Shown here: positions 1 to 64,000 of the stretch, one piece after another | How positions within the stretch are numbered: the stretch's first letter is position 1 | How the letters are laid out: each line of letters starts with the position of its first letter | Program-made: the position numbers and the translations under genes | Assembly (NCBI GenBank): GCA_038526085.1 | Contig: JBCBHE010000021.1 | Location: 3,705 to 67,704, forward strand | DNA from: Pseudomonadota bacterium | Lineage (GTDB): Bacteria; Pseudomonadota; Alphaproteobacteria; Rhodobacterales; Rhodobacteraceae | Length of the DNA stretch: 64,000 nucleotides | Direction: 5' to 3' | Notes under the pieces: generated by a model | Database searches by the model: none | The model's input: only the letters and a program-made list of their open reading frames with translations | Told to the model about the DNA's origin: nothing

Positions 1-270
1 GCGCCACTGACACCTGCGGCCACTTTTGGGGCAGTTGGCGAACAGCCCATCCAACTGCAACGGAACGGCGAACTGAAGCAGGACGCGACCCTCGCTGACA
101 TGGTTTGTTCGGTACCAGAGGTGATCAGCCACTTGTCCCACTTCTACCACCTGGGCCCTGGCGACATCATCATGACCGGAACGCCCGCAGGCGTCGGCCC
201 CGTGTCGTCGGGTGATCGCCTTGTGGGCACCATTGCCGGGCTTGAACCGGTGGGACTGACTATCGCGTGA
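1..270 (+). CDS. Fumarylacetoacetate hydrolase family protein, C-terminal part (5' truncated by the window)
   Basis: Frame 1 translated by hand: ...LADMVCSVPEVISHLSHFYHLGPGDIIMTGTPAGVGPV...*, containing the FAH-family GD-x3-TGTP-x-GVG motif; TGA at 268-270. Confidence 0.85.
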   Translation, partial: APLTPAATFGAVGEQPIQLQRNGELKQDATLADMVCSVPEVISHLSHFYHLGPGDIIMTGTPAGVGPVSSGDRLVGTIAGLEPVGLTIA

Positions 271-295
271 CAGCGAACCATCATTCCCGTGCTTG

Positions 296-313
296 ATTAA
301 TGCATCCATTAAT
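296..313. promoter_or_regulatory. Candidate operator palindrome upstream of the TRAP operon
   Basis: ATTAATG-catc-CATTAAT inverted repeat in the AT-rich intergenic region. Confidence 0.35.
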
Positions 314-560
314 GTATACGTAAAGATGTCGCACGCTTGCTTTGCGGTTCGACACAGCTAAGCTTCTAATGCGGTATCGGGCAGGAGGGCCCGATAGGAG
401 GAACGTTAAGAGGAGATCCATCCAGACTTTAGGGTTGCTTTTGGTAAAGTAATCATACCAATTTGAGCTAGATCAAAGAATCTGCCGTGCGGAATTGGTG
501 ATCTCTTTCCCGCACATGCTTCACGATCATCGGCCGTCTTGGCCACCATGGGAGGAAAAT

Positions 561-1604
561 ATGAAGACGAAACTGACAATTGCGGCGCTGAGCGCCACGA
601 TGTTGTCCACGGCTGCTTACGCACAAGACACCATCGAAATGACATCGGCCTTCGGGTCGAACCTGCCAATTCTTGGCACGGCGGCGCTCGACTTTGTCGA
701 CAAAATCAACGGTATCTCCAGCGACGTCCAGTTCGAACATTTCGATCCGAACAAGCTGGTTCCAACGCTGGAAGCCCTCGATGCAGTCTCGAACGGGTCT
801 GTCGATGCGGCCTACGCGACCTCGGGCTACTGGCAGGGTAAGATCACATCTGCATCGCTGTTTGCAGCTGTGCCGTTCGGCCCCGAGGCTGGTGAGTTCA
901 TGGGCTGGATCCTCTACGATGACGGGATGGAGCTGTGGCAGGGCATGTATGACCAGGCCGGCTATGACGTGAAGGTCATGCCCTGCGGCATCATCGCGCC
1001 TGAAACATCAGGCTGGTTCAAGAATGAAATCAACGGCGTTGAAGACCTCGAAGGTCTGAACATGCGCTTCTTCGGCCTGGGTGCGGAAGTCATGCAGCGC
1101 TTGGGCGTGTCCACATCGCTGCTGGCGGCTGGCGACATTTTCCCAGCACTGGAGCGTGGCGCGATTGACGCGACAGAGTTCTCGATGCCGCGCATCGATG
1201 ATCGTCTCGGCTTCCACAAGATCGCCTCCTTCAACTACTTCCCAGGCTGGCACCAGCCATCGACGTTGTTTGAGCTGATCATCAACATCGACGTCTGGGA
1301 TGACTTGTCAGAGGTTGCGCAGAAGCAGATCGAAGTTGCATGTCTTGCTAACGTGACAACCAACCTCGCGGAAGGTGAAGCCACCAACTACGCCGCTATG
1401 GTCAACAACACCGAAAACAACGGTGTGACCATCAAGCAGTGGCCACCAGAAATGCTGGAGCTGTTCGAAACCACGTGGAACGAAGTGGCGGCAGAACTGG
1501 CTGAAGAAGACGAATACTTCGCAAAGGTCTGGGCAGACCTGACTGAGTATCGCGAAGGCTATGCCATCTGGTCCGACAACATCTACCTGCCACGCCCACG
1601 CTAA
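561..1604 (+). CDS. dctP: TRAP transporter substrate-binding protein (DctP/TakP-like)
   Basis: RBS GGAGG before ATG 561; signal peptide MKTKLTIAALSATMLSTAAYA; motifs GWFKNEIN-x4-DLEGLNMR, LERGAIDATEF, YFPGWHQP. Confidence 0.92.
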   Translation: MKTKLTIAALSATMLSTAAYAQDTIEMTSAFGSNLPILGTAALDFVDKINGISSDVQFEHFDPNKLVPTLEALDAVSNGSVDAAYATSGYWQGKITSASLFAAVPFGPEAGEFMGWILYDDGMELWQGMYDQAGYDVKVMPCGIIAPETSGWFKNEINGVEDLEGLNMRFFGLGAEVMQRLGVSTSLLAAGDIFPALERGAIDATEFSMPRIDDRLGFHKIASFNYFPGWHQPSTLFELIINIDVWDDLSEVAQKQIEVACLANVTTNLAEGEATNYAAMVNNTENNGVTIKQWPPEMLELFETTWNEVAAELAEEDEYFAKVWADLTEYREGYAIWSDNIYLPRPR

Positions 1605-1626
1605 GGCTGGCTGACAATGCGAAACG

Positions 1627-1658
1627 CAACGGCGGCATCAGCTTTGGTGCCGCCGTTG
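1627..1658 (+). other. Intra-operon stem-loop after the substrate-binding protein gene
   Basis: CAACGGCGGCA / TGCCGCCGTTG perfect 11-bp stem, no U tract. Confidence 0.6.
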
Positions 1659-1683
1659 TCACACGAGGGAAGGGGCAGGGTGA

Positions 1684-2472
1684 ATGAGCGACTCCACCGA
1701 AACACTGAGCGTTGAAGCAGTCCTTGCGATCACAGATCCGGGCGAAGTCAACCGAGACAGCCATACCAAGGTCGACCGGTTTGTGATCAACGTTGGCAAT
1801 GTGGTGGCCTGGGCCTTTCCGCTGCTCATGGTGGCTATCGTCTCGCAGGTCATTCTGCGGGCCAGCGGGTACAACCAAGCCTGGCTCGATGACTTGCAAT
1901 GGTGGATCTACGGGTTTGCCATGTTGACGGCGTTTGGCTACGCAATCGTCACGGTCAGCCATGTGCGGGTGGATATCTTTCACCAGTACTACAACCCTGA
2001 ACGCAAGGCGCGGATTGAGGCGTTCGCTCTTGGTTGGCTCCTTATTCCCTTCTTGGCTATGATGACCGACGTTATGTTCCACTACGCGGTCGCATCCATC
2101 GAATCCGGCGAGGGTTCGAGCAGCCCAAATGGCTTACATAGGCTCTATATTCTAAAAACAGCGATGCCATTTCTGTTCGTGCTGGCACTGATGGCGTCCT
2201 ATTCAGGCGTCCGCAAAAACATGGCCATCTTCACAAGCGTGGACTGGCCCCGGACCCTGATTTGGGTTTTCCCGAGCGCCGTGTTCGTCCTGTGGCGCAC
2301 ACTTCATTACCTCGCATATTGGGCCGTCGCCCTGACAGATAGCGAGACCGCGACACGTCGGATCACCCGCGAGTACGCGATGTTTGAATACCTGCATATC
2401 GCGGCATTTGTGGCGGTTATCGTCGTGATCATCGCGGGCCTTGCGATGGGTCGCAAAAAGGACGCCACCTGA
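1684..2472 (+). CDS. dctQ: TRAP small permease (DctQ) with C-terminal extension
   Basis: DLQWWIYG, HVRVDIF motifs; two extra hydrophobic segments at the C-terminus. Confidence 0.88.
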   Translation: MSDSTETLSVEAVLAITDPGEVNRDSHTKVDRFVINVGNVVAWAFPLLMVAIVSQVILRASGYNQAWLDDLQWWIYGFAMLTAFGYAIVTVSHVRVDIFHQYYNPERKARIEAFALGWLLIPFLAMMTDVMFHYAVASIESGEGSSSPNGLHRLYILKTAMPFLFVLALMASYSGVRKNMAIFTSVDWPRTLIWVFPSAVFVLWRTLHYLAYWAVALTDSETATRRITREYAMFEYLHIAAFVAVIVVIIAGLAMGRKKDAT

Positions 2473-3917
2473 TGCAACTGCTCTCCATGATTTCTTTTCT
2501 GGACCTGAATCAGTGGATGGTCCTGGCCATGTTTGGCACCTTCATTGTCATGCTCTTCCGGGGCATTCCGGTGGCTTATGCCCTTGTTGGTGTCTCATTA
2601 GTATTCATTATCATCGGGCAGTTCATCCTTGATCCGTTCGAAGACGCGATTAATCAGTATATCCCTTACGACGACACGCGGATCGAGTATCGCAAGCTCT
2701 TTGCCAATTCGGGCCGCTTCTTCGGTGGCACCATTCAAAACCCGGTCCTCGTGGCCCTGCCGATGTTCATTTTCATGGGCCTGATGCTGGACCAGTCCGG
2801 CGTTGCGCAGCGGATGATGCGGTCAATGCAGGTGCTCTTCGGTGCGCTACGCGGCGGCTTGGCCCTATCGGTTATGCTCATCGGGATCATCCTTGCGGCT
2901 TCGACCGGCGTGATCGGGGCCTCAGTTGTGCTGCTGGGTGTGATGGGTCTGCCGACAATGATGAAGCAGGACTATTCCAAACCTATCGCCACGGGCACCA
3001 TTGCCGCGTCCGGGACCTTGGGCATTCTCATCCCGCCATCGATCATGCTGGTGATCATGTCAGATCAGCTGGCGATTTCACTGGGTGACCTCTTTATGGG
3101 TGCGCTGTTCCCGGGTCTTCTGCTTGGTGGGCTCTATATCGCGTTTCTGATCATCTATGGCCTCGTCCGGCCTGACGCGATGCCATTACCAGCGGACAGA
3201 GAGCCGGTGACAATGAAGATCGTCATCGAAGTCGCGCTTTCGGTTGTTCCACCGCTTTTGCTGATTTTGCTCGTACTCGGGTCGATTTTTTGGGGCATTG
3301 CAACGCCAACAGAGGCCTCTGGTCTTGGCGCGGCGGGTGCGATGTTGCTGGCCGTCTTCAATCGCAAACTGACAGGCCGCACGTTCCTTGATGTGATGCG
3401 CCAGACGTTGAACACCTCTGGCTACATCGTCGGGATTTTTATCGCCGCGAACTTCTTTGCCTATGTGCTCAGGCTCTATGGCGGTGATGAGATCATTGAG
3501 AACCTGATCCTTGGATCGTCTGACAACCCGTACATGGTTGTGATCTTCATCCTTCTGCTGATCTTCGCCTTGGGCTTCCTGCTCGATTGGATTGAAATCA
3601 CGTTGATCATCATGCCGTTGATGCTGCCAGTGATCCTGTCGCTTGGACTTGAGATCAACGGCTTTGGCGTCATCGATAGCCCAGAGGTCGTTTGGTTCGC
3701 CATCCTTGTGGCGGTAACCTTGCAGACGTCGTTCCTAACGCCCCCTGTCGGTTTTGCCTTGTTCTACCTCAAGGGTGTCTGCCCGCCGGGCGTGAACCTG
3801 GGCCACATCTATCGCGGGGTGATCCCTTTCGTCTTGCTCCAGCTGACGGGTCTGTTCATCGTGTTTGAGTTCCCGGCCTTGGTCACGTGGTTGCCGGCGG
3901 TGGCCTATGGCAACTGA
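2472..3917 (+). CDS. dctM: TRAP large permease (DctM)
   Basis: LVALPMFIFMG, ASGTLGILIPPSIML, LQTSFLTPPVGFALFYLKG. Confidence 0.95.
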   Translation: MQLLSMISFLDLNQWMVLAMFGTFIVMLFRGIPVAYALVGVSLVFIIIGQFILDPFEDAINQYIPYDDTRIEYRKLFANSGRFFGGTIQNPVLVALPMFIFMGLMLDQSGVAQRMMRSMQVLFGALRGGLALSVMLIGIILAASTGVIGASVVLLGVMGLPTMMKQDYSKPIATGTIAASGTLGILIPPSIMLVIMSDQLAISLGDLFMGALFPGLLLGGLYIAFLIIYGLVRPDAMPLPADREPVTMKIVIEVALSVVPPLLLILLVLGSIFWGIATPTEASGLGAAGAMLLAVFNRKLTGRTFLDVMRQTLNTSGYIVGIFIAANFFAYVLRLYGGDEIIENLILGSSDNPYMVVIFILLLIFALGFLLDWIEITLIIMPLMLPVILSLGLEINGFGVIDSPEVVWFAILVAVTLQTSFLTPPVGFALFYLKGVCPPGVNLGHIYRGVIPFVLLQLTGLFIVFEFPALVTWLPAVAYGN

Positions 3918-5370
3918 TCCAGTCAGACCGCTTGGGTTAGACCCTGGTTTGTGTCTGATTGGCGGTGCCTGGGTGCCACCACAAGAGGGGCAGCTGCTCG
4001 ACCTTCTTAACCCCTCTGACGGGTCCAGTCTTTGTCAGATCGCGCGCGGTGGGGCAGGGGACGTGGATGCGGCTGTAAGCGCCGCTGAGCGCGCCTTAGA
4101 GGGCCCTTGGGGCCGTGCAACCGCTGCAGAGCGGGGTCGGGTGCTGGCGGGCATCGGTGCGCTGGTACAGCAGAACGCCGAAGAGCTGGCGTTTCTAGAG
4201 TCTATTGACGTGGGAAAGCCGCTGAAGCAGGCGCAGGCCGATGTGTCGGCACTGGCCCGGTATATGGAATTTTATGGCGGTGCAGCGGATAAGTTGCATG
4301 GGCAGACCATCCCGTACCTGGATGGCTACACGGTTTACACCTTGCGTGAACCACATGGCGTGACCGGGCATATCATCCCGTGGAATTATCCAATGCAGAT
4401 CATCGGGCGCTCTGTCGGTGCGGCATTGGCGATGGGGAATGCATGCGTGCTGAAACCTGCGGAGGAGGCGTGTTTGACCGCCTTGGCCTTTGCGGAGCTG
4501 GCACGGAAGGCGGGACTGCCAGAGGGTGCGTTGAACGTGGTGCCCGGGTTGGGCGCTGAGGCCGGGGCCGCCCTGGCCGGGCATCGCGGGGTGCATCACG
4601 TGTCGTTCACGGGGTCCGTCGGCGTCGGCAAGCTGGTGCAAGAGGCCGCTGCGCGGAACATTGTGCCGGTGACGCTGGAGCTTGGTGGCAAGTCCCCACA
4701 GGTGGTGTTTGAGGATGCTGACCTGAAGGCTGCGCTGCCGTTTCTGGTGAACGCGGGAATCCAGAACGCGGGCCAAACCTGTTCGGCGTCGTCCCGCATT
4801 TTGGCTCATGTCAGTGTCTATGACCGCGTGGTTGATATGATGGCAGGCCGCTATGCGGCGTTGCGCGCGGGGCCGGCGTTGGATGGCTTTGACGTCGGGC
4901 CATTGGTATCCCTGCGTCAAAAGGAGATCGTCGAAGGCATGGTGGCCCTGGGTGGGGATTTGGATCTTGCCGCCCGCGGCGAGATTATCGCGGATGCACC
5001 GCCCGGCGGAAGTTATGTCGCACCAACGTTGTTTGCGGGTGTTCCACCGGATCATACGTTGGCACGCGATGAGATCTTTGGCCCTGTGCAGGTGATCATC
5101 CCGTTTACGGACGAGGCGGAGGCCGTGGCGATTGCCAACGGTACAGATTTTGGTCTCGTCGCCTCTGTCTGGACCCGCGATGGCGCGCGGCAAATGCGGA
5201 TGGCGCAGCGGTTGCGAGCGGGTCAGGTTTTCATCAACAATTATGGAGCCGGTGGCGGTGTGGAGCTGCCGTTTGGCGGCACCGGCCTGTCTGGGCATGG
5301 GCGCGAGAAGGGGTTCGAGGCTTTGTACGGATTTTCAACCGTGAAAACGGTGGCGGCGTATCATGGGTGA
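3907..5370 (+). CDS. NAD(P)-dependent aldehyde dehydrogenase
   Basis: IIPWNYP, LKPAE, FTGS, LELGGKSP, GQTC catalytic Cys, EIFGP; start placed at ATG 3907 overlapping the dctM stop. Confidence 0.95.
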   Translation: MATDPVRPLGLDPGLCLIGGAWVPPQEGQLLDLLNPSDGSSLCQIARGGAGDVDAAVSAAERALEGPWGRATAAERGRVLAGIGALVQQNAEELAFLESIDVGKPLKQAQADVSALARYMEFYGGAADKLHGQTIPYLDGYTVYTLREPHGVTGHIIPWNYPMQIIGRSVGAALAMGNACVLKPAEEACLTALAFAELARKAGLPEGALNVVPGLGAEAGAALAGHRGVHHVSFTGSVGVGKLVQEAAARNIVPVTLELGGKSPQVVFEDADLKAALPFLVNAGIQNAGQTCSASSRILAHVSVYDRVVDMMAGRYAALRAGPALDGFDVGPLVSLRQKEIVEGMVALGGDLDLAARGEIIADAPPGGSYVAPTLFAGVPPDHTLARDEIFGPVQVIIPFTDEAEAVAIANGTDFGLVASVWTRDGARQMRMAQRLRAGQVFINNYGAGGGVELPFGGTGLSGHGREKGFEALYGFSTVKTVAAYHG

Positions 5371-6088
5371 TCGGCTGAAGGACAAGGTAGCGATTGTGAC
5401 GGGCGGCGCGTCGGGCTTTGGTGCAGGGATCGTGGCGAAGTTCTTGGATGAGGGCGCCAAGGTGATGATCGCGGACTTGCATATCGATGGCGCTGAAACA
5501 GAGGCGGCGCGCTGCGATGTGTCTCAAGATGCCGACGTGCAATCCTTGATCGCAACGACCCAGAGGACCTTTGGTAGGGTCGATATCCTTGTCAACAACG
5601 CCGGCACAACACACTTGCCAACGCCGATGGAGGACGTCACCGAAAGCGATTTTGACAAGGTCTTTGCGGTGAATTGTAAGTCCGTCTATCTCACCGCAAA
5701 ACACGCTGTTCCGGTAATGAAAGGACAGGGGGCTGGGGTGATCCTGAACGTGGCCTCGACCGCTGGGGTCTCACCACGACCTCGGCTGAATTGGTACAAT
5801 GCCTCTAAGGGTTGGATGAATACCGCGACAAAGGCGATGGCAGTCGAATTGGCGTCGGAGGGTATCCGGGTGAATGCGATCAACCCGGTGGCGGGAGACA
5901 CGCCCTTGCTGAAGAGTTTTATGGGTGAAGATACGCCTGAGATGCGGGCGAAGTTCCTGTCGACCATTCCAGTCGGGCGGTTTTCGACGCCGGAGGACAT
6001 AGGCAATGCCGCCTGCTATTTGTGCTCAGACGAGGCGAGCATGGTGACCGGTGTTTGTATGGAGGTTGACGGCGGGCGTTGCATCTAG
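5363..6088 (+). CDS. Short-chain dehydrogenase/reductase
   Basis: TGGASGFG, NNAG, YNASK (YxxxK), IRVNAINP. Confidence 0.93.
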   Translation: MGDRLKDKVAIVTGGASGFGAGIVAKFLDEGAKVMIADLHIDGAETEAARCDVSQDADVQSLIATTQRTFGRVDILVNNAGTTHLPTPMEDVTESDFDKVFAVNCKSVYLTAKHAVPVMKGQGAGVILNVASTAGVSPRPRLNWYNASKGWMNTATKAMAVELASEGIRVNAINPVAGDTPLLKSFMGEDTPEMRAKFLSTIPVGRFSTPEDIGNAACYLCSDEASMVTGVCMEVDGGRCI

Positions 6089-6128
6089 CGTCACATGACC
6101 GTCATGCACGGCGGCTAGCCTGCCTCCT

Positions 6129-6830
6129 ATGACACCTCCAGTTGATGTTCTGCCTTATGCAGCCAGCCGCCACGCCGCACCGCCATCACGTCTTGGGCAA
6201 CGCTATGCCGCAGATGTTTTTTTGCCGGAGCCCGGCAATACGGTAGTTTGTCATTTGGATATGGTTGATCCGACGCATGTTGCGGTTTTGGCGGCGCGCA
6301 ACGCGATGCGCGCGTTGAATGGAACCCAATCGTTTCTTTTTACCCCTGTACAGAGTATCCACATGACCCTTTTTGAAGGGGTGATTGAGACGCGCCGCAC
6401 CCCTGACGCTTGGCCAAAGGACATGTCCCAGGATACCCCGGTGAGCGTCGTGACCGAGGCATTGTTGCCGCGCTTGGCGGCCTTTCAGCCCCTCGAGCCG
6501 TTTTCGGTGCGTGTGGTTGGGCTGCGCCCTACCGGCCTGATGCTGGAAGGGGCAACTGCCAAAGACGCCACCGTCATGCGGGCGTGGCGTGATGCGCTGA
6601 CGGAGCCTTTTGGTTACCGGCACACCGCTCACGACGACTATCGCTTTCACATGACGTTTGCCTATCCGGTTCAATGGATTGAGGATAAGCATGTACCGCT
6701 GTGGGAAGCGGCATTTGCCGAAATCCTGTCGGACTTACAGCGCGATGCACCGGTGATCCCCCTGCGCCCGCCCGCTTTTTGCCGTTTCAACGACATGACC
6801 CGCTTTGAAGAGCTAATGGTGCTGCGCTAG
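6129..6830 (+). CDS. DUF1868-like 2H-phosphoesterase-fold protein
   Basis: Two HxT motifs (IHMTLFEG, FHMTFAY); PGNTVVCHL N-terminal motif. Confidence 0.75.
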   Translation: MTPPVDVLPYAASRHAAPPSRLGQRYAADVFLPEPGNTVVCHLDMVDPTHVAVLAARNAMRALNGTQSFLFTPVQSIHMTLFEGVIETRRTPDAWPKDMSQDTPVSVVTEALLPRLAAFQPLEPFSVRVVGLRPTGLMLEGATAKDATVMRAWRDALTEPFGYRHTAHDDYRFHMTFAYPVQWIEDKHVPLWEAAFAEILSDLQRDAPVIPLRPPAFCRFNDMTRFEELMVLR

Positions 6831-7243
6831 CTCAGTTTCGCCTTCAAGGGTCCACCAATCACGATACCTACCAGCATGGCCGGTACAAACGCCAAGGTGC
6901 CTGGCGCCATCAGAGGTAGCGCGGTCCAGGCCGGACCAGGACAGAAGCCACCGATGCCCCAACCGATCCCAAAGAGGGCCGCGCCTGTCAGGAGCGGGCG
7001 GTCGATTGCCGTGCTCTTGGGGATGTCGAAGTCTGCCATGACAAGGGGTGCTGGCCGCTTCCAGACGAGGCGGTAGCCGATGTAGGCTGTTACACTTGCA
7101 CCGCCCATCACGAAGGCGAGTGAGGGATCCCAGTTGCCGGCCACGTCAAGGAAGTTCAAGACCTTTGCAGGGTCCGACATGCCTGAAATGACCAATCCGA
7201 CGCCAAAGATGAGACCGCAAAGAAAGCCAAGAATGATCCGCAT
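6827..7243 (-). CDS. YeeE/YedE family sulfur transport membrane protein
   Basis: SGMSDPAKVLNFLD, WDPSLAFVMG, GFCPGP. Confidence 0.88.
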   Translation of the reverse strand: MRIILGFLCGLIFGVGLVISGMSDPAKVLNFLDVAGNWDPSLAFVMGGASVTAYIGYRLVWKRPAPLVMADFDIPKSTAIDRPLLTGAALFGIGWGIGGFCPGPAWTALPLMAPGTLAFVPAMLVGIVIGGPLKAKLS

Positions 7244-7246
7244 GGT

Positions 7247-7702
7247 TTAAACTCCGATCACGTGACGCAGGACGTAGACGGTGATCCCCGCCGTTGCCAT
7301 GAAGGTGAGCACCGCGGCGAGAGACCGGGGCGAAAGCCGTGCGAGGCCACAGACGCCATGACCCGATGTACAACCTGAGCCCATTGCGGTGCCGACACCA
7401 ACGATGAGGCCGGCCGCGACCATGCCAAGCAAATTGCTTGGGACGGTTTGCGTGACGGTCTGGCCGATGCCTTGCATCAGCAAGGGTGCAGCGATGAGCC
7501 CCAGTACGAAGGCCACCCGCCACGCCCAATCTTGGGTCGTTGTCTGCCCTGATGTCAGTCGGCTGAGCGCGCCACTGGTGATCCCGACAATGCCGGCGAT
7601 CCGACCAAAGGCGAGCATGACCAACACGGCGGATAGTCCGATCAAAACACCGCCAAACAAAGACGCCCATGGCGTGAATTCAGTCTCTACTATTGGGCCC
7701 AT
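7247..7702 (-). CDS. YeeE/YedE family sulfur transport membrane protein
   Basis: GRIAGIVGI, GSGCTSGHGVCGLARLSPRSL; start moved to ATG 7702 (RBS GAAGG). Confidence 0.88.
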   Translation of the reverse strand: MGPIVETEFTPWASLFGGVLIGLSAVLVMLAFGRIAGIVGITSGALSRLTSGQTTTQDWAWRVAFVLGLIAAPLLMQGIGQTVTQTVPSNLLGMVAAGLIVGVGTAMGSGCTSGHGVCGLARLSPRSLAAVLTFMATAGITVYVLRHVIGV

Positions 7703-7873
7703 AGGGTGAGTGCCTTCTGACGTTATTTGTGACCGTGCGGTATAAGGGCTCGATTGCGAAACCGACACATGAAAATCATAACGTTGCACCGAATTTGTCA
7801 TAGTTGTGATCTAGCCTTGCCACCACGCGGCCTCCTATGGTTCGGTCGCATAAAAATAAAGGCAGAACAGGCA

Positions 7874-10800
7874 GTGTTCGATCGGATCTATCCCCAACGC
7901 CCACTGTGGGCGTTTAAGGGCGTTGCGCGTCGCGGAACGTCTGTGGCGGTTATGATCCTTTTCGGCTGGACCGAAATTGCTCGCGCGCAGGACCTGTCAT
8001 GGAACCTCACCAGTAACGGCAATTGGAACACGACGGATCCGAACTGGATCGAAGATGGGGTGGTTGCGCCGCTTGCGTTTACGAACGGCGCAAGCGTCAC
8101 GTTTGAAGAGGTGGGCGGCTTTACGGTGACCATCGACGATGGAAGCGTACAAGTCTCAGACATCACCTTTGTCGAAGACGGATATGCGATTGCGCAATCG
8201 AGCGGTGGCGCGCCCTTTGCCATTGAGCCGACAGGGGGTGCTTTTGCCCTGACGCTCAATGCGGGTGTCACAGCGACGGTTACCGCCCCGTTCACTGGTA
8301 CAGACCCAATCACGGTTGTGGGCACGCCGACATCAACTTTGGCCCTGTCCGGTGACAGCAGCGGCGCGACGGGCGAGTTGGATATCACCGGTGGAACGGT
8401 CACGCTCAGTGGTGATTATGGCGGTGCCGTCACTAACAGTGGTGAAAGCCTGACAAACACCGCAACGATTAGCGGTCTTGTCACCAATAACGCTGATCTG
8501 ACGGCGGCGGGGACCTTCAGCAGTGGGATTACCAATGCGGCTGGAACGGTGACAGTGACCGCGGACAGTACTGGCAACATAACGAACACTGGGGGTGATC
8601 TGACAGTCAACCTTGGGCAAACGTTGACTGGCGACGTCACGAATGCCGACGCGGCGCCCGACACGGTAGTCGACGGCAGCGTTGTGGGTAACCTGACGGT
8701 GTTCGACGGGACCGTCGACAACAATGGCACTGTGACCGGCAACACCGATGTGTCTGGTGGTGCGCTGACAAACGATGGGACGCTTGATGGGGCGTTGATT
8801 GTGACCGGCGGCACGGTGGACAACACCGCAAGCGTCGTCGGCAATGTCACCGTGAATGGCGGGACGGTCACGAACTCCGGGTCTTTGGGTGGCACGGTTG
8901 TAATTGCCCAGACCGGCGTTCCGGCAGCTGCTTTGAACGATACGGGTGGCACGATCGCCGGCTTGGTGACCAATACGGATGGCACGATCACGGCTGATGG
9001 CACCACGTTCACGTCTGGGCTGCAGCAGGATGGCGGTACCACGACGGCAACAGGCACGGATTTTGGAACCGGCGCCACGGTTGCAGGCGGTGCGCTCGCG
9101 ATCGACGGGGCCATGGCAGCGACGTCGACTGGCGATGTGGCTTTGACCGGCGGCGATCTGACGGTTGCGGCCGGGCAAACGTTGACCGGGGCTGTCACAA
9201 GTTCCGATGCTGCGTCTGAGACCGTGATCGATGGTACGGTGACGGGCGACCTGACAGTGAGCGACGGGACCGTCGACAACAATGGCACGGTCACTGGCAA
9301 TGCAGATGTGTCGGGCGGAGCGCTGACAAACGATGGGACGCTTGACGGTGCCCTTACCCAGTTGGATGGTGATGTGACGAACACCGGTGATGTGACTGGC
9401 AACACGATAATAAATAGCGGGACGTTTACCAATTCTGGCGGCTTGGGCGGGACACTGGTCTTGGATCAAACCGGGGCTGTTCCCGTCGAACTGAATGATA
9501 CTGGCGGCGTGATTGCTGGGCTGACGACAAATGTCGATGGCAGTATCACGGCTGACGGCACCACGTTTGCGGGCGGGTTGCGGCAGGTTGACGGTAACAC
9601 GGAGGTGACTGGCACCGATTTCGGCACCGGGTTGAACGTGGACGGCGGGAGCGTGACGATTTTCGGCTCCGCGCCAGCCACCAGTTCGGGCGATGCCACG
9701 CTGTCTGGCGGCGACTTGGTTGTTGGTGTGGACCAGACGTTTGCGGGTGACATTGTGATCGATGACCTCGATTCAGGCCTGCGCAATATTGGCACGATTG
9801 TTGGGGACGTCACTGTCAACGACGGTGTTTTCAATCATGAAGCGGTTGTGGTCGGTAATGTGATCGTCAACGATAGAAACTTCTTCAGCGAAGGCGGGCG
9901 TGTGACAGGGACCGTCACGCAGTCGGGTGGGATCAGCCGGTTCCGGCAAAGCCAAGTAGATGGTGGGTTGATCATTTCAGATGGCACGTCCAGCATTCGC
10001 GAGGACAGCACGCTGGACATCACAAACACAGGCGGTCGTGTTGATGTAGCGAGCGGGCAAACCCTGACAGGGAACATTGTTCAAACCGACGGACGGACGG
10101 ATTTGAGTGGTGTTGTCGATGGGACGTTGACGGCGAGCGGCGGTCGCGTCGACCACGGAGTCGGCGCAGACATTACGGGGCTAACGACGCTGCAAGGGGG
10201 CGTCGAGTTTAACGCGGACGGTGGCACATTTACCGGTGGATTGCGCGTTGAGGATGCCGATTTGACTTTGACCGGACCACTGGTCGGTGATCTTGAAAAC
10301 GCTGGCGAGGCGCTGTCCTTTGGCGATGGGGTCATTTTGGATGGCGACGTCTTGAATAGTGCTGGCACGTTGGATTTGGGCGCTTTGGTGACTGGCACGC
10401 TGACGGTCGATGACGGCGCTGTCACAACGACGCCCACTGCAACGATCCAAGGTGCGACGACCGTCAATGGTGGGACGTTGACTGCCGATGGCAGTACCTT
10501 CGACGGGGGGATCACCGTTGCTGGCGGCGATGTTGCGATCACAGAAGTGGGCACCATCAATGGCATGGCGATCAGTGACGGGACACTTGTGGTGGAAGGG
10601 ACCACGCCGTTGACCACCGACTTAGATGTGTCTGGTGGTGATACGACCCTGACGAGCGATATGGTGGGATCAGTCACGCAAAGTGGTGGGACGGTCACCC
10701 GATCCGGACAGTTGGATGGGACCGTCGATTTGAGCGATGGGACGTTCACAAATGCCGATGGTTCCATTTCGGGCGCCACGACGGTTACTGGTGGCACCCT

Positions 10801-13036
10801 GGTTGCAGATGGCGGCGACTTTGCTGAAACGGTTACAAGCCAGGGCGGCACGGTTCGGATTACAGGAGAGTCCACGGGCAGTATTGCGAACGTGTCTGGT
10901 GAGGTGATCGCCGAAACCGGTGGGACGCTTGATGGATCTATTACCAATCAAGGGACCGTAACTGGTGCTGGTGGCAGCATTACGGGTGATTTGACAAACA
11001 CCGGTACAGTCGATGTGACCGGCGGCGATTTGACTGTGGGTGACCTGACCTCGACAGGGAGTGTGACCGTTTCGAACGGTCATGCGTTGGGTTTTGACAC
11101 TGCAGAGATTGGCGGCGGAACCCTGGCGGTCACGAACGGGACGTTAGATGGCGACGTGACAGTTGCCGCTGGTGTCGATTTAACGGCGTCTAACATGACG
11201 GTCACCGGTGATTTCGCGACAATGACGGATCTGGTCAGCAATGGTGCGCTGAGCATCGGAGGTGACTTTGTAATGGACGACAGCGATCTGACCATTGCAA
11301 CCGGTCGTGCAGAGATCGGCGGCGATGTGACCTTTGCAGATGATGTGTTTGTGACGCTTGTGGATGGCACCGGATTGTCTGGGGCGACGATTACTAACGC
11401 GGGCCAGATGGCCGCCACCGGGACTGTCGCTTTCGCGGGCGACTTCACCAATTCTGGCACTCTGACAGCAACCGGCGCGCAAAGCTTCGATGGCCCGTTT
11501 ACGAACACTGGTACGTTGACCGCCACGGGCGATTTGTCCTTCAGTGGCCTTTTCACAAATAGTGGCGTCTTTGGTGCGGAAGGGTCGCTCACCTTTGGGG
11601 GCGGGCTGCAAAACACCAGCGGCATCACGACCGTGAACAACGACCCAACCGACACGATCACAATTGGGGGTGCCGGACTGAGCGGGGGTGGCACCCTGCA
11701 GTTTGATGTCGATTTATCGAACGAAGTGGGTGTGGCTGATCAGGTCACAATGGCACCAGGTGCCTTCATTACAGGCGATGTGACGCTGAACTTTAATGTC
11801 CTTGGCAGTGGCGCGCAGCAGCCCGTCGACCTTGTTTTAATTGACGTCGCTGCTGGTGACCCCGGCAACTTTAACATTGCCGCTGATGAGATTATCGACC
11901 CATCCGGCATTCTGACCTACAGCGTCACCCGCAATGCGGCAGGCGACGTTGTGATTGAGGATGCGCTGACGCCCGCGATTGCGGGTTTGGCCGGAAACAT
12001 CGTGCTGACCCAATCGCTGATTGGTTCGGTAGTGAACCGTCCGTCGAGCCCGTTTGTGACCAGTCTTGCCTATGAGGATGATAACCCATGCGGCTCAGGC
12101 ATGTGGGCGCGGACGATTGGCGGTGGTGCGACATCTGCAGGTGAGGTGTCGGAGTTCGGTTTGGAAGGCGGTGCATTTGATGGGCGCATCTCGGCCACCT
12201 TTGCTGGCGTCCAGTTGGGTGCCGACTTTGCGTGCTTTAACGGCGTCTACAACGGCTGGGACTTGGCCGTTGGCTCGATCGGTGGTGTGAACATCGGGCA
12301 GACCAGCCAGCCTGTGTTTGCGATTGATCTTGAGCAAGCGGACAACCTGTCGGATCGGCAGACCAGCACGACAACCGTTGACTTTACGCAGTTCTATAGC
12401 GGAGTGTATGCGACCGCTGTGCGTGGGCCTTGGGCCGTCGATTTGCAGTATCGGTTTGAGATGACCGACTTTACCGCGACCAATGAGGGTGCGGATGGTT
12501 TGCCGGGGCTTGGCCTTGATGACACCGCCTTCGATAGTTTTGCAACGACGCTGAGTGGGGCAGCGAGTTACGTCTATAATGTGCCTGACACGAACATTGC
12601 CCTCGTCCCGACCGCTGGCTTCGCCTTTACTCAGGTCAGTACTGACGAGATCAACTTTGAAAGTCGCGGCATCGTGCGCATTGACGACTTTGATAGCCGG
12701 ATTGGGTTCATTGGTGGTACGCTTGCGATATCCAACTTCGGCGACGATGGCGTGTCGGCGTACCAAGAATTTGTGTCGGCCACCATTTACAATGATTTTG
12801 CTGATGGTCCGACATCTACCTTTTCACCCGTTGACGAAAGCGGCGATCGCCGGTTGCGGACGGAGAACTTAGGGCTCTACAGCGAGCTGAGCGTTGGTGT
12901 GAACTACGTCAAGGTGCTGCAACCCGGAGAATTTGGCGCCGTCAAACAGCTGTCCGCCAATGCACGCGCTGATCTGAGGATCAGTGAAAGACTCAAAAGC
13001 TGGGGCATCACTGCCCAAGCCCGATATCAGTTCTAA
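7874..13036 (+). CDS. Giant autotransporter-like outer-membrane protein with Gly/Thr/Asp-rich beta-helical passenger
   Basis: Signal-peptide-like N-terminus ending IARA-QD; repetitive GTV/TNTG passenger; C-terminal ~300-aa barrel-like region starting near GMWARTIGGG and ending RYQF. Start uncertain (ORF is open from 7754; GTG 7874 chosen). Confidence 0.8.
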   Translation: MFDRIYPQRPLWAFKGVARRGTSVAVMILFGWTEIARAQDLSWNLTSNGNWNTTDPNWIEDGVVAPLAFTNGASVTFEEVGGFTVTIDDGSVQVSDITFVEDGYAIAQSSGGAPFAIEPTGGAFALTLNAGVTATVTAPFTGTDPITVVGTPTSTLALSGDSSGATGELDITGGTVTLSGDYGGAVTNSGESLTNTATISGLVTNNADLTAAGTFSSGITNAAGTVTVTADSTGNITNTGGDLTVNLGQTLTGDVTNADAAPDTVVDGSVVGNLTVFDGTVDNNGTVTGNTDVSGGALTNDGTLDGALIVTGGTVDNTASVVGNVTVNGGTVTNSGSLGGTVVIAQTGVPAAALNDTGGTIAGLVTNTDGTITADGTTFTSGLQQDGGTTTATGTDFGTGATVAGGALAIDGAMAATSTGDVALTGGDLTVAAGQTLTGAVTSSDAASETVIDGTVTGDLTVSDGTVDNNGTVTGNADVSGGALTNDGTLDGALTQLDGDVTNTGDVTGNTIINSGTFTNSGGLGGTLVLDQTGAVPVELNDTGGVIAGLTTNVDGSITADGTTFAGGLRQVDGNTEVTGTDFGTGLNVDGGSVTIFGSAPATSSGDATLSGGDLVVGVDQTFAGDIVIDDLDSGLRNIGTIVGDVTVNDGVFNHEAVVVGNVIVNDRNFFSEGGRVTGTVTQSGGISRFRQSQVDGGLIISDGTSSIREDSTLDITNTGGRVDVASGQTLTGNIVQTDGRTDLSGVVDGTLTASGGRVDHGVGADITGLTTLQGGVEFNADGGTFTGGLRVEDADLTLTGPLVGDLENAGEALSFGDGVILDGDVLNSAGTLDLGALVTGTLTVDDGAVTTTPTATIQGATTVNGGTLTADGSTFDGGITVAGGDVAITEVGTINGMAISDGTLVVEGTTPLTTDLDVSGGDTTLTSDMVGSVTQSGGTVTRSGQLDGTVDLSDGTFTNADGSISGATTVTGGTLVADGGDFAETVTSQGGTVRITGESTGSIANVSGEVIAETGGTLDGSITNQGTVTGAGGSITGDLTNTGTVDVTGGDLTVGDLTSTGSVTVSNGHALGFDTAEIGGGTLAVTNGTLDGDVTVAAGVDLTASNMTVTGDFATMTDLVSNGALSIGGDFVMDDSDLTIATGRAEIGGDVTFADDVFVTLVDGTGLSGATITNAGQMAATGTVAFAGDFTNSGTLTATGAQSFDGPFTNTGTLTATGDLSFSGLFTNSGVFGAEGSLTFGGGLQNTSGITTVNNDPTDTITIGGAGLSGGGTLQFDVDLSNEVGVADQVTMAPGAFITGDVTLNFNVLGSGAQQPVDLVLIDVAAGDPGNFNIAADEIIDPSGILTYSVTRNAAGDVVIEDALTPAIAGLAGNIVLTQSLIGSVVNRPSSPFVTSLAYEDDNPCGSGMWARTIGGGATSAGEVSEFGLEGGAFDGRISATFAGVQLGADFACFNGVYNGWDLAVGSIGGVNIGQTSQPVFAIDLEQADNLSDRQTSTTTVDFTQFYSGVYATAVRGPWAVDLQYRFEMTDFTATNEGADGLPGLGLDDTAFDSFATTLSGAASYVYNVPDTNIALVPTAGFAFTQVSTDEINFESRGIVRIDDFDSRIGFIGGTLAISNFGDDGVSAYQEFVSATIYNDFADGPTSTFSPVDESGDRRLRTENLGLYSELSVGVNYVKVLQPGEFGAVKQLSANARADLRISERLKSWGITAQARYQF
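8588..9800 (+). repeat. 558-bp (186-aa) tandem intragenic repeat: two clear copies plus a diverged third
   Basis: GACGGGACCGTCGACAACAATGGCAC at 8705 and 9263; GGDL-x-V unit starts at 8588, 9146 and 9704 (period 558). Confidence 0.85.
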
Positions 13037-13044
13037 GGATTAAA

Positions 13045-13794
13045 ATGACCCCTGCAGACCCCTTTATGAAGGTTGATTTCGCGTTCGAAAGCTTCGGCGC
13101 GACTGATATTGGGCTCCGCCGTAAATACAACGAAGACCGCTTTGCCATGTTGCCGGAGCATGGTGTTTGGCTTGTCGCCGATGGGATGGGGGGGCACGCT
13201 GGCGGCGACTATGCGAGCCAAGCCGTGATCGATGACTTACCAAGTTTTGAAGGCGCTTTGACCCTTGGAGATTTGGAAAACCGGTTTCACGATGGGTTGG
13301 CTGAGGCGCATGTCCGAATGCTGCGGGTCGCGAAGGCGCTGAGCATGGATGCGATCGCCACGACCGTGGTTGGGTTGCTGATTTATCAGGATGAATTTGC
13401 ATCAATTTGGTCGGGCGACAGCCGCCTTTACCAGATGCGCGACGGGTCCCTGAAGCCGGTCACGCGCGACCATTCCGAAGCACGAGAGTTGGTGGATGCG
13501 GGTGTCTTGACCCCGGAGCAGGCGCGCACCTGGCATCGCCGCAATATCGTGACACGCGCCCTTGGGGTTTATGACCATCTAAGCGCAGAGACTGCCTATG
13601 GGGAGGTTGCGGCTGGCGATACCTTCTTGCTGTGTACCGATGGACTGACCGAACATGTCACGGATCAAGAACTTGAAGCGATCCTGAAGGAGGCCGACAG
13701 CGCGCAGGCGGCCGTTGAGAAGATGATCAGCAAGACGCTCGACCGGGGTGCGGTCGACAACGTCACGGCGATTGTCGTGCGGGTGCAGTCATGA
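13045..13794 (+). CDS. PP2C/PPM-family Ser/Thr protein phosphatase
   Basis: TDIGLRRKYNED, VADGMGGH, GDSRLY, LLCTDGLT, DNVT. Confidence 0.95.
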   Translation: MTPADPFMKVDFAFESFGATDIGLRRKYNEDRFAMLPEHGVWLVADGMGGHAGGDYASQAVIDDLPSFEGALTLGDLENRFHDGLAEAHVRMLRVAKALSMDAIATTVVGLLIYQDEFASIWSGDSRLYQMRDGSLKPVTRDHSEARELVDAGVLTPEQARTWHRRNIVTRALGVYDHLSAETAYGEVAAGDTFLLCTDGLTEHVTDQELEAILKEADSAQAAVEKMISKTLDRGAVDNVTAIVVRVQS

Positions 13795-15569
13795 CACAGG
13801 TTGACCCACCTATGGGGGCTGGTGCTTTGGAAAGCACGGTGCCGCTTGGGACGGTCATCAACAACAACTACAAGATCATGGAGCTACTGAGCATTGGTGG
13901 CATGGGTGAGGTGTTCTTGGGCGAGAACACGTTCACGGGCGACCCTGTGGCGATTAAGATCGTGCTGCGCGAGCTAGCCCAAGATGAGAACATTACCCAG
14001 TTATTCCGAAAAGAAGCTCGCGTGCTTTGCGGTTTGTCGGACCCAGCGGTCGTTCGGTACTTCAACTTTGTTCGTGATGAAAACCTCGACCGGTATTGCC
14101 TGATCATGGAGTTTGTCGACGGCATGGTGCTGTCCGATCATGTGCTCAAGGTCGCGCCACTGGATGTTGAAACGGCGTTGGTTTTGCTGCGCCGCTTGGC
14201 GGTTGGGCTGGCCCAGGTCCACGCGATGGGTGTTGTGCACCGCGACCTGTCGCCCGACAACGTAATCCTCCGCGACAATGCGATTGATGAGGCGGTGCTC
14301 ATCGATTTTGGCATCGCAAAATCGACGGAGCTGTCGGACAAGACGCTGCACGGGCAGTTGACTGGCAAGCTAAAGTTTATTTCACCCGAACAGCTGGGCC
14401 ACCATGATAGCGTGATCAGCCGGAAGACGGATATCTACGGTCTTGCCTTGCTGATCGCCTATGCGGTGCAGGGCAAGCCGTTGCCGATGGGTGAATCGGT
14501 GGTGGAAGCGGTGAACGCCCGGATGGTGATCCCTGATCTACGTGAATTCGACCCGCGTTTACGCGCCATTCTGGCCCATATGTTGGAACCCGATCCTGCG
14601 GATCGACCCGACAGTATGGATGCCGTCGTCGAATTGGTTGATCATCCGGGCCGGCTGCCTGAGAAGTACCGCCCTTTAGGCCCAAAGGTGGACCCGAGTG
14701 CCGCCTCAGATGCGGCAATGGATGCGGTGTTTCAGCCGCCCAAGCTGATCCCCGGCAAGCTTGCCGTCGATGCTCCGCTAGAGCCAGCAGTGCCTGCCGC
14801 AAGTGGTGGCGCTACGCTGCGATGGGTTGGGGTGCTGGCCTTGGTTGGTGCGCTTGGCTGGTTTGTGGCGGATCAGCAGGGATGGCTTGGAACGCCGGAG
14901 GTGGCTGATACGGAAGAGACCGTTGACGTGGCGCCTGCAACCGAAGGCGCTGTCACCCGCGCCAGCTATCTGGCGACCTATGCAGAAGGCTGCGCCTTTG
15001 CGGTGCGGATTGCAGCGGGGCCGGACGCAGGGACGGTTGCGGGTTATGCAGGTGATGTCGCAGCCTTTGATGACCTGTCCGCAGATTACGATGCGACGTT
15101 CAGCGCCGCCCCGACGGTGAATACGTTTGCGTTGTCAGGGGCCCAATGCCCTGTTGCGACGCTTGGCAAGGCCTTGCAATCCCGCGATGGGGGTGCGCCG
15201 TTGATGACGCTTGATAGTGACACCATGCAAAGTGATGGCACGATTGTTGGGCGCCTGTCTGACCGGCGTGGGCGGCCCGTGTGGCTGGCACTCGTGACGG
15301 CGGCAGGGGGCGTTTATAACCTGACGGATCGGCTGGTCGAACAGCCAGACGGCAGTGCGACTTTCAATTTTGGCCTAACTGCCGATGGCACGGACGCGCC
15401 GCAGGGGCAGGTGCTTATCGCCTTGGCGAGTGATGCACCCCTGATCGCCGCTGCGGCAGCGGCCGAAGGGGCATCAGCGCAGAGTCTTCTCCCATTGATC
15501 GAAGCGGAGATTGCTGGACGTGATGGACGCGTGGGTATGGCTTTGGGGTACTTTACGCTTGAGCCTTAA
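13791..15569 (+). CDS. Membrane-anchored Hanks-type Ser/Thr kinase with periplasmic C-terminal domain
   Basis: GGMGEVF, VAIK, HRDLSPDN, DFG, SPEQ, DIYGL; TM WVGVLALVGALGWFVA; ~200-aa C-terminal domain with two Cys. Confidence 0.93.
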   Translation: MTQVDPPMGAGALESTVPLGTVINNNYKIMELLSIGGMGEVFLGENTFTGDPVAIKIVLRELAQDENITQLFRKEARVLCGLSDPAVVRYFNFVRDENLDRYCLIMEFVDGMVLSDHVLKVAPLDVETALVLLRRLAVGLAQVHAMGVVHRDLSPDNVILRDNAIDEAVLIDFGIAKSTELSDKTLHGQLTGKLKFISPEQLGHHDSVISRKTDIYGLALLIAYAVQGKPLPMGESVVEAVNARMVIPDLREFDPRLRAILAHMLEPDPADRPDSMDAVVELVDHPGRLPEKYRPLGPKVDPSAASDAAMDAVFQPPKLIPGKLAVDAPLEPAVPAASGGATLRWVGVLALVGALGWFVADQQGWLGTPEVADTEETVDVAPATEGAVTRASYLATYAEGCAFAVRIAAGPDAGTVAGYAGDVAAFDDLSADYDATFSAAPTVNTFALSGAQCPVATLGKALQSRDGGAPLMTLDSDTMQSDGTIVGRLSDRRGRPVWLALVTAAGGVYNLTDRLVEQPDGSATFNFGLTADGTDAPQGQVLIALASDAPLIAAAAAAEGASAQSLLPLIEAEIAGRDGRVGMALGYFTLEP

Positions 15570-15588
15570 GGCGCCGCGCATCGTCCGA

Positions 15589-16908
15589 CTAGCGTACGTC
15601 GAATGGGGCAACTGTGATTGTCGCCCGGCCTTCAATCTCAGAGGTGAGCGCGCCGAAGTAGTTTTCGGCCAATTGACCGTTTTGGCGCGTCGAGGAAGTG
15701 GGCCGTGTTGCCGTCCCGATTGCCAGCAAGAGTTGACGGGTATCGCGTGCCGCGCCAGCACGTCGTAGCGGAGCTGCGAAGCGCGCTGTGTTCACGCCAA
15801 CCGTCAGGTAGTTGCCAAGGTCTTGGGCGACGCCGTTGTCATCAACCAGGACAAGGGTAATGTTGCGCCCGCCCGTGCCCGACAGACGCCCTGTCAGCTC
15901 TGTTCCGCTTTCAATGCGCGGTGCATCGAGGCCAAGCGCCATCGGTCCGGTTGGGTAGCCCGCTGTTGCCCGGATGTAATCGAGCGCCGCGCATTGGCGT
16001 GGATCGACAAGGATCGTGCTTTGCGGGGGGCGTGGCGTGAGACCAGCGAGGATTTCGTCAGTGTAAGGTCCGACGGCGGCTTCATTTGCCGCATAGATTT
16101 GCAAGCTGACTGTGCCGTTCTGCTGCAGTGGTATCGCAATCATACAAGTGGCGCCAACTGAGGCGCGAATACGCGCGATCAAGTCTGCTGCCAAAGGATC
16201 GGGGATGACGGCGTCTGGCACGGCAGGGCGTGGGGCAGGGGCTGGCGTACCAAGGGTTTCCGCTTGCGCGATCGCTTGGGTCACTGGTGACTGCGACTGG
16301 GTTGTTTGCACAACGCGGGCCTGTGAGACCGGTTGTGCCACGGTTGTGGATGGCGCGGCAGGGGCGGTAGTTACCGTCTCTGCGAGCTGCGATGCAGGCT
16401 GTGTCGGCGCAGACGCAACGGGTGCCGCGGTTGGATTGACTGGGCGCAGGGGGCTGATGGTTTCTGGTCCGATAGCTGGTGCGGTTGATGCGGTTTCCGA
16501 CTCTGTTGCGGTGTCTGCAGGCGCGATCGCATCTAGCGCATCGGACGGCGAAACGGGGGCAAGGATTTCGCGTTTGGTGATGTCTTGCAAGCCGTCTTCT
16601 ACGGCGATGGCTTCGGTTTCCTGACCATCCGTTTGCGCATCGACGACGAGGGAGGCCCCAACAGGCTGGAGCGTGTCGGCGCCATCGCCTCCGGTGTCAC
16701 CGGAGCCGATTTCGGCACTAAAGACGTTTCGTGTATCGATGGAGAGGGAGGTGATCTGGACCTCTGGCGTCTCCCGTTCTTGTAAGTCAAAAACAGCACC
16801 GACATCGACCACAGCCGTCAGCACGAAATAAGCGAAACCGACGTGGACAAGAGCGGATAGCCCAAAGGCCTCCGCCCAATGCAGCGGCTTTTCGTTTTGG
16901 ACGATCAT
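15589..16908 (-). CDS. TonB/TolA-like single-pass protein with non-TonB C-terminal domain
   Basis: N-terminal TM with S-x3-H (LSALVHVG); Ala/Pro/Thr/Gln-rich linker; follows exbB-exbD-exbD; C-domain resembles the kinase C-domain. Confidence 0.7.
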   Translation of the reverse strand: MIVQNEKPLHWAEAFGLSALVHVGFAYFVLTAVVDVGAVFDLQERETPEVQITSLSIDTRNVFSAEIGSGDTGGDGADTLQPVGASLVVDAQTDGQETEAIAVEDGLQDITKREILAPVSPSDALDAIAPADTATESETASTAPAIGPETISPLRPVNPTAAPVASAPTQPASQLAETVTTAPAAPSTTVAQPVSQARVVQTTQSQSPVTQAIAQAETLGTPAPAPRPAVPDAVIPDPLAADLIARIRASVGATCMIAIPLQQNGTVSLQIYAANEAAVGPYTDEILAGLTPRPPQSTILVDPRQCAALDYIRATAGYPTGPMALGLDAPRIESGTELTGRLSGTGGRNITLVLVDDNGVAQDLGNYLTVGVNTARFAAPLRRAGAARDTRQLLLAIGTATRPTSSTRQNGQLAENYFGALTSEIEGRATITVAPFDVR

Positions 16909-17309
16909 TGCACCTGGTCCCGCGTTCGCAATGTGACGAGGCGGAGTTCAATGTTGGAGAGGGCAGGGGTGTTCATCACCTCTAGCAGTCCCGATGCTGG
17001 CGCATCGCGCCCGATCAGGACATGCAGCACAATCGGCTTTGGCAAGTCCGCCAGCGCCACATCCATGAGTTCAGGTGCAACAGGCATCCCGTCGAGTTGC
17101 CAATGATCCCCATCCACGATCAGGATCGGGGTTGGGAGGGCATCGATTGGAAGTTCTTGTGTCTCTGCCAAGTCCACATCGCCAGTTGCGGGGTTCAGCA
17201 ATTGGCCGGTCGCCAAGAAGAACAAGATCAGCAACAGCACAATGTTCACGATGGCGAGGGAGACATCGAGCTTGATGGGCTCGGGGCGTTTGGGGAGACT
17301 GTCGATCAT
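16905..17309 (-). CDS. exbD: ExbD/TolR family protein (Asn at the usual TM Asp position)
   Basis: SLAIVNIVLLLILFFLATG transmembrane segment; periplasmic domain with GRDAP; ATGA overlap with neighbours. Confidence 0.75.
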   Translation of the reverse strand: MIDSLPKRPEPIKLDVSLAIVNIVLLLILFFLATGQLLNPATGDVDLAETQELPIDALPTPILIVDGDHWQLDGMPVAPELMDVALADLPKPIVLHVLIGRDAPASGLLEVMNTPALSNIELRLVTLRTRDQVQ

Positions 17310-17746
17310 ACTGTGCCCCCTGCGATTTGTACGTTTGTAATACCCGCTGTCGTTAGCGCTTCAACCACGCGCGCCAAATCTTGCACCACTGCGCCATCGC
17401 GTAAGATTAACAGGACCGTGGTGTCTTGGGTCGCCATGGCGGCGGTGAGATCCGGCAGCGCTTCAAACCCGAAGGCTTGACCGCTGACAGTGACGCCGTC
17501 GGCGGATACGTTCCAAATGGCGACCTCTGCAAAGGAGGTTGCTGTGCTTTCTGCGGCAGTGCCGGCCGTGTTTGCAAAGTCGCCCGATGCCCCGCTTCGG
17601 ATTGTCATGAGCGCGTAGGGTGCCAGACTGCTCGACAACATAAAGAAGATCAGCAATTGGAACATCGCGTCGGCCAAGGGCGTCAGCACAAATTTGTACC
17701 GGCGTGGCCGTTGGGCGAGCGTGAATTTGGGGGCGACCGTTGTCAT
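17306..17746 (-). CDS. exbD: ExbD/TolR family protein
   Basis: LTPLADAMFQLLIFFMLSS with conserved TM Asp. Confidence 0.82.
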   Translation of the reverse strand: MTTVAPKFTLAQRPRRYKFVLTPLADAMFQLLIFFMLSSSLAPYALMTIRSGASGDFANTAGTAAESTATSFAEVAIWNVSADGVTVSGQAFGFEALPDLTAAMATQDTTVLLILRDGAVVQDLARVVEALTTAGITNVQIAGGTV

Positions 17747-17755
17747 GGCGCAGGT

Positions 17756-18397
17756 TTATCCCGCTGCCTCACTGTCGACGCGCCCGTGGATTGCGGCAGA
17801 GATCAGCGTTTCCATCGCCTGACGCTCTCCCTCGATCCGGCCTTCGAGCCAGGTCGCGGCGAAGTAGGTGATCAGTGCGATGGCCAGGCCCGCGGCCGTG
17901 GTGGTCAGCGCTGTCCAGATACCGCTGGCCAGCAATGTTGGGTCCACGGTGCCATCGGCAGCGGCGAGGGTCGAAAAGGCATCGATCATGCCAATCACAG
18001 TGCCGAGGAGGCCGAGCATCGGGGCACCTTGTACGATAACCTCGAGCACACGCATGCGGCGCGACAGCCGCGAGAGTTCCGTCATCGCCGTTTGACGGCC
18101 AAGTTCTGCCGCGAAGTCAGGCATACCTGGTTTGGCACGCAGGCCGGAGAAGACGGATTGTAACACGCGTCCTAACACAAAGCGCTGTTCACCCGCATGG
18201 CGCACCGCGTCTTCGGCTTGGCCGCCAAGCCAAGTGCCCAAGATCGCTTCTGCCGCGTTGAATTGGCCGACGCCAAGGCGATTGAACTGGAAGGTCTTGT
18301 AGAAAGTGACGGTGACCGCCAGCACAGACATGATTGCGAGCGCCGCGAAAACAATCAACGACGGCAAGTTCAAAACGGACAAATCAGGAGCGTTCAT
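17756..18397 (-). CDS. exbB: MotA/TolQ/ExbB proton channel protein
   Basis: GAPMLGLLGTVIGMIDAF, GIWTALTTTAAGLAIAL. Confidence 0.92.
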   Translation of the reverse strand: MNAPDLSVLNLPSLIVFAALAIMSVLAVTVTFYKTFQFNRLGVGQFNAAEAILGTWLGGQAEDAVRHAGEQRFVLGRVLQSVFSGLRAKPGMPDFAAELGRQTAMTELSRLSRRMRVLEVIVQGAPMLGLLGTVIGMIDAFSTLAAADGTVDPTLLASGIWTALTTTAAGLAIALITYFAATWLEGRIEGERQAMETLISAAIHGRVDSEAAG

Positions 18398-18409
18398 ATG
18401 GGGACGCCT

Positions 18410-18853
18410 TTACAAACCAAACTGAATCGCAGCACGGGATGATGTTGCGAGGGAGGACATGCAGAAATCACCGGTCGTGGCGGTATCTGTTGGCGTACAC
18501 GCCGCCACATCGTTAACGATGATGCGCGAGGTGTCAGCACAGGTCTGACCGGCGATGTCGAATTGAACCACGCGGGTCTTGCCTTCGGGCAGCGCGCCAA
18601 AGGCCAAAACCAGGATACGGCTTACGATACCATTGCCGTCAAACACGGCGACTTCGTAAGACGCTTGGTCGAGCCCGGTGCCGGTGCGATTGGTTGCGAC
18701 ATAGGTCAAACGGCAGTCGCTGGTCGCGGTATCCGAAGCTGAGTTGAGTTCCAAAAAGAACTCCTCAGCCTCATTTTGGGCAAATACCGGTGTTATCGAT
18801 GCTGCTGAGACGGCAAATGCGGTCAGCAAAGCGGGAATCAGGCGGTAGCTCAT
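18410..18853 (-). CDS. Secreted four-Cys hypothetical protein, first gene of the motor operon
   Basis: Signal peptide ending PVFA-QN; LELN...CR...FGALPEGKTRVVQFD...C...NDVAAC. As I recall, this type sits ahead of exbBD in alphaproteobacteria (not verified). Confidence 0.75.
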   Translation of the reverse strand: MSYRLIPALLTAFAVSAASITPVFAQNEAEEFFLELNSASDTATSDCRLTYVATNRTGTGLDQASYEVAVFDGNGIVSRILVLAFGALPEGKTRVVQFDIAGQTCADTSRIIVNDVAACTPTDTATTGDFCMSSLATSSRAAIQFGL

Positions 18854-19023
18854 CGGAACCTCAACAGTAGGTAACTCAAAGGGTTGCAGCGAATTGGCCG
18901 CATTGTTCGCAGGCTGGCAACAAAGCTTGGCAGAATTGTGGCCCAGGCAAGGTTTTGGAAGGCAATCCGCAGGGTCGGATCGCCTGTAATTTGAGGGCGC
19001 CGGAATTGGCGCAGAGTTGGGTG

Positions 19024-20463
19024 ATGATGGCGCGACGCTGGATCACAACGGGTCTATGTGCATCCGCACTTGCGGTGTCGTTCGCGACTGTCGCGCATGC
19101 TGAGGCCAAACGCGCATTGGTGGTAGTGGATCGACCGGATGCAGCGGATCAGGCCATCGCGATCTCAGAGACTTTGTTAGGGCTCGGCTTTGACGTTGCG
19201 CGCCTGGAATCCCCCACCCCGCAGGCCCTGGACGACGCGCTACAGACACTGACAGTAGAAGGTGGACCAACGGCAATTTACTTTGCCGGGGATCTTGGCG
19301 ATCTGACGGATTTCACGGGCGCTGGTGGTGAGACCCCGAGATTTATTTTCGTCGATGCATGCCAAGAGGTTGCTGTTGATGCGCTTCCGTCGAATGTCTT
19401 TCTGGTCAGCCCAGGTGCTGATTGTGCGGGTGATGTTGCGGCTGTTGTGCAGGAGTGGTTGACCGTTCCCGGCCTGAGCACCGATCAATGGGACCTGGGC
19501 GAGACGGTTCAGATTTCTTCAACACTCACCGCCCCATACGTCTTTCGCGAAACCACCAGCGACGTGCGGTTGACGGCCGAAGACTACGCCTTGCTTGATA
19601 GTCTGTCGCCCGAGGCGCGCGCCCAAATGATCCGGTTGTGGCGGAGCGCCGGCATTGCCGTGGACGTTGCGGACGCAGCTGCGTTGGCTCCCGTTGCCCC
19701 TGTTCAAGTGGCCCGTGATACGGTGCAGGTGATTGCGCCCGTATCTGCGGCGGCCGCATCGACGGTTGTCCGCCCAATTGCCCCGGTTCCGGTTTCCGGT
19801 GGTGTCACACAACCCGCTCGGGCGGGAAGCACGAGCCGCACCCTGAGCCCGACGATTAATTTACCAACCCCAGGCGCGGCTGGTCTGCCTGCGCCGTCGA
19901 TCCTTGTCGGCTTTGTCACGGATAGCTTGCCAGAGGCGCCAGAAGTGCCCGATGAGCCGGTCGCAGGTGCTGCTTTCGGTACCGATGATGTTGCGGCGCG
20001 CGAAGCGCTGCGGGAGCAAGACGCTGATCTGTTTGCGGGTTTGGTTTCATCCGGTGCGTTCGACCCGACTGACGATGTCATTCGCGCCTTGCAAGTCGAG
20101 TTGGCCCGGATCAACTGCTACACGTCGGGGATTGATGGCGCTTGGGGCCCCGGATCACAGCGGGCCTTGGCCGCATTCTATGACCTGAGCGGGACGAACC
20201 CGTCCGACGCGACACCTGATCTTGAGGATTTCCGCACCGTGATCGCAGCAAATGGCGTTCGCTGTCCGGATCCGCCGCCGCCGCCGACTCGCCAAGCAGC
20301 GACATCGTCGCAATCGACAGCGCAACCGGCTCGCGCGGCAGCACCGGCTGCATCACAGCCACGCCGGGCGACACCTGCACCGGCACCCGCGCCAGCCCCT
20401 GCTGCGCCGTCCGCGCCGCGCCGGAGCATCAACCAGACTGGAGGGTCTGGTATCTTCCGCTAG
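19024..20463 (+). CDS. Secreted protein: degenerate caspase (peptidase C14)-like domain, Pro/Ala linker, peptidoglycan-binding domain
   Basis: Signal peptide ending VAHA-EAK; KRALVV, LGFDV, IYFAGD, FVDACQ; ALQVELARINCYTSGIDGAWGPGSQRAL (PG_binding_1-like). Confidence 0.75.
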   Translation: MMARRWITTGLCASALAVSFATVAHAEAKRALVVVDRPDAADQAIAISETLLGLGFDVARLESPTPQALDDALQTLTVEGGPTAIYFAGDLGDLTDFTGAGGETPRFIFVDACQEVAVDALPSNVFLVSPGADCAGDVAAVVQEWLTVPGLSTDQWDLGETVQISSTLTAPYVFRETTSDVRLTAEDYALLDSLSPEARAQMIRLWRSAGIAVDVADAAALAPVAPVQVARDTVQVIAPVSAAAASTVVRPIAPVPVSGGVTQPARAGSTSRTLSPTINLPTPGAAGLPAPSILVGFVTDSLPEAPEVPDEPVAGAAFGTDDVAAREALREQDADLFAGLVSSGAFDPTDDVIRALQVELARINCYTSGIDGAWGPGSQRALAAFYDLSGTNPSDATPDLEDFRTVIAANGVRCPDPPPPPTRQAATSSQSTAQPARAAAPAASQPRRATPAPAPAPAPAAPSAPRRSINQTGGSGIFR

Positions 20464-21061
20464 GACCGGTCCTGTTGGTGAAAATGAAACCGCCTGTCTC
20501 TGTGCACAGGGAGGGAGGAAGAGCGTGCAGCAGAGCCAGGCGGCCAATTTGATTGTCCGGGAAGGACATGGAGAGTTCGGGCGGGTGCGCCCGTAATTTG
20601 ACTGTGGCATTGGGTTGATCATCGCGCAAATCTGACACCACCAAATGTCCGACCTTTTTGCCGCGGTGCAGAATGCGCTCAGCGTAGCGGCAAAAATTTA
20701 GGCGAATACTGAGACTTGCACGAAAAATAGGCGATTCCTGTGCGAATTGAACATTCTTGGCATTGATCAGGTCACGAAGGCCAACACTGTGCTGAAATAA
20801 ATCTGGGTGTTTTACCGCAGCTTCAGCACGATGTTGACGCCCGTTGTCTGCTCTGGCATTTTTGGTCTGCAGAAGAAGGAGACTCTGACAATGGACACGT
20901 CGATCCGCTGATCTCACCGCGCGCCGCCCGAGCTGGGCCGCACTGCGCATGCCTTTCTTTGTGGAGCACCCTGACAATGGACAAGCATCTTTAGGCCCTG
21001 ACCGGGCTTGAGCCGCCGTGCATTTGCGCGGCCAAATAACCCCTTGTTCGAGAGGCACACC

Positions 21062-21232
21062 ATGCCATTTCAACCAACGAAAGACGCCTTTGGGCGCATG
21101 AGTCCACCTGCGAAACCGTCACCAAAAGCCAAACCCCATAAAAAGGGGCAAACGCGTGATACCCGCCGACAGCTGATGTACCGTCGGGTGAAGCCGATCG
21201 CGCAGCACGGTAAGACGCGAGGTCGATCGTAA
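21062..21232 (+). CDS. Possible 56-aa highly basic small protein
   Basis: GAGG RBS before ATG 21062; MPFQPTKDAFGRMSPPAKPSPKAKPHKKGQ...; no recognised family. Confidence 0.3.
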   Translation: MPFQPTKDAFGRMSPPAKPSPKAKPHKKGQTRDTRRQLMYRRVKPIAQHGKTRGRS

Positions 21233-21421
21233 GCTGGTTTGGGGCGCTTCGGCGCCTCATTCCTTTTTGGTTGTGGCGCCATAGGTTAGTTCATCCTATC
21301 CGATTGCGAGCCTTCTAACCGTTCGCAGGCGGTACTATCCTAGAGCGTACTTCCAGTATCCCCTTGCTTCCTATGGTTGTGCTCGGTGGTCCGTTACTCC
21401 TCTGCTCAAGGAGGAACGGTC

Positions 21422-21895
21422 ATGCAACCCAAACTACGAACACCCCTGAAAGCGCTTTGCGCAATTTGGAGCGCGGCCTTTTTCCTGTGTCAGCCTACGT
21501 TTAGTACCGCGCAGCAGTTGGCCCCAATTGAACCCCTTGTTGTTACGAATGACCGGGGCGGGCTGCTGCGCAAACGTATTGCCGAAATCCAAGACATTGT
21601 TGCTGCTTCACAGCCGGTCCAGATCACTGGGCGGATCTGTTATTCGACTTGCACGATGTATCTTGGGCTTCCCGACACGTGCGTCGCGCCCGATACGGTT
21701 TTTGGATTTCATGGGCCGAGTTCCTACGGTCGCCCGCTTGCCCCAGATGTTTTCGAGCAAGCCTCTCAAACTATTGCGGCATACTACCCGGAAGTCTTGC
21801 GGGACTGGTATATGACCACGGCACGGCATGAGCTGCGACAGCTTCACAAGGTGCGCGGGTCTGAACTGATCCGACTGGGTGTGCGTCAGTGTTAG
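21422..21895 (+). CDS. Secreted hypothetical protein, possibly ClpP/crotonase-like fold
   Basis: RBS AGGAGG; signal peptide; NDRGG, GRICYSTCTMYLG, FGFHGP motifs. Confidence 0.7.
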   Translation: MQPKLRTPLKALCAIWSAAFFLCQPTFSTAQQLAPIEPLVVTNDRGGLLRKRIAEIQDIVAASQPVQITGRICYSTCTMYLGLPDTCVAPDTVFGFHGPSSYGRPLAPDVFEQASQTIAAYYPEVLRDWYMTTARHELRQLHKVRGSELIRLGVRQC

Positions 21896-21908
21896 GCGCC
21901 TCGCGCGG

Positions 21909-22922
21909 TTAGACTTGATAATAGTCCCGATACCACGCCACAAACCTCGCCACGCCTTCTTTCATCGGCGTGTTCGGTTTGTAGCCCGTAATTGATTCCA
22001 GAAGGCCGGAATTTGCCCAGGTCGCCACGACGTCGCCGGCTTGCATATCCATCATGTTCTTTTTCGCCGCGACGCCTGTCGCGTCTTCCAACGCTTGGAT
22101 GAAATCCATCAGCGGCTCCGGCTGCGCATTGCCGATGTTGAGTACGCGAAACGGGGCGACGGGGGAGAGGCTATCGCCCTCTGGCACAATACCGTCTTCG
22201 GGTTTGATTGGAGGGTGGCCGGTGAGAAGGTAAAGGGCGTGCACCAAATCTTCGACATAGGTGAAGTCCCGCTTCATTTTTCCGTGGTTGTAGACGTCGA
22301 TCGGATCGCCTGCGAGGATGCGTTTGGCGAATTTCATCGGCGCCATATCGGGGCGGCCCCAGGGGCCGTAGACCGTGAAGAACCGAAACATCGTGATCGG
22401 TAGGCCAAAGAGGTGCGCATAGGAATGCGCCATGTTTTCTGTCGCCTTTTTCGTTGCCGCATAGAAGCTGACCTGATGATCTGCCTTGTCGGTTTCGGTG
22501 TAGGGCATCTGTGTGTTTGCCCCATAGGCGGAAGACGTTGACGCCAGCAGCATGTGTTTCGGCGGGAAGGCCCGTGCGGCTTCTAGGATCTCGAACGTGC
22601 CGATGACATTCGCCTCTAGGTAGGACCGCGGGTTTTCGATGGAGTAGCGGACGCCCGCTTGAGCAGCGAGGTGAATGACGATGTCAGGCTGATGGTCTTC
22701 AAACAGCGACATCATCAGGCCTGGTGTTTCGATTTTGTCGTTAATGGTGGTGAAACCAGCGGATTGCAGGAGGTTTGCCTGACGACGCTCTTTCAAGGAC
22801 ACATCGTAGTAGTCCGACATCGAATCGACGCCGATCACAGTCCACCCTTCGGCGAGCAGCCGCTGACAGATGTATGAGCCAATGAAGCCGGAAGAGCCTG
22901 TTACTAAAGCTGTTTGTGTCAA
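21909..22922 (-). CDS. UDP-glucuronate 4-epimerase-like NAD-dependent epimerase
   Basis: TGSSGFIG, HLAAQAGVRYS, YAATKKATE, RFFTVYGPWGRPDMA, MQAGDV. Confidence 0.92.
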   Translation of the reverse strand: MTQTALVTGSSGFIGSYICQRLLAEGWTVIGVDSMSDYYDVSLKERRQANLLQSAGFTTINDKIETPGLMMSLFEDHQPDIVIHLAAQAGVRYSIENPRSYLEANVIGTFEILEAARAFPPKHMLLASTSSAYGANTQMPYTETDKADHQVSFYAATKKATENMAHSYAHLFGLPITMFRFFTVYGPWGRPDMAPMKFAKRILAGDPIDVYNHGKMKRDFTYVEDLVHALYLLTGHPPIKPEDGIVPEGDSLSPVAPFRVLNIGNAQPEPLMDFIQALEDATGVAAKKNMMDMQAGDVVATWANSGLLESITGYKPNTPMKEGVARFVAWYRDYYQV

Positions 22923-23099
22923 ACTTTTATCCCTACTTTTGCGGCTTCACGTCCCATTTCGGGACCGTTGTGGCGCTGACGCACCGGTTTTATTTATAGC
23001 TGGTGCCTCTATCTGTGCAGTCTAGTACTTGTTTTCGCTGCGCTGTATGGGTAATCCACGTCACAGAAAATCCACAATATTAATTCATTGGGCGGCCCC

Positions 23100-24419
23100 A
23101 TGAAAATCGCGATCATTGGTACTGGTTATGTTGGTCTTGTTTCAGGTGTCTGCTTTGCTGACTTTGGGCACGACGTGGTTTGCGTCGACAAAGACAAGCG
23201 CAAAATTGATATGCTCGAAGACGGCAAAGTCCCGATCTATGAGCCGGGTCTTGAAGAGTTGCTCGCGCGGAACGTGCAAGCGGGGCGTCTGTCTTTCACC
23301 CTTGATTTGGCGGCCGCGATTGATGGGGCGGAGGCTGTGTTTATCGCGGTTGGTACACCAACACGTCGGGGTGATGGCCACGCGGACCTGACCTATGTCA
23401 TGGCGGCCGCTGAAGAGGTTGCCAAAACGGCCAAAGACTACATCGTTGTTGTGACCAAATCGACGGTCCCGGTTGGCACGAACCGCAAGGTGCATGAGGT
23501 GGTGTCGAAGGCGAACCCAAACCTTGATTTCGATGTCGCCTCGAACCCAGAATTCCTGCGCGAAGGGGCCGCGATTGACGATTTTATGCGCCCTGACCGC
23601 GTGGTTGTGGGTGTCGAAACGGAGCGTGCGGGCGAAGTCATGAACGCGATTTACCGTCCACTGTTCTTGCGCGACTTCCCGATCATCACAACCGACCTTG
23701 AAAGCGCGGAGATGATCAAATACGCGGCGAACGCGTTCTTGGCGACGAAGATCACGTTTATCAATGAGATTGCGGCCCTGTGCGAACGTACTGGTGCCGA
23801 CGTTAAGCAGGTTGCCAAGGGCGTTGGCTATGACGGGCGGATTGGAAACAAGTTCCTGCATGCGGGGCCCGGCTATGGTGGCTCCTGCTTTCCGAAAGAT
23901 ACCCGGGCATTGGCTCGGATTGGCCAAGAAAACGGCATGCCAATGAAGATCACCGAGACGGTGATCGAAGTGAATGAAGACGTGAAACGCCGCATGGTTG
24001 ATAAGCTGAAAGAGCTTTGCGACGATAGCTTCAATGGCAAAAAAGTTGCCGTGCTCGGTGCGACCTTTAAGCCAAACACCGACGATATGCGCGATGCGCC
24101 CTCTTTGACGATTGTGCCAGCATTGGTGGGTGGTGGAGCCAAGGTCAACGTTGTTGATCCACAAGGCCGCCATGAGGGTGAAGGGTTGTTGCCCGGGGTT
24201 TCTTGGATGGATGACCCCTATGAAGCGGCGAAAGACGCGGACCTTCTTGTATTGCTGACAGAATGGAATGAGTTTCGCGCCTTGGACCTGGGGCGCATCG
24301 CCGAGGGAATGGCCACGCCGCATATGGCAGACCTCCGCAATGTTTATGCGCCAACAAATGCGGAAGAGGCGGGCTTCAAGCGCTACACGTCTATTGGTCG
24401 ACCTGACCTAATCACCTGA
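23100..24419 (+). CDS. ugd: UDP-glucose 6-dehydrogenase
   Basis: IGTGYVGL, SNPEFLREG, KYAANAFLA, GYGGSCFPKD, FKPNTDDMR. Confidence 0.96.
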   Translation: MKIAIIGTGYVGLVSGVCFADFGHDVVCVDKDKRKIDMLEDGKVPIYEPGLEELLARNVQAGRLSFTLDLAAAIDGAEAVFIAVGTPTRRGDGHADLTYVMAAAEEVAKTAKDYIVVVTKSTVPVGTNRKVHEVVSKANPNLDFDVASNPEFLREGAAIDDFMRPDRVVVGVETERAGEVMNAIYRPLFLRDFPIITTDLESAEMIKYAANAFLATKITFINEIAALCERTGADVKQVAKGVGYDGRIGNKFLHAGPGYGGSCFPKDTRALARIGQENGMPMKITETVIEVNEDVKRRMVDKLKELCDDSFNGKKVAVLGATFKPNTDDMRDAPSLTIVPALVGGGAKVNVVDPQGRHEGEGLLPGVSWMDDPYEAAKDADLLVLLTEWNEFRALDLGRIAEGMATPHMADLRNVYAPTNAEEAGFKRYTSIGRPDLIT

Positions 24420-24516
24420 TGCAAAAACATAAAATTGAGCGAACGCTGTTCGCGACGCTTTGATGTTGACCCCTCGTTAAGCCCGCAGCACATTGGCCGC
24501 GCGAGGAGGGGTTCGA

Positions 24517-25968
24517 ATGTTTTTGGGATTAGATTTGGGGACATCGGGCCTCAAAGCGATTTTGGTCGATGAGACCGGCGCGATCACGGCAACGGCATCA
24601 GCGACATATGAAAACCCGCACCCGCAAGTGGGTTGGTCCGAACAGGACCCCGCAGATTGGGTGACGGCGTGCGAGACTGTTTTTGATGTTTTGCAAGCTG
24701 CAGCTCCGGCAGGATTGGCTGCCCTGAAAGGTATTGGCCTGAGCGGGCACATGCACGGTGCGACACTGATTGATGCAAACGACGCGGTTTTGCGGCCTTG
24801 TATTCTTTGGAACGATACCCGCGCCGCCGAGGAGGCGGCCTGGATGGATGGCCAGCCGGATATGCGCAGCATAACCGGCAATATTGTGTTTCCCGGTTTC
24901 ACGGCACCAAAGCTGTTATGGGTCGAAAAGCACCAGCCGGAGGTGTTTGCCAAAGTTGCAAAGGTTTTGCTGCCGAAAGACTATCTCCGCCTTTGGCTGA
25001 CGGGAGAGGCGATCGGTGACATGTCCGACTGCGCCGGGACGTCATGGCTCGATGTTGGTGCGCGGGACTGGTCGGATCAGGCGCTTGAGACGGGCCATAT
25101 GCGGCGCGATCAGATGCCTGACTTAGTGGAAGGCAGCGCGCCGGGCGGCGAGATGCGCCAAACCTTGCGGGACCGTTGGGGGATCACGGGGCCGGTTGTG
25201 GTTGCGGGCAGCGCTGGTGACAATGCCGCAGCTGCCTGCGGCGCTGGATGTTTTGCGGAAGGGCAGGGGTTTGTATCGCTTGGGACGTCCGGCGTTTTGC
25301 TGGCAGCCAAGGAATCCTATGCGCCGGATGCTGGGTCAGCGGTGCATACGTTCTGCCATGCCGTGCCGGATCGCTGGTATCAGATGGGGGTTATTCTAGC
25401 GGCGACTGACTGTTTGAATTGGTTGTCTCGGCAAGTGGGACAAGCGCCTGCTGATCTTATTGGGTTGTTGCCAGAGACCCCGGATGGTCCGTCCGATCTG
25501 TTGTTCTTGCCTTATCTGTCAGGTGAGCGGACACCGCATAACGATGCATCGGTGCGTGGCGCGTTTATTGGTCTCGATGTGGGACATACCGCCGCTGATT
25601 TGACCCAAGCGGTCGTCGAAGGCGTGTCCTTTGCGCTGCGTGATTGCATGGCTGCCCTTGGGGGAACCGGGACAACGCTGACGTCTGTTTTGGCGATGGG
25701 CGGCGGTGCCCGCTCTGCCTATTGGCGTTCGACGTTGGCCACGGTGTTGGATCTGCCCTTGGATGTGCCTTCAGGTGGTGAATTTGGGGCTGCATTGGGG
25801 GCCGCGCGCCTTGGTATCACGGCGGCCACCGGGGCGAATCCGTCAGATGTGATGAAACCGCCCAGAGTTGGAGAGACAGTGACGCCCAATACCGCCTTGA
25901 CCGCCGCTTATGCCGAAAAGTGGAACACCTATCGCGTGGCCTATCGCGCGTTGTCTGCGTTGCGATAG
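24517..25968 (+). CDS. xylB: Xylulokinase
   Basis: LGLDLGTSGLK, SGHMHG, LWNDTR, GFTAPKLLW, PYLSGERTPH; RBS GAGGAGG. Confidence 0.93.
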   Translation: MFLGLDLGTSGLKAILVDETGAITATASATYENPHPQVGWSEQDPADWVTACETVFDVLQAAAPAGLAALKGIGLSGHMHGATLIDANDAVLRPCILWNDTRAAEEAAWMDGQPDMRSITGNIVFPGFTAPKLLWVEKHQPEVFAKVAKVLLPKDYLRLWLTGEAIGDMSDCAGTSWLDVGARDWSDQALETGHMRRDQMPDLVEGSAPGGEMRQTLRDRWGITGPVVVAGSAGDNAAAACGAGCFAEGQGFVSLGTSGVLLAAKESYAPDAGSAVHTFCHAVPDRWYQMGVILAATDCLNWLSRQVGQAPADLIGLLPETPDGPSDLLFLPYLSGERTPHNDASVRGAFIGLDVGHTAADLTQAVVEGVSFALRDCMAALGGTGTTLTSVLAMGGGARSAYWRSTLATVLDLPLDVPSGGEFGAALGAARLGITAATGANPSDVMKPPRVGETVTPNTALTAAYAEKWNTYRVAYRALSALR

Positions 25969-25978
25969 CCTTCGAAGT

Positions 25979-26012
25979 GAAAAGGCTGGATCGCAGCAGC
26001 GCGATCCAGCCT
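25979..26012 (-). terminator. Rho-independent terminator (U tract on the minus strand)
   Basis: AGGCTGGATCGC / GCGATCCAGCCT 12-bp stem (25983-25994, 26001-26012) followed by TTTT on the minus strand. Confidence 0.7.
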
Positions 26013-26294
26013 CCTTGTATCCGGGCAGTCATAGAAAATAACTGGTACTGAAAAGAACTCGGTGACCACACCCCCAGTACGTCCTATTTATGGCATAATT
26101 TCGCCACATTTCGCATCACGTTTTTTGACATATACTGATACTTTTCTAAACTTTTCAGTCTATTGTGTCATCAATGGAAACAATACCGGATCAGTTCGGA
26201 AATAGTTCAGATTTTTTGCTTGGACTTCTGCAAATCGCTGCGTGTTCCGAATCACCCGATCCAGATCCGGCACTTGTTTCCCTTGTGCATCGAA

Positions 26295-27536
26295 TCAAAC
26301 CAGGAAGTCGGCCAGGGCCACGTCGTCCGTGATGTCGCGCAAGTCGAAACCTTCCGCGGCGAGGCGACGGTCGAGAGCCGTAAAGTTTTCGGCCCGTGAC
26401 GTTTCAATCCCTATGAGCACCGTGCCAAAGTTGCGCGCCGATTTTTTTAGGTATTCGAAGCGCGCGATATCGTCGTCGGGGCCGAGCATTGCGAGGAAGT
26501 CTTTCAATGCACCGGGGCGTTGCGGCAATCGCAGTATAAAGTACTTTTTCAACCCCAGGTAGCGCTGCGCGCGTTCCTTAACTTCTGGTAACCGCTCAAA
26601 ATCAAAGTTACCGCCAGAGCTGATGCAGACGACGGTTTTGCCTTTGATCTGATCTGTCATGTCTTTCAGAACGTCCAGGGCGAGTGCGCCAGCCGGTTCT
26701 AGAACGATGCCTTCAATATTCAGCATCTCAATAATCGTCGTGCAAAGGCGGTCTTCGGGCACTTGGTGCACATGTGCAGGAGGAGTCGCTTTGAGGTGGG
26801 CGAATGTGCGGTCGCCGATGCGCGCGACAGAGGCCCCGTCGACAAAGTTATCAACGTGATCGAGCGTCTGTGGCGCGCCGATATGCAATGCGGCGGTGAG
26901 GCTCGCCCCGCCGGCTGGCTCAACATAATGGAGTGACGGTCCGTCGGCGCCGAAGAACCCGGTTGCCCCGGCAGACAATCCACCACCGCCGACTGGAAGA
27001 ACGACAATATCAGGCGTTTGCTCAAGTTGGTCTGCAATCTCGACAGAGACGGAGGCTTGGCCGGTAATGACGTCATCATCGTCGAACGGCGAAAGGAAGT
27101 GGGCGCCCTTGTCAGAGCAATAGGCTTTGGCGGCCGCGAGGGTGTCATCGAAATAGTCACCGGTGAGGATGATCTCGACAGTGTTCCCCCCGAAAATCTT
27201 TGTTTTTTGGATCTTTTGTTCGGGTGTGGTGACGGGCATGAAGATCACCCCTTTCACCCCAAAGTGCTTGCAGTTGTAAGCGACGCCCTGGGCGTGGTTG
27301 CCTGCGCTGGCGCAGACGAACGTGCGCTGATCGGGAGTGGCCGTGAGCGCTTTTGTCAGCGCATGGAATGCGCCTCGGATTTTGTAGGAACGGACTGGCG
27401 AGAGGTCTTCGCGCTTGAGCCAAATCTCTGCATCGTAAAGAGCAGAGAGGTGATCGTTGCGCTGTAGTGGCGTCGCGGGAAACAGGTCGCGCATGGCTTC
27501 CGTAGCGGCGCGCGCCTTGGATTGGAAAGGTGTCAT
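26295..27536 (-). CDS. ilvA: Threonine ammonia-lyase, biosynthetic (short form with one regulatory domain)
   Basis: REDLSPVRSYKIRGA, CASAGNHAQG, PVGGGGL, EPAGAL, SGGNFDFERL, RLPQRPGAL. Confidence 0.95.
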   Translation of the reverse strand: MTPFQSKARAATEAMRDLFPATPLQRNDHLSALYDAEIWLKREDLSPVRSYKIRGAFHALTKALTATPDQRTFVCASAGNHAQGVAYNCKHFGVKGVIFMPVTTPEQKIQKTKIFGGNTVEIILTGDYFDDTLAAAKAYCSDKGAHFLSPFDDDDVITGQASVSVEIADQLEQTPDIVVLPVGGGGLSAGATGFFGADGPSLHYVEPAGGASLTAALHIGAPQTLDHVDNFVDGASVARIGDRTFAHLKATPPAHVHQVPEDRLCTTIIEMLNIEGIVLEPAGALALDVLKDMTDQIKGKTVVCISSGGNFDFERLPEVKERAQRYLGLKKYFILRLPQRPGALKDFLAMLGPDDDIARFEYLKKSARNFGTVLIGIETSRAENFTALDRRLAAEGFDLRDITDDVALADFLV

Positions 27537-27619
27537 AACCGCGGTTTTGACAGAGATCGCAGGACGGCGAAACAAAAATGCGTTAACGCCGCCCTGGGGG
27601 AGAGGGCCGGTGACCGGCC

Positions 27620-28204
27620 CTACCTTTGGCCGGTTATGAGCGCGTTCCAGCGTCCTGTGTCGGCGCCCGAGAGCGTTCCAGTTCGCACATTCGCCCGGAA
27701 GAATTCCGCATCTTCACCGCGGAAGGTGCCATCAAAACCGCCTTCGGCGGTTACCGTTCCTTCTTCGATTTCGATATCGCCAGTGACGGTGCCCGTTAGC
27801 TCTGCGTCGGCGTAAGTGCCCGCGAGGGTGAGAGTCCCTGTCACCGGTGCATCATCTTCGCCCACAAAATTATCGGCTGTACCGGTGAGCGTTCCTGCGG
27901 ACGCCCCAGAGGTTCCGCTGAAATTCACCGTCAGCTCTGCGTCACCAATGATTGAAATGAAATCTTCGCTGTCGTTATCGAGGTCCGCATTCGCGCTAAA
28001 GTACCCCGTGTAGGTTGCACTTCCGCTCACGGGCATGCGGGTTGGATCCGTTTCGACCGCATCAAAGGTCGTGTTTGACAGGGCGTTGGAGGCGTCCGCG
28101 TTCGCGCCGTACGCGCCTTGTTCGTCACCGGTGAGGCCGAGACAGGCGCTGAGTGCGCATGTGGCGAGAAGTGGAGTGAGGGACTTGAGGTATTTCCTTT
28201 CCAT
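27620..28204 (-). CDS. Lipoprotein with transferrin-binding-protein-like small beta-barrel
   Basis: Lipobox LSAC; MPVSGSATYTGY, GDAELTVNF, FDGTFRG...G pattern. Confidence 0.65.
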   Translation of the reverse strand: MERKYLKSLTPLLATCALSACLGLTGDEQGAYGANADASNALSNTTFDAVETDPTRMPVSGSATYTGYFSANADLDNDSEDFISIIGDAELTVNFSGTSGASAGTLTGTADNFVGEDDAPVTGTLTLAGTYADAELTGTVTGDIEIEEGTVTAEGGFDGTFRGEDAEFFRANVRTGTLSGADTGRWNALITGQR

Positions 28205-28503
28205 TAGTCATTTCTCCGATCTTAGCGGTAAAAAGTTTGGGTTGAAGGATCATAGTATTGGAATGTGTAAGGTAATTGACAGCTGCCATCTGGCAACCCG
28301 GTTCTGTCAGTTTAGGCCCGCGCAATAGGTATTGGATAGAGGCCGGTAAGATAGATTATGTAATAACAGGGCTCAAAAAGTCTCAATAATTCCATAGTTC
28401 CTTCAAAGAAACTCACCTCCATAACATTATGTTACCGGTCACATACTCATGCATGTTACCGGTACCATTCAATGGTGCTACCCAGATTATGGAGGAGAAA
28501 TAT

Positions 28504-29832
28504 ATGAAAATGAGACTGTTAGCAGCAACCGCTGCTGTGAGTCTGTTCGGAACGACAGCGCTCGCCGACCCCTACGCCGCATTTCGCGGGACGACATTGA
28601 CCGTGTCTTGGCCCACCCTGGGTCATTTTAACCTCGCAGAGACCGTTCTTGAGGAGTTCGAACAAGACACCGGCATTAACGTAGAGGTTGAGGCGATCCC
28701 GTACTTGCAGCTGCGGGACCGGCAGATCACTGAGCTGTCAAAGCCGCAGGGTGACCTGGACCTCGTGTCTTGGGTCATTATGTGGAAGAGCGAATATGTC
28801 GCCAACGGCTTGCTGACGCCGTTGTCGCAGTTCTTTGCGGATTCCACCCTGGTCGATCCGGACTACGCCATTGAAGAGATCGCGGGCGCCTACCTTGTAA
28901 GCGGCGGCGTTGTGGGCGGTGCGAAAGGGTATCTCGATGGGCCAGGTGCAGGGCTCTATGGTGTGCCTTATGGGGCGGAAACCTCCATGCTTGCTTATCG
29001 GACTGATATCTTTGAGGATAACGACATCGCAGTGCCTCAGTCCTATCAGGATCTGACACAGGCCATTGATCGGCTGAGCGAACTGGGTATTCCAGCGATG
29101 ACAAGCCGTGGCAAAGGGGGGAACGACGTGACCTTTGCCTGGCTGCTGCATCTTGGTCCGCTTGGCGGGAAGATCTTTGATGACCGTTGGGAGCCGCAAA
29201 TCAATTCCGCCGAAGCGGTTGAGGCGGCAGAATTCCTGCGGCGTGTTGTTGAGACCGGCCCTGCAGACATCCAGAATTTCAACTTTGGTCAGTCCGCGTT
29301 TGAATTCCTATCTGGTGGGGCAGCGATGTACCTGGATAATATCAAGATCGCGAGCGCCGCCCGCGACCCCAGCTTTTCGGCTTTGAACGATAAGATCAGT
29401 TACGTGAAACATCCTGAGGGTGCAGCCTGCAGCGCGGAAACCGGTGGCTTCGCGATTGGTATTCCGGCCAACAGTCAGAACCAAGAGTCGGCGTTCTTGT
29501 TGCTTCAGTATCTAACGTCGAAGTCCGGCGACCAGCGGATCGTTGATCTGGGCGGTGATCCGATCCGGATCCCCACCATGTTCGCCAATCGCGAGGCACG
29601 CCCAGAGTTTGGTGCGGTCATTGATTCATTGGCCTGTGCCGATGAAGACTGGCGTCCGCTGATCCCGGAATGGAACAGCATCCAGAATGACATCATCGGT
29701 CCTGCTTTGCTTGAGGTCACTCGAACAGATCGGCCTGTGCAGGAGATAATGGACGAAGCCAACGTCGCCCTGCGTGCCTTAATGGATGATGCCGGGTACT
29801 ACCTGTGGAATGCGGAAGCGCAGACACAGTAA
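28504..29832 (+). CDS. Carbohydrate (CUT1) ABC substrate-binding protein, standalone
   Basis: RBS GGAGGAG; signal peptide; EFEQDTGINVEVE, GVPYGAETSMLAYRTDIFE; own terminator. Confidence 0.88.
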   Translation: MKMRLLAATAAVSLFGTTALADPYAAFRGTTLTVSWPTLGHFNLAETVLEEFEQDTGINVEVEAIPYLQLRDRQITELSKPQGDLDLVSWVIMWKSEYVANGLLTPLSQFFADSTLVDPDYAIEEIAGAYLVSGGVVGGAKGYLDGPGAGLYGVPYGAETSMLAYRTDIFEDNDIAVPQSYQDLTQAIDRLSELGIPAMTSRGKGGNDVTFAWLLHLGPLGGKIFDDRWEPQINSAEAVEAAEFLRRVVETGPADIQNFNFGQSAFEFLSGGAAMYLDNIKIASAARDPSFSALNDKISYVKHPEGAACSAETGGFAIGIPANSQNQESAFLLLQYLTSKSGDQRIVDLGGDPIRIPTMFANREARPEFGAVIDSLACADEDWRPLIPEWNSIQNDIIGPALLEVTRTDRPVQEIMDEANVALRALMDDAGYYLWNAEAQTQ

Positions 29833-29856
29833 CATAGTAAGACTTTACTAGCGGTG

Positions 29857-29889
29857 GGCGGTCCCGTGATGGGGCCGCCTTTCTTGTTT
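29857..29889 (+). terminator. Rho-independent terminator
   Basis: GGCGGTCCC-gtgat-GGGGCCGCC followed by TTTCTTGTTT. Confidence 0.75.
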
Positions 29890-29912
29890 GTAGCCGTTCA
29901 CGGCGGACTGGT

Positions 29913-30815
29913 TCAGTTCGATCTGCGAAACGGCATCTTCAATATACTTAAGATGTCGCCATAGTCTGGATACAGTGAGTCGTTCTCAGCACCCAAAGCT
30001 GCGGGTGCCACGCCAGGCCGGTAAACAAAGGTACCAAACATCTGATCGAAAATTGAAAGGGTCGCGCCAAAATTCTTTGCGTCCCTGAGGTCAGAGCTGT
30101 GATGATAGCGATGCAGCTCGGTTCCAACGAAGATGTAATTCATCCACCCCATCCGCACATCGACGTTAAAGTGGCTGATCAGACCATGCATTGAGTTGAT
30201 CATGACAAAACCTGCGACCGCGAATTGGGAATACCCCATCAACCAGATCGGAAGAACAAGGATCACAATCTGAAGAAGAATTTGGTTAATCGGATGCCCG
30301 ACCACATGCATAATAATGTACAACTTGTCGGGTAGATGATGTGGCGCATGGACTTTCCACAACCACCCATTCAGTCGGGTGCGTCCCTCATGCATGGCAC
30401 GATGCAGCGTGTAGTGAAGCGCCTCAAAGATCACCAGCGCCATCACGATTTGGAGCCAGATAGGCAAGTCGGCTGCAGGTCCAGGCATGTCAGCGCTCAG
30501 CTCAATTGAGACATAGGCCAAACCAGCATTCACAAGCCCAATCGAGGTGCCGTTAACCACAAGATATTTGAAGTCTGACCAGAAGCTCGACCATGTCATG
30601 GTCCAGCGGCTTTGATACGGAAACATAGTTTCAAGTACGAGGTAAGACACAAGGAAGATGACCGTTGTGGAACCCCAAGCGGCTTGCGGCGCAATCTCTT
30701 CGACTGTCATGCGCCAAAAGAAGAATGCGATGACGGCCCAGCTGGCTGGATAAATCGTCCAGCGCAAAACCGCGCGCGGCAGATTGTCGATTACGTGAAC
30801 ATCGGTCTGTTTCAT
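29913..30815 (-). CDS. Sterol desaturase / fatty acid hydroxylase family membrane protein
   Basis: His boxes HYTLHRAMH, HAPHH, HGLISH, HRYHH; NFGATLSIFD. Confidence 0.9.
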   Translation of the reverse strand: MKQTDVHVIDNLPRAVLRWTIYPASWAVIAFFFWRMTVEEIAPQAAWGSTTVIFLVSYLVLETMFPYQSRWTMTWSSFWSDFKYLVVNGTSIGLVNAGLAYVSIELSADMPGPAADLPIWLQIVMALVIFEALHYTLHRAMHEGRTRLNGWLWKVHAPHHLPDKLYIIMHVVGHPINQILLQIVILVLPIWLMGYSQFAVAGFVMINSMHGLISHFNVDVRMGWMNYIFVGTELHRYHHSSDLRDAKNFGATLSIFDQMFGTFVYRPGVAPAALGAENDSLYPDYGDILSILKMPFRRSN

Positions 30816-30825
30816 TTGCTTTTCC

Positions 30826-30855
30826 GGACAGTTGTTGGTTATCGTACAGATGTCC
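30826..30855. promoter_or_regulatory. Candidate TetR operator
   Basis: GGACA-gt-TGT-N10-ACA-ga-TGTCC imperfect palindrome between the divergent desaturase and TetR genes. Confidence 0.45.
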
Positions 30856-30939
30856 TAAAACGCATTAAGCTATGCGGCCAGAACAGGCGCAAATGGACCG
30901 TGCGGAAACGGACAGAACCGGCAAAGGTGTAGGAAAACA

Positions 30940-31491
30940 GTGGATCGACGTGTCGCGAAAACACAAAAGGCGATGATCCAGGCGCTTGGAGAATGCCTGA
31001 CCAAATACCGCTGGGAGGATGTGAGCGTCCAACTGTTGTGCGACACCGCAGATATATCGCGTTCGACATTCTATGCCCATTTCGAGGGAAAGCAGGACTT
31101 GTTGGCGATTGCCATGAAAGAGATGGCAAACAGGCTTGTCGCCGACAGCCCTGAAAAGCGCAGCCTAAAACTGAATGGAAAACTCAGCATCCTTCCGGCA
31201 CTTCTCAGACACATGCGCGATCATCTGTTTCTTTTTGAAACCACGAACGCGTCCATGGCCGGACGCGCTCTGGCACATCACTTTGAAACAATGGTCGGAC
31301 AGATCATCCAAGCAGAGATCACCGCGTCACCGTTCTCTTCCGCCGTGTCGGAACAGAGAGTTAGGTTTCTTGTTGGTGGGCTGTTTGCCCTGCTTGACCA
31401 CTGGCGCGAAAACCAATGCCGGAACGCTGATCACGAAATTCTCGCTGAATTGGATCAAGCCACGGCTTTGATCTTAGGTAGTCAAGGCTAA
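30940..31491 (+). CDS. TetR/AcrR family transcriptional regulator
   Basis: DRRVAKTQKAM...VSVQLLCDTADISRSTFYAHFEGKQDLL helix-turn-helix. Confidence 0.92.
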   Translation: MDRRVAKTQKAMIQALGECLTKYRWEDVSVQLLCDTADISRSTFYAHFEGKQDLLAIAMKEMANRLVADSPEKRSLKLNGKLSILPALLRHMRDHLFLFETTNASMAGRALAHHFETMVGQIIQAEITASPFSSAVSEQRVRFLVGGLFALLDHWRENQCRNADHEILAELDQATALILGSQG

Positions 31492-31613
31492 GGGGAAACG
31501 TCGCAGCAGACGTGCATTAACGCGAAAGGAATGCCCGCTAAGTCCCGCTGAGCGGCCATACATTGCGCCGAATAGAACGAACCGGCGCCGTATGACCCAC
31601 CAAGCTTTCCCAG

Positions 31614-31958
31614 CTAAGGATTTTCTTTCCCCGCCTCATCAACGGTTTCAACAACCGCGTCTTCGATATCGTCGGCTTTGGCATTCGCTGACTTGCCATT
31701 CGCAAGCGAAACCGCCCAGCCGTAAAGCCGCTCTCCAAAGATCCCGATCAAACCGCCCAAAACAAGCCAAAACGGGCTCATCCGCCCTGCGATCAGGGGA
31801 CCGAGGAGCGCGGCAAGCAGCATCATCGCCCCGAATGTCAGGATGTGCAGTTCCCGTTCATCCAACGCAATTTTGTCTTTCGTCGCGTCCTTCAGCGGGC
31901 CTATTGCGGCGTAGGTGCCGAACCCGAAGAGGCCACCGATGATGATGTCATAAAGCAT
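31614..31958 (-). CDS. Small hypothetical membrane protein
   Basis: RBS AGGAG; three hydrophobic segments; acidic tail. Confidence 0.65.
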   Translation of the reverse strand: MLYDIIIGGLFGFGTYAAIGPLKDATKDKIALDERELHILTFGAMMLLAALLGPLIAGRMSPFWLVLGGLIGIFGERLYGWAVSLANGKSANAKADDIEDAVVETVDEAGKENP

Positions 31959-32048
31959 GGCTGTGCTCCTTTGTTCCCAAACACAGCTTAGCGAATGATC
32001 TGCCCGAGACTCATGGGAAATTTGCGAAAAACGCCGCAAAACGGGGTC

Positions 32049-32078
32049 GGCCGCCGCGCAATTGGGCACGCGGCGGCC
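32049..32078 (-). terminator. GC-rich hairpin downstream of icd
   Basis: GGCCGCCGCG / CGCGGCGGCC 10-bp stem a few bp after the icd stop; weak U tract. Confidence 0.5.
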
Positions 32079-32084
32079 AAATGC

Positions 32085-34313
32085 TTAGCCGTCAATCAGT
32101 GCGTTGAAGGTGGCTGAGGGGCGCATGATGGCCGCGACTTTACCCGCATCGGTTTGGTAGTACCCGCCAAGGTCAACAGCCGTGCCGCGCCCGGCCATCA
32201 TCTCTTCTGTGATGGTGGCTTCTTTTGCGGCGAGCGCTTCCGCCAGTGGCTTAAAGGTCGCGGCGAGGTCGGCATTGTCGGACGCGGCCAGCGCTTCGGC
32301 CCAGAAGAGCGCGAAGGCGAAGTGGCTGTCGCGGTTGTCACCCTGGCCGACCTTGCGGCCTGGTGATTTACCTTCGGCCAGCAGCTTGATGATGGCCTCA
32401 TCCGCCGCGTCGCCCATTACCGTCGCCGCCGCGTTGCCCTTGGTTTCGCCCAAGAAGCGCAAGCTTTCGGCAATTGCGCAGAACTCACCCAGTGAGTCCC
32501 AGCGCAGGTGGTTTTCTTCCATCAGCTGTTGGACATGCTTCGGTGCGGAGCCCCCCGCCCCGGTTTCAAACATGCCGCCGCCTTGCATCAGTTTGACGAC
32601 CGACAGCATCTTGGCGGAGGTGCCGACCTCAAGGATCGGATAAAGGTCGGTGAGGTAGTCGCGCAGGACGTTGCCGGTGATGGCGATGCAGTTCTCGCCT
32701 TTGAAGATGGTTTCATAGGCGTGGCGTGTCGCCTCGCGTGGCGCCATAACCAGGAACTTGTCGCTAACGCCTTTGGCCTCTAGCGCCGGTAAGACGACTT
32801 TCAGCAGTTCCGCATCGTGGCCCCGCGTTTCATCGAGCCAGAAGACAGAGGCATAGCCGGTGATGGATCGGCGGGAAATCGCGGTTTCGATCCAGTTGTC
32901 GATTGCGTCGCGCCGGGTGGAGGCCAGGCGCCAGATGTCGCCTGCTTCCACGGTGTGGGAATGCAGCACGTCGCCATTGGCGGCGATGACTTTCACGGTC
33001 CCGTCGGCTGGGATTTCGAAGGTCGTTGGGTGCGACCCGTACTCTTCCGCCTTTTTTGCCATGAGGCCGAGATTTTGAACGGTGCCTGCAGTGGTTGGAT
33101 CCAAAGCGCCGTTTTCTTTGAAGAACTTCACGCTCTCATCATAAACTGGCGCGTAGGAGTTATCGGGAATCACACAGTTGGTGTCGCCTTCGGCCCCATC
33201 CGGGCCCCAGCCTTTGCCGCCCGCTTTCAGTACGGCAGGCATGGAGGCGTCGATGATGACGTCAGATGGGACGTGCAGGTTGGTGATGCCTTTGTCGGAG
33301 TTCACCATGTACATCGGTGGGCGGTCGGCCATGCAAGCGTCAAAGGCTGCTTTGATCTCCGCGCCGTTGTCCATGCCCTCAACGATGTCAAGAACGGTGC
33401 CAAGGCCCTGGTTCGCATTCACGCCAGCAGCGGCCATCGCCTCACCGTATTTGTCGAACACGGTCTTGAAGAACACCTTCACCGCGTGGCCGAAGATGAT
33501 CGGGTCGGAGACCTTCATCATCGTCGCTTTCATGTGGAGCGAGAAGAGCGTGCCGTCTTTTGCTGTGTCTGCGATCGCGCCTTCCAGGAAAGCAGTCAGG
33601 GCTTTGACGGACATGTATGTCGCATCAACGATGGTGCCTGCGACGAACTTCAAGCCGTCTTTCAGAACGGTCTCACCATCTGCGCCGTAGTGGACGATCT
33701 TAACGGCACCTTCTGCTTGGGCGGCTGTGAGGGTGACCGACGTTTCGTTCGACCGGAAATCGCCACCGGACATCGAAGAGACTTTGGTTTTACTGTCAGC
33801 GGTCCAAGCCCCCATGCGGTGTGGGTTGGCTTTGGCGTAGGCCTTCACAGCTGCAGGCGCGCGACGGTCGGAGTTGCCTTCGCGAAGAACTGGATTCACT
33901 GCGGAGCCTTTGATGGCGTCATACCGTGCGCGGATCTCCTCTTCGTCGGCATTGGCGGGCGCTTCTGGATAGTCAGGAATGGCATAGCCTTTGCCCTGAA
34001 GTTCTGCGATGGCCGCGGCTAGCTGTGGGACCGAGGCAGAGATGTTGGGCAACTTGATGACGTTAGCGTCTGGTGTTTTGACAAGGTCACCAAGCCAGGC
34101 CAGATCGTCGGACTGCTTTTGAGCTTCCGTCAAGCGCTCCGGAAAGACAGCGAGGATCCGACCGGCGACAGAAATGTCCCGTTCTGCCACGCTGATGTCC
34201 GCGGCAGCGGCGAATTTGCGGACGATGGGCAGCAAGCTGGCAGAGGCGAGCTGGGGCGCCTCGTCTGTCGCTGTATAGATAACGTCACCTGAAACAGTCG
34301 TATCGCCGGGCAT
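32085..34313 (-). CDS. icd: NADP-dependent isocitrate dehydrogenase, monomeric type
   Basis: YTATDEAPQLAS, KLPNISASVPQL, SAVNPVLREGNSDRRAP, LHMKATMMKVSDPIIFG, FETGAGGSAPKHVQQ. Confidence 0.97.
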   Translation of the reverse strand: MPGDTTVSGDVIYTATDEAPQLASASLLPIVRKFAAAADISVAERDISVAGRILAVFPERLTEAQKQSDDLAWLGDLVKTPDANVIKLPNISASVPQLAAAIAELQGKGYAIPDYPEAPANADEEEIRARYDAIKGSAVNPVLREGNSDRRAPAAVKAYAKANPHRMGAWTADSKTKVSSMSGGDFRSNETSVTLTAAQAEGAVKIVHYGADGETVLKDGLKFVAGTIVDATYMSVKALTAFLEGAIADTAKDGTLFSLHMKATMMKVSDPIIFGHAVKVFFKTVFDKYGEAMAAAGVNANQGLGTVLDIVEGMDNGAEIKAAFDACMADRPPMYMVNSDKGITNLHVPSDVIIDASMPAVLKAGGKGWGPDGAEGDTNCVIPDNSYAPVYDESVKFFKENGALDPTTAGTVQNLGLMAKKAEEYGSHPTTFEIPADGTVKVIAANGDVLHSHTVEAGDIWRLASTRRDAIDNWIETAISRRSITGYASVFWLDETRGHDAELLKVVLPALEAKGVSDKFLVMAPREATRHAYETIFKGENCIAITGNVLRDYLTDLYPILEVGTSAKMLSVVKLMQGGGMFETGAGGSAPKHVQQLMEENHLRWDSLGEFCAIAESLRFLGETKGNAAATVMGDAADEAIIKLLAEGKSPGRKVGQGDNRDSHFAFALFWAEALAASDNADLAATFKPLAEALAAKEATITEEMMAGRGTAVDLGGYYQTDAGKVAAIMRPSATFNALIDG

Positions 34314-34646
34314 GGGGCATCCTTTCTCTCACGGGTCGCGGTGTGCGATGGTATGCAGTGGATCTTTGGGGCGGCGATAGCAGGTCAGGCATGCAGGCTC
34401 AATCCTTGTTCAGCCACGATCAAAGGCTGCGGCGCTTTTCCATGAGTCTTCGCACGGCCCACACACCCGAACCAACTTTCCGCCGCCGCAATTATGCCGC
34501 GCGACTGGCGTGACAATCCACCTCATTTTGAAGGATTGTTTCCAATTGATGTACACGAATTCGGGGGTTCGGGTCGCGCGATCCCGTTGCGTGACCTGCA
34601 CTTTAAGGAGCAGTCAAACTATTGGTGACGCGGATTGCCCGGGTTT

Positions 34647-35720
34647 TTAGCGACGCGGGACGCCCACAGGCACCGTTTCGCGGGCGATGTGAAGGTCCAG
34701 TTCGTACTGCAAATCCGAAAGGCGCGGTGGCTGCCAATCCGGTCGGCGTGGCCCCACGGTCGCTTCGTCTTTCAGATACCGGCTGATCAAATGTGCCGCA
34801 TTTTCGTTTGCAGCAAGATATTGAAAGACGGTTTCGCCCTGCAAGTGGCTGAGCCGACCCAATTCGACCCTGGCTTTGCGTGTGCCCTTGCCAACCCCAA
34901 AGATGATCTGCGCTGCACCACCCGTCACAACGTGCGGCGTTGTTAGCAAACTTTGGCTGAGCGCATAGACAGGGAATGTTCCCGTTGCTGTTTTGAGTTG
35001 GATGTTGAGGTCCTGCGCTTTGCGGCGGGCGCGGATCAAATGCCCGGCCTGGCGCGCGCCCAACGTCCATTGGCGGACAGTTTTGCGCAGAACCGTCACA
35101 CTGATCTGCACCATCAATCGCCATTCGGCCAGCACATTCACCGGCGCACGGCAAAGACGATAGGTCAGCTTCCCGCGAACGCGCTGGTTGGCGCCGGGCC
35201 CCATGACCGCTTGAGTGAAGCTAATCAGGCCGGGTTTCACGGCGAAGCGCGTGCCGTAAAGCGGATCGCGCGCCTCTTCGATTTGCGCAATTGCGCTGCG
35301 CACGGGGTGGGGGCCGCAGATGTTCATATCGCCCAAGACGACATTGAGCAGCTGCGGCAGCGCATCCAAACCGGTCTCGCGCAAATAGACCCCCAAAGGC
35401 GTCGGACGCAGGTTACGATCCGCCATTGGATTGAGGCGATCCTGGCCAACTGTTGCAAAACGATAGACGTCAAAAGCCTGACGGTCCTGGCCAAGGCGTG
35501 AGGCGCGGACCAAAACACCTGGTCCTTGGGCGATCCGCAAGACCAACGCGAACCCCAACAGCAAAGGTGCCAATGCTAATAGTAAAACCGCCCCAAGCAG
35601 CCCATTGTAAATGCGATTTAGGCTTGGAAAACGCGGAACATAGCCTGTCTGGCCAAGTCGCCGACGTACCGATAGCGATACATATTTTTGTTCCACTGGG
35701 TGGTTCATCACCATTCTCAC
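34647..35720 (-). CDS. Bacterial sugar (phosphoglycosyl) transferase homolog with C-terminal extension and degenerate active site
   Basis: RLGQDRQAFDVYRF, LRETGLDALPQLLNVVLGDM, VKPGL; ~130-aa extra C-terminal domain. Confidence 0.75.
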   Translation of the reverse strand: MRMVMNHPVEQKYVSLSVRRRLGQTGYVPRFPSLNRIYNGLLGAVLLLALAPLLLGFALVLRIAQGPGVLVRASRLGQDRQAFDVYRFATVGQDRLNPMADRNLRPTPLGVYLRETGLDALPQLLNVVLGDMNICGPHPVRSAIAQIEEARDPLYGTRFAVKPGLISFTQAVMGPGANQRVRGKLTYRLCRAPVNVLAEWRLMVQISVTVLRKTVRQWTLGARQAGHLIRARRKAQDLNIQLKTATGTFPVYALSQSLLTTPHVVTGGAAQIIFGVGKGTRKARVELGRLSHLQGETVFQYLAANENAAHLISRYLKDEATVGPRRPDWQPPRLSDLQYELDLHIARETVPVGVPRR

Positions 35721-35911
35721 ATCACAGGCTCAACACGCGAAAGTCTCGCTTTCGCCATATTCAAAAACAACAAAATTACGCGTGACCACGTCGACTGCAT
35801 GGAAAAGACAGGGTTTTGAGGGGATTGGTCAGGGGAATTTTCTGCGATTTCGCCCCAAACATCCTGTGTCTCATCGATTGTTGAACCAGCCTAAGGTCGA
35901 ATCAACTACGA

Positions 35912-37096
35912 TCAGGTTACCGCGGCGCGCGTTTGATACCGTGGATCGTCCCACAACCTGTCCCGCAGAACCGCTTCCAACACATCAACTGCCGCAGAGA
36001 TATCGTCGGCGTCCAAATAGAGCGGCGTGATCCCGAAACGCATCACGTCAGGCGCGCGAAAATCGCCAATCACACCGCGGTCGATCAACGCCTGCATTGC
36101 CGCGTATCCGTGCTCGAATGCAAAAGAAACTTGGCTCCCGCGCAACGCCGGATCAGATGGGCTGATCAGTGTTAGGTCGGGGCACCTTGCCGCAACCTCC
36201 ATGATGAATTGTTCGCTCAACGTGACAGAGGCGGCGCGCACATCCGCCATTGCGACATCTTCCCAGACTTTCAAGGCTTCTTCCAAGGCTGTCATTTGGA
36301 TCACTGGCGGCGTCCCGACACGCATGCGGTCAATGCCAGGTGCGGGGCGGTAGTTCTGTTCAAAGGCGAAGGGGGCATCATGGCCCAACCAACCAGCCAG
36401 GGCCGGATCAATCAGATCAGCAATATCGGGCCGCGCGTAGATGAAAGCCGGCGCACCCGGGCCGCCGTTTAGGTATTTGTAAGTACACCCGACCGCAAAA
36501 TCGCAAGCGCAACCCGTAAGGTCGACCGGGACGGCACCGGCGCTATGGGCCAGATCCCAAAGCATGACCGCGCCAGCCGCGAGTGCCCGGGCGGTGATCT
36601 CCGCCATATTGTGCATCTGCCCCGTGCGATAATCGACTTGGGTGAGCATCACGACTGCGACGTCGTCGGTGATCGCCTCCGCCGCCTGACCCGATTCAAC
36701 AATCCGCAGCTCATGCCCCTGCCCCAGCTGCTGGATCAGCCCCTGCGCCATATAAAGATCGGAGGGAAAGTTCCCACTGTCCGAGAGGATAACCCTCCGG
36801 TCGGGCCGTATGCGCAATCCGGCCGACAGTGCTTGATACACTTTGACCGAGAGGGTATCGCCCATCGTCACGGTCCCCGATGGCGCCCCGATCAAACTTC
36901 CGATCTTATCGCCGACGCGACGGGGTTGATCCATCCAACCATCGATGTTCCATCCTTTGATCAGATGGGCGCCCCATTGATCGCGGACCATCTTTCCAAT
37001 CACGTCATCCACGCCCTTAGGCAACGGCCCTAAAGAGTTACCATCCAGGTAGATAACGCCGTCCGGAATATGAAATCTGTCTTTGACTGGCAGCAT
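35912..37096 (-). CDS. kynU: Kynureninase
   Basis: YLDGNSLG, NFPSDLY, WDLAHSAG, GCTYKYLNGGPGAP (PLP Lys), FGITPLY. Confidence 0.95.
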   Translation of the reverse strand: MLPVKDRFHIPDGVIYLDGNSLGPLPKGVDDVIGKMVRDQWGAHLIKGWNIDGWMDQPRRVGDKIGSLIGAPSGTVTMGDTLSVKVYQALSAGLRIRPDRRVILSDSGNFPSDLYMAQGLIQQLGQGHELRIVESGQAAEAITDDVAVVMLTQVDYRTGQMHNMAEITARALAAGAVMLWDLAHSAGAVPVDLTGCACDFAVGCTYKYLNGGPGAPAFIYARPDIADLIDPALAGWLGHDAPFAFEQNYRPAPGIDRMRVGTPPVIQMTALEEALKVWEDVAMADVRAASVTLSEQFIMEVAARCPDLTLISPSDPALRGSQVSFAFEHGYAAMQALIDRGVIGDFRAPDVMRFGITPLYLDADDISAAVDVLEAVLRDRLWDDPRYQTRAAVT

Positions 37097-37106
37097 GGCT
37101 GCCCCC

Positions 37107-37946
37107 TTAGGATGATCCAATCATCGCATGGGTAATTGGGCTGTGCGGGTCCCGCAAGCCGTCGAGAACCGAGAAATGGTGATGCTCACCGTCAACGACG
37201 TGCCGGGTGAGCACTGACAGCCCCTTCCACACCATCGGTAGCATAGCGGCTTGGCGCAGAAACTCTGGTCGTTCGGCACCGCCAACCCAAGCCGTCAGAC
37301 TGGTCCCACGCCGGGGCGCATGCAAAACCGGGCTTTCGGCCTCGGCCTCTTCCGGGCTGAGGTCCAGATCTTCATTCATCTGGGTCAAGAGCAAAGGCCG
37401 CAGATCGTGCACACCACTGATGGACAAGCAGTGTTGCACACGCATCCAAATAGCATCGTCAACCGGGCTGTCTTCGCAGCACATGCGCGCCACCAGATGG
37501 CCCCCGGCGGAATGACCTGCCAAGCAAATGGGCCCAGGTGCATGCTCTGCTGCCGCCGTGATCGCCCGCCCAACCTGTTGTGTGATCTGTGAGATTGAAA
37601 CCTCCGGGGCTAGGTCATACCCCGCCAAACAGACCGCCCATCCATTCGCGCGCGCACCCTCTGCGTAATGAGTCCAATAAGACGGATCGGTTGCCCGCCA
37701 GTAGCCCCCATGAATAAAGATCAAGAGGCCCTTCGGCGAACCATCCGGCCAAATGAGGTCGAGCACCTCGCGCGGGGCATCCCCATACGGTTTGCCAATT
37801 TCCATCCGCACGCCGCACTTCCGATAGGCTGCTGCCGCGGACGCGGTATCTGCCAAAAGTCTTTGGGACTCTGGGATGTACGCCAGATTGGCAAATGCAT
37901 CATCCCAATTGGTGGCAGGCCAGGTTTCAAGCCCCGTTTGTGACAT
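37107..37946 (-). CDS. Alpha/beta hydrolase, probable arylformamidase (kynurenine formamidase)
   Basis: FIHGGYW, GHSAGGHL, terminal HHFS; directly upstream of kynU. Confidence 0.75.
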   Translation of the reverse strand: MSQTGLETWPATNWDDAFANLAYIPESQRLLADTASAAAAYRKCGVRMEIGKPYGDAPREVLDLIWPDGSPKGLLIFIHGGYWRATDPSYWTHYAEGARANGWAVCLAGYDLAPEVSISQITQQVGRAITAAAEHAPGPICLAGHSAGGHLVARMCCEDSPVDDAIWMRVQHCLSISGVHDLRPLLLTQMNEDLDLSPEEAEAESPVLHAPRRGTSLTAWVGGAERPEFLRQAAMLPMVWKGLSVLTRHVVDGEHHHFSVLDGLRDPHSPITHAMIGSS

Positions 37947-38123
37947 CGCTCTGTCCCTTCACGGTCGCCCCCTTCGAACATGCTGGAAGAGCAGGATCCA
38001 AATTGCAATCCCTGATTGAGCCTACCAGCAAAAGCGCGGAAAAAGGCCCACAGGCTCAAAGATTTCTGCGTCGCGGCGGGGAATTGCTTTTCAGGGCCCC
38101 TGCGGCCCGCCATAGTGTGGGCA

Positions 38124-38909
38124 ATGGCACAGGCTCTTCCAATTTTGGTGTTCTCCGATCTCGACGGCACATTGCTTGATCACGACACCTATGATTGGTC
38201 TCCCGCCCACCCCGCGCTGACAGCATTGCGAGAGATCGGTGCAGGCGTCGTTCTTGCAAGCAGTAAGACCGCATCCGAAATACGCGTCCTTCAGGCTGAT
38301 ATGGGCCTAAGCGATTGGCCCGCGATCGTCGAAAACGGCGCGGGACTTTTGGGAGGGGCGACGGGCACAGACTATGCCACTATTCGGCATGCCTTAGATC
38401 GCGTCCCGCACCGTGAACAATTTACCGGATTCGGCGATATGACCGTGGCTGGGGTGGTTGATACGACCGGACTGGCCCCCGAGACTGCCGCGCTGGCCAA
38501 GGATCGACAATTTTCAGAGCCGGGCCTCTGGTCTGGGACAGCGGCGCAAAAGACCGCCTTTCTGGACGCCCTGACCGCAGAGGGGATCTTCGCCCGCGAA
38601 GGCGGGCGGTTTCTGACACTTTCAAAAGGTCGCACGAAGGCCGATCAAATGGCGGCGATTATCGAAGACTTGCAGCCAGAGCATACACTCGCCCTCGGTG
38701 ACGCGCCGAACGATGTTGAAATGCTCGAGACGGCCGATCACGGGGTGATCATCGCCAATCCGCATCGCCCGCCGCTCTCCGCTCTAAGGGGCGAACAAAG
38801 CGGCCAGATCACGCGCACCACTGATCCAGGACCAATTGGCTGGAACACGGCCGTCCTGGCCCGTCTTGCACATCTTAAGTTAAAACAAACGGATTCCGCT
38901 CATGGTTGA
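38124..38909 (+). CDS. mpgP: HAD-IIB mannosyl/glucosyl-3-phosphoglycerate phosphatase
   Basis: DLDGTLLD, SSKT, ENGAG, GGRFL, GDAPND. Confidence 0.88.
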   Translation: MAQALPILVFSDLDGTLLDHDTYDWSPAHPALTALREIGAGVVLASSKTASEIRVLQADMGLSDWPAIVENGAGLLGGATGTDYATIRHALDRVPHREQFTGFGDMTVAGVVDTTGLAPETAALAKDRQFSEPGLWSGTAAQKTAFLDALTAEGIFAREGGRFLTLSKGRTKADQMAAIIEDLQPEHTLALGDAPNDVEMLETADHGVIIANPHRPPLSALRGEQSGQITRTTDPGPIGWNTAVLARLAHLKLKQTDSAHG

Positions 38910-40122
38910 TTTCCATCAAAACGGCAATATCGCCACGCTACACAATTTGCGGACGCGATCGCTCAACGAAATGACGTATGAGTTAGAGACCTTTGCGCAG
39001 ACGCGGAAGATGTCGCTTGTCCTCCCCTGCCTCTATTCCGAATTGCGCACACCGGCGATGCCCAACATCGTCTCGGAATTGTCTAAGGTGAGCTACTTGC
39101 ACCGCATCATCATCGGGCTCGACCGGGCCAATGAGGAGGAGTTCCGTCATGCGAAGACCTTTTTCAAGGACTTGAACCAAAACCACATTGTCATTTGGAA
39201 CGATAGCCCGCGAATGAAAGCGCTTGGGGCACGACTGGAGGAAAACGACCTCGCCCCCAAAGAGGCTGGCAAGGGCAAAAATGTTTGGTCCTCCATTGGA
39301 TACTTGATGTCCTGTGGCGATAGCGCTGTCATGGCACTGCATGATTGCGATATCCTGACTTACACCAATGAGCTCCTCGCGCGGCTGATCTACCCCGTCG
39401 CGAACCCGAGCTTTCCTTATCAAGTGGCGAAAGGCTTCTACGCCAGGATTGGGGAAAACAAGATGAACGGGCGGGTCACCCGACTGCTGGTGAGCCCCCT
39501 GCTGATCGCGCTGAAACGGGTGATCGGGGATCGCGACTACCTCGATTACTTGCGCAGCTTCCGATACCCACTGTCTGGTGAGTTTGCGATGCGGACAAAC
39601 ATACTGCCCGACCTGCGCATCCCGTCAGATTGGGGGCTGGAGATTGGGGTCCTATCAGAGGCCTGGCGCAACTTGGCGCCAAAAGCTGTGTGTCAGGTCG
39701 AAATTGCAGATGACTATGATCACAAACACCAAGAGCTTTCACCCCAAGACGCGGATGCAGGCCTGAACCGGATGTCGACTGACATCTGCAAAGCGATCTT
39801 CCGAAAATTGGCTGCAGACGGGACAGTCTTTACGCCCAATGTGTTCCGGACCCTCAAGGCAACCTATTATCGCTCTGCTCTTGATCTGCTCGACGCCTAT
39901 TATAGCGATGCCAAGATGAACGGCTTGGAGGTCGACCGGCATAAGGAAGAACGCTCGATTGAGCTCTTTGCTGATAGTATCATGCGCGCCGGGCATCACT
40001 TCTTGGACAATCCATATGAAACCCCCTTCATTCCGACGTGGAGTCGTGTGCACGCAGCCGACCCTGCGTTTATGCGTGACATGAATAAGGCCGCAATGTT
40101 GGATGAAGAGGAGTTTGTCTAG
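38902..40122 (+). CDS. gpgS: Glucosyl-3-phosphoglycerate synthase-like glycosyltransferase
   Basis: DFHQNG, LPCLYSEL, GKGKNVW, HDCDI, GRVTRLL, YPLSGEF, DWGLEIGVLSE, YDHKHQ. Confidence 0.82.
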   Translation: MVDFHQNGNIATLHNLRTRSLNEMTYELETFAQTRKMSLVLPCLYSELRTPAMPNIVSELSKVSYLHRIIIGLDRANEEEFRHAKTFFKDLNQNHIVIWNDSPRMKALGARLEENDLAPKEAGKGKNVWSSIGYLMSCGDSAVMALHDCDILTYTNELLARLIYPVANPSFPYQVAKGFYARIGENKMNGRVTRLLVSPLLIALKRVIGDRDYLDYLRSFRYPLSGEFAMRTNILPDLRIPSDWGLEIGVLSEAWRNLAPKAVCQVEIADDYDHKHQELSPQDADAGLNRMSTDICKAIFRKLAADGTVFTPNVFRTLKATYYRSALDLLDAYYSDAKMNGLEVDRHKEERSIELFADSIMRAGHHFLDNPYETPFIPTWSRVHAADPAFMRDMNKAAMLDEEEFV

Positions 40123-40152
40123 CGGGCCCAAGCTGCGGTTCGGGTAATCAAA

Positions 40153-40187
40153 TCTTTCAAAAAGTTCTGACAGATTTCTTTGAAAGA
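40153..40187. other. AT-rich inverted repeat between gpgS and the serine hydrolase gene
   Basis: TCTTTCAAA-N17-TTTGAAAGA. Confidence 0.35.
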
Positions 40188-40252
40188 CATCGCTAGGTCG
40201 CATCCAGCTTTGAGGTCTTGTTGCGGGTCGGATTCGTCCCCATCTCCATCTT

Positions 40253-41305
40253 ATGAAAAGGCTTCTTCTTTCATCAATTTTTGCGGCGGGTACCGCTGTA
40301 CAAGGCATGGCACAGGATACCGACGCTATCGTGGTGGCAGCCGCCACCGCAGCTCCAAATTTCGCCTTGGGTGTTGCGATCGCGGATAAAGGTTCACCGC
40401 CTCAAACCTACACATTCGGTCCGCGCCGGACAGGCGGCGTTGAACCCGTCGCACCAGATGCCGTCTGGCACATCGGCTCGATCACCAAATCCTTCACGGC
40501 AACGCTGGTCCTCCAGCATGTGGACCGCGGCCTCCTCACCCTTGATGCACCCATCGGCGACTATCTCTCACCCGCAATCGAGATGGACCCAAGCTGGCGC
40601 GCCCTCACCCTCCGCCAGCTGCTGTCCCACACCGCTGGCCTTCCCGCCAATGCCGGCATTGGGGCGATGCGGTTACGGGCGACCGACAATCTTCACCAGC
40701 TCCGCCAGACGGTCCTATCAGGGCTCTGGTCAAAGCCCGTGACACCTGGGTCCTTTGCCTATTCCAACGTCGGTTACGTTTTGGCGGGCTACGTGCTCGA
40801 AACGGTGTCTGGTGAAACATGGGAAACACTGGTGCAAACCGAAATTGCAGCGCCGCTCAAACTTACCTCTCTGGGATTCGGCCCGCCACGAGGATCGGGC
40901 GATGCCTGGGGACACCGCAATTTTCTGCTTCTCAAACGACCCGTTGATCCAATGCGCATTGGCGCCGACAATCCCGCATGGATCGGGCCTGCCGGGACCC
41001 TGCATATGTCATTGGCAGATCTTGCTAAGTGGGGCCAAGCGCATCTGGCGGCTTGTGCCGGCGACCTGCCGCGCTTTCTCAGCGCGGAGGCCTGCGCGAC
41101 GATGCAGACAGAGATTGCCGGACAATACGGTCTCGGCTGGGTCGTGCCCGATGGCGGCCGGGTCTGGCACAACGGATCAAACACCATGTGGTACGCCGTG
41201 CTTTCGATCGATCCAAGCCGCAACCAAATTATCGCCGCAGCGACGAACGTGATGCAGCCACAGCGGATTGATGCGCTTGTTTCGTCGCTCCGTGAAGGGG
41301 CGTGA
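40253..41305 (+). CDS. Secreted serine hydrolase, beta-lactamase class C / PBP family
   Basis: Signal peptide; SITK (SxxK), YSN, HNGS; LLSHTAGL. Confidence 0.9.
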   Translation: MKRLLLSSIFAAGTAVQGMAQDTDAIVVAAATAAPNFALGVAIADKGSPPQTYTFGPRRTGGVEPVAPDAVWHIGSITKSFTATLVLQHVDRGLLTLDAPIGDYLSPAIEMDPSWRALTLRQLLSHTAGLPANAGIGAMRLRATDNLHQLRQTVLSGLWSKPVTPGSFAYSNVGYVLAGYVLETVSGETWETLVQTEIAAPLKLTSLGFGPPRGSGDAWGHRNFLLLKRPVDPMRIGADNPAWIGPAGTLHMSLADLAKWGQAHLAACAGDLPRFLSAEACATMQTEIAGQYGLGWVVPDGGRVWHNGSNTMWYAVLSIDPSRNQIIAAATNVMQPQRIDALVSSLREGA

Positions 41306-41357
41306 AATCATGCGCATCGCATGCTAGGTCGGACGCAACACAAGGCGGGACCCAGCC

Positions 41358-41825
41358 ATGACAAGCTACGTTTCCTACATCCGCGACATGGTGGGTCAAA
41401 AGCCCATTATCCTTACAGGTACTGCCGTCATTCTTCAGAATGGAACTGGCCAGATCCTACTGCATAAGCGGTCAGATAACGGCATGTGGGGGTTTCCAGG
41501 TGGTATGCTCGAAATGGGCGAAAGTCTGGAAGAGACCGCACGGCGCGAAGTCTTGGAAGAAGTTGGGATTGTGATCGATGAACCGCGTCTTATCGGTGTC
41601 GTCTCAGGGGCGGACTGCCTTTATCATTACCCAAATGGCGACCCGGTTTGGTGCGTGACAGCGGCCTACGCAGCAGATATTGGCGATCAATCGCCAAAAA
41701 TCCTGGACGAAACAACAGATGTGACCTTTGTGGAGCTAGCCCATTTCGATCAACCGCTTAGCCCACCCTCTGCGGCAGTTGTGCGGCAGCTTGGGTTAGG
41801 GCTCTTGAAGACAGCTACATCATGA
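41358..41825 (+). CDS. NUDIX hydrolase
   Basis: Nudix box GGMLEMGESLEETARREVLEEVG. Confidence 0.92.
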   Translation: MTSYVSYIRDMVGQKPIILTGTAVILQNGTGQILLHKRSDNGMWGFPGGMLEMGESLEETARREVLEEVGIVIDEPRLIGVVSGADCLYHYPNGDPVWCVTAAYAADIGDQSPKILDETTDVTFVELAHFDQPLSPPSAAVVRQLGLGLLKTATS

Positions 41826-42319
41826 CACCGCCCTTTGACGCATCCACTCTGCTCACGGTCAAACACTACCTCGCCCAAATCGGTTCCCTGATCGACAGTT
41901 TGGCGCAGGAGGACAAGGCGGATGACATCTTGGCGGCAAAGCTCGCGCCCGACATGCTCAACACCGGTTTCCACATTGGCGTCGCATCCGGCTTCGCAGC
42001 CCGCAGCTTAGCGCTTCCGGCCGGTCTCCCATTTCCGGACATCCCGGCAGAGATCAACTGCGCCACGCTCAAAAAGCATCATGGGAAGATCACTAACCTC
42101 GTCGCCGGCATACAGGTTGCAGATTTGGCTTCACCCATCCGGCATCGGGCGGGTGACGCGAATTTGGAGCAAGAGGTCTCCGACTACATCCTCCGTTTTG
42201 CACTGCCCAATATGATTTTCCACTTGTCGATGGCATATGCCGGACTGCGCCAAGCAGGTGTGGAGATCGGCAAAGCGGACTTTGACCGGTTGCACATCTA
42301 TACTGGGCCGCTGGATTAG
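41822..42319 (+). CDS. DUF1993 family (DinB-like) protein
   Basis: AKLAPDML, LPNMIFHLSMAYAGLRQAGVEIGKADF. Confidence 0.8.
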   Translation: MTPPFDASTLLTVKHYLAQIGSLIDSLAQEDKADDILAAKLAPDMLNTGFHIGVASGFAARSLALPAGLPFPDIPAEINCATLKKHHGKITNLVAGIQVADLASPIRHRAGDANLEQEVSDYILRFALPNMIFHLSMAYAGLRQAGVEIGKADFDRLHIYTGPLD

Positions 42320-43416
42320 CCCGTCTCGGGAAAGCGCTCGCGCAGAAACGCTGCGATCTCGTCGAACTGAAGATACTCCGCCCACCCGAGCGGTGACATC
42401 TTGTGATGGATATCCGGGACGCTCAAATCCGCCCCACCTTCAACAAGCGTAACCACTGTCTCAAGACGGTTGGTGGCAACTGCGGAATGCAGCGGGGTGC
42501 AATGACTGTGTCCGCCGGGCGGGTTGTAGCGATTGGGGTCGACGCCTACGTCCAACATGATCTTCAAACACGCGATCCGGCCAGCATTGGCCGCAAGGGA
42601 CAACGCAAGTTGCCGGTCATCTGTTTTGGCACCCGTCACCAGCCCGGAAACCGTTTCAACCTCTCCCAAGGCAGCCGCGGTTGGCAGGTCCATTGGCGCA
42701 CCGCAGGCGATCAGCACACGCGCTGCCGCAAACTCATCATGGGCCAAGGCGCTATACATGCCTGCCACCGGCTCAGCACCATGATCGCACAACAGCTTCA
42801 GTAAGGGTGTCTGCACCCCCGCCTCGCGACACACCCGGCCAGAAGCCGCAAGCATCAGTGTCTCGTTCAGGGCCCTCTGGTTATCCTTCGCGCCCGCCGC
42901 CAAAAGGATCTTTGCAATCGCGATGGCGTTCGGGGGCAACTTCTCCTGCCGGGTGGGGTTTTCTGGCAGGAACTCCAGCAAGGTCGGTTCAGAGAAGTAG
43001 TTGCCCCCTTCAAATGTCGCCTTCTCGTGTATCAGCCCAGGATGACGGGCCAGGTGCCATTTCAAACGTACCTCATCCCCGGCCTCCATGAAATCGAGCG
43101 CCTGTTTGAACGGACCATCGGGCAAGCGGTCGTTGTGGTTTAACTGTAGCTCTTCATGATGCCTTTCCGCGATGACCGCTTTCAACCGCGGCCAATTGGA
43201 GTAGCCGTACTCTCGCGAGATCGACAGTTGCGCATCGCTGAGGCTGAAAGTTCGGGCGGGCATATCGCCATCAGGCACATCGGTAAACTTCGGATGAAAC
43301 TCGCGGATCCGCTGGAATGCAGCCATATCCCCCGCACGAAAATCGCGCAAAAGATCCTTGGCTTGATGTTTCAGGTGATCAAGATTGGCAGACTCAGGGA
43401 GCCATTTTGTGGGCAT
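42316..43416 (-). CDS. Ankyrin-repeat protein with N-terminal LDHLKHQAK...DAQLSISREYGYSNW domain
   Basis: RBS AAGGA; ALSLAANAG, TPLHSAVATN, SPLGWAEY ankyrin-like motifs. Confidence 0.82.
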   Translation of the reverse strand: MPTKWLPESANLDHLKHQAKDLLRDFRAGDMAAFQRIREFHPKFTDVPDGDMPARTFSLSDAQLSISREYGYSNWPRLKAVIAERHHEELQLNHNDRLPDGPFKQALDFMEAGDEVRLKWHLARHPGLIHEKATFEGGNYFSEPTLLEFLPENPTRQEKLPPNAIAIAKILLAAGAKDNQRALNETLMLAASGRVCREAGVQTPLLKLLCDHGAEPVAGMYSALAHDEFAAARVLIACGAPMDLPTAAALGEVETVSGLVTGAKTDDRQLALSLAANAGRIACLKIMLDVGVDPNRYNPPGGHSHCTPLHSAVATNRLETVVTLVEGGADLSVPDIHHKMSPLGWAEYLQFDEIAAFLRERFPETG

Positions 43417-43716
43417 GGAACGTTCCTTTTTGCACAGCGAGACACCTGCATCGGTCGCCAAAAGGTCAGTTCATCTGACAAGTAAGTCTGAGGGAGTGGA
43501 CTCTGTCCTGTCCGCAGGCTGGATGCGCCTCCGTGCGCGCGCTTACGCTAGCAACCTCGGCGATGGCGCGCAACCGGCCCGACTGGGTGCTATCAAAGCA
43601 ATGCGGCGCGCTCAATCGTAAGCGTAGCTCGTCTCTACTTTTTTGCGTCATCAGGCTCCAGTGGTGACTAGATAGGCGGCGAACCTGAGGCCCACCGCTT
43701 TCTGACATGACGCGAG

Positions 43717-44268
43717 CTAAGCGTCCCCCTCCACCGCATCTGGATCATTGTGGTAGTAGCCAACGCCGTGATCTGCTTCTACCCACTTCGCAAAGCGCGG
43801 TAGGCCGTCGGATGGCATCGCGTGAAAGGGTGCACCGTTTGCCATTATGCCGTGCTTGTTGCTGTCGGGATAGAAAAAGACATCAGCGGGCAACATGGAC
43901 GACAGAGCAAGATAGCGCATCTCGCTCTCGCCGGTGTTCTGCAATTGAAATGGAATGCCCGTGCCAGCGCGGATATAGATAATATCACCGGTTTTGATGG
44001 GGTGCGTATCGTCCCCGTAACGCAAGCTACCTTCGCCTGCGATGACCAGAAACGCTTCGTCGTTAATATAGTGGAAGTGGCGGGGAAAGGCTTGGCTCTT
44101 CGGTGGCACTACAGTGACGTTGATGCCGATCTTTTCGGTGTTCAGCGCCTCACCTACCTTGGCCAACCGTGCCTCATACGGGCCTTGGCGGTCGATAGTT
44201 GTCAAATGATCAGGATTGGCGAGTAGGGCATCAATATTCGCAATAGGGGGATCAATTGTATTGGTCAT
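43717..44268 (-). CDS. Cupin domain protein
   Basis: RBS AGGAG; HFHYINDEAFLVIAGEG, GDIIYI. Confidence 0.85.
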   Translation of the reverse strand: MTNTIDPPIANIDALLANPDHLTTIDRQGPYEARLAKVGEALNTEKIGINVTVVPPKSQAFPRHFHYINDEAFLVIAGEGSLRYGDDTHPIKTGDIIYIRAGTGIPFQLQNTGESEMRYLALSSMLPADVFFYPDSNKHGIMANGAPFHAMPSDGLPRFAKWVEADHGVGYYHNDPDAVEGDA

Positions 44269-44340
44269 AATGGGTCTCCTTTCGTCCCCCCGACGTACCC
44301 GCCCGAGATGACGCAAAAGCGACACATCAGTTTGGTGACC

Positions 44341-45180
44341 TTAATTTTCCTTCCGGTCATCCACGACGTTCATGCCCGCAAGACCGGAGTTGCCAAGGTC
44401 AACACTGGCAAACGGCCCGCCATGGCACATGTGCCCTTTGTCTTGCGGGTCGAGCGGTTCTGCAGCGGCCAGCACCTCTGCCGCATAAACCTCCGCATTA
44501 TCCTTCGGCCTATACCCCAGAAACGTCGCCTTGCTGTTGTCCACCGGCGACCGGTCGTTGTTTGACACCCCGTAGACCACCGCCCAACCGGTTACCGGCG
44601 TGTCGATACAGCGGGTCACCAGTTGGATCAGATCGTCATAGGAAAGGTAAGACCCCAAGGCGCGCGGATTATTAACTTGCGCGCAGGACAGGATGCGCAT
44701 GTGCACACTCTCTAACCCACGCTTTTCCCAATACATCCGGCCAAGGTCTTCGCTGAAACACTTGGCGAGGCCATAGAAGGTATCGGGTCGATGCGGGACC
44801 TCGGTGTCGATGCATTCGTTTTTGTCGTACATGCCCACGGCGTGAATCGAACTGGCGTAGACCACACGGCGCGCGCCCGTGCGAAAGGCTGCTTCCCACA
44901 CATTGTAGGACCCGATGAAGTTCGGGCCGAGCAACTGTTCAAACGGCCCCTCATCCACGAAAGCGCCCATATGCACGACCATCGTGGCACCCTCAATGAC
45001 CGCCATCATCTCATCAAAATTGGCAAGGTCGGCCTTGTGGAACGTCTCACCGGGATAGAGCTTGCCGACGTCCTCAATATCCGTGGACACCAGGTCTTCA
45101 CACAAAGACGTCAGCGGTTCCCGGAGGTAGGATCCTAGGCGACCGGCAGCACCAGTGAGAACGATCTTCTTGAGTTTCAT
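44341..45180 (-). CDS. NAD-dependent epimerase/dehydratase, uronate dehydrogenase-like
   Basis: TGAAGRLG, ASSIHAVG, RPDTFYGLAK, RILSC, YGVSNN. Confidence 0.8.
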   Translation of the reverse strand: MKLKKIVLTGAAGRLGSYLREPLTSLCEDLVSTDIEDVGKLYPGETFHKADLANFDEMMAVIEGATMVVHMGAFVDEGPFEQLLGPNFIGSYNVWEAAFRTGARRVVYASSIHAVGMYDKNECIDTEVPHRPDTFYGLAKCFSEDLGRMYWEKRGLESVHMRILSCAQVNNPRALGSYLSYDDLIQLVTRCIDTPVTGWAVVYGVSNNDRSPVDNSKATFLGYRPKDNAEVYAAEVLAAAEPLDPQDKGHMCHGGPFASVDLGNSGLAGMNVVDDRKEN

Positions 45181-45956
45181 CACTCCTCCATCTTCTCTTT
45201 GACCTGTGCCAGCAGGGCGTCAGAGGCCCGCGCAAGCGTCAGCGTATCAAGTCCACATGCGACAAAGGTGAAACCCTCGTTCAATAAGTCGGCAACCATA
45301 CGCGCGTCTGTGACGAGCGTGCCCACTGGCATCCCCATCGCACGCAATTTCGCGGCTGCAGGGCGGATCACCTCCCAGACCTCGGGCGCCATCGGTTTGC
45401 CGATCATGCCAATGTCAGCGGCAATATCGGCCGGTCCAAAGAAGATGCCACTTACGCCATCAACCTTTGCAATCTCTTCCGCCTGCGCAATCGCTGCAGC
45501 GGTCTCAAGTTGAATAAGAACGGTTGTTTCCTCTTCAACACGTTGTGCGTAGTCGGTGATCCGACCAAATTGGGTGGCACGCGTTGCCCCGGCCACACCT
45601 CGGTTCCCGCGCGGTGGGTAGCGCGTCGCGGCAACCGCCTTCTCCGCCTCTTCCACGGATTGCACCATTGGGAACAAAAGCCCCTGGGCTCCCATATCAA
45701 GGATGCGCTTGACCGCCACGGTGTCGTTCCATTCCGGACGCACCAGCGCCGTCGTCTTTGACCCCTGAAACGCCTGCAACTGAGACTGAACGGTTAAATA
45801 ATCGTTCGCGGTATGCTCCATATCAACAACGACCCAGTCAAAACCAGATCCGGCAACAATCTCAGCTGACACATTGCTCGCCATACTGACCCAATAACCG
45901 ACTTGCTTTTGGCCGGCCGCAATGGCGTGGGTGAAGGTGTTGGTCGGGAGTTTCAT
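45180..45956 (-). CDS. HpcH/HpaI class II aldolase
   Basis: GFDWVVVDMEH, VKRILDMGAQG, RYPPRGNRG, QLET, FFGPAD. Confidence 0.92.
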   Translation of the reverse strand: MKLPTNTFTHAIAAGQKQVGYWVSMASNVSAEIVAGSGFDWVVVDMEHTANDYLTVQSQLQAFQGSKTTALVRPEWNDTVAVKRILDMGAQGLLFPMVQSVEEAEKAVAATRYPPRGNRGVAGATRATQFGRITDYAQRVEEETTVLIQLETAAAIAQAEEIAKVDGVSGIFFGPADIAADIGMIGKPMAPEVWEVIRPAAAKLRAMGMPVGTLVTDARMVADLLNEGFTFVACGLDTLTLARASDALLAQVKEKMEE

Positions 45957-45965
45957 TGGCTGACC

Positions 45966-46814
45966 TCAGACATCCGCGCCAACCACTTGGCGCTGTTTGC
46001 CAAGGCCAGCAATTTCCAATTCCATCACATCGCCCGCCTTGAGGTAAACGGGTTGAGGCTTGATCCCCATACCCACGCCCGGCGGTGTCCCGGTGGAGAT
46101 CACATCTCCCGGATGCAGGGTGAACAAACCACTCAGATGTTCGATGATTTGCGCGACCGTGAAGATCATCGTCGCTGTATTGCCTGACTGCATGCGCTTC
46201 CCATTCACTTCAAGTGACATATCGAGCACCTGCGGGTCCGGCACCTCATCCCGCGTTACAAGCCACGGGCCGGTCGGCCCAAAGGTGTCGCAGCTTTTGC
46301 CCTTCGTCCATTGACCAGTCAGCCCCGTCTGAAAATGCCGCTCTGAGACGTCGTTGATCACACAATACCCTGCCACATAGTCAAGCGCGTCGGCCGCGCT
46401 CACGTATTTCGCGGGCTTGCCAATCACGACCCCCAGTTCCACTTCCCAGTCCGTCTTCTCTGACCCGCGCGGGATCATCACGTCATCGTTCGGGCCGACG
46501 ATGGCGGAGTTTGCTTTCATGAACAGGATTGGGTGATCGGGAATTGGCAAACCAGATTCAGCGGCATGGTCTGAATAGTTCAACCCGATGCAGCAGAATT
46601 TCCCAATGTCGCCGACACAAGGCCCCAAACGCGGGTTGCCATCAACCGCAGGCAGTGAGGCCGGATCGATTTCGCGCAGCTTTGCCCGCCCCGCATCCGA
46701 CAGCACGTCGCCTGCGATATCTTCCACCACACCCGACAAATCACGGATCACGCCATCCGCATCCAGCATCCCCGGCTTTTCCGCGCCACTATCCCCAAAC
46801 CGCAACAGTTTCAT
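45966..46814 (-). CDS. Fumarylacetoacetate hydrolase family protein
   Basis: CIGLNYSDH, DWEVELG, NDVSER, GKSCDTFGP, STGTPPGVG. Confidence 0.93.
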   Translation of the reverse strand: MKLLRFGDSGAEKPGMLDADGVIRDLSGVVEDIAGDVLSDAGRAKLREIDPASLPAVDGNPRLGPCVGDIGKFCCIGLNYSDHAAESGLPIPDHPILFMKANSAIVGPNDDVMIPRGSEKTDWEVELGVVIGKPAKYVSAADALDYVAGYCVINDVSERHFQTGLTGQWTKGKSCDTFGPTGPWLVTRDEVPDPQVLDMSLEVNGKRMQSGNTATMIFTVAQIIEHLSGLFTLHPGDVISTGTPPGVGMGIKPQPVYLKAGDVMELEIAGLGKQRQVVGADV

Positions 46815-46829
46815 GGTCTCATCCCTTCT

Positions 46830-47573
46830 TCAGCCAGACCATCCGCCGTCAATGACGTGCGGTTGGCCTGTGGTAAACGCGCTTTCATCGCTTGCCAGGT
46901 AAACGACCAGGGCGGCGATCTCTTCTGTTGTGGCGACGCGGCCCATCGGTTGGCGGGCGACAAAGGCCTCCATCGCTGCATCATAACTTCCCATCTCTTC
47001 ACCCAGGGCCTTCACCCGGTCATGCCAACTTGGACTTTCGACTGTACCGGGGCAGATGCAGTTGCAGCGGATTCCCTTGGTGATGTATTCAACGGCGACC
47101 GACTTGGTCATCCCAATCACCGCCGCCTTTGTCGTTCCGTAGATAAACCGGTTCGGCGCACCAATGATCGACGACAGGGCGGAAGACATGTTGATAATAG
47201 AACCATTGCCGCGATCGAGCATCCCCGGCAAGGCGGCGCGGATCGTGCGATACATCGATGTCACGTTCAGATCGAAGGCAAAATCCCACTCCTTGTCCGT
47301 CGCATCCAGGATCGAACCGTGGTGTACAAAGCCCGCGCAGTTGAACAGGATATCTGGGTTTGCCCGCGCGACGCCCTCTTTCACAGCCTCATCGTTGCGG
47401 ACATCCATAACGAAGGTTTCAATGCCAGGCGCGTCCAAGGTTGCTAGCGCCTCTGCATTGACATCAGTCGCAAAAACCATCGCCCCTTCCGCGGCCATCA
47501 TCTGAGCAGAGGTCTTCCCAATCCCTTGCCCCGCCGCTGTGACCAACGCGCGCTTGCCGTCCAATCGTCCCAT
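46830..47573 (-). CDS. SDR oxidoreductase (2-keto-3-deoxy-L-fuconate dehydrogenase/BDH2-like)
   Basis: TAAGQGIG, NCAGFVHHG, YGTTKAAV, CPGTVESPS. Confidence 0.85.
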   Translation of the reverse strand: MGRLDGKRALVTAAGQGIGKTSAQMMAAEGAMVFATDVNAEALATLDAPGIETFVMDVRNDEAVKEGVARANPDILFNCAGFVHHGSILDATDKEWDFAFDLNVTSMYRTIRAALPGMLDRGNGSIINMSSALSSIIGAPNRFIYGTTKAAVIGMTKSVAVEYITKGIRCNCICPGTVESPSWHDRVKALGEEMGSYDAAMEAFVARQPMGRVATTEEIAALVVYLASDESAFTTGQPHVIDGGWSG

Positions 47574-47668
47574 AAATTCTCCCCCGAACCATCCGGCCTC
47601 GACAGGCCCGCAACGTCTGATAGCGTAATCACGCACGCGGGTGGAGGACAACCGCGAAAGGGGGGCAT

Positions 47669-48625
47669 ATGGGACGGATCTTGATCTTGGGCGGCGGCGG
47701 CATGATCGGCCAAAAACTGGCAGCACGGCTGTTGGCGGCGAATGCGACGGCGGATGTAACTCTCTTCGACATAGGCTTTCCGCCAAACGCGGTCTCAGGC
47801 ACTGCCATGGAAACAGGTAACCTCGCTACCGCTGGCGTGGTTGCGGGCCTCGCCAAACAAAAATTTGATACCATCTTCCACCTCGCTTCCATCGTCTCGG
47901 GCGAGGCGGAGTCGAACTTCACCAAAGGGTACACGGTGAACTTGCATCCGATGATCGCATTCCTCGAAGCACTCCGGTTGGAGCATGAGGCCGAGAGCAC
48001 ATATCGTCCTCGCTTCGTCTTCACATCGTCCATTGCCGTCTTCGGCGGCCCCTACCCCGAATGGATCTCGGATGATTTCGCACCCTCCCCACAAACCAGC
48101 TATGGCACCCAAAAGCTGATGTGCGAAGCGCTGGTCCAGGATTACAGCCGCAAGGGCTTCATCGACGGCCTGTCGCTGCGCCTGCCAACAATCTGCGTGA
48201 GGCCCGGAAAGCCGAACCTCGCCGCATCGTCCTTTTTTTCCGGCATCATCCGCGAACCGCTGAACGGACAAGAAGCAATCCTCCCCGTCCCCGACACAAC
48301 CCGCCATTGGTTCGCAACGCCGAAAGCGGCCGCAGGGTTTCTCGTGCACGCCGCAGAGCTGGACACGGGAATGCTCGGCGGTCACCGGGCGCTGAACCTG
48401 CCCGGTGTCAGCTGCACAGTGGCCCAACAAATCGACGCCCTCCGCACCGTCGCAGGCCAAACACCGGTCGAGCTAATCAGCGCGCAACCGGATGAGACGA
48501 TCATGTCCATCGTCGCTGGCTGGCCGACAGGTTTTACAGCGGACCGTGCCACCGCGCTCGGCTTTTCTGCCGAAACCTCCTTCGAAGAGATTATCAAAAC
48601 ATATATCGCGGAAGAGCTCAGCTAA
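47669..48625 (+). CDS. denD: D-erythronate dehydrogenase-like extended SDR
   Basis: GGGGMIG, HLASIVSGEAE, FTSSIAVFG, SYGTQK, RLPTICVRPGKPNLAASSFFSGIIREPL. Confidence 0.8.
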   Translation: MGRILILGGGGMIGQKLAARLLAANATADVTLFDIGFPPNAVSGTAMETGNLATAGVVAGLAKQKFDTIFHLASIVSGEAESNFTKGYTVNLHPMIAFLEALRLEHEAESTYRPRFVFTSSIAVFGGPYPEWISDDFAPSPQTSYGTQKLMCEALVQDYSRKGFIDGLSLRLPTICVRPGKPNLAASSFFSGIIREPLNGQEAILPVPDTTRHWFATPKAAAGFLVHAAELDTGMLGGHRALNLPGVSCTVAQQIDALRTVAGQTPVELISAQPDETIMSIVAGWPTGFTADRATALGFSAETSFEEIIKTYIAEELS

Positions 48626-49605
48626 TGGCCGAAGAGCACGACAAGAGCATGATGGAAAACCTTTACTGGTGGGGCGTGCCGACGCTGTTTCGGTGTCCGC
48701 ATGAATGGCCACAAGGGAAAGACATCGCACTTGTTGGCGTCCCGCATTCCACCGGCAATGGTACAACAGAGCGGGATCAACACTTAGGCCCTCGCGCTGT
48801 ACGCAATGTCTCTGCCGTTCAACGACGGGTGCATGGGGCGTTCGGGATCGATCCGTGGGTCTCGGCCAAAATCGCAGATGTCGGCGACGTGCCGTTTCCG
48901 CGGGCCAACGACAACGAAGATTGCATCGCGCGGATTACCGAATTTTATAAAACCATCGACGCCGCGGGCGCGCGCCCGGTGTCCATCGGCGGCGACCATT
49001 CCATCACTGGCGGCATCGTACAGGCTTTGGGCCGCGGCAAGCTTGCGAACGGCGAACCGGTTTGCTTCCTACACCTCGACGCACACACGGACGTTTTCAC
49101 CAAGGTCGACCACTTCCTCGGCGCAGAAAAATCCGCCGCACACTGGGGCGCCTACCTTGCGGATCAAGGGCAAGTCGATCCTAAACATTCCATGCAAATC
49201 GGCCTGCGGGGCCACCCGCGGACATTCGACTGGCTACAGCCGTCCTACGATTACGGCTACAACATCGTCACGATGAAGGCGTACCGCAAACGCGGTGCGG
49301 CGGACGTCATCGCGCAAATCAAAGACGTGCTGGCAGACCGCCCCGTTTATATCACCTTCGACCTCGATTGCCTCGATCCAACCGTCGCGCCTGCGGTGTC
49401 AAACCTCGAAGCGGGTGAGAAGGGCTTTGATATCGACGAAGCGGTCGGGCTGCTGCACGCCGTGCGTGGCATGAACATTGTCGGGGGTGACGTCGTCTGC
49501 ATGATGCCCACCAAAGATAGCCCGAACAACATTACAGCGTTGGTCGGCGGAGCTGTGATGTTTGAAATGATTGCGATGATCGCTGAAAACGTCGGGGCAA
49601 AATGA
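48625..49605 (+). CDS. Ureohydrolase (agmatinase/arginase family) with atypical substrate pocket
   Basis: Metal ligands GGDHS, DAHTD, DLDCLDP present; HGT, GTGTP and VEV motifs altered. Confidence 0.85.
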   Translation: MAEEHDKSMMENLYWWGVPTLFRCPHEWPQGKDIALVGVPHSTGNGTTERDQHLGPRAVRNVSAVQRRVHGAFGIDPWVSAKIADVGDVPFPRANDNEDCIARITEFYKTIDAAGARPVSIGGDHSITGGIVQALGRGKLANGEPVCFLHLDAHTDVFTKVDHFLGAEKSAAHWGAYLADQGQVDPKHSMQIGLRGHPRTFDWLQPSYDYGYNIVTMKAYRKRGAADVIAQIKDVLADRPVYITFDLDCLDPTVAPAVSNLEAGEKGFDIDEAVGLLHAVRGMNIVGGDVVCMMPTKDSPNNITALVGGAVMFEMIAMIAENVGAK

Positions 49606-50465
49606 GGACGAAGGCACCCTATCGGAACAGCGCACTTTGGCTCGTCGTTCCATGCCTTGTGCTACTCTTGTTCAGTTTCGCGATCCCAATCGTGGCGGTC
49701 GTCAACTATTCGGTCCACGATGTCTTTTCTGGAAACACCTTCGTTTGGGCGGGGGGGTACTGGTACGAACACGTGCTAAGTTCCAGCACCTTTTGGGACA
49801 CGCTCGGCCGGACGTTCCTATATGCGGTCCTCGTCATCGCAATTGAAATTCCCCTGGGGGTATGGATCGCATTGCACATACCCCGCGCTGGCCGACAATC
49901 CTCCTTTTTTATTATCGTTGCCGCGATTCCGCTGCTGATCCCTTGGTTCATCGTTGGACTGGTGTGGAAGATCATCGCCGATCCGGCTATCGGCCCTCTG
50001 GGCGTTTCCGCCGTGGCGCTTGGCACATTTTATGACCTCAACTCACCTATCATTGCGTGGGCCGTCATCATCCTCGCCGATATCTGGCATTGGACAGGTC
50101 TTGTGGTGCTCCTTAGCTACGCAGCGCTTGTGGCAATACCCCGCGCCTACTACCAGGCGGCGCAGGTCGACGGGGCCTCCCGTGGCGCCATTTTCCGCTT
50201 CGTCGAACTCCCCCGGCTCAAGCGGGTGCTGATCATTGCACTGTTGCTGCGGATGGTGGATGGGCTGATGATTTACATCGAACCCTTCATGATCACTCGC
50301 GGTGGACCCGGCGTCTCGACGACCTTTCTGTCGCAAGACCTTATCCAAACCGCGATGAAGGAGTTCGACTTTGGCGAAGCGAGCGCAGCAGCGTTGATCT
50401 ACCTGCTCATCATGCTCGCATTGTCTTGGGCGCTTTTCCGTATCATGACCGCCGCCGATGACTGA
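49602..50465 (+). CDS. Carbohydrate ABC permease, GlpP-like
   Basis: VNYSVHDVFSGNTFVWAG, IEIPLG, PLLIPW, EAA-type YYQAAQVDGAS loop. Confidence 0.85.
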   Translation: MRTKAPYRNSALWLVVPCLVLLLFSFAIPIVAVVNYSVHDVFSGNTFVWAGGYWYEHVLSSSTFWDTLGRTFLYAVLVIAIEIPLGVWIALHIPRAGRQSSFFIIVAAIPLLIPWFIVGLVWKIIADPAIGPLGVSAVALGTFYDLNSPIIAWAVIILADIWHWTGLVVLLSYAALVAIPRAYYQAAQVDGASRGAIFRFVELPRLKRVLIIALLLRMVDGLMIYIEPFMITRGGPGVSTTFLSQDLIQTAMKEFDFGEASAAALIYLLIMLALSWALFRIMTAADD

Positions 50466-51288
50466 ACCGCACGTGCCATATCACCGCCGGCGCATCGTCC
50501 CGTTGCTCTATGCGGCATTCGTCCTGCTGCCACTTTATTGGCTGTTCATCATCAGCTTCATGACGCAGGAAGAAGCAACCGCAGGCCTGTCCCTCGTTCC
50601 GCAAAAGCCGACACTAAATAACTACCTATTTATATTGACGGATTCAGGTTGGGCGATGGGGTTTGTGAACGCTGCCATTTACACGTCAATCAACGTCGCA
50701 CTTTCACTCACCGTCGCAATCCCCGCGGCATATGCCTTCTCGCGGTACCGGTTCTTAGGCGATAAACATCTGTTCTTTTGGCTCCTTGCCTCCCGCATGA
50801 CGCCCTCTGCGGTTCTATTCCTGCCGCTCGTCCAGCTCTATTCCGAAATCGGCCTGATGGACCGGACCATCGGCGTGGCGTTAGCACACTGCCTTTTCAC
50901 CGTGCCCGTCGCCGTCTGGATCCTTGAAGGCTTCTTCAAAAACATCCCAGTTGAACTCGACGAGACCTCTCGCGTTGACGGGCGCGGCGGCGCCGCCTTC
51001 GCCTTTCAGGTTCTTCTTCCCGTCGCGGCCCCTGGTATCGGCGTGGCAGCGTTCTTTTGCTTCATGGCGTCTTGGGTCGAGCTGATCCTCGCCAATGCGT
51101 TGACGACGACAGAGGCGAAACCAATCATCGCGGTCCTATTCCGGGCCGGGGGGCCGCTTGGCTTTGTGCACCTGCCGATCCTTTGCGCGGCTGGCGTGCT
51201 GACAATCCTCCCAGGCCTTGGGCTCGTCTACTTCGTGCGGCATTACCTGGCGAGCGGGCTATCAATGGGTCGGGTTGGACGGATGTAA
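50458..51288 (+). CDS. Carbohydrate ABC permease, GlpQ-like
   Basis: PAAYAFSRYRFLGDKHLFFWLL, AHCLF, VWILEGF, LDETSRVDG. Confidence 0.87.
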   Translation: MTEPHVPYHRRRIVPLLYAAFVLLPLYWLFIISFMTQEEATAGLSLVPQKPTLNNYLFILTDSGWAMGFVNAAIYTSINVALSLTVAIPAAYAFSRYRFLGDKHLFFWLLASRMTPSAVLFLPLVQLYSEIGLMDRTIGVALAHCLFTVPVAVWILEGFFKNIPVELDETSRVDGRGGAAFAFQVLLPVAAPGIGVAAFFCFMASWVELILANALTTTEAKPIIAVLFRAGGPLGFVHLPILCAAGVLTILPGLGLVYFVRHYLASGLSMGRVGRM

Positions 51289-51324
51289 GGGTGCACCAGA
51301 ACTGCTAACATGAACCTCTCAATT

Positions 51325-52149
51325 TCAACTGACCAAAGTCGCCGTTGACGAAAAGAACATCGCTTGGCTCACGGCCGACCGCACCTCCTCTTCGGTGTAG
51401 GGCTTCGTAATCAAAAACGCTGGCTCCGGCCGTTCACCTGTTAACAACCGCTCTGGGAAAGCCGTGATGAAGATCACTGGCATATCGGCTTGATCCTTCA
51501 GAATGTCGTTCACTGCATCGATGCCCGATGATTTATCGGCCAATTGAATGTCCGACAGGATCAAATCTGGCACCTGTCGACCCGCCAGGGCGACGGCTTC
51601 GGCCCGCGTGCGGGCGATGCCTGTCACCGTGTGGCCCAGTTCTTCGACTATGGCCTGGATCTGCATTGCGATGATTGGCTCATCCTCGATGATCATCACC
51701 ATGCCGGTCGCGCTTTGCGACATCTCTTCGAGCGCGATCCGCAAGAGATGGTTCACCTCGATCGCATCAGTTTCCATGATCTCTGCGACTTGGGCGATGC
51801 TGAACCCTTCGATGGTGTTCAGCAACAAAGCCTCGCGCGTATTGGGCGTAAGGCCAACCATATGGCGCTGTGCAGCACTCTCAAGTCCCTCACCCACAGC
51901 AGCAGACGGCGCGCCAAGGCTGATCCAGATCCGATGGAAGGTTGTGTATAGCGCAACGCGGTCCGAGGAAGCGGTTTGAAACACCGTGCGGTCTTGCAAC
52001 AAGGCTTCGAGCGTTGCGGCCGCAAGCTGATCACCGCTCACCTGTGCGCCGGTCAAGGCTCGGGCGTAACGGCGCAGCAAAGGCAACATCTCCGCCACGA
52101 TCAAAGACAAGGGTTTCTTTTCATCAGTCGCCGACATGCGGGTCCCCAT
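51325..52149 (-). CDS. phyR: PhyR anti-anti-sigma response regulator
   Basis: N-terminal sigma-like domain LPLLRRYARALTG; C-terminal receiver IIEDEPII, DIQLAD, FITAFPERLLTGERPEPAFLITKP. Confidence 0.95.
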   Translation of the reverse strand: MGTRMSATDEKKPLSLIVAEMLPLLRRYARALTGAQVSGDQLAAATLEALLQDRTVFQTASSDRVALYTTFHRIWISLGAPSAAVGEGLESAAQRHMVGLTPNTREALLLNTIEGFSIAQVAEIMETDAIEVNHLLRIALEEMSQSATGMVMIIEDEPIIAMQIQAIVEELGHTVTGIARTRAEAVALAGRQVPDLILSDIQLADKSSGIDAVNDILKDQADMPVIFITAFPERLLTGERPEPAFLITKPYTEEEVRSAVSQAMFFSSTATLVS

Positions 52150-52165
52150 TTTTTATCAAACGTTC

Positions 52166-52190
52166 GGAACCAAACGCCGTCTGGCTTGTT
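52166..52190 (+). promoter_or_regulatory. EcfG-type promoter for nepR-ecfG
   Basis: GGAAC-N16-TGTT. Confidence 0.7.
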
Positions 52191-52197
52191 TGGTTCC
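52173..52197 (-). promoter_or_regulatory. EcfG-type promoter for phyR
   Basis: Minus strand GGAAC-N16-CGTT. Confidence 0.8.
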
Positions 52198-52251
52198 CAA
52201 CAAGATCGCAAAATCGCCCAAACAGCCTCAGGGGCAGAGTCAGGACAAAAG

Positions 52252-52410
52252 ATGTCAGCAAAAGATACAGCGCGGCGGATCAAAGATCAGATGATTGAGG
52301 ATAATCTCAAACGCGCCTTTACCAGCAAAGCCAACGAAGCTGTGCCAGATGAACTTTTGGCGCTTCTGGACAAGCTCAAAGCACAGGATGATTCAAATGG
52401 CCCATCCTGA
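52252..52410 (+). CDS. nepR: NepR anti-sigma factor (52 aa)
   Basis: IEDNLKRAF...NEAVPDELLALLDKLKAQD; between phyR and the ECF sigma gene. Confidence 0.88.
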   Translation: MSAKDTARRIKDQMIEDNLKRAFTSKANEAVPDELLALLDKLKAQDDSNGPS

Positions 52411-52978
52411 TCCAATCCCCGCCCCACTCGACCCGCGTGAAGAATTGGTGACACACCTGGGTGTTCTCCGCGCCTTTGCACTGAACCTTACACGCAATGA
52501 CGCCACAGCCGACGATCTGGTGCAAGACACGGTCGTGAAGGCCTGGAAGAATATCGACAAGTTTGAAGAAGGCACCAACATGCGCGCTTGGCTCTACACG
52601 ATCCTGCGCAACACCTTCTATTCCGACTACCGCAAGCGTCGGCGCGAGGTGCAAGACAGCGAAGGGCACTTTGCTGCGACGCTCTCGGTTAAGCCCGATC
52701 ACGATGGGCGTCTCGCAATGACCGACTTTATGGTTGCCTTTCACAAGTTAGGCGACGAACAGCGTGAAGCGCTGACCTTGGTTGGCGCCTCCGGCTTTGC
52801 ATATCATGAAGCCGCAGAAATGTGCGGTGTCGCGACCGGAACCATGAAAAGCCGGGTCAATCGCGCGCGCGCAAGGCTGGGAGAGTTGCTTGATCTTCAG
52901 GGCGACGACACGCTCGACATAACAGATAAGAGCACGCTCGCAGTTATTACGTGCGGACTTGCCGTTCGGCGCAGTTAA
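52397..52978 (+). CDS. ecfG: ECF sigma factor EcfG (general stress response)
   Basis: LRAFALNLTRN, ADDLVQDT, GTNMRAWLYTILRN, GTMKSRVNRAR. Confidence 0.93.
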   Translation: MAHPDPIPAPLDPREELVTHLGVLRAFALNLTRNDATADDLVQDTVVKAWKNIDKFEEGTNMRAWLYTILRNTFYSDYRKRRREVQDSEGHFAATLSVKPDHDGRLAMTDFMVAFHKLGDEQREALTLVGASGFAYHEAAEMCGVATGTMKSRVNRARARLGELLDLQGDDTLDITDKSTLAVITCGLAVRRS

Positions 52979-53097
52979 CAGAGTATTTCCTAAGGCGATC
53001 GAATAGGGCCAAGTCTCGCCACATTTGTCGGACATCCAGCAACCATATTTTTTTGGCATGGCGTTTCGTGTGCTGAGTTATTCTGTGGAGTTGGTTA

Positions 53098-54531
53098 ATG
53101 AGTGGACGGTGTTCCCGCCTCGCGACCGCGAGCCTTGCTGCGATCCTATCAGTTGTCACGCCTATTGCCGGCGTGAGTATCGCAAAGACGACCGAAGCAG
53201 CAACGCAAGAGCCCGGTGACGGCGGACGTGCCCGCATGAATGTTGCAGGCAAACTTCCGATTTACAGTGAGACCATCGCCGCGGCAGCCTGCATGCTGCA
53301 GCAGGGCTTTGATGTCGCGCATGAACGCGAATTGCTCGAGAAGAAACAGACAGAATACCTTAAACTTCTGGACGCCCTGCAACATGGTGAACCAAGCCTC
53401 GGGATCCCAACCCCGGAAAGCCACCGCAAGACGGTTGTTGAGATTGAAGAGCTGCGGACGCTTTACGCCCCGATGGACGCCGCAATCACCGGCCTCTTGG
53501 CGGATGCCCCGAACAACGCCTACGCGGCGCTGATCGCGCAACAGAACTATCCGGTGACCGAACAGGGTGAAAAGCTCTTCAACGTCATCCTCAACGAGTA
53601 CACCAATCCGTTTGAGATGCTCTTAGCCGACGCCATTGCCATGTCCTTCGCCGAACGGCAGGAGATGTTCGCGGAACGATTGAAGCGCGAAGCATGTGAG
53701 ATCGGCAGCGGCAACGCGAGCGCTGAGATCCTGGAAGATTTCGACAAGACAATGCAGCTGTTTGAAGTCTCACTTACAGCACTTCACGACGGCTACCCCG
53801 CAGCCGGCATTCGCCCGCCCCCTAACGAGATCATTACCAAGCACCTCGAAGACGCGATGGTTGAATGGCAGGCGGCCAAGCCAATTTTGCAGATGGTCCG
53901 CGACAATGGTGGTGCGACAGAAGACGAAATGGTGCAGATCCGTAAGGTGACCGAAGGTCTCGACCACACGATGCACGCCATCGTGGTCGAATACCTCCTG
54001 GCCTCCCCCGGTGCCAACGACATGCTCGACACGCCGCTGCGCACCTATGCCACGCGGGAGCTGATGGGCTGGCTTGACGATCCGGTGATCATCGACGCGA
54101 TCCGCGAACACAACCTTGAAACAGACGGCATGACCCATGAAGAGCTTTATGCCCAGAATGCGCAATGGGAGGCTGAACTGGCTGCAGGGTCTGGCCCTCT
54201 GCTGGACAAGGTCCTCAACAATCCGGCGTCATTAATCCTTAAAGACATGAAAGCGGCGTCCTCAGAGATCGTGACGGAGGTCTTCATTATGGACCTACGC
54301 GGCGCTAATGTCGCAGAAAGCGAACCGACAACGGCATATTGGCATCTGGAAGAAGAACGTTATCAGGCGGTCTCATCCAGCCGTGGTGATGCAATCTACG
54401 TTAGCGACGTCCATGTTGAAGTTGGCGGTGACATCTACCAAGCCGAAGTGTCCCTCCCGATCAATGACCCTGAAACGGGCGAACGGATCGGCGTTGCGTC
54501 CTTTGGCGTCAACGTGCAGTCAATGTTCTAG
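53098..54531 (+). CDS. Exported sensor-only protein: two PilJ/NarX-like helical domains plus a Cache/PDC-like domain
   Basis: Signal peptide; repeats RMNVAGKLPIYSETIAAAAC and AMSFAERQEMFAERLKREAC; C-terminal EVFIMDLRGANVA...IGVASFGVNV; no TM or output domain. Confidence 0.6.
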   Translation: MSGRCSRLATASLAAILSVVTPIAGVSIAKTTEAATQEPGDGGRARMNVAGKLPIYSETIAAAACMLQQGFDVAHERELLEKKQTEYLKLLDALQHGEPSLGIPTPESHRKTVVEIEELRTLYAPMDAAITGLLADAPNNAYAALIAQQNYPVTEQGEKLFNVILNEYTNPFEMLLADAIAMSFAERQEMFAERLKREACEIGSGNASAEILEDFDKTMQLFEVSLTALHDGYPAAGIRPPPNEIITKHLEDAMVEWQAAKPILQMVRDNGGATEDEMVQIRKVTEGLDHTMHAIVVEYLLASPGANDMLDTPLRTYATRELMGWLDDPVIIDAIREHNLETDGMTHEELYAQNAQWEAELAAGSGPLLDKVLNNPASLILKDMKAASSEIVTEVFIMDLRGANVAESEPTTAYWHLEEERYQAVSSSRGDAIYVSDVHVEVGGDIYQAEVSLPINDPETGERIGVASFGVNVQSMF

Positions 54532-54625
54532 GTCTTTTCACCTACGAAAAGGTCGTTGCATTCTATTTCATCGCAAGTGCGCTGCGATCCTGCTTTGATG
54601 GCAACATCAAACGCAGGAGGTGCGC

Positions 54626-55618
54626 ATGCAATTTCTTGGCCAAACCATTCATCCGCTTGGCATGGGCTGCTGGCCCATCGGCGGGCCGATGTTCGCAGGT
54701 GAAATGTCGGTCGGCTACACCGGCAGCGATGATGCGACATCGCTGCGCACGATCCACGCCGCCCTCGATCACGGCATCACCCTCTTTGATACTGCTGCTG
54801 CGTACGGGGCTGGGCATTCGGAGGTGCTGTTGGGCCAGGCCCTGGATGACCGGCCAGACGCCCTCGTCATCACCAAAATCGGCATCACCATTGATGAGGT
54901 GACAAAGCAACTCTCGGGCCAAGACGACGATCCAGCTACGGTTATGCCCGCGATCGACGCTTGCCTTCGGCGGCTGAACCGCGACACCATCGATCTCCTT
55001 CTCCTGCATCAAAACGCCCGTTCTGCGGAGGAGGCCGCGGCATTCTTTGATGAAATGGAAGTCGCCCGCAGCATGGGCAAAATCCGCAGCTACGGCTGGA
55101 GCACTGATTTCTCTGCCAGCGCTGCCACGATGGCTAATCGGGATGGCTTTGTGGCCGTCGAACACGCCATGAACGTGTTCATCGATACGCCGCGCATCCA
55201 ACAGACTCTGCAGAACACGGGTCTTACGGCTCTCATTCGCTCCCCCCTCGCTATGGGCCTCTTATCTGGCAAATACGACACCACATCGACCATGCCGCCG
55301 GCTGACATCCGGGCCAATGCGCAACTCGAATGGGCCGACTACTTTGTCAACGGTCGCCCCAACGCGCGCTTTATCACGATGCTGGACGCAATCCGCGACC
55401 TGCTGACAACAGATGGCCGGACCCCCGTGCAAGGCGCGCTCAGCTGGCTTTGGGCCAAAGGCCCTACCAACATCCCCGTTCCAGGCGCGCGCACCGAAAA
55501 TCAAATCGCGGGCATCGCCGGGGCGCTGGCGCACGGCCCCCTGCCCGCTTCTGTCATGGCAGACATCGAAACTTTCATCCCGCGACCTCTCGCCGATGAG
55601 CCGGATCGCGAAAGATAG
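54626..55618 (+). CDS. Aldo/keto reductase
   Basis: LGMGCW, FDTAAAYG, ITKIG, RSPLAMGLLSGKY, PVPGAR; RBS AGGAGG. Confidence 0.92.
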   Translation: MQFLGQTIHPLGMGCWPIGGPMFAGEMSVGYTGSDDATSLRTIHAALDHGITLFDTAAAYGAGHSEVLLGQALDDRPDALVITKIGITIDEVTKQLSGQDDDPATVMPAIDACLRRLNRDTIDLLLLHQNARSAEEAAAFFDEMEVARSMGKIRSYGWSTDFSASAATMANRDGFVAVEHAMNVFIDTPRIQQTLQNTGLTALIRSPLAMGLLSGKYDTTSTMPPADIRANAQLEWADYFVNGRPNARFITMLDAIRDLLTTDGRTPVQGALSWLWAKGPTNIPVPGARTENQIAGIAGALAHGPLPASVMADIETFIPRPLADEPDRER

Positions 55619-55631
55619 ACTCAAAAACGCG

Positions 55632-55656
55632 GGAACCTCTGCGCCCCTGACCCGTT
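55632..55656 (+). promoter_or_regulatory. EcfG-type promoter for the DUF1328 gene
   Basis: GGAAC-N16-CGTT, 33 bp upstream of ATG 55690. Confidence 0.8.
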
Positions 55657-55689
55657 CCTCCTGCATCAGACACGCAAAAGGAGGCGCCC

Positions 55690-55851
55690 ATGCTTGGGTG
55701 GTCACTGACATTTTTGATCATCGCCCTGATCGCAGGGGCGTTCGGGTTTGGCGGAATCGCCGGGGCCTCCGTCGGGATTGCACAGATCCTGTTTATCCTA
55801 TTCCTCAGCCTTTTCGTCGTCACTGCGCTGGTCCGGCTGCTGCGTCCCTAA
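55690..55851 (+). CDS. DUF1328 (UPF0391) small membrane protein, 53 aa; missing from the ORF track
   Basis: Hand translation [53 protein letters not shown]; RBS AGGAGG. Confidence 0.9.
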
Positions 55852-57564
55852 ATCGCGCGGGACTGGCAAGTCCTCGGCCGGGAGCGGGGCAGCCGTGAAA
55901 GACAACGACAAACGATAAAACGCGGGTGTCGCCTCAACCTCCATTTCAGACCCGAGCTGTGTCGCAAAAGCGGTCATCAGCTGCGCGCCAAGCCCAGTCG
56001 AATGCGGGTCCGACTTTTTGTAACCCGGCCCACCCCGGCTGTTTTCAATCATCAGCCCAACACGCTGCTCGCCCTGGTCCTTTAAGGCAATCTTCAACCG
56101 CAACGGCGCACCCGGCGCGGCGGAAATGTACTTATGGGCATTGGTGAGCGCCTCCGTCACAAGCAGGGAAAACGGAACGGCTTGGTCCGGTAGAAGGCTC
56201 ACTGGGTCATAGTCAGTCTCTAACACAACGGATTTCGCGTGTTGGGACAGCCCCTGCATCTGCTCCACAATATCACTCAACAACTCATCCAGTCGGATCG
56301 CAGCCAAACCAGATGTTTGATAGAGGCTCTTGTGAATGGTGGCGAGGCTCAGCACCCGGTCTTGCAAACCCGCCATTACCTCTTTCACCTCATCGGACTG
56401 CGTGCGCCGCATCTGCATCGCCATAATAGAGGCGATCAGCTGCAGATTATTCTTCACCCGATGATGCACCTCCCGCAGTAGGATGTTCTTCTGATACAGC
56501 GCGTCTTCCAACTTAGCCTCATCCCGCACGACGGCATCCGTGAGGGTGATGTAGGCGTCACCAAAATCGCGCAATTCAACCGGAGCCGCATTAAAGGATG
56601 GTGGGAGTTCGGTTCGCCGGTTCTTTGCAAACCCCCGCATCGCAAACCCCAGCGATGTCACGTGCCGCGTCACCAAAAAGTCGACGACGAACCAGCCGAC
56701 GACCAAACTCGCCAACCACATCACCAGCGGAAAGAAGGCGGCGCGCTGGAGGTAGAAGATCGAGGCGCTGGCGTCCTGATCCGCCCAGATGCCCACCATT
56801 GAAATCTCGCCTTGCACCACCGGAGACACGGCATAAATCGTGGCATCACCATTGTCTGACGTGGCGCTGAAACTCCCGCCACTGTCGAGAAAGCGCTGCG
56901 GCAGACCGTAAGAAGGCAAAAGCGCCTGCGCCTCTTCGACGGGCAGCGATGTCGTAAGGATCTCTCCGGCCGTATTTACCGTGACAAACTGGGCACCGGG
57001 GATCGTGAGGTTTCGATTTTCCAACACCATCTCTTGGGGGATCGAGGCGGTCACATACCCCAACGTCCCACCGCGCCGGTCAAACACAGGCGATAAGACG
57101 TAGATCACAGGTGAATCGCTGGCAAATCCCATTGGCCGGCGCCGTACGATTTCGCGTGGGTCTGACAATGCCGCGGCAAAATCATCAGTCACCGCCATCT
57201 CGGCCGGGCTATTGGGCGACGCACAGGGCACCGACCCATCAGCGGCAAGGAACCCAACGAAGCCTAAGTTGGACCGCTCCGCGATCCGGCCCAAGGCCGC
57301 GCTGCACACCTCAGGCTGCTGCAACAAATCCAGGACAATCGCGCCAACCGATCCCGCGACGCCCCGTGCCTTATCGATCAGGGCAAGTTCCGTACTCGCG
57401 ACCTGAACGGTTTCTCCAAACAAGGCCGCCTTGTTACGAGCCTCCGTTTGAGAAATCACAGCTTGCGACCGCAAGATCGACACAATGGCCAAGGGCAACA
57501 GGATCACCGCAAGGGAAAACGCCATGCGAAAGCCCAAACGATCCAGAAATTGTGTGCCTAACAC
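55798..57564 (-). CDS. Membrane sensor histidine kinase, HWE/HisKA_2 type, with periplasmic Cache-like domain
   Basis: [33 protein letters not shown]; two TM segments. Confidence 0.9.
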
Positions 57565-57618
57565 TGCCGAACGTCCCTACTGCCTGCGCCATTGTGTCGG
57601 CACCGTACCATAGGGCGC

Positions 57619-57643
57619 AACGCAACAGACACCAATTGGTTCC
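57619..57643 (-). promoter_or_regulatory. EcfG-type promoter for the histidine kinase gene
   Basis: Minus strand GGAAC-N16-CGTT. Confidence 0.75.
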
Positions 57644-57704
57644 GGAGCGACCTGCCGGGCGCGCGCCAAATGGTGTTGACCCATAAAGCGCCGTTGGCGG
57701 CGGC

Positions 57705-58727
57705 TTATGCCGCCGGGCCCGTCGATGTTCCAACGACCAACTCGGCCTCCATCAGCTCCTGCTCAAGCCCACGGTCCGGATCATTGATTTGCCGAATTAG
57801 CACTTCGGCAATTTTCTGACCCGCCGCGCGCACCGATGACCGGACGGCCGTGAACACCGGGACATCCTGGCGGTTGCTGAGATAGGACAAGTCATCGTCG
57901 TAGGCGATCAAGGATACATCTTGCCCCATCACCAACCCCGCTTCTTGAATGGCCCGCCGTGCGCCGATCGCTAAGGTAATGGATGAAACAACAATCGCCG
58001 AAGGCCCACCATCCATCGCCAAAAGACGCGCGGCTGCCGCATGCCCGTTATCTTCGGTCATCGCCCCCTGCGACGTCAGGGTTGGGTCAATCGGTAGGCC
58101 TGCGTCAGTTAACGCCGATTCATATCCGGAGCGGCGCCGCGCCGCGAAATCCATCCGCTCGTCCCCATTGATCAACCCAATCCGCCGATGCCCAAGATCA
58201 ATCAAAAACATCGCCGCTCGGTGAAACGCATGCCGGTTATTGACATCAACCCAGGCATAGGGTGCCGCAATCCCGGACGCACGCCCATGCACGACAAACG
58301 GCATCCCAATGTCATGCATCAAGGCGATCCGGTCATCATTCGTGACCGGCGCTTGAAGCACAATCCCATCGACGGAGCCTTCGGATTTCAATTTGCGGAA
58401 CGTGGCCGCTTCCTGATCGGATTCGGTCAAGGTCAGCGACAAACTGTAACCCGCGGCGGCGCTCGTTTCTGTCAGGCCACCGATAAAATCACCAAAGATG
58501 GGGTTCACCAGCTGCTCTTTATTTTTGGTCGACAGAACATGACCAATGTTAAAGGAACGACCCGTCGCCAAGGCTTGCGCCCGCTTGTTTGGGCGATAGT
58601 TGTAGCGCGCGGCCGCAGCGGCCACACGGGCCCGCGTTTCGGCGTTCACTTCCGGGTATCCGCCTAAGGCGCGCGACACCGTTGTGGGCGACAGCCCCAA
58701 CCGCGACGACAGCTCCTTCAAGTTCAT
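57705..58727 (-). CDS. aglR: LacI-family regulator of the agl operon
   Basis: MNLKELSSRLGLSPTTVSRAL HTH; divergent from aglE; start moved to ATG 58727. Confidence 0.9.
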   Translation of the reverse strand: MNLKELSSRLGLSPTTVSRALGGYPEVNAETRARVAAAAARYNYRPNKRAQALATGRSFNIGHVLSTKNKEQLVNPIFGDFIGGLTETSAAAGYSLSLTLTESDQEAATFRKLKSEGSVDGIVLQAPVTNDDRIALMHDIGMPFVVHGRASGIAAPYAWVDVNNRHAFHRAAMFLIDLGHRRIGLINGDERMDFAARRRSGYESALTDAGLPIDPTLTSQGAMTEDNGHAAAARLLAMDGGPSAIVVSSITLAIGARRAIQEAGLVMGQDVSLIAYDDDLSYLSNRQDVPVFTAVRSSVRAAGQKIAEVLIRQINDPDRGLEQELMEAELVVGTSTGPAA

Positions 58728-58876
58728 GGAATTCCCCAAAGCGGTTTCAAAACTCGAGGCACTTTCAATCATTGCCCCATTCAGGGTCAACAAAAAATTG
58801 CACGGAAATGAGGGATTTGCCTATCCTTTCAGATGATTTCTGTTGACAGACCGCGCAGAATCGTAATTTTGAGAAT

Positions 58877-58894
58877 ATCCAAACCGCTTTGGAT
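58877..58894. promoter_or_regulatory. LacI-type operator
   Basis: ATCCAAA-CCGC-TTTGGAT palindrome; related AAAGCG sites near 58737 and 58925. Confidence 0.7.
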
Positions 58895-58950
58895 GCGGCA
58901 TTGGGAGATGCCGCTGGAGAGATACCAAAGCGTCCAAAAGGGAGAGACCT

Positions 58951-60213
58951 ATGAAATCCGTTTATCTCGCAAGCGCAGCCGCGCTTGCCATCACAGCGTC
59001 GTCTGCAATGGCCGAGCAGGTCACTGTGTTCGGTCCATGGCTTGGCCCAGACCAAGAGAACGTCGAAAAAGTACTTGCGGCATTCGCAGAAGCCTCAGGC
59101 CACGACGTCCGCTACACTGGCTCTGACAGCTTTGAACAGCAGATCATGGTCGACGCCGAAGCTGGGTCCGCGCCGAACGTCGCTGTCTTCCCACAGCCCG
59201 GCCTTGCCTCCGACATGGCATCGCGCGGTTTCTTGACACCGCTCAAGGATGGCACTGGCGACTGGATCGTTGACAACTACGCTGCAGGTCAGTCCTGGGT
59301 TGATCTGGGCACCTACGCAGACGATGCCGGCGCAGACAATCTGTACGGCTTCTTCTACAAAGTCGATGTGAAGTCGCTCGTTTGGTACTCCCCTGAGAAC
59401 TTCGAAGACGCTGGCTACGAAGTGCCAACAACAATGGAAGACCTTAAGGAACTGTCTGACCAAATCGTCGCAGACGGCGGCACGCCTTGGTGCATCGGTC
59501 TGGGATCTGGTGGCGCAACTGGCTGGCCCGCAACAGACTGGGTTGAAGACATGATGCTGCGCACGCAGGCCCCAGCTGTCTATGACCAGTGGGTGTCCAA
59601 CGAACTGGCCTTCGACGCACCTGAAGTTGTTGCCGCTATCGAAGAGTTTGGCGCATTTGCCCGCAACGACGACTACGTCGCTGGTGGCGCAGGTGCCGTG
59701 GCCTCCACGGATTTCCGCGACAGCCCAAAAGGCATGTTTGACAGCCCACCACAGTGCTACATGCACCGTCAGGCGTCCTTCATCCCAGCGTTCTTCCCAG
59801 AAGGCACTGTTGTTGGCGAAGATGCAGATTTCTTCTACTTCCCAGCCTATGCTGAGAAGGATCTGGGCGCGCCTGTTTTGGGTGCAGGGACCCTCTGGGC
59901 CATTACCAACGAAAACGAAGCAGCACACGACCTCGTTGCGTTCCTACAAACGCCAGAAGCCCACGAAATCTGGATGGGTCTTGGTGGCTTCCTGACACCA
60001 CACAAAGGTGTTGATACGTCGAAGTTCTCTGACGCAGCGACCGCCAAGATGAACGACATCTTGCTGGCAGCGACAACCTTCCGGTTTGACGCGTCTGACC
60101 TGATGCCAGGTGCGGTTGGTGCCGGAACCTTCTGGACAGGCATGGTGGACTACGCGGGCGGCAAAGACGCTGCCGAAGTGGCCGCTGGCATTCAGGCGTC
60201 TTGGCCAAACTAA
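58951..60213 (+). CDS. aglE: Alpha-glucoside ABC substrate-binding protein
   Basis: SFEQQI, PQPGL, KSLVWY, GATGWPATDWVEDMMLRT, FRFDASDLMP. Confidence 0.9.
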   Translation: MKSVYLASAAALAITASSAMAEQVTVFGPWLGPDQENVEKVLAAFAEASGHDVRYTGSDSFEQQIMVDAEAGSAPNVAVFPQPGLASDMASRGFLTPLKDGTGDWIVDNYAAGQSWVDLGTYADDAGADNLYGFFYKVDVKSLVWYSPENFEDAGYEVPTTMEDLKELSDQIVADGGTPWCIGLGSGGATGWPATDWVEDMMLRTQAPAVYDQWVSNELAFDAPEVVAAIEEFGAFARNDDYVAGGAGAVASTDFRDSPKGMFDSPPQCYMHRQASFIPAFFPEGTVVGEDADFFYFPAYAEKDLGAPVLGAGTLWAITNENEAAHDLVAFLQTPEAHEIWMGLGGFLTPHKGVDTSKFSDAATAKMNDILLAATTFRFDASDLMPGAVGAGTFWTGMVDYAGGKDAAEVAAGIQASWPN

Positions 60214-60235
60214 GCCTCCCTGGCTGACCAAGATC

Positions 60236-60272
60236 GGGTGGGTGCGGCCTCCGGGCCGCTCCCGTCCACCCC
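60236..60272 (+). other. Intra-operon hairpin after aglE
   Basis: GGGTGG..GCGGCC-tccg-GGCCGC..CCACCC. Confidence 0.5.
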
Positions 60273-60338
60273 CAAGACCCCTCCCACATCTGCTGACCGG
60301 CGCACGCTGCGCCTTCCGCCTTTGGAAAGGACTGTCTG

Positions 60339-61577
60339 ATGCATCCAGCACTACTTGGCCTTGTGACCATTATCGTCGGTGTCGGCGGCTGTTTGGGGTA
60401 TTTCTATTTCTCGAATTTGCTGCTCGATAAGGTGATCTTTCCGCCGAAACAGGGTGATAGCGGACGCAACATCAACCGGGCAAACGCGGTGCGGCCCTGG
60501 CTGTTCCTGTTTCCAGCCATTGCGGCCCTTGGGCTCTACCTCGGCTATCCGGTGATTGAGACCTTGCGCCTGTCTCTTACCGACCGCGACGCTGGCGGGG
60601 CCTTTGTCGGGCTGGCGAACTACAACCAAATGTTCAGTGAGGAAAAGTTCTGGGAAGCCATGCGGAATAACATGCTCTGGCTGATCATCGTCCCCGCTGC
60701 CTCTACCGCATTTGGCCTGCTCGCAGCGCAGCTGACCGATCGCATCGCCTGGGGCAACATCGCGAAGTCGTTGATCTTCATGCCGATGGCGATCTCTTTC
60801 GTCGGGGCGTCCGTGATCTTTAAGTTGGTCTACGACACCCGCGCGGTTGATCAGGAACAAATTGGTATCATGAATGCGATCTGGCTCAGTTTTGACGGCG
60901 GGATCGGTTCCTTCATTTTGCTGCGCTTGGCCCCTGCCCTCGTGCTTCTCGCGTTTGCTGGGATGGTGGCCTACGCGATCAAAGCCGTGATCACCCCGCT
61001 GCGTGATCAGCACAACAAAGACGGTCTCTTCCTCAAGGGGCTCCGGGTTGTTGGTGCGGCGATTGGCGCTTGGCTGGTCTTCAAATCCATCATGTCGATC
61101 ATCGGCGTCTTCACTGTGCAATACGCCTACGGAGAGCCGCAAACATGGCTCACGATCCCGTTCTGGAACTCCTTCTTCCTGATGGTCGTGCTGATCTGGA
61201 TCCAAACGGGTTTTGCCATGGTGATCCTCTCTGCCGCCCTGCGCGGCGTGCCAGAGGAAACGGTCGAAGCAGCCATCGTGGATGGCGCGAATCCCTTTGA
61301 AGTCTTCTTCAAAATCAAGGTTCCGCAAATCATGGGCACGATCGTGGTGGTCTGGACGACCATTACCCTGGTCGTGCTTAAGGTCTTCGACATCGTTTTC
61401 GCGATGACCAACGGCCAGTGGGAGACCCAAGTACTGGCAAATTACATGTTCGACAAACTGTTCCGGGCGAATGACTGGGGCGTCGGATCGGCCTCGGCGA
61501 TCATCATCATGCTGTTGGTCTCACCGATCCTGGTTTGGAACGTGTACAACGCCCGCCAAGAGATGAAAGGACGCTAA
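60339..61577 (+). CDS. aglF: Alpha-glucoside ABC permease
   Basis: RPWLFLFP, PMAISFVGAS, WIQTGFAMVILSAALRGVP, EAAIVDGA. Confidence 0.9.
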   Translation: MHPALLGLVTIIVGVGGCLGYFYFSNLLLDKVIFPPKQGDSGRNINRANAVRPWLFLFPAIAALGLYLGYPVIETLRLSLTDRDAGGAFVGLANYNQMFSEEKFWEAMRNNMLWLIIVPAASTAFGLLAAQLTDRIAWGNIAKSLIFMPMAISFVGASVIFKLVYDTRAVDQEQIGIMNAIWLSFDGGIGSFILLRLAPALVLLAFAGMVAYAIKAVITPLRDQHNKDGLFLKGLRVVGAAIGAWLVFKSIMSIIGVFTVQYAYGEPQTWLTIPFWNSFFLMVVLIWIQTGFAMVILSAALRGVPEETVEAAIVDGANPFEVFFKIKVPQIMGTIVVVWTTITLVVLKVFDIVFAMTNGQWETQVLANYMFDKLFRANDWGVGSASAIIIMLLVSPILVWNVYNARQEMKGR

Positions 61578-61578
61578 G

Positions 61579-62730
61579 ATGAGTGATATTGCAGGTACCA
61601 AATCCTCGCTCACCTGGGCGGTTCAGATCTCCACAGTGCTGCTTGTTGCCTTGTGGCTGTTCCCCACCCTTGGTTTGCTCGTCTCGTCCTTCCGGACCGC
61701 CGACCAGATCTCAAGCTCTGGATGGTGGAACGCCTTGTTTGAAGCGGAACAAAACGTCGTCATCCGCGTCGCAGACCCAGACGATTTTAGAGTCCAACAA
61801 GGGGATATCTTTGTTGTTGAAGGCAATCTGTTTGGCGAGGCCGGCGACGCAGATATCTCTGTCTGGGGCACGTCATCGCGGGCAATTGACGCTAATGCAG
61901 CAGGTGAAACCGCTGATATGGGCGACGGCGAAAGCCTGACATTGCAAGCCAACGGCGACTACGTCTGGTCCGGAAATGACGACCAGATCTCTGGCCGGGC
62001 GCAGCGTGTCTTTGCAACCGTGACCAGCCCGCCAGAGTTCACATTGGCCAACTATGACCAGATCCTGTTTAGCGGCAACAGCACCGACAGTATGGCGAAA
62101 GCCTTCTTCAACACGCTAACTGTGACGATCCCGGCGACCATTATTCCCATCGTTGTGGCAGCCTTTGCCGCATACGCGCTGGCGTGGATGGACTTCCCGG
62201 GTCGGGCGCTCTTGATCGCGATCGTTGTGGGCCTCCTCGTGGTGCCCCTGCAATTGGCGCTGATCCCGCTTCTCAAACTCCACCTCGGCATTGGTATCGG
62301 CAAAGGCTACCTGGGGGTGTGGCTTGCGCATACCGGCTTCGGCCTACCGCTCGCCGTGTATCTCTTACGCAATTACATGGTCGGGCTCCCGCGTGACATC
62401 ATCGAAAACGCCAAGGTCGATGGGGCCACGGACTTTCAAATCTTCACCAAGATCGTCCTGCCTTTGTCCTTCCCGGCACTGGCCTCTTTCGGCATCTTCC
62501 AGTTCCTGTGGACGTGGAATGACCTGCTGGTAGCGAAGGTGTTCCTGATCGACGCAACTGGTGAAACGACGGTGATGACCAACCAGATCGTCGAACTCCT
62601 CGGCACACGGGGTGGCAATTGGGAAATCCTCGCGACGGCAGCTTTCGTGTCGATCGCGGTACCCCTCGTTGTCTTCTTCTCTATGCAACGGTTCTTAGTG
62701 CGCGGGTTGCTCGCGGGTTCAGTCAAATAA
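61579..62730 (+). CDS. aglG: Alpha-glucoside ABC permease
   Basis: LLVSSFRT, VPLQLAL, ENAKVDGA, IFQFLWTWND. Confidence 0.9.
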   Translation: MSDIAGTKSSLTWAVQISTVLLVALWLFPTLGLLVSSFRTADQISSSGWWNALFEAEQNVVIRVADPDDFRVQQGDIFVVEGNLFGEAGDADISVWGTSSRAIDANAAGETADMGDGESLTLQANGDYVWSGNDDQISGRAQRVFATVTSPPEFTLANYDQILFSGNSTDSMAKAFFNTLTVTIPATIIPIVVAAFAAYALAWMDFPGRALLIAIVVGLLVVPLQLALIPLLKLHLGIGIGKGYLGVWLAHTGFGLPLAVYLLRNYMVGLPRDIIENAKVDGATDFQIFTKIVLPLSFPALASFGIFQFLWTWNDLLVAKVFLIDATGETTVMTNQIVELLGTRGGNWEILATAAFVSIAVPLVVFFSMQRFLVRGLLAGSVK

Positions 62731-62738
62731 GGCACGAC

Positions 62739-64000
62739 ATGACAAAGATGGATACAGTCACGGCAGCAAACAGCCTGACGAAAGACCCAGAATGGTGGCG
62801 GGGCGCAGTGATCTACCAGATCTACCCGCGTAGCTTCCAAGACAGCAACGGAACAGGCACCGGCGATCTCAAAGGGATCGCGAGCCGCCTGCCCTATGTT
62901 GCGTCGCTGGGCGTTGATGCAATCTGGATCAGCCCATTCTTCAAATCCCCTATGAAGGACTTTGGCTACGACGTCAGCGACTATTGCGACGTGGACCCAA
63001 TGTTTGGCACGCTTGCCGACTTTGATCACCTGATCGAAACCGCCCACCGCCTGAACCTAAAGGTGATGATCGACCTGGTGTTATCACACACCAGCGATCA
63101 ACACGCCTGGTTCGCAGAAAGCCGATCAAGCCGGGACAACGCGAAAAACGATTGGTACGTCTGGTCAGACCCAAAGCCAGACGGGACACCGCCTAACAAC
63201 TGGCTGTCGATCTTCGGTGGCTCCGCCTGGCAATGGGATGCCCGACGGGAGCAGTACTACCTGCATAACTTCCTCACCTCCCAACCAGATCTGAATTTCC
63301 ACACCGCCGCCGTGCAAGACGCATTGCTGGACGTGGCTCATTTCTGGCTTGAACGCGGCGTTGACGGCTTCCGCCTCGACACCATCAACTTCTACGTTCA
63401 CGATGCAAAACTGCGGGACAATCCGCCGCTACCGCCGGAAGACCGGAACGCGACCATCGCGCCGTCAGTGAACCCTTACAACCATCAAACGCACCTTTAT
63501 TCCAAGAATAGACCCGAAAATCTGACCTTCTTGCGCCGCCTGCGCGCCGTGATGGACCCCTATCGCGCCGCAGCCGTCGGTGAAGTAGGCGATGCCCAAA
63601 AGGGGCTTGAGATCATGGGCCAATACACCGCTGGTGATGATCTCATGCAGATGTGCTACGCGTTTGAGTTCCTCGCTTCCGACCAGCCATCAGCAGCCAG
63701 GTTCTCAGAAGTGCTGCACAAGGTTGATGACGTCGCCGCAGACGGTTGGGCGTGCTGGGCGTTCTCCAACCACGATGTGCCACGCCACATCAGCCGGTGG
63801 AACCTCTCTGACGCAGCCGCCCGCGCGCTCACAACGCTGATTGTCAGCTTGCGCGGATCCGTCTGCATCTACCAAGGCGAAGAACTCGGGCTTGAAGAGG
63901 CCGAAGTCGCCTTTGAAGACCTGCAAGACCCTTACGGCATTCAGTTCTGGCCCGAATTCAAAGGCCGCGATGGCTGCCGGACGCCGATGGTTTGGGAAAA
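62739..64000 (+). CDS. aglA: GH13 alpha-glucosidase (3' truncated by the window)
   Basis: Hand translation from ATG 62739: WWRGAVIYQIYPRSFQD, SPMKDFGYDVSDY, GVDGFRLD, FSNHD. Confidence 0.93.
   Translation, partial: MTKMDTVTAANSLTKDPEWWRGAVIYQIYPRSFQDSNGTGTGDLKGIASRLPYVASLGVDAIWISPFFKSPMKDFGYDVSDYCDVDPMFGTLADFDHLIETAHRLNLKVMIDLVLSHTSDQHAWFAESRSSRDNAKNDWYVWSDPKPDGTPPNNWLSIFGGSAWQWDARREQYYLHNFLTSQPDLNFHTAAVQDALLDVAHFWLERGVDGFRLDTINFYVHDAKLRDNPPLPPEDRNATIAPSVNPYNHQTHLYSKNRPENLTFLRRLRAVMDPYRAAAVGEVGDAQKGLEIMGQYTAGDDLMQMCYAFEFLASDQPSAARFSEVLHKVDDVAADGWACWAFSNHDVPRHISRWNLSDAAARALTTLIVSLRGSVCIYQGEELGLEEAEVAFEDLQDPYGIQFWPEFKGRDGCRTPMVWE

Follow-up and report, generated by a model that had tools for sequence, protein, structure and literature searches.

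Gene content and arrangement of the locus

The window (the whole 64,000-nucleotide stretch of DNA that was analysed) contains a locus of nine genes, all nine as full-length ORFs:

7874-13036, + strand: autotransporter gene (ORF), predicted type Va, 1720 aa
13045-13794, + strand: PP2C Ser/Thr phosphatase gene (ORF), predicted T6SS PppA ortholog
13791-15569, + strand: Hanks-type Ser/Thr kinase gene (ORF), predicted T6SS PpkA ortholog
14922-15566, + strand: periplasmic two-Cys domain of the kinase, paralog of the tip of the TonB-like protein (hhalign)
15589-16908, - strand: TonB/TolA-like force transducer gene (ORF), 439 aa
16905-17309, - strand: ExbD paralog 2 gene (ORF; Asn), weak match to Pfam ExbD
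17306-17746, - strand: ExbD paralog 1 gene (ORF; Asp, D26), match to Pfam ExbD
17756-18397, - strand: ExbB/TolQ-type proton channel gene (ORF), match to MotA_ExbB
18410-18853, - strand: gene for a secreted four-Cys protein (ORF) with signal peptide, leading the motor operon
18955-20463, + strand: secreted pseudo-caspase gene (ORF), with Pro/Ala linker and weak PG_binding_1-like C-terminus

Eight base pairs separate the autotransporter from PP2C (TAA ggattaaa ATG), PP2C and the kinase overlap by ATGA at 13791-13794, and the kinase and TonB-like genes meet tail-to-tail with 19 bp between them. ORF coordinates, gaps and overlap were all read directly in the sequence and agree with the nine genes and spacings that the sequence-only reading had described. 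The true start of the pseudo-caspase is likely the ATG at 19024.

The kinase, the phosphatase and a shared periplasmic domain

The phosphatase matches Pfam PP2C_2 (E = 8e-10) and the Stp1-type NCBIfam model (Stp1_PP2C, E = 5e-57), and the kinase matches Pfam Pkinase (E = 2e-33). In the latter, a kinase domain (residues 27-278) is followed by a transmembrane (TM) segment at about 343-360 and a periplasmic domain (378-592); the catalytic K, HRD and DFG are all invariant in the alignment. Against the related genome G032, dN/dS is 0.065 for the phosphatase and 0.13 for the kinase. T6SS-linked PP2C orthologs in four genomes of the same genus show 41-49% identity and the same-genus kinase orthologs 35-54%, and these pairs sit between a TonB-like gene and tagF-tssM-tssL, syntenic with the pair in the window. 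Comparison of the N-termini showed that the window kinase lacks the [DE]xTx[IVLF] repeat extension present in most T6SS-linked orthologs. Because related loci and domain-bearing genera go with T6SS (see below), the pair is, as judged from sequence, orthologous to the PpkA/PppA switch of T6SS. The membrane Hanks kinase and PP2C of that switch are present in the window; its FHA reader and T6SS target were not found in the genome.

The periplasmic domain of the kinase finds the C-terminal domain of the TonB-like protein in BLASTP (E = 3e-4). With six orthologs on each side, hhalign aligned the two over 189 columns (probability 98.6%, E = 6.8e-16), and this profile-profile match bears out the earlier claim that the converging operons have a periplasmic domain in common. 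At 50% identity and E up to 0.001 the domain family falls into 1360 clusters, and a Pfam search with it matched no family model.

The Ton-like motor

ExbB matches MotA_ExbB (E = 1.5e-26) and is 57-86% identical to its orthologs, with a dN/dS of 0.053 (versus G032). ExbD1 matches Pfam ExbD (E = 6e-11) and its TM Asp is kept in 77 of 77 orthologs. ExbD2 matches the same family weakly (E = 0.003), and at the position of the proton-carrying TM Asp it has Asn in 72/77 orthologs and Ser in 5/77. The TonB-like protein consists of an N-terminal TM helix with S18-x3-H22, a long Ala/Pro/Thr/Gln linker and a C-terminal domain of ~205 aa (15592-16206) that replaces TonB_C. Six orthologs share S18 and H22 without exception, and S-x3-H is conserved over about 50 loci for which the TonB-like N-terminus was recovered. 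Two features of a Ton system are present, namely an ExbB channel with an ExbD bearing the TM Asp and a transducer with the S-x3-H TM motif; a TonB_C domain with a TonB-dependent receptor as partner is absent. The TonB-like protein had no Pfam match, and none to TonB_C at E up to 10. An AF2 model of its tip (pLDDT 96) gave only generic Ig-like matches in a Foldseek search of the PDB, at E = 1e-3 or worse.

The four-Cys protein starts with a signal peptide. All four of its Cys are kept by 74/74 homologs, a set that takes in a paralog preceding a second exbB on contig C80. No TolB or Pal gene turned up at the locus itself, nor did the marker maps of relatives show one. Membership of Tol-Pal was rejected on the lack of TolB/Pal genes and on the tip fold, which is unrelated to known structures including TolA domain III.

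Linkage to T6SS genes in relatives

Using the TonB-like profile, we collected 80 related Rhodobacterales loci and mapped their neighbours by tblastn markers. T6SS core genes lie within 10 kb in 66 of the 80, and the TonB-like gene converges on kinase-PP2C-TssM in exactly this arrangement in 53. The usual block in relatives is autotransporter-tssK-tssL-tssM-tagF-PP2C-kinase converging on tonB-like-exbD2-exbD1-exbB-cys4; the motor block diverges in turn from DUF1036-pseudocaspase-M23/SLT, with clpV-tssGFE-hcp-tssC-tssA-fha further along. Pfam identified the neighbours as IcmF/TssM, DotU-OmpA/TssL, TssK, TagF, FHA/T6SS_FHA_C, ImpA/TssA, VipB/TssC, Hcp, TssE, TssF, TssG and a ClpV-like AAA+ protein. 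Gene order and orientation are kept across dozens of genera, and together with the synteny counts over the 80 loci this upholds the earlier claim that the three units are co-located, far beyond chance. The same survey contradicts the expectation that homologs would lie away from T6SS: they routinely adjoin one (66/80 loci), the very finding that the sequence-only reading had named as counting against it.

At genus level, TssC occurs in 34/36 genera with the TonB-like/kinase domain versus 69/365 without it (odds ratio 73, p = 3e-20). In Paracoccus clusters the motor is present and the kinase is not adjacent. A literature search found no publication on a T6SS-linked Ton-like motor, in keeping with the suggestion that the system is a candidate for an undescribed one.

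The autotransporter

From its N-terminus on, the protein comprises a signal peptide (cleavage ...ARA/QD, read from the sequence), a passenger that is acidic and beta-helical, a linker helix and, at the C-terminus, a beta-barrel whose last residues are ...RYQF. Neither the whole protein nor its last 399 aa matched a Pfam or NCBIfam model at E up to 10, and a profile search of the PDB matched nothing. In its last 450 aa, modelled with AF2 (pLDDT 84, pTM 0.79), beta-helix strands are followed by a helix at 97-117 and then by barrel strands, and Foldseek aligned the model with the translocators of EspP, EstA, Hbp, AIDA-I, BrkA and NalP (E = 4e-17 to 1e-10). On this predicted fold it is a genuine type Va protein. 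Orthologs, 1200-3300 aa in length, are found in 49 of 50 module-bearing genomes, mostly immediately 5' of tssK-tssL and usually as a single copy. Over 401 genera, 30 have both autotransporter and TonB-like/kinase domain, 7 the autotransporter only and 6 the domain only (odds ratio 256, Fisher p = 1e-32).

These counts bear on the earlier proposal of a dedicated machine in which motor and kinase/phosphatase act on the autotransporter, for its deployment, its release or surface sensing by way of it, a model that would make T6SS merely a frequent neighbour. What stands of it is that the units belong together and the families co-occur. The autotransporter family is nearly confined to module genomes (30 of 37 autotransporter-positive genera), and nearly every module genome has it, usually as one copy beside the cluster. 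The T6SS-less clade has retained it 8 bp upstream of PP2C, with a dN/dS of 0.155 (versus G032), and TssW of Acidovorax sets a precedent for an outer-membrane protein that binds the periplasmic domain of PpkA (PMC12607579). The proposed action on the autotransporter is weakened by G149, a genome of another genus that keeps motor and kinase with no autotransporter match in its assembly, by four T6SS-bearing genera (G167, G178, G228 and G230) in which the autotransporter occurs but the TonB-like/kinase domain does not, and by the Paracoccus clusters. In relatives, moreover, the autotransporter is co-operonic with tssK-tssL-tssM and not with the motor, no TonB-box-like element was identified, and type Va secretion is not known to require an inner-membrane energy source. 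We therefore regard a machine dedicated to the autotransporter as unlikely; the autotransporter is a conserved member of the locus, yet the motor-kinase pair survives elsewhere without one.

Loss of the T6SS core and survival of the module

The lineage of the window consists of three species (this genome, G032 and G511) that differ by ~27% in nucleotides and form one clade with 100% support, nested in the tree among T6SS-bearing lineages. In this genome, an assembly 91% complete and in 123 contigs, profile searches found no TssC (PF05943) or TssM (PF14331), and tblastn found no Fha, TssA, TssC, Hcp, TssE, TssF, TssG or TssM; DUF1036 and M23 were not found either. T6SS core genes are all absent from the three assemblies; two T6SS-less relatives of this genome are MAGs, and a T6SS could conceivably lie on an unassembled replicon of this lineage. 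For the FHA family (PF00498), this genome and G511 gave no match and the third assembly a weak one. The T6SS genes sought here, Fha included, all adjoin the orthologous module in relatives, and the locus does not qualify as a T6SS cluster, which is defined by the core genes tssA-tssM, hcp and clpV. Between the autotransporter and PP2C, tssK, tssL, tssM and tagF are cleanly gone, which leaves 8 bp between the stop codon of the one and the start codon of the other; the gap is identical in G032. The gene junctions show loss of the core for this copy of the cluster only.

The remaining genes are kept. G032 and G511 likewise have an intact motor operon and pseudo-caspase, and G032 an intact autotransporter-PP2C-kinase unit. 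Eight genes allowed dN/dS to be computed (versus G032), and their values of 0.05-0.16 show purifying selection; as dS is saturated, these values are long-time averages, blind to recent relaxation. G149 has PP2C-kinase converging on TonB-like-ExbD2-ExbD1-ExbB-Cys4 without TssC or TssM. It is an independent second T6SS-less case that keeps the same core set, with the reservation that the branch of its motor is very long, at 1.6 substitutions per site.

Set against this survival, the idea of a non-functional relic, left over from a deleted T6SS cluster and heading for loss, seems improbable. Signs of partial decay do exist: neither T6SS core genes nor the FHA reader are left, the TxxI-type repeats at the kinase N-terminus are missing, the pseudo-caspase is internally truncated and the most diverged gene of the locus (lowest identity 58%), and in G032 the two operons are already on different contigs with unrelated flanks. 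A relic is hard to square with nine full-length ORFs in the window, units intact in G032 and G511 despite the nucleotide divergence, the dN/dS values, intact catalytic and motor residues, and the same core set in the second T6SS-less genus.

The pseudo-caspase

The window copy matches Peptidase_C14 weakly (E = 0.16) and PG_binding_1 (PF01471) at E = 0.042 and 14.5 bits, the cut-off being 23 bits; an ortholog matches Peptidase_C14 clearly (E = 1.2e-8). The caspase Cys is invariant in 51/51 pseudo-caspases (FVDAC in the window copy), and the His is kept in 9/51, the window copy having Asp there, in YFAGD. The window copy also has an alignment gap of ~27 columns between both catalytic strands, and the His-Cys dyad of family C14 is absent from it. 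Since the catalytic His is missing and this gap is present, the protein probably serves in binding and not as a protease. Its earlier description as caspase-like holds in that an ortholog is clearly C14 and the Cys is invariant; it is tempered by the absent His and by the weak matches of the window copy, the one to PG_binding_1 included.

Such a protein would have a part in a Tol-Pal-like structural or cell-wall module, in which the motor would open or re-seal the envelope for T6SS with the peptidoglycan-binding pseudo-caspase, M23/SLT and DUF1036, and the kinase domain would serve for co-localisation only. Most T6SS-bearing loci have these three beside the motor operon, TssL bears an OmpA peptidoglycan anchor in relatives, and cell-wall enzymes such as MltE and TagX are recruited by other T6SSs. 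Yet the motor is kept here though M23/SLT and DUF1036 are lost, in G149 it has neither pseudo-caspase nor M23 adjacent, and the locus has no TolB or Pal analog, which makes a cell-wall module decidedly unlikely.

An orphaned envelope-sensing module as the favoured reading

The reading we favour, with about an even chance of being right, takes the locus for the accessory shell left when the core of a Rhodobacterales T6SS was deleted, an orphaned module for envelope sensing that would still function. A motor of ExbB and a heterodimer of ExbD1(Asp) with ExbD2(Asn) would use proton flow to move the TonB-like arm. As the arm tip and the periplasmic domain of the kinase are paralogous, they may bind the same envelope partner, or each other, and the PpkA-like kinase, reset by PP2C, would report engagement of the arm with the outer envelope. 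Such a signal would, in relatives, gate T6SS assembly via Fha and phosphothreonine on TssL; with the T6SS output lost here, the module would have to act on some other target. The autotransporter, being co-operonic in relatives with T6SS membrane-complex genes, is the strongest candidate for the surface element in the sensing chain, though not an indispensable one.

An ordinary Ton system energising TonB-dependent receptors encoded elsewhere is very improbable: the genome does have five such receptor genes and no detectable TonB_C domain, and the cys4-exbB-exbD layout is paralogous to a receptor-adjacent one at the end of contig C80 (cys4 paralog, then the second exbB, whose tonB probably falls in an assembly gap), but that separate exbB paralog already adjoins a receptor, the tip of our transducer is not TonB_C by sequence or fold, and a receptor gene stands beside the operon in 0/80 marker maps, where T6SS genes are the constant neighbours.

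Comparison with known systems

Like bacterial proteins combining C14 and PG_binding_1, the pseudo-caspase orthologs match Peptidase_C14 with an invariant catalytic Cys; they differ in that the His is missing from the window copy and 42/51 relatives, and the window copy in addition has the ~27-column gap. Like classical type Va proteins, the autotransporter has a signal peptide and a terminal Phe, its passenger consists of repetitive beta-strands, and its predicted linker helix and beta-barrel match EspP, Hbp, AIDA-I, BrkA and NalP with target-normalised TM-scores (TMt) of 0.58-0.85. Unlike them it matches no Pfam/NCBIfam autotransporter model and is the conserved first gene of a T6SS membrane-complex operon. 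TssW of Acidovorax citrulli, an outer-membrane T6SS accessory protein, binds PpkA and TssM, acts upstream of PpkA and positions the machine (PMC12607579). Both proteins are outer-membrane and encoded together with T6SS, which suggests an analogy of function; the protein here is a type Va autotransporter of 1200-3300 aa.

With Ton and TolQ-TolR-TolA, including exbB-exbD1-exbD2 operons, the motor has in common ExbB, the ExbD TM Asp, the S-x3-H transducer and an extended linker. It differs in its second ExbD, which has Asn for Asp in nearly all orthologs, in a transducer tip that is neither TonB_C nor TolA-III, and in its genomic partner, which is a T6SS and a kinase, the locus being without receptor, TolB or Pal. 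A 2025 survey of periplasmic force transducers mentions neither T6SS nor kinases (PMC12204202).

The closest match for the signalling pair is the T6SS PpkA/PppA/Fha pathway (TssL-pThr and TagF in Agrobacterium tumefaciens, TagQRST-PpkA in Pseudomonas aeruginosa; PMC3953482), which likewise has a Hanks kinase with one TM segment and a periplasmic domain together with a PP2C. In relatives the orthologs of the window pair occupy tssK-tssL-tssM-tagF-pppA-ppkA operons with Fha, whereas the window is without T6SS, Fha and TagF, and the periplasmic domain has no Pfam model or PDB relative by sequence or fold search. Where P. aeruginosa has TagQRST upstream of PpkA, the Rhodobacterales relatives would have a Ton-like motor as upstream sensor, with an arm that copies the sensor domain of the kinase.

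Gene organization of the locus

ORF listing and translation verified nine closely spaced genes in the window, given here with the results of Pfam and NCBIfam searches.

Genes of the locus (coordinates, strand, product and family match)
7874-13036, +, autotransporter; no significant match
13045-13794, +, PP2C phosphatase; PP2C_2, E = 8e-10 (Pfam), Stp1-type, E = 5e-57 (NCBIfam)
13791-15569, +, Hanks-type kinase; Pkinase, E = 2e-33 (Pfam)
15589-16908, -, TonB-like protein; no significant match
16905-17309, -, ExbD2; weak ExbD match, E = 0.003
17306-17746, -, ExbD1; clear ExbD match, E = 6e-11
17756-18397, -, ExbB; family match, E = 1.5e-26
18410-18853, -, four-Cys protein (Cys4); no significant match
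18955-20463, +, caspase-like protein (pseudo-caspase); no significant match, the best scores being weak (Peptidase_C14, E = 0.16; PG_binding_1, E = 0.04)

The tight packing described in the sequence-only reading was confirmed by direct reading of the sequence: the autotransporter stop codon TAA (13034-13036) is followed by an 8-bp spacer and then the PP2C start, an ATGA overlap (13791-13794) joins the PP2C and kinase genes, and 19 bp separate the stops of the kinase and the convergent TonB-like gene. Scans of the locus for promoters and terminators and for tandem repeats gave nothing informative.

Fold of the autotransporter

Neither the whole autotransporter nor its C-terminus matches a Pfam or NCBIfam family, and a PDB profile search returned noise only. 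The last 450 residues were aligned with 20 homologs and modelled (pLDDT 84, pTM 0.79). The predicted structure has β-helix strands, a 21-residue helix and a β-barrel, and its best Foldseek matches in the PDB are the translocators EspP, EstA, Hbp, AIDA-I, BrkA and NalP (E = 4e-17 to 1e-10). The autotransporter called in the sequence-only reading is thus real, its identity coming, among the searches run, from fold comparison alone; as no sequence profile in Pfam, NCBIfam or the PDB sequences matches it, the protein represents a divergent family.

A periplasmic domain shared by the kinase and the TonB-like protein

Pairwise BLASTP between the C-terminal tip of the TonB-like protein and the periplasmic sensor domain of the kinase is marginal (E = 3e-4); profile-profile alignment with six orthologs per protein covers 189 columns with a probability of 98.6% (E = 6.8e-16), which bears out the suggestion that the two converging operons share a homologous domain. 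A very confident model of this domain, built from a 108-sequence alignment (pLDDT 96), predicts an α/β subdomain followed by an Ig-like sandwich. Foldseek against the PDB found nothing better than E = 1e-3, and generic Ig-like sandwiches only; none of the shared domain, the TonB-like protein and the four-Cys protein matches a Pfam family.

When 1.84 billion representative proteins were searched with the profile, 1360 clusters matched at E-values up to 0.001. Among the matches listed, most are proteins of ~350-620 residues, the size of TonB-like proteins, in which the domain is C-terminal, and three longer ones that were scanned (724-860 residues) are all kinases. Rare proteins with three to five tandem copies also occur (P0001, 1874 residues; P0002, 1004 residues; P0003, 1035 residues), in none of which was a Pfam domain found. 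At one locus of genome G284 (L127, G284:C1:27000-46999) the kinase of a TssL-TssM-PP2C-kinase T6SS cluster bears the domain, and the ExbB/ExbD/TonB-like operon is absent from the cluster. Since this kinase has the domain without the motor, the domain's presence in the kinase may predate its presence in the motor arm.

The module belongs with a type VI secretion system in relatives

Five other genomes of the genus have a TonB-like homolog, and four of them show synteny of the whole block. One flank there consists of a ClpV-like AAA+ gene (taken as ClpV by its cluster position), M23/SLT, pseudo-caspase and DUF1036 genes; Pfam identifies the opposite flank as TagF-TssM-TssL(DotU+OmpA)-TssK, with Fha, TssA, TssC, Hcp, TssE, TssF and TssG further along. 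A TonB-like profile scan of one genome per species yielded 80 loci, nearly all labelled Rhodobacterales or genera thereof, including Yoonia, Loktanella, Sulfitobacter, Tateyamaria, Paracoccus, Jannaschia, Celeribacter and Marivivens. The exact arrangement, with the TonB-like gene converging on kinase-PP2C-TssM, is found in 53 of the 80. As to the self-standing envelope system proposed in the sequence-only reading, this neighbourhood analysis sustains the block itself, syntenic in relatives, and not its separateness, marker maps showing one or more T6SS core genes within 10 kb at 66/80 loci. Most of the remaining loci are short contigs. Kinase and PP2C together constitute the PpkA/PppA switch of a T6SS operon like that of Agrobacterium.

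Co-occurrence was counted across 401 genera of the family, each represented by a single genome: the domain is present in 36, TssC in 103 and the autotransporter C-terminus in 37. TssC accompanies the domain in 34 of the 36 genera (odds ratio 73, p = 3e-20), and autotransporter and domain are found together in 30 (odds ratio 256, p = 1e-32). Synteny and these Fisher tests reject chance adjacency, as had been argued from the shared periplasmic domain.

The autotransporter C-terminal domain is present, usually as a single copy, in 49 of 50 module-bearing genomes, and by comparison of contig coordinates it lies within a few kb of the T6SS locus in at least 36 of the 50, mostly just past tssL. In the genomes G020 and G026 the gene is immediately 5' of tssK-tssL-tssM-tagF-PP2C-kinase and in the same orientation. 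The T6SS-linked cluster includes the autotransporter, which is a plausible surface partner, yet not essential to the motor-kinase pair.

Five Paracoccus loci (L059, L073, L094, L098, L100) are built differently: clpV-tssG-tssF-tssE-hcp-tssC-tssA comes straight after the motor operon, which has neither a kinase nor a PP2C gene as neighbour, and the autotransporter is on the M23 side or tens of kilobases off. A ~770-residue Peptidase_M23 + SLT-like protein (L013:2878-5178) and a 142-residue DUF1036 protein (L013:6849-7277) have orthologs in most of the 80 loci, their genes being conserved between clpV and the motor operon where a T6SS is present; both proteins are absent from the window's genome.

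The motor operon

The transmembrane Asp of ExbD1 is kept in all 77 orthologs; the same position of ExbD2 is Asn in 72 and Ser in 5 of 77. S-x3-H is conserved in the transmembrane helix of the TonB-like protein. A paralogous cys4-exbB pair lying outside the window (contig C80:1622-6166; 33% and 37% identity, four Cys conserved) follows genes for a TonB-dependent receptor and a 751-residue membrane/siderophore-interacting-like fusion, and runs off the contig end. With this pair beside a TonB-dependent receptor, the T6SS-linked motor operon, a paralog of a housekeeping Ton operon, looks like a duplicate of it. No TonB_C domain turned up when the window's genome was searched, which we read as an assembly gap rather than true absence because the exbB paralog ends its contig.

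Loss of the T6SS in the lineage of the window

Family searches found no TssC or TssM in the window's genome (91% complete, 123 contigs), tblastn with relatives' proteins found no Fha, TssA, TssC, Hcp, TssE, TssF, TssG, TssM or DUF1036, and no FHA domain was detected. Contig C20, with matches to ClpV, M23 and the OmpA part of TssL, was considered as a decayed T6SS and rejected, its genes being ClpA-like and MotB/OmpA-like.

TssM is also absent from two related genomes, G032 and G511, as is TssC from G032; among the T6SS-less relatives, two genomes are MAGs. In a tree of ExbB, ExbD1 and ExbD2, these and the window's genome form one clade (100% support) nested among T6SS-bearing lineages. The autotransporter-PP2C junction of G032 has the same 8-bp gap as that of the window, so tssK, tssL, tssM and tagF were probably lost in a single deletion before the species of this clade diverged. 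The two operons of G032 are now on separate contigs, and the flanks of the T6SS-less loci are unrelated housekeeping genes in every case.

G149, from a second, unrelated genus, has kept PP2C-kinase converging on TonB-like-ExbD2-ExbD1-ExbB-Cys4; TssC and TssM were not found in it, nor an autotransporter match in its assembly or a pseudo-caspase beside the motor. At this locus (L124, G149:C60:1-14143) the TonB-like protein has 770 residues, the flanks are housekeeping genes, and the branch leading to the motor is very long (1.6 substitutions per site).

Retention and change of the remaining genes

Between the window and G032, dN/dS is 0.05-0.16 in eight genes, at saturated dS. The catalytic residues of the kinase and the motor residues are intact, and the surviving genes look functional. 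The kinase of the window is without the N-terminal extension found in most T6SS-linked orthologs, which carries [DE]xTx[IVLF] repeats resembling FHA-binding pTxxI motifs. This extension has 1-8 repeats, e.g. DDDKTQIA and DDRTEIA (L013:11143-13104, L014:7415-9478, L015:10780-12870 and other orthologs); TssL of relatives has a similar DDDDKTVF close to its N-terminus, and the G032 kinase too is without the extension.

In the caspase-like family (window:18955-20463 and 50 orthologs) the catalytic Cys is present in 51/51 members and the His in only 9/51, and the window protein has an alignment gap of ~27 columns between the two catalytic strands. The family consists mostly of pseudo-enzymes with a conserved thiol.

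Discussion

In the simplest mechanism, the motor arm and the kinase would touch the same envelope element, or one another, and engagement of the proton-driven arm would be read out as threonine phosphorylation. This readout would gate or position T6SS assembly in relatives; in the window's lineage, with the T6SS and Fha outputs gone, the kinase signal would go elsewhere. A more speculative reading, which we think rather unlikely, is that motor, kinase and autotransporter form an autonomous envelope sensor. Driven by the proton gradient, this sensor would detect surface contact or mechanical state and report via threonine phosphorylation, with the paralogous tip and sensor domains as physical coupling point; it would aim and trigger the T6SS in most Rhodobacterales, and would have been re-wired here to another output after T6SS loss.

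To our knowledge few T6SS input modules have been described (TagQRST, TssW, RtkS, TslA), and how these systems sense the right time and place for firing is still an open problem. A dedicated Ton-like motor with a copy of the PpkA sensor domain in its arm would give the T6SS a new, energy-dependent input, and the conserved autotransporter heading the tssK-tssL-tssM operon would be an additional candidate surface element. Full-text searches of the literature turned up neither a Ton-like motor nor an autotransporter linked to a T6SS; ExbB, TonB, autotransporters and caspases do not figure in a 2026 review of T6SS accessory factors, and a 2025 survey of periplasmic force transducers (PMC12204202) mentions neither T6SS nor kinases.

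The window is a natural experiment in which the sensor is separated from its usual output: survival of the module under selection without a T6SS or FHA reader suggests a role in its own right. Culturable T6SS-bearing carriers (e.g. Loktanella agnita, Sulfitobacter noctilucae, Jannaschia rubra, Celeribacter ethanolicus and Primorskyibacter flagellatus) make the idea testable. What the module adds for the Ton/Tol field is a new tip domain on a transducer, along with ExbD subunits that form an obligate Asp/Asn pair; unlike the Ton system, where TonB has TonB_C, the transducer of this motor has a copy of the kinase sensor domain.

Follow-up and report, generated by a model that had tools for sequence, protein, structure and literature searches.

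Threonine phosphorylation in type VI secretion systems (T6SS) is performed by the PpkA–PppA pathway, which has been described for the H1-T6SS of Pseudomonas aeruginosa (together with TagQRST) and for Agrobacterium tumefaciens (PpkA–TssL–Fha, together with TagF). In P. aeruginosa, PpkA carries a vWA-type periplasmic domain and has TagQRST upstream. To our knowledge, the triggering of T6SS firing from the envelope is understood solely for this Pseudomonas TagQRST–PpkA route. Regulatory roles of the TPP and of TagF in the T6SS are summarised in one published account (PMC5995506). In roseobacters, T6SS1 clusters are known from Leisingera, Ruegeria, and Tateyamaria, where the published cluster figures colour the known tss/tag genes, label the remainder as 'other', and come without mention of ExbB, ExbD, or TonB (PMC9515649). 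According to the same paper, the function is known for no roseobacter T6SS.

The Ton (TonB–ExbB–ExbD) and TolA–TolQ–TolR systems combine an ExbB-family channel and ExbD-family partners with an arm that has a single N-terminal transmembrane (TM) helix, an S-x3-H motif, a long Pro-rich periplasmic linker, and a C-terminal TonB_C or TolA-III domain. More recently, predicted periplasmic force transducers that consist of TolQR-like motors with vWA arms have been reported (Mol Biol Evol 2025, PMC12204202).

Here, we describe a locus of a Rhodobacteraceae genome in which a PpkA-like kinase and a TonB-like protein, encoded tail to tail, end in the same periplasmic domain. The features are listed below with their nucleotide positions in the window, i.e., the whole 64,000-nt stretch of DNA that was analysed.

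7754..13036, plus strand: giant ORF, 1760 aa as given in the ORF listing, true start uncertain
13045..13794, plus strand: PP2C Ser/Thr phosphatase, PppA-like (Pfam PP2C_2, 8e-10; NCBIfam Stp1/IreP PP2C, 4.7e-57)
13791..15569, plus strand: Hanks-type Ser/Thr kinase, 592 aa, PpkA-like (Pkinase, 2.2e-33)
13869-14624, plus strand: kinase domain, residues 27-278
14811-14867, plus strand: kinase TM helix, residues ~341-359 (hydrophobic peak 341-359)
14952..15566, plus strand: shared domain, kinase copy, residues 388-592 (hhalign E=2.2e-19; AF2 pLDDT 92.7)
14991-14993 and 15147-15149, plus strand: invariant Cys of the kinase copy, C401 and C453
15589..16908, minus strand: TonB-like protein, 439 aa, with N-terminal TM anchor, linker, and shared C-terminal domain
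15592..16206, minus strand: shared domain, TonB-like copy, residues 235-439 (hhalign; AF2 pLDDT 92.9)
15991-15993 and 16144-16146, minus strand: invariant Cys of the TonB-like copy, C306 and C255
16807-16863, minus strand: TonB-like TM anchor, residues ~16-34 (hydrophobic peak 16-34)
16905..17309, minus strand: ExbD-like 2, 134 aa (weak; Pfam ExbD E=0.003, below the cut-off)
17306..17746, minus strand: ExbD-like 1, 146 aa (Pfam ExbD, 6.4e-11)
17756..18397, minus strand: ExbB/TolQ/MotA-family proton channel, 213 aa (Pfam MotA_ExbB, 1.5e-26)
18410..18853, minus strand: small secreted protein, 147 aa, signal peptide, 4 Cys (no Pfam match)
18955..20463, plus strand: caspase-like protein, 502 aa as listed, start uncertain (42% identical to a protein of locus L005 with Peptidase_C14)

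The minus-strand genes share several traits with the Ton and Tol systems. An ExbB-family channel and ExbD-family partners are encoded in one operon together with the TonB-like arm, and the exbB–exbD–exbD–tonB-like genes are translationally coupled through 4-nt overlaps, as between exbD2 and the tonB-like gene. The arm has a single N-terminal TM helix followed by a long linker that is rich in Pro, Ala, Thr, and Gln, and its S-x3-H motif (LSALVH, residues 17-22) lies within or beside the hydrophobic peak; the W, S, and H of the anchor are near-invariant in 90 homologues. In contrast to Ton and Tol, the arm ends in the two-lobed shared domain instead of TonB_C or TolA-III: Pfam and NCBIfam gave no match to TonB_C (PF03544) or TolA-III in the TonB-like protein, and Foldseek returned Ig-like matches only. 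Furthermore, two ExbD paralogs are present, the locus holds no TonB-dependent receptor, TolB, or Pal, and the motor is linked to a Hanks kinase and a PP2C, in relatives also to T6SS genes. The predicted force transducers of PMC12204202 are similar in combining arms of TolA/TonB topology and non-canonical heads with ExbB/TolQ-type motors, whereas the head found here is a different one that is common to a kinase, and that paper covers no T6SS, kinases, or Rhodobacter.

The plus-strand genes resemble the PpkA–PppA pair. The kinase consists of a Hanks domain with intact catalytic motifs (VAIK, HRDLSPDN, DFG, SPE), one TM helix, and an extracytoplasmic C-terminal domain, which is the architecture of PpkA-type kinases, and its start overlaps the adjacent PP2C gene by 4 nt; in relatives, TagF–TssM–TssL–TssK follow. 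The kinase is classified as PpkA-like because orthologous kinase/TonB-like pairs are located in T6SS clusters. It shares 51% identity with the kinase encoded in the T6SS cluster of Cognatiyoonia koreensis, and the PP2C is orthologous to the PP2C that adjoins TagF–TssM in relatives. By descent, as seen in the tree of the shared domain, the kinase is orthologous to T6SS kinases, whereas its present context is not that of a T6SS kinase. Unlike in P. aeruginosa, the presumed sensor is a new domain and the candidate upstream neighbour is the ExbBD/TonB-like motor. Another difference from the described PpkA–PppA pathways is that this genome lacks a T6SS, TagF, and any FHA protein, so the canonical PpkA substrates are missing.

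A sequence-only reading of the window had proposed that the two proteins share a paralogous periplasmic domain of ~200 aa (14958-16190, i.e., kinase residues 390-592 plus TonB-like residues 240-439). The C-terminal ~200 residues are indeed 25% identical over 159 aa in a pairwise BLASTP comparison (E=3e-4), and the profile alignment that had been suggested as a check is highly significant (hhalign of 91 vs 62 sequences: Prob 99.2%, E=2.2e-19, 188 columns), with both Cys aligned. When the whole genome was searched in six frames with the HMMs of both families, each retrieved the other protein as its sole match (E=2.3e-10 and 6e-16), with no further matches at E<=10. The 19 identities in 64 ungapped positions were reproduced between kinase residues 452-515 (nt 15144-15335) and TonB-like residues 305-368 (nt 15805-15996), a value matched by 0 of 100,000 shuffles. 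The Cys spacing also stands as described, with C-x51-C in the kinase (C401, C453) and C-x50-C in the TonB-like protein (C255, C306), and 19 nt (15570-15588) separate the convergent genes. C401 and C453 are the sole extracytoplasmic Cys of the kinase and C255 and C306 the only Cys of the TonB-like protein; the domain is periplasmic, and the Cys pair is a candidate disulfide. It is invariant in 90 TonB-like sequences (alignment A1, invariant positions C41/Q91/C92), in 62 kinase sequences (A2, C34/C86), and in 59/59 rows of the joint alignment (A3, where C21, C72, and G125 are invariant). The two C-terminal domains are thus almost certainly true paralogs.

In the domain tree, the kinase and TonB-like clades are reciprocally monophyletic (100/100), separated by a long branch, and their internal topologies match, which suggests an ancient single duplication with co-inheritance of both copies. 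A class-level search outside the Rhodobacteraceae found the domain in 0 of 400 genomes, so there is no outgroup to root the duplication. Within the family, the domain was detected in 40 of 401 sampled genera (127 species-level loci, ~1,370 protein clusters).

Among 72 loci compared, both genes are present in 52, across many genera, and in each of the 52 they are convergent (median gap 19 nt). The pair lies inside a T6SS cluster in nearly all cases: TssM is contained in 51 of the 52 paired loci, and 38 of the 40 domain-positive genera possess TssM vs 102 of 401 genera overall. The gene order in related loci runs from ExbB–ExbD–ExbD–TonB-like to a convergent kinase–PP2C–TagF–TssM–TssL–TssK series; T6SS gene maps were drawn for L001, L002, and L005. 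Compared with the L001 module, the window ExbB shows 65% identity to its counterpart, and ExbD-like 2 shows 61% identity to the second ExbD there. Linkage of the TonB-like gene to ExbB/ExbD genes was seen in 81-82 of 86 tabulated loci. The Roseobacter T6SS1 clusters of PMC9515649 are the cluster type that houses these relatives, and two Leisingera strains (sp. ANG-M7 and JC1) are among our loci (L038, L049). Going by gene content and order, T6SS clusters of Rhodobacteraceae carry the pair as an accessory module; in the literature we came across no account of ExbBD/TonB-like genes as part of such clusters. A widespread input module of a different kind would stand in place of TagQRST, namely a dedicated Ton-like motor with an arm that bears a copy of the presumed sensor domain of the kinase.

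For this arrangement we propose a link between motor and kinase. In the kinase, the shared domain would serve as the extracytoplasmic sensor, whereas in the motor it would form the head with which a force-transducing arm binds its partner. Given their homology, the two heads would either bind one another or both recognise one type of partner in the envelope. Arm movement driven by the proton motive force would then alter kinase sensing and so set kinase/PP2C signalling. Such functional coupling is advanced tentatively, and it would not be obligatory since some genomes have only one of the two paralogs. More specifically, the arm head might pair with the kinase sensor and pass on a mechanical or occupancy signal, with the unit rewired from the T6SS to another output, for which the co-operonic giant surface protein is possibly a candidate; this version we consider doubtful. 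If it were true, the motor-to-kinase input would be new for any Ton/Tol system or T6SS phosphorylation pathway, and the input–kinase unit would represent a portable envelope-sensing cassette. Any communication between the heads would make Ser/Thr phosphorylation responsive to the energised state of the membrane or to contact with the outer membrane, a new signalling principle, and would provide a first functional handle on the roseobacter T6SSs (PMC9515649).

On the other hand, the domains may be true paralogs that function independently, with the motor performing a separate envelope job, the kinase sensing an unrelated cue, and the adjacency reflecting common descent and co-regulation in one island. 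This would accommodate the loci in which one gene stands alone, i.e., a TonB-like gene without a kinase paralog (20 of 72, including Leisingera, Paracoccus, and Tritonibacter) or a kinase paralog without ExbBD/TonB-like genes (L090, L091) or with the small protein only (L092). In T6SS-bearing relatives the motor could, for example, gate or anchor at the outer membrane or peptidoglycan in clusters that lack TssJ; Roseobacter T6SS1 clusters have no tssJ (PMC9515649), so that the motor might have a structural or energising function there. The long branch between the clades and the strongly conserved motifs, which differ between the kinase and TonB-like clades, would also agree with independence, although such clade-specific motifs fit diverged partners as well as a heterotypic interface. 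What independence would leave unaccounted for is the tight tail-to-tail arrangement, with a few nt between the genes, in all 52 paired loci, the persistence of the pairing after T6SS loss in this clade, and the copy number, which never exceeds two per genome among the 401 genera and equals exactly the pair in 29 of the 40 domain-positive genera. We regard independence as rather unlikely and lean towards the explanation that takes together paralogous domains, a T6SS-derived module kept without a T6SS, and the proposed motor–kinase link.

As mentioned above, the genome under study has no T6SS. Searches for TssM, TssK, TagF, TssC, and FHA found none in this genome, and the TssL search returned OmpA-domain matches only; with an assembly that is 91% complete and not closed, the absence rests on synteny and several negative searches. 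The T6SS core has very probably been lost in the sub-genus clade of this genome, and the giant ORF now precedes the PP2C and kinase genes; G835 is a second T6SS-less genome of the same genus. The module here is thus very probably T6SS-derived and orphaned. Alternatively, it could be what is left of a lost T6SS island and be in decay, with the similarity having no present function, in line with the missing T6SS core, TagF, and FHA and with a caspase-like neighbour that shows no detectable Peptidase_C14 signature. However, all ORFs and the kinase catalytic motifs are intact, the T6SS-less arrangement is maintained in several diverged genomes, and dN/dS is 0.02-0.07 for the seven module genes against the relative L003 (dS ~1; values approximate, as synonymous divergence across the compared genomes, dS ~1-2, approaches saturation, with the PP2C synonymous rate saturated). 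For the shared domain itself, dN/dS vs L003 is 0.019 in the TonB-like copy and 0.064 in the kinase copy. Decay is accordingly very improbable. Strong purifying selection acts on the whole module, which would accordingly still work and must have a target other than a T6SS. The T6SS-less clade offers a natural dissection, showing selection on the motor–kinase cassette by itself, and a simpler background for finding kinase substrates and head partners.

Regarding the fold, AlphaFold (AF2) models of the TonB-like and kinase domains (pLDDT 92.9 and 92.7) show the same order of secondary-structure elements. The comparison measure was three-state secondary-structure agreement, which amounts to 85% over 198 aligned positions; as far as such models allow, the expectation of a common fold holds. 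The domain is predicted to comprise an alpha/beta lobe with the invariant Cys pair and an Ig-like beta-sandwich, closed by a C-terminal helix and strand. Chance or compositional similarity between two Ala/Gly-rich periplasmic regions, for which a pairwise identity of merely 21-25% might speak, is effectively ruled out by the hhalign result (E=2e-19), the reciprocal unique HMM matches genome-wide, the shuffles (0 of 100,000), the two Cys and one Gly invariant across both families, and the identical predicted secondary-structure order.

With both models, the best Foldseek matches in the PDB were Ig-like or beta-sandwich proteins (SoxYZ chains, a CBM, macroglobulin, CEACAM, and titin; E ~1e-3, probability up to 1.0, TM-score ~0.5 on the target and ~0.3 on the query). 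Since the TM-score on the query is only ~0.3, these matches span just half of the domain. The second lobe is modelled as an Ig-like beta-sandwich, a generic fold that carries no family assignment, and no PDB match covered the whole two-lobed domain with either model. The sequence-only reading had called the second half Ig/DUF4384-like, of which the Ig-like part is borne out by the models and Foldseek; DUF4384 (PF14326) finds no support, with no hmmscan match in the window proteins at E<=0.1 or in 90 TonB-like family members at E<=1. The first lobe (beta-beta-alpha-beta) was considered as a diverged TonB_C and rejected at an hhalign Prob of 0.2%, a weak negative given a small profile built from relatives with a few loci misoriented. 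A joint-profile sequence search of the PDB gave nothing below E=0.09, and neither Pfam nor NCBIfam matched the shared domain in the window proteins (Pfam also not in the 90 TonB-like family members). With its two lobes and invariant Cys pair, the domain is a well-defined new family that is absent from Pfam; we found no published description of it. The same GGxC/QC motifs were also observed in repeat proteins.

As for the flanking genes, the giant ORF ends 8 nt before the PP2C gene, at the position occupied by TagF–TssM in relatives, and the giant ORF–PP2C–kinase operon recurs in the T6SS-less relatives L003, L093, and L094. It had been read as repeat-rich and autotransporter-like; for the latter, Pfam and PDB searches provided no support: neither the whole protein nor its last 450 aa matched Pfam, and no PDB sequence match was obtained. 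In a second T6SS-less genus (G039, L087), the ORF upstream of PP2C was considered as the same giant protein and rejected, as it shows no similarity and no Pfam match. A promoter and terminator scan of 7000-20600 yielded nothing informative. The caspase-like gene is divergently transcribed and belongs to the conserved module, although the window copy has no significant Pfam match. The small secreted protein precedes exbB in 78 of 86 tabulated loci, and on contig C80, where a second exbB is located next to a TonB-dependent receptor, that exbB is likewise preceded by a paralog with 32% identity.

The region is made up of two convergent units, a forward-strand unit of giant ORF, PP2C gene, and kinase gene and a translationally coupled reverse-strand motor operon, flanked by a caspase-like gene.

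Features of the region (coordinates, strand, description)
7754-13036, forward: giant ORF, 1760 aa as listed
13045-13794, forward: PP2C phosphatase (Pfam and NCBIfam PP2C)
13791-15569, forward: Hanks kinase, 592 aa (Pfam and NCBIfam Pkinase), start overlapping the PP2C gene by 4 nt
15589-16908, reverse: TonB-like protein, 439 aa, no Pfam or NCBIfam match
16905-17309, reverse: ExbD-like gene 2, weak ExbD profile match below the cut-off (E=0.003)
17306-17746, reverse: ExbD-like gene 1, good match to the ExbD profile
17756-18397, reverse: ExbB (MotA_ExbB in Pfam and NCBIfam)
18410-18853, reverse: small secreted protein, 147 aa, no Pfam or NCBIfam match
18955-20463, divergent from the motor operon: caspase-like gene, whose orthologue in the related locus L005 matches Peptidase_C14

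The kinase has a single TM helix (residues ~341-359), which places residues ~360-592 outside the cytoplasm, and its C-terminal third, like the TonB-like and small proteins, matched no family in Pfam or NCBIfam. The N-terminal anchor of the TonB-like protein (residues ~16-34) bears S-x3-H (LSALVH) and is followed by a Pro/Ala/Thr/Gln-rich linker. Anchor, linker, and operon are those of TonB/TolA proteins, but TonB_C is missing from this arm, and none was found anywhere in the assembly. The arrangement of two ExbD genes is kept in 82 of the 86 tabulated loci.

The sequence-only reading had proposed that the kinase and the TonB-like protein share a paralogous C-terminal domain, which was borne out by BLASTP, hhalign, and a whole-genome HMM search. 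Its 19 identities over 64 ungapped positions were recovered and were reached by 0/100,000 shuffles; its description also holds for the Cys spacings (C-x51-C in the kinase, C-x50-C in the TonB-like protein) and for the tail-to-tail genes, which are 19 nt apart. BLASTP of the full proteins yielded a single significant local alignment, spanning 159 aa at 25% identity (E=3e-4), and hhalign of profiles built from 91 TonB-like and 62 kinase homologues aligned the two domains over 188 columns with both Cys matched (99.2% probability, E=2.2e-19). When run in six frames on the 4.3-Mb genome, each family HMM retrieved, besides its own protein, the other one alone (E=2.3e-10 and 6e-16), with no further copies even at E<=10. 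When the domains of 59 sequences from both families are aligned jointly, three columns are invariant, namely the two Cys and one Gly; the strongly conserved motifs are unlike between the two clades. As the Cys pair is invariant and periplasmic, a disulfide between the two residues is plausible.

AlphaFold2 with family alignments modeled the TonB-like and kinase copies confidently, with pLDDT of 92.9 and 92.7 and pTM of 0.85 and 0.86, respectively. Both models run from a short helix through a beta-hairpin, helix, strand, and helix to a seven-stranded sandwich, closed by a helix and a final strand; the two Cys mark the beginnings of the first strand and of the second helix, in that order. Of 198 positions mapped via the sequence alignment, 85% have matching DSSP assignments. 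Profile comparison and modeling together show the two periplasmic domains to be homologous, with the same predicted fold. The Foldseek matches in the PDB (SoxYZ chains, a carbohydrate-binding module, macroglobulin, CEACAM, and titin; E ~1e-3) are all Ig-like sandwiches of a generic kind, which span the second lobe only, given a TM of ~0.3 on the query. The second half had been described as Ig/DUF4384-like: the Ig-like part agrees with the Foldseek matches and the models, but DUF4384 membership is not supported, since neither the window proteins nor any of 90 family members match its Pfam profile. A profile search of PDB sequences with the domain came back empty.

Gene maps of Cognatiyoonia koreensis, Celeribacter, and an isolate of Rhodobacteraceae place the module within type VI secretion system (T6SS) clusters, in the order TssG-ClpV-...-M23 peptidase-caspase-like-DUF1036-small protein-ExbB-ExbD-ExbD-TonB-like, then convergent kinase-PP2C-TagF-TssM-TssL(OmpA)-TssK. 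Scanning the genomes of species representatives yielded 127 loci, 80 of which were retained and tabulated by tblastn and HMMs. Among the 72 loci extending at least 4 kb past the TonB-like gene, 52 carry the kinase paralog, always convergent (median gap 19 nt), and TssM is present in 51 of these 52, the lone exception being L003, the window's close relative. A census of one genome per genus across 401 genera of Rhodobacteraceae found the domain in 40 (two copies in 29, one in 11, and never more than two) and TssM in 102; 38 of the 40 domain-bearing genomes are TssM-positive. Beyond the family, the domain occurs in 0/400 class-level genomes. An exhaustive search of representatives gave 1,370 clusters at E<=1e-3. 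Judged by gene order in relatives and linkage to TssM, the kinase is a PpkA-type T6SS kinase by descent, with the PP2C as its PppA, and the ExbBD/TonB-like motor belongs to Rhodobacteraceae T6SS clusters as an accessory module. The kinase has the architecture of PpkA, whereas the T6SS context is lacking in its own genome.

In a third architecture (P0154, P0155, and P0156), the domain is repeated three to five times in tandem, with Pro/Ala-rich linkers between the repeats, which form a third clade that adjoins the kinase clade in the tree. P0154 lies on a JGI metagenome contig where the genes run TssM-TagF-PP2C-kinase-[5x domain]-kinase.

We found no description in the literature of ExbBD/TonB-like genes as T6SS accessories, nor of the shared domain. 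ExbB, ExbD, TonB, TolQ, and MotA all go unmentioned in a 2026 review of T6SS accessory factors; a survey of roseobacter T6SS clusters (PMC9515649) leaves ExbBD/TonB-like genes as 'other' and states that no function is known for any roseobacter T6SS; and a 2025 survey of periplasmic force transducers (PMC12204202) mentions neither T6SS nor kinases.

The window's own genome (91% complete, 123-contig draft) has no TssM, TssK, TagF, or TssC; a TssL search gave OmpA-domain matches only, and the assembly contains no FHA domain. It does hold at least three further Hanks-kinase loci plus PP2C loci (contigs C7, C11, C19, and C39). The kinase/TonB-like pair occurs in 8 of 41 species of the genus, six with TssM ~5 kb away and two, this genome and G835, without TssM; one further T6SS-less genus was found (G039). 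In the ML tree, TonB-like and kinase copies are reciprocally monophyletic (100/100) with matching internal branching, and the window and L003 are nested within T6SS-bearing lineages in both clades. This topology argues for a single old duplication and for joint inheritance of the two genes, with T6SS loss as the derived state.

All module ORFs and the kinase motifs are intact. Relative to L003, the compared genes have dN/dS of 0.02-0.07; the TonB-like head is at 0.019, the kinase sensor at 0.064, and the TonB-like linker at 0.16, values that are approximate because dS is high (~1-2). By the intact ORFs and motifs and these estimates, the T6SS-less module is not decaying and the pair is shown to be under selection in a genome without T6SS.

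P. aeruginosa PpkA is activated on the periplasmic side by TagQRST and by dimerization. The motor module occupies the place in which an upstream input of this kind would be expected. The kinase copy of the domain would act as a sensor and the TonB-like copy as the head by which a force-transducing arm binds its partner; the homologous heads might pair heterotypically (as a pseudo-dimer) or recognize the same kind of envelope partner, so that the energized state of the motor, or contact with outer layers, would alter kinase activity. Alternatively, arm/motor and kinase may have independent roles. An obligatory partnership is argued against by 20 of the 72 loci, among them those of Leisingera, Paracoccus, and Tritonibacter, with arm and motor but no kinase paralog, by L090 and L091 with the kinase paralog but no motor, by L092, where only the caspase-like gene and the small protein accompany the paralog, and by the differing clade-specific motifs. 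In view of this separate occurrence and these motifs, we regard functional coupling of motor and kinase as a tentative proposal, and independent roles as somewhat less likely.

The usual substrates of such a kinase (Fha and TssL) are absent from the genome; the most evident candidate for its output is the product of the giant ORF in its operon. This ORF occupies the TagF-TssM position of T6SS-bearing relatives, and the giant-ORF-PP2C-short-kinase operon recurs in three diverged T6SS-less relatives, with the ORF directly upstream of PP2C-kinase in each (L003:13886-18961; L093:1-3354, cut by the contig end; L094:4356-9242). The ORF is repeat-rich, spans 1,628-1,760 aa where complete, and had no match in Pfam or PDB; its autotransporter nature is putative. 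Kinase and motor operons lie on separate contigs in L006 and L093 (one MAG) and in G835 (C46 and C32), so tail-to-tail adjacency is not universal in the T6SS-less clade; in L093, unrelated genes follow the kinase. The caspase-like copy in the window has no significant Pfam match, unlike its L005 orthologue, and its catalytic domain may be degenerate in this clade.

Outside the window, contig C80 of the same assembly (L086:5238-6184) carries a second small protein-ExbB pair. A siderophore-interacting MFS fusion and a TonB-dependent receptor adjoin this pair, and the contig breaks off within exbB. This small protein is 32% identical to that at 18410-18853 and likewise has no Pfam family. Given this second exbB-linked copy, the small protein seems to accompany exbB generally in this lineage. 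L092 (G118:C13:31000-49267) holds, at ~7000-13200, a PP2C, a shared-domain kinase, the small protein, and the caspase-like gene without ExbB, ExbD, or TonB-like genes, a variant that hints that the small protein may be related to the kinase side as well.

Follow-up and report, generated by a model that had tools for sequence, protein, structure and literature searches.

The window analyzed here, a 64,000-nucleotide stretch of a Rhodobacteraceae genome, encodes a TonB-like protein of 439 amino acids (P0001). A first-pass annotation had placed the gene correctly at 15589-16908; it lies on the minus strand, with its ATG at 16908 and its stop at 15589, and closes a compact operon. In operon order, the genes are as follows.

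18410 to 18853, minus strand: p147, the first gene, encoding a secreted protein of 147 aa with no family match
17756 to 18397, minus strand: ExbB/TolQ-family proton-channel subunit, 213 aa (PF01618, 1.5e-26)
17306 to 17746, minus strand: ExbD1, 146 aa, with the transmembrane (TM) Asp26 kept (LTPLADAMF; PF02472, 6.4e-11)
16905 to 17309, minus strand: ExbD2, 134 aa, with TM Asn22 at the position expected for the proton-carrying Asp (weak PF02472, 0.003)
15589 to 16908, minus strand: TonB-like energy-transducer protein P0001, 439 aa (ORF and translation)

The motor genes lie directly upstream of the TonB-like gene and are translationally coupled, with 4-bp overlaps that include the one between ExbD2 and the TonB-like gene. 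A promoter and terminator scan of 15400-19100 found neither. Across loci, both the TM Asp of ExbD1 and the ExbD2 motif that carries the TM Asn (SLAIVNIVLLL) are conserved. ExbB and the two ExbD genes accompany the TonB-like gene in 68/68 loci, bearing out at the genetic level the coupling to an ExbBD-type motor that had been proposed for this protein, and p147 is present in 66/68. The ExbB gene is one of three ExbB/TolQ-family genes in the genome. From its sequence context, the TonB-like protein is evidently the arm of a third, dedicated ExbB/ExbD motor, predicted to be proton driven. Searches with the system-specific PADLOC models (anti-phage defense, e.g., the MotAB-like Zorya) returned nothing beyond one nonspecific match to the ZorA/MotA family (1.9e-4) and similarly nonspecific matches to kinase domains, and such an assignment was rejected.

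The N-terminal half of the protein consists of an anchor, a short motif, and a linker.

16813 to 16884, minus strand: N-terminal TM anchor (residues 9-32) with W11 and S18-x3-H22 (AF2 helix, conservation)
16735 to 16767, minus strand: post-TM motif P48-EVQITSLSI-D58 (two family alignments)
16204 to 16776, minus strand: disordered linker, Ala/Thr/Pro-rich and net acidic (residues 45-235, 191 aa; AF2 pLDDT, composition)

The TonB/TolA-type S-x3-H anchor described in the first-pass annotation holds up well. Residues L17-S18-A19-L20-V21-H22 fall within a predicted helix spanning residues 9-32 (AF2, pLDDT 86-90), and in 48 homologues neither W11 nor H22 varies, while conservation of S18 is at least 90%. 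Indeed, nearly every full-length family member (189 proteins) has a W-x5-8-[S/G/A]-x3-H anchor. The post-TM motif has the family consensus P-x3-ITSL-x2-D. In E. coli TonB, the segment after the TM docks as a beta-strand onto the periplasmic dimer of ExbD (bioRxiv 10.1101/2023.08.11.552980); the post-TM motif of the family lies at the corresponding position and may be the equivalent of this strand. The linker is long, as first proposed, and disordered (pLDDT 37-55 in AF2), with a composition of 17% A, 13% T, and 11.5% P. Its length varies from 78 to 430 aa across the family, and it is Glu/Pro-rich in many relatives; P156, within its I-S-P-L-R-P segment, is invariant in the family alignments.

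The C-terminal domain, here called the tip, comprises about 200 aa, which AF2 models as a disulfide-type alpha/beta module followed by an Ig-like sandwich.

15967 to 16197, minus strand: tip subdomain 1 (residues 238-314), alpha-beta-beta-alpha-beta-alpha, with invariant C255 and D302-x-R-Q-C306 (AF2)
15595 to 15939, minus strand: tip subdomain 2 (residues 324-438), Ig-like beta-sandwich (AF2, pLDDT >90)

A disulfide is predicted between C255 and C306 of subdomain 1. Subdomain 2 carries the conserved motifs LVDDNGVVQDL, R-x-G-x2-RDT, QNGQLA, and PFDVR. Neither the whole protein nor the C-domain had a match in Pfam, NCBIfam, PADLOC, or PDB sequence and profile searches, and TonB_C (PF03544/PF13103) was absent from all 48 members scanned, even at E<=10. 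The best Foldseek match with the full model was the SoxY Ig-like fold (E = 8e-4). The alpha/beta subdomain was also modeled separately (residues 236-322; AF2 pLDDT 92) to probe for a cryptic TonB_C or TolA-III fold. Its best Foldseek match had E = 0.069, with weak resemblance to RBM and BON modules, and no TonB or TolA structure appeared in the top 50 for either the whole model or the isolated subdomain. The Pfam, PDB profile, and Foldseek searches thus agree with the first reading that the C terminus is not TonB_C or TolA-III, and modeling did not yield a canonical TonB_C. The same reading had described the C-domain as "replaced." This is apt insofar as the domain is not a TonB domain, but there is no sign of a recent swap, as the architecture is old and stable across roughly 600 clusters.

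As had been noted for the window, no TonB-dependent receptor, TolB, or Pal is found among the 28 of its predicted proteins that were scanned against Pfam, a set with every ORF large enough for a receptor (at least 450 aa). Other contigs of the host genome carry five TonB-dependent receptors and a second ExbB, as well as a complete ybgC-tolQ-tolR-tolA-tolB-pal-cpoB locus (contig C14). One could therefore picture P0001 as the working TonB for these receptors, with a highly diverged receptor-binding domain. The five receptors would be consistent with this role, as would the lack of a recognizable TonB_C or TonB_2 anywhere in the assembly and a p147 paralogue that precedes the other ExbB, beside a receptor on contig C80. 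However, the receptor locus on C80 comes with an ExbB of its own and is cut off by the end of the contig; given an assembly that is 91% complete in 123 contigs, the TonB of this locus is probably unassembled. The tip does not have the TonB_C fold, and the distribution of the family tracks the kinase and T6SS described below, not receptors. Further, 5 of 12 module-bearing genomes lack a PF00593 receptor (where stated, the completeness of these five is 97-99%), suggesting that uptake is not the job of the module, and 4 others carry, within a few kilobases of their receptors, a canonical TonB_C gene separate from the module. With receptor-less genomes on one side and a separate canonical TonB on the other, a canonical TonB role was rejected at the family level, and we consider it improbable for P0001. 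The same two observations fit the earlier proposal that the motor acts on a different target; delivery of force to that target is a prediction.

Even less probable is a TolA variant of the cell division Tol-Pal system. The S18-x3-H22 spacing is as in TolA, and the best model for the ExbB is TolQ (TIGR02796, 2e-13), although this match is far below the cut-off. In contrast, the protein lacks a long helical domain II, since its linker is predicted to be disordered, and it has neither a TolA-III fold nor tolB or pal nearby. The canonical Tol-Pal locus on contig C14 led us to reject a TolA identity.

The genes on either side of the operon are on the opposite strand.

7754 to 13036, plus strand: giant repetitive Thr/Gly/Asp-rich protein, 1,760 aa, start codon uncertain, with an OMP-like C terminus (...ARYQF)
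13045 to 13794, plus strand: PppA-like PP2C phosphatase, overlapping the kinase start (PF13672, PF00481)
13791 to 15569, plus strand: PpkA-like Hanks Ser/Thr kinase, 592 aa (PF00069, 2.2e-33)
14901 to 15566, plus strand: periplasmic sensor domain of the kinase, paralogous to the tip (BLASTP, tblastn, hhalign, tree)
18955 to 20463, plus strand: p502, diverged caspase (C14)-like protein with a PG_binding_1-like C terminus, divergently transcribed (homology to an L001 protein)

The kinase gene is convergent, tail to tail, with the TonB-like gene across a gap of 19 bp, and its product is 51% identical to the T6SS-cluster kinase of another locus, L001. The family to which its sensor domain belongs has no Pfam model. 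p502 shares 32.5% identity over 486 aa with a PF00656 protein of L001, and its own Pfam signals are only trace. The giant protein has no Pfam match, so the label "autotransporter" lacks Pfam backing.

Homology searches revealed that the tip and the periplasmic domain of the kinase are related. The hhalign probability is 99.4% (E = 3e-21, 191 columns), direct BLASTP gives E = 6e-4, and a tblastn connection through locus L001 gives E = 2.5e-9. A tree of tips and kinase sensors resolves into two clean clades with parallel sub-trees, placing a single old duplication behind both. We conclude from these sequence comparisons that the tip and the sensor domain of the adjacent kinase are ancient paralogues. 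Two motifs that are strongly conserved in the tip, DDNGVVQD and RxGxxRDT, are missing from the kinase sensor, suggesting that tip and sensor may bind different things. A mirror-tree test of tip against sensor gave a partial r of 0.23, a distance-matrix correlation that other pairs of locus parts match or exceed; the signal is non-specific because all parts of the locus co-diverge. Physical contact between the tip and the kinase sensor is hypothetical.

The TonB-like family, which has no Pfam model, comprises about 600 clusters at 50% identity and is confined to Rhodobacterales, where all sampled loci are found. Module-bearing strains include Jannaschia rubra CECT 5088, Celeribacter ethanolicus NH195, Loktanella agnita R10SW5, and Rhodobacter aestuarii DSM 19945. 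A kinase that carries the shared domain neighbors the module in 50/59 loci, PP2C in 51/59, and a T6SS cluster (TssM) in 51/59. In the typical Rhodobacterales layout, the module flanks a T6SS cluster ordered PP2C-TagF-TssM-TssL, and five more diverged genera have the identical layout. Each of the nine loci without an adjacent kinase has a domain-bearing kinase elsewhere in the genome (9/9), and eight of the nine have TssM. Motor, arm, and kinase thus always co-occur in the module-bearing genomes examined. The association with TssM is also seen at the genome level (8/10 versus 29/141; Fisher p = 2e-4). These gene neighborhoods indicate that the module was, in all likelihood, ancestrally attached to a T6SS/threonine-phosphorylation cluster. 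The first-pass annotation had missed both this association and the identity of the replacement domain as a kinase-sensor paralogue.

The host genome departs from this layout. TssM, TssC, TagF, and the TssL core were not found in it, nor was an FHA-domain protein above the Pfam cut-off, and the giant protein gene sits where relatives have TagF-TssM-TssL. Similarly, the module has no T6SS core cluster around or beside it in G159 and G039. The T6SS-less clade retains the giant-protein-PP2C-kinase operon plus the motor; the operon is kept in L082 and G159, and a homologue of the C-terminal half of the giant protein lies beside the module in L055. T6SS appears to have been lost in the host lineage while the module persists. 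As the motor-kinase pair outlives T6SS, the functional unit appears to be this pair and not the secretion system.

Other frequent neighbors point in a different direction. The divergent C14-like/PG-binding gene accompanies the module in 63/68 loci, no less constantly than the kinase does, and DUF1036 is found in 55/68 and an M23 peptidase in 50/68, which would fit a peptidoglycan-directed role. The motor and arm could then form a Tol-Pal-like peptidoglycan or envelope machine together with these three proteins, for example for local wall remodeling or tethering upon insertion of a trans-envelope apparatus, and the kinase would share the domain by descent only. In seven loci, the C14-like gene and the motor are kept where neither a kinase nor T6SS is nearby, and in a 58% relative these two remain linked, with the kinase operon on a separate contig. 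The PG_binding_1-like tail of p502 and the weak likeness of the alpha/beta subdomain to RBM and BON periplasmic modules are also consistent with such a machine. However, no module-bearing genome examined lacks the kinase, and the tip-sensor paralogy, combined with tail-to-tail placement in 50/59 loci, is hard to explain by chance. Further, the motor is intact in the window even though the M23 and DUF1036 genes are missing there and the genome as a whole has no DUF1036 homologue, and Foldseek on the AF2 models revealed no PG-binding fold for the tip. We regard this explanation as rather unlikely, though worth keeping in view.

We favor, with moderate confidence, the interpretation that the module most likely feeds the kinase pathway with an input powered by PMF, or acts as a partner of that pathway, through a mechanism that we infer as follows. 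The PMF-driven motor would move or tension the TonB-like arm, and the tip would pair with the paralogous sensor of the kinase or compete with it for a shared periplasmic or outer-envelope ligand. Kinase/phosphatase signaling would thereby be gated by envelope state and PMF. The ancestral role may have been a threonine-phosphorylation switch for T6SS firing. In the host lineage, where T6SS would have been lost and the kinase and PP2C genes now share an operon with the gene for a giant outer-membrane-like protein, the module may have been rewired to another output. Counting against this reading are the mirror-tree result, the conserved tip motifs missing from the sensor, the frequent peptidoglycan-linked neighbors, and the lack of T6SS and of an FHA-domain protein above the cut-off in the host genome, whose assembly is 91% complete. 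In the most specific form of the proposal, which we put forward tentatively, a PMF motor would supply a eukaryote-type Ser/Thr kinase with mechanical input: the tip would heterodimerize with the sensor or draw a common ligand away from it, kinase activity would report envelope integrity and energization, and a modular unit that once triggered T6SS would here be re-attached to a giant surface protein.

Ton/Tol/Mot-type motors power import, division, gliding, and flagella; if this proposal is true, signal transduction joins their tasks. Post-translational T6SS control in an abundant marine clade would likewise gain a type of input that has been missing. The window is useful in this respect, as the motor-kinase pair is seen surviving T6SS loss. 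In the literature searched, we met no account of an ExbBD/TonB-like module linked to T6SS or to a kinase, of the TonB-like family itself, or of the pairing of a TonB-like arm with a kinase-sensor paralogue.

The module shares with TonB-ExbB-ExbD the SxxxH N-terminal TM anchor, the post-TM segment, the long disordered Pro-containing linker, the operon linkage to ExbB and ExbD, and the TM Asp of ExbD1. It differs in its tip, a 200-aa alpha/beta plus Ig-like domain in place of TonB_C, in having two ExbD paralogues, one with Asn for the TM Asp, and in its lack of receptor linkage, being found even in receptor-less genomes. The SxxxH anchor (S18/H22) and the motor family are also those of TolQ-TolR-TolA, whereas the module arm has no helical domain II, TolA-III, or tolB/pal linkage, and Tol-Pal is encoded elsewhere in the genome.

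Non-uptake motors include PocAB-TonB3 of P. aeruginosa and AglQRS with the TonB-like GltG/GltJ of Myxococcus. SjdR of Anabaena is another non-uptake TonB-like case (PMC8262864). As in these systems, an ExbBD/TolQR-type motor and a TonB-like adaptor appear to have been recruited for a task other than import. Their adaptors are termed TonB-like for a C-terminal TonB-type domain, however, and the module arm has no such domain. To our knowledge, none of these systems has a partner kinase bearing a paralogous domain.

The periplasmic domain of P. aeruginosa PpkA is a vWA domain, whereas the sensor of the module kinase belongs to a family without a Pfam model. T6SS threonine phosphorylation involves PpkA-PppA with TagQRST input in the P. 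aeruginosa H1-T6SS and PpkA-TssL-Fha in Agrobacterium (PMC3953482, PMC10482370, PMC11881912). The module shares with this pathway a membrane Hanks kinase with a periplasmic domain, PP2C and TagF beside TssM/TssL in most relatives, and a periplasmic/envelope accessory set presumed to feed the kinase. It differs in that the host genome has neither T6SS nor an FHA target above the cut-off, and in that the accessory set is a PMF motor with a TonB-like arm rather than the TagQRST lipoprotein/ABC set.

The gene for the TonB-like protein P0001 closes a tight operon (p147, ExbB, ExbD1, ExbD2, P0001): ExbB and ExbD1 are 9 bp apart, and at each of the next two junctions the genes overlap by 4 bp.

Features of the P0001 locus
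7754-13036, plus strand: giant repetitive Thr/Gly/Asp-rich protein, 1760 aa, OMP-like C terminus (…ARYQF)
13791-15569, plus strand: Hanks kinase (PF00069, 2.2e-33), convergent with P0001 across a 19-bp gap
15589-16908, minus strand: P0001, 439 aa, ATG at 16908
16905-17309, minus strand: ExbD2, weak ExbD match (0.003)
17306-17746, minus strand: ExbD1 (PF02472, 6e-11)
17756-18397, minus strand: ExbB (PF01618, 1.5e-26)
18410-18853, minus strand: p147, with signal peptide
18955-20463, plus strand: p502, 502 aa, strongly diverged caspase (C14)-like protein with a PG_binding_1-like C terminus, divergent from the operon

P0001 begins MIVQNEKPLHWAEAFGLSALVHVG, and its S18-x3-H22 motif lies inside a helix modeled by AF2 at residues 9 to 32. 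Among 48 P0001 homologues, W11 and H22 never vary and S18 reaches at least 90% conservation, and nearly all full-length members of 189 retrieved proteins carry W-x5-8-[S/G/A]-x3-H. Immediately past the transmembrane (TM) segment is a conserved motif, P48-EVQITSLSI-D58. The segment at this position in E. coli TonB enters the ExbD periplasmic dimer as a beta-strand (bioRxiv 10.1101/2023.08.11.552980), and we infer that the P0001 motif is its equivalent. Residues 45 to 235 form a linker predicted to be disordered (A 17%, T 13%, P 11.5%, net acidic); its length ranges from 78 to 430 aa across the family, with P156 of an ISPLRP motif invariant. The tandem ExbD paralogues (16905-17746, minus strand) differ at the proton-carrying TM position, with Asp in ExbD1 (LTPLADAMF) and Asn in ExbD2 (SLAIVNIVLLL). 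Both states are kept in ~60 or more family loci, implying that the motor's ExbD pair is asymmetric and obligate. At the head of the operon, p147 encodes a secreted, Cys-containing 147-aa protein without a family assignment; a 32% identical paralogue (contig C80, 5238-5660) precedes another ExbB gene beside a TonB-dependent receptor. In Rhodobacterales, p147 thus has the look of a periplasmic protein that generally accompanies ExbB and has so far gone undescribed.

The first-pass annotation had read P0001 as a TonB/TolA-type transducer whose C-terminal domain (here, the tip) is not recognizable as TonB_C or TolA-III. P0001 has no match in Pfam, NCBIfam, or PDB sequences, TonB_C matches none of the 48 family members even at an E of ≤10, and a tip profile found nothing in PDB. 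AF2, run on the 48-sequence alignment, models residues 236 to 439 with pLDDT >90 as an alpha-beta-beta-alpha-beta-alpha unit (238-314) with an Ig-like sandwich after it (324-438). With this model, Foldseek returned generic Ig-like folds only (best, SoxY, E 8e-4). Because the topology of the first unit might conceal a TonB/TolA-type fold, that unit was modeled separately (pLDDT 92); its best Foldseek match reached only E=0.069, TonB and TolA were absent from the top 50, and it weakly resembles RBM (PrgH/PrgK/FliF) and BON modules, nothing more strongly. Sequence, profile, and structure searches thus bear out the earlier reading of the C terminus. The tip has two invariant cysteines, C255 and C306, probably joined in a periplasmic disulfide, and further conserved motifs (D-x-RQC, YP, LVDDNGVVQDL, R-x-G-x2-RDT, QNGQLA, and PFDVR). 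The sandwich also exists as a repeat unit of a giant protein: P0072, a metagenomic protein of 1874 aa without Pfam matches, repeats the Ig-like half (query residues ~68 to 192) five times in tandem.

The convergent kinase, whose gene is preceded by that of a PP2C phosphatase, carries a 220-aa C-terminal domain in the periplasm (the sensor) as well as a TM segment. At the sequence level, the tip is homologous to this domain: BLASTP gives E 6e-4, tblastn via an orthologous kinase 2.5e-9, and profile-profile comparison 99.4% probability (E 3e-21, 191 columns, both Cys included). In a maximum-likelihood tree, 32 tips and 27 sensors fall into two clades with 100/100 support, separated by a branch of ~3.7 substitutions per site and parallel in their substructure, which indicates that a single duplication took place long ago and that the copies were then inherited together. 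Of all parts of the locus, tip and sensor evolve fastest (median distances, 1.0 and 1.2; ExbB, kinase domain, and PP2C, 0.47 to 0.59). In a mirror-tree comparison all parts of the locus co-diverge, and the tip-sensor correlation (partial r 0.23) does not exceed that of other pairs. In some T6SS-positive relatives (L001, 11436-14108; L004, L005, L007, L012) the PpkA-like kinase is ~890 aa long, with an N-terminal extension of ~245 aa absent from the window's 592-aa kinase.

An exhaustive HMMER search placed the tip domain in 596 clusters at 50% identity, nearly always C-terminal and following a TonB-like anchor. All 80 sampled genome loci are from Rhodobacterales, and 10 of the 151 genera of the window's family have the domain. 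Among loci with sufficient flank (68 or 59, by neighbor), ExbB-ExbD-ExbD is present in 68/68 and p147, as first operon gene, in 66/68. The main rival to a role in kinase signaling is a peptidoglycan-directed one involving the divergent C14-like/PG-binding gene (63/68, the most constant nonmotor neighbor), DUF1036 (55/68), and an M23 peptidase (50/68). The window's p502 shares 32.5% identity with a PF00656 protein of locus L001 and retains only a trace of the Pfam signal. On the side of kinase signaling, the convergent kinase with the shared domain adjoins 50/59 loci, as do PP2C (51/59), TagF (50/59), TssM (51/59), and TssL-OmpA (51/59). The nine remaining genomes all encode a domain-bearing kinase elsewhere (E 1e-57 to 6e-79), usually 20 to 60 kb off and beside TssM, which eight of them have; co-occurrence is obligate. 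Five further, more diverged genera have the same layout. TssM is found in 8/10 domain-bearing genera versus 29/141 others (genome level, Fisher p=2e-4). TssM matches to PF06761 are systematically weaker in module-bearing genomes (E 1e-62 to 1e-76) than in most module-less ones (1e-80 to 1e-89), a hint that genomes with the motor module carry a T6SS lineage of their own within the family.

P0001 is not TolA, as a full ybgC-tolQRA-tolB-pal-cpoB locus lies on contig C14. The family is very unlikely to act as canonical TonB: 5/12 module-bearing genomes have no TonB-dependent receptor, and another four encode TonB_C separately, a few kilobases from receptors. In the window's own genome the canonical role keeps a small residual likelihood, since five receptors, all on other contigs, are present and neither TonB_C nor TonB_2 was found anywhere in the assembly. 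At the broken end of C80 (6.2 kb, the one contig measured), however, a third ExbB and a p147 paralogue of its own lie beside a receptor. The contig breaks off within the ExbB gene, so the canonical TonB probably lies in an unassembled gap. PADLOC returned nothing specific.

This genome (91% complete) yielded no TssM, TssC/VipB, TagF, or TssL core and no FHA protein above the Pfam cutoff. In the position of TagF-TssM-TssL, the 1760-aa protein precedes PP2C and the kinase; it has no Pfam match, and the label autotransporter is putative. This giant-PP2C-kinase operon is kept in two relatives of the T6SS-less clade, adjoining the motor in L082 (78% relative) and on a separate contig from it in G159 (58% relative), which also lacks TssM. 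G039, likewise without TssM, keeps the kinase-motor pair; the motor-arm-kinase trio thus outlives the T6SS. Immediately downstream of the TonB-like gene at locus L055 is a homologue of the giant protein's last 770 aa (36% identity, E 4e-94).

The motor genes, SxxxH anchor, linker, conserved Asp/Asn ExbD pair, sensor-paralogous tip, and obligate co-occurrence are established features of a system in which ExbB, ExbD1, and ExbD2 would turn proton motive force into movement of P0001. Its tip might pair with the kinase sensor (paralogues often retain an ancestral dimer interface) or compete with it for a ligand that both would bind in the periplasm or outer envelope. Either action would gate kinase/PP2C signaling. 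The ancestral output would be the T6SS threonine-phosphorylation switch (PMC3953482, PMC10482370), and a possible output in this genome is the giant surface protein encoded in the kinase's operon. Our literature search found no description of a Ton-like motor with such a tip and partner; among known systems it stands closest to the Ton-like motors, from which it differs by a tip and a class of partner that are both new.
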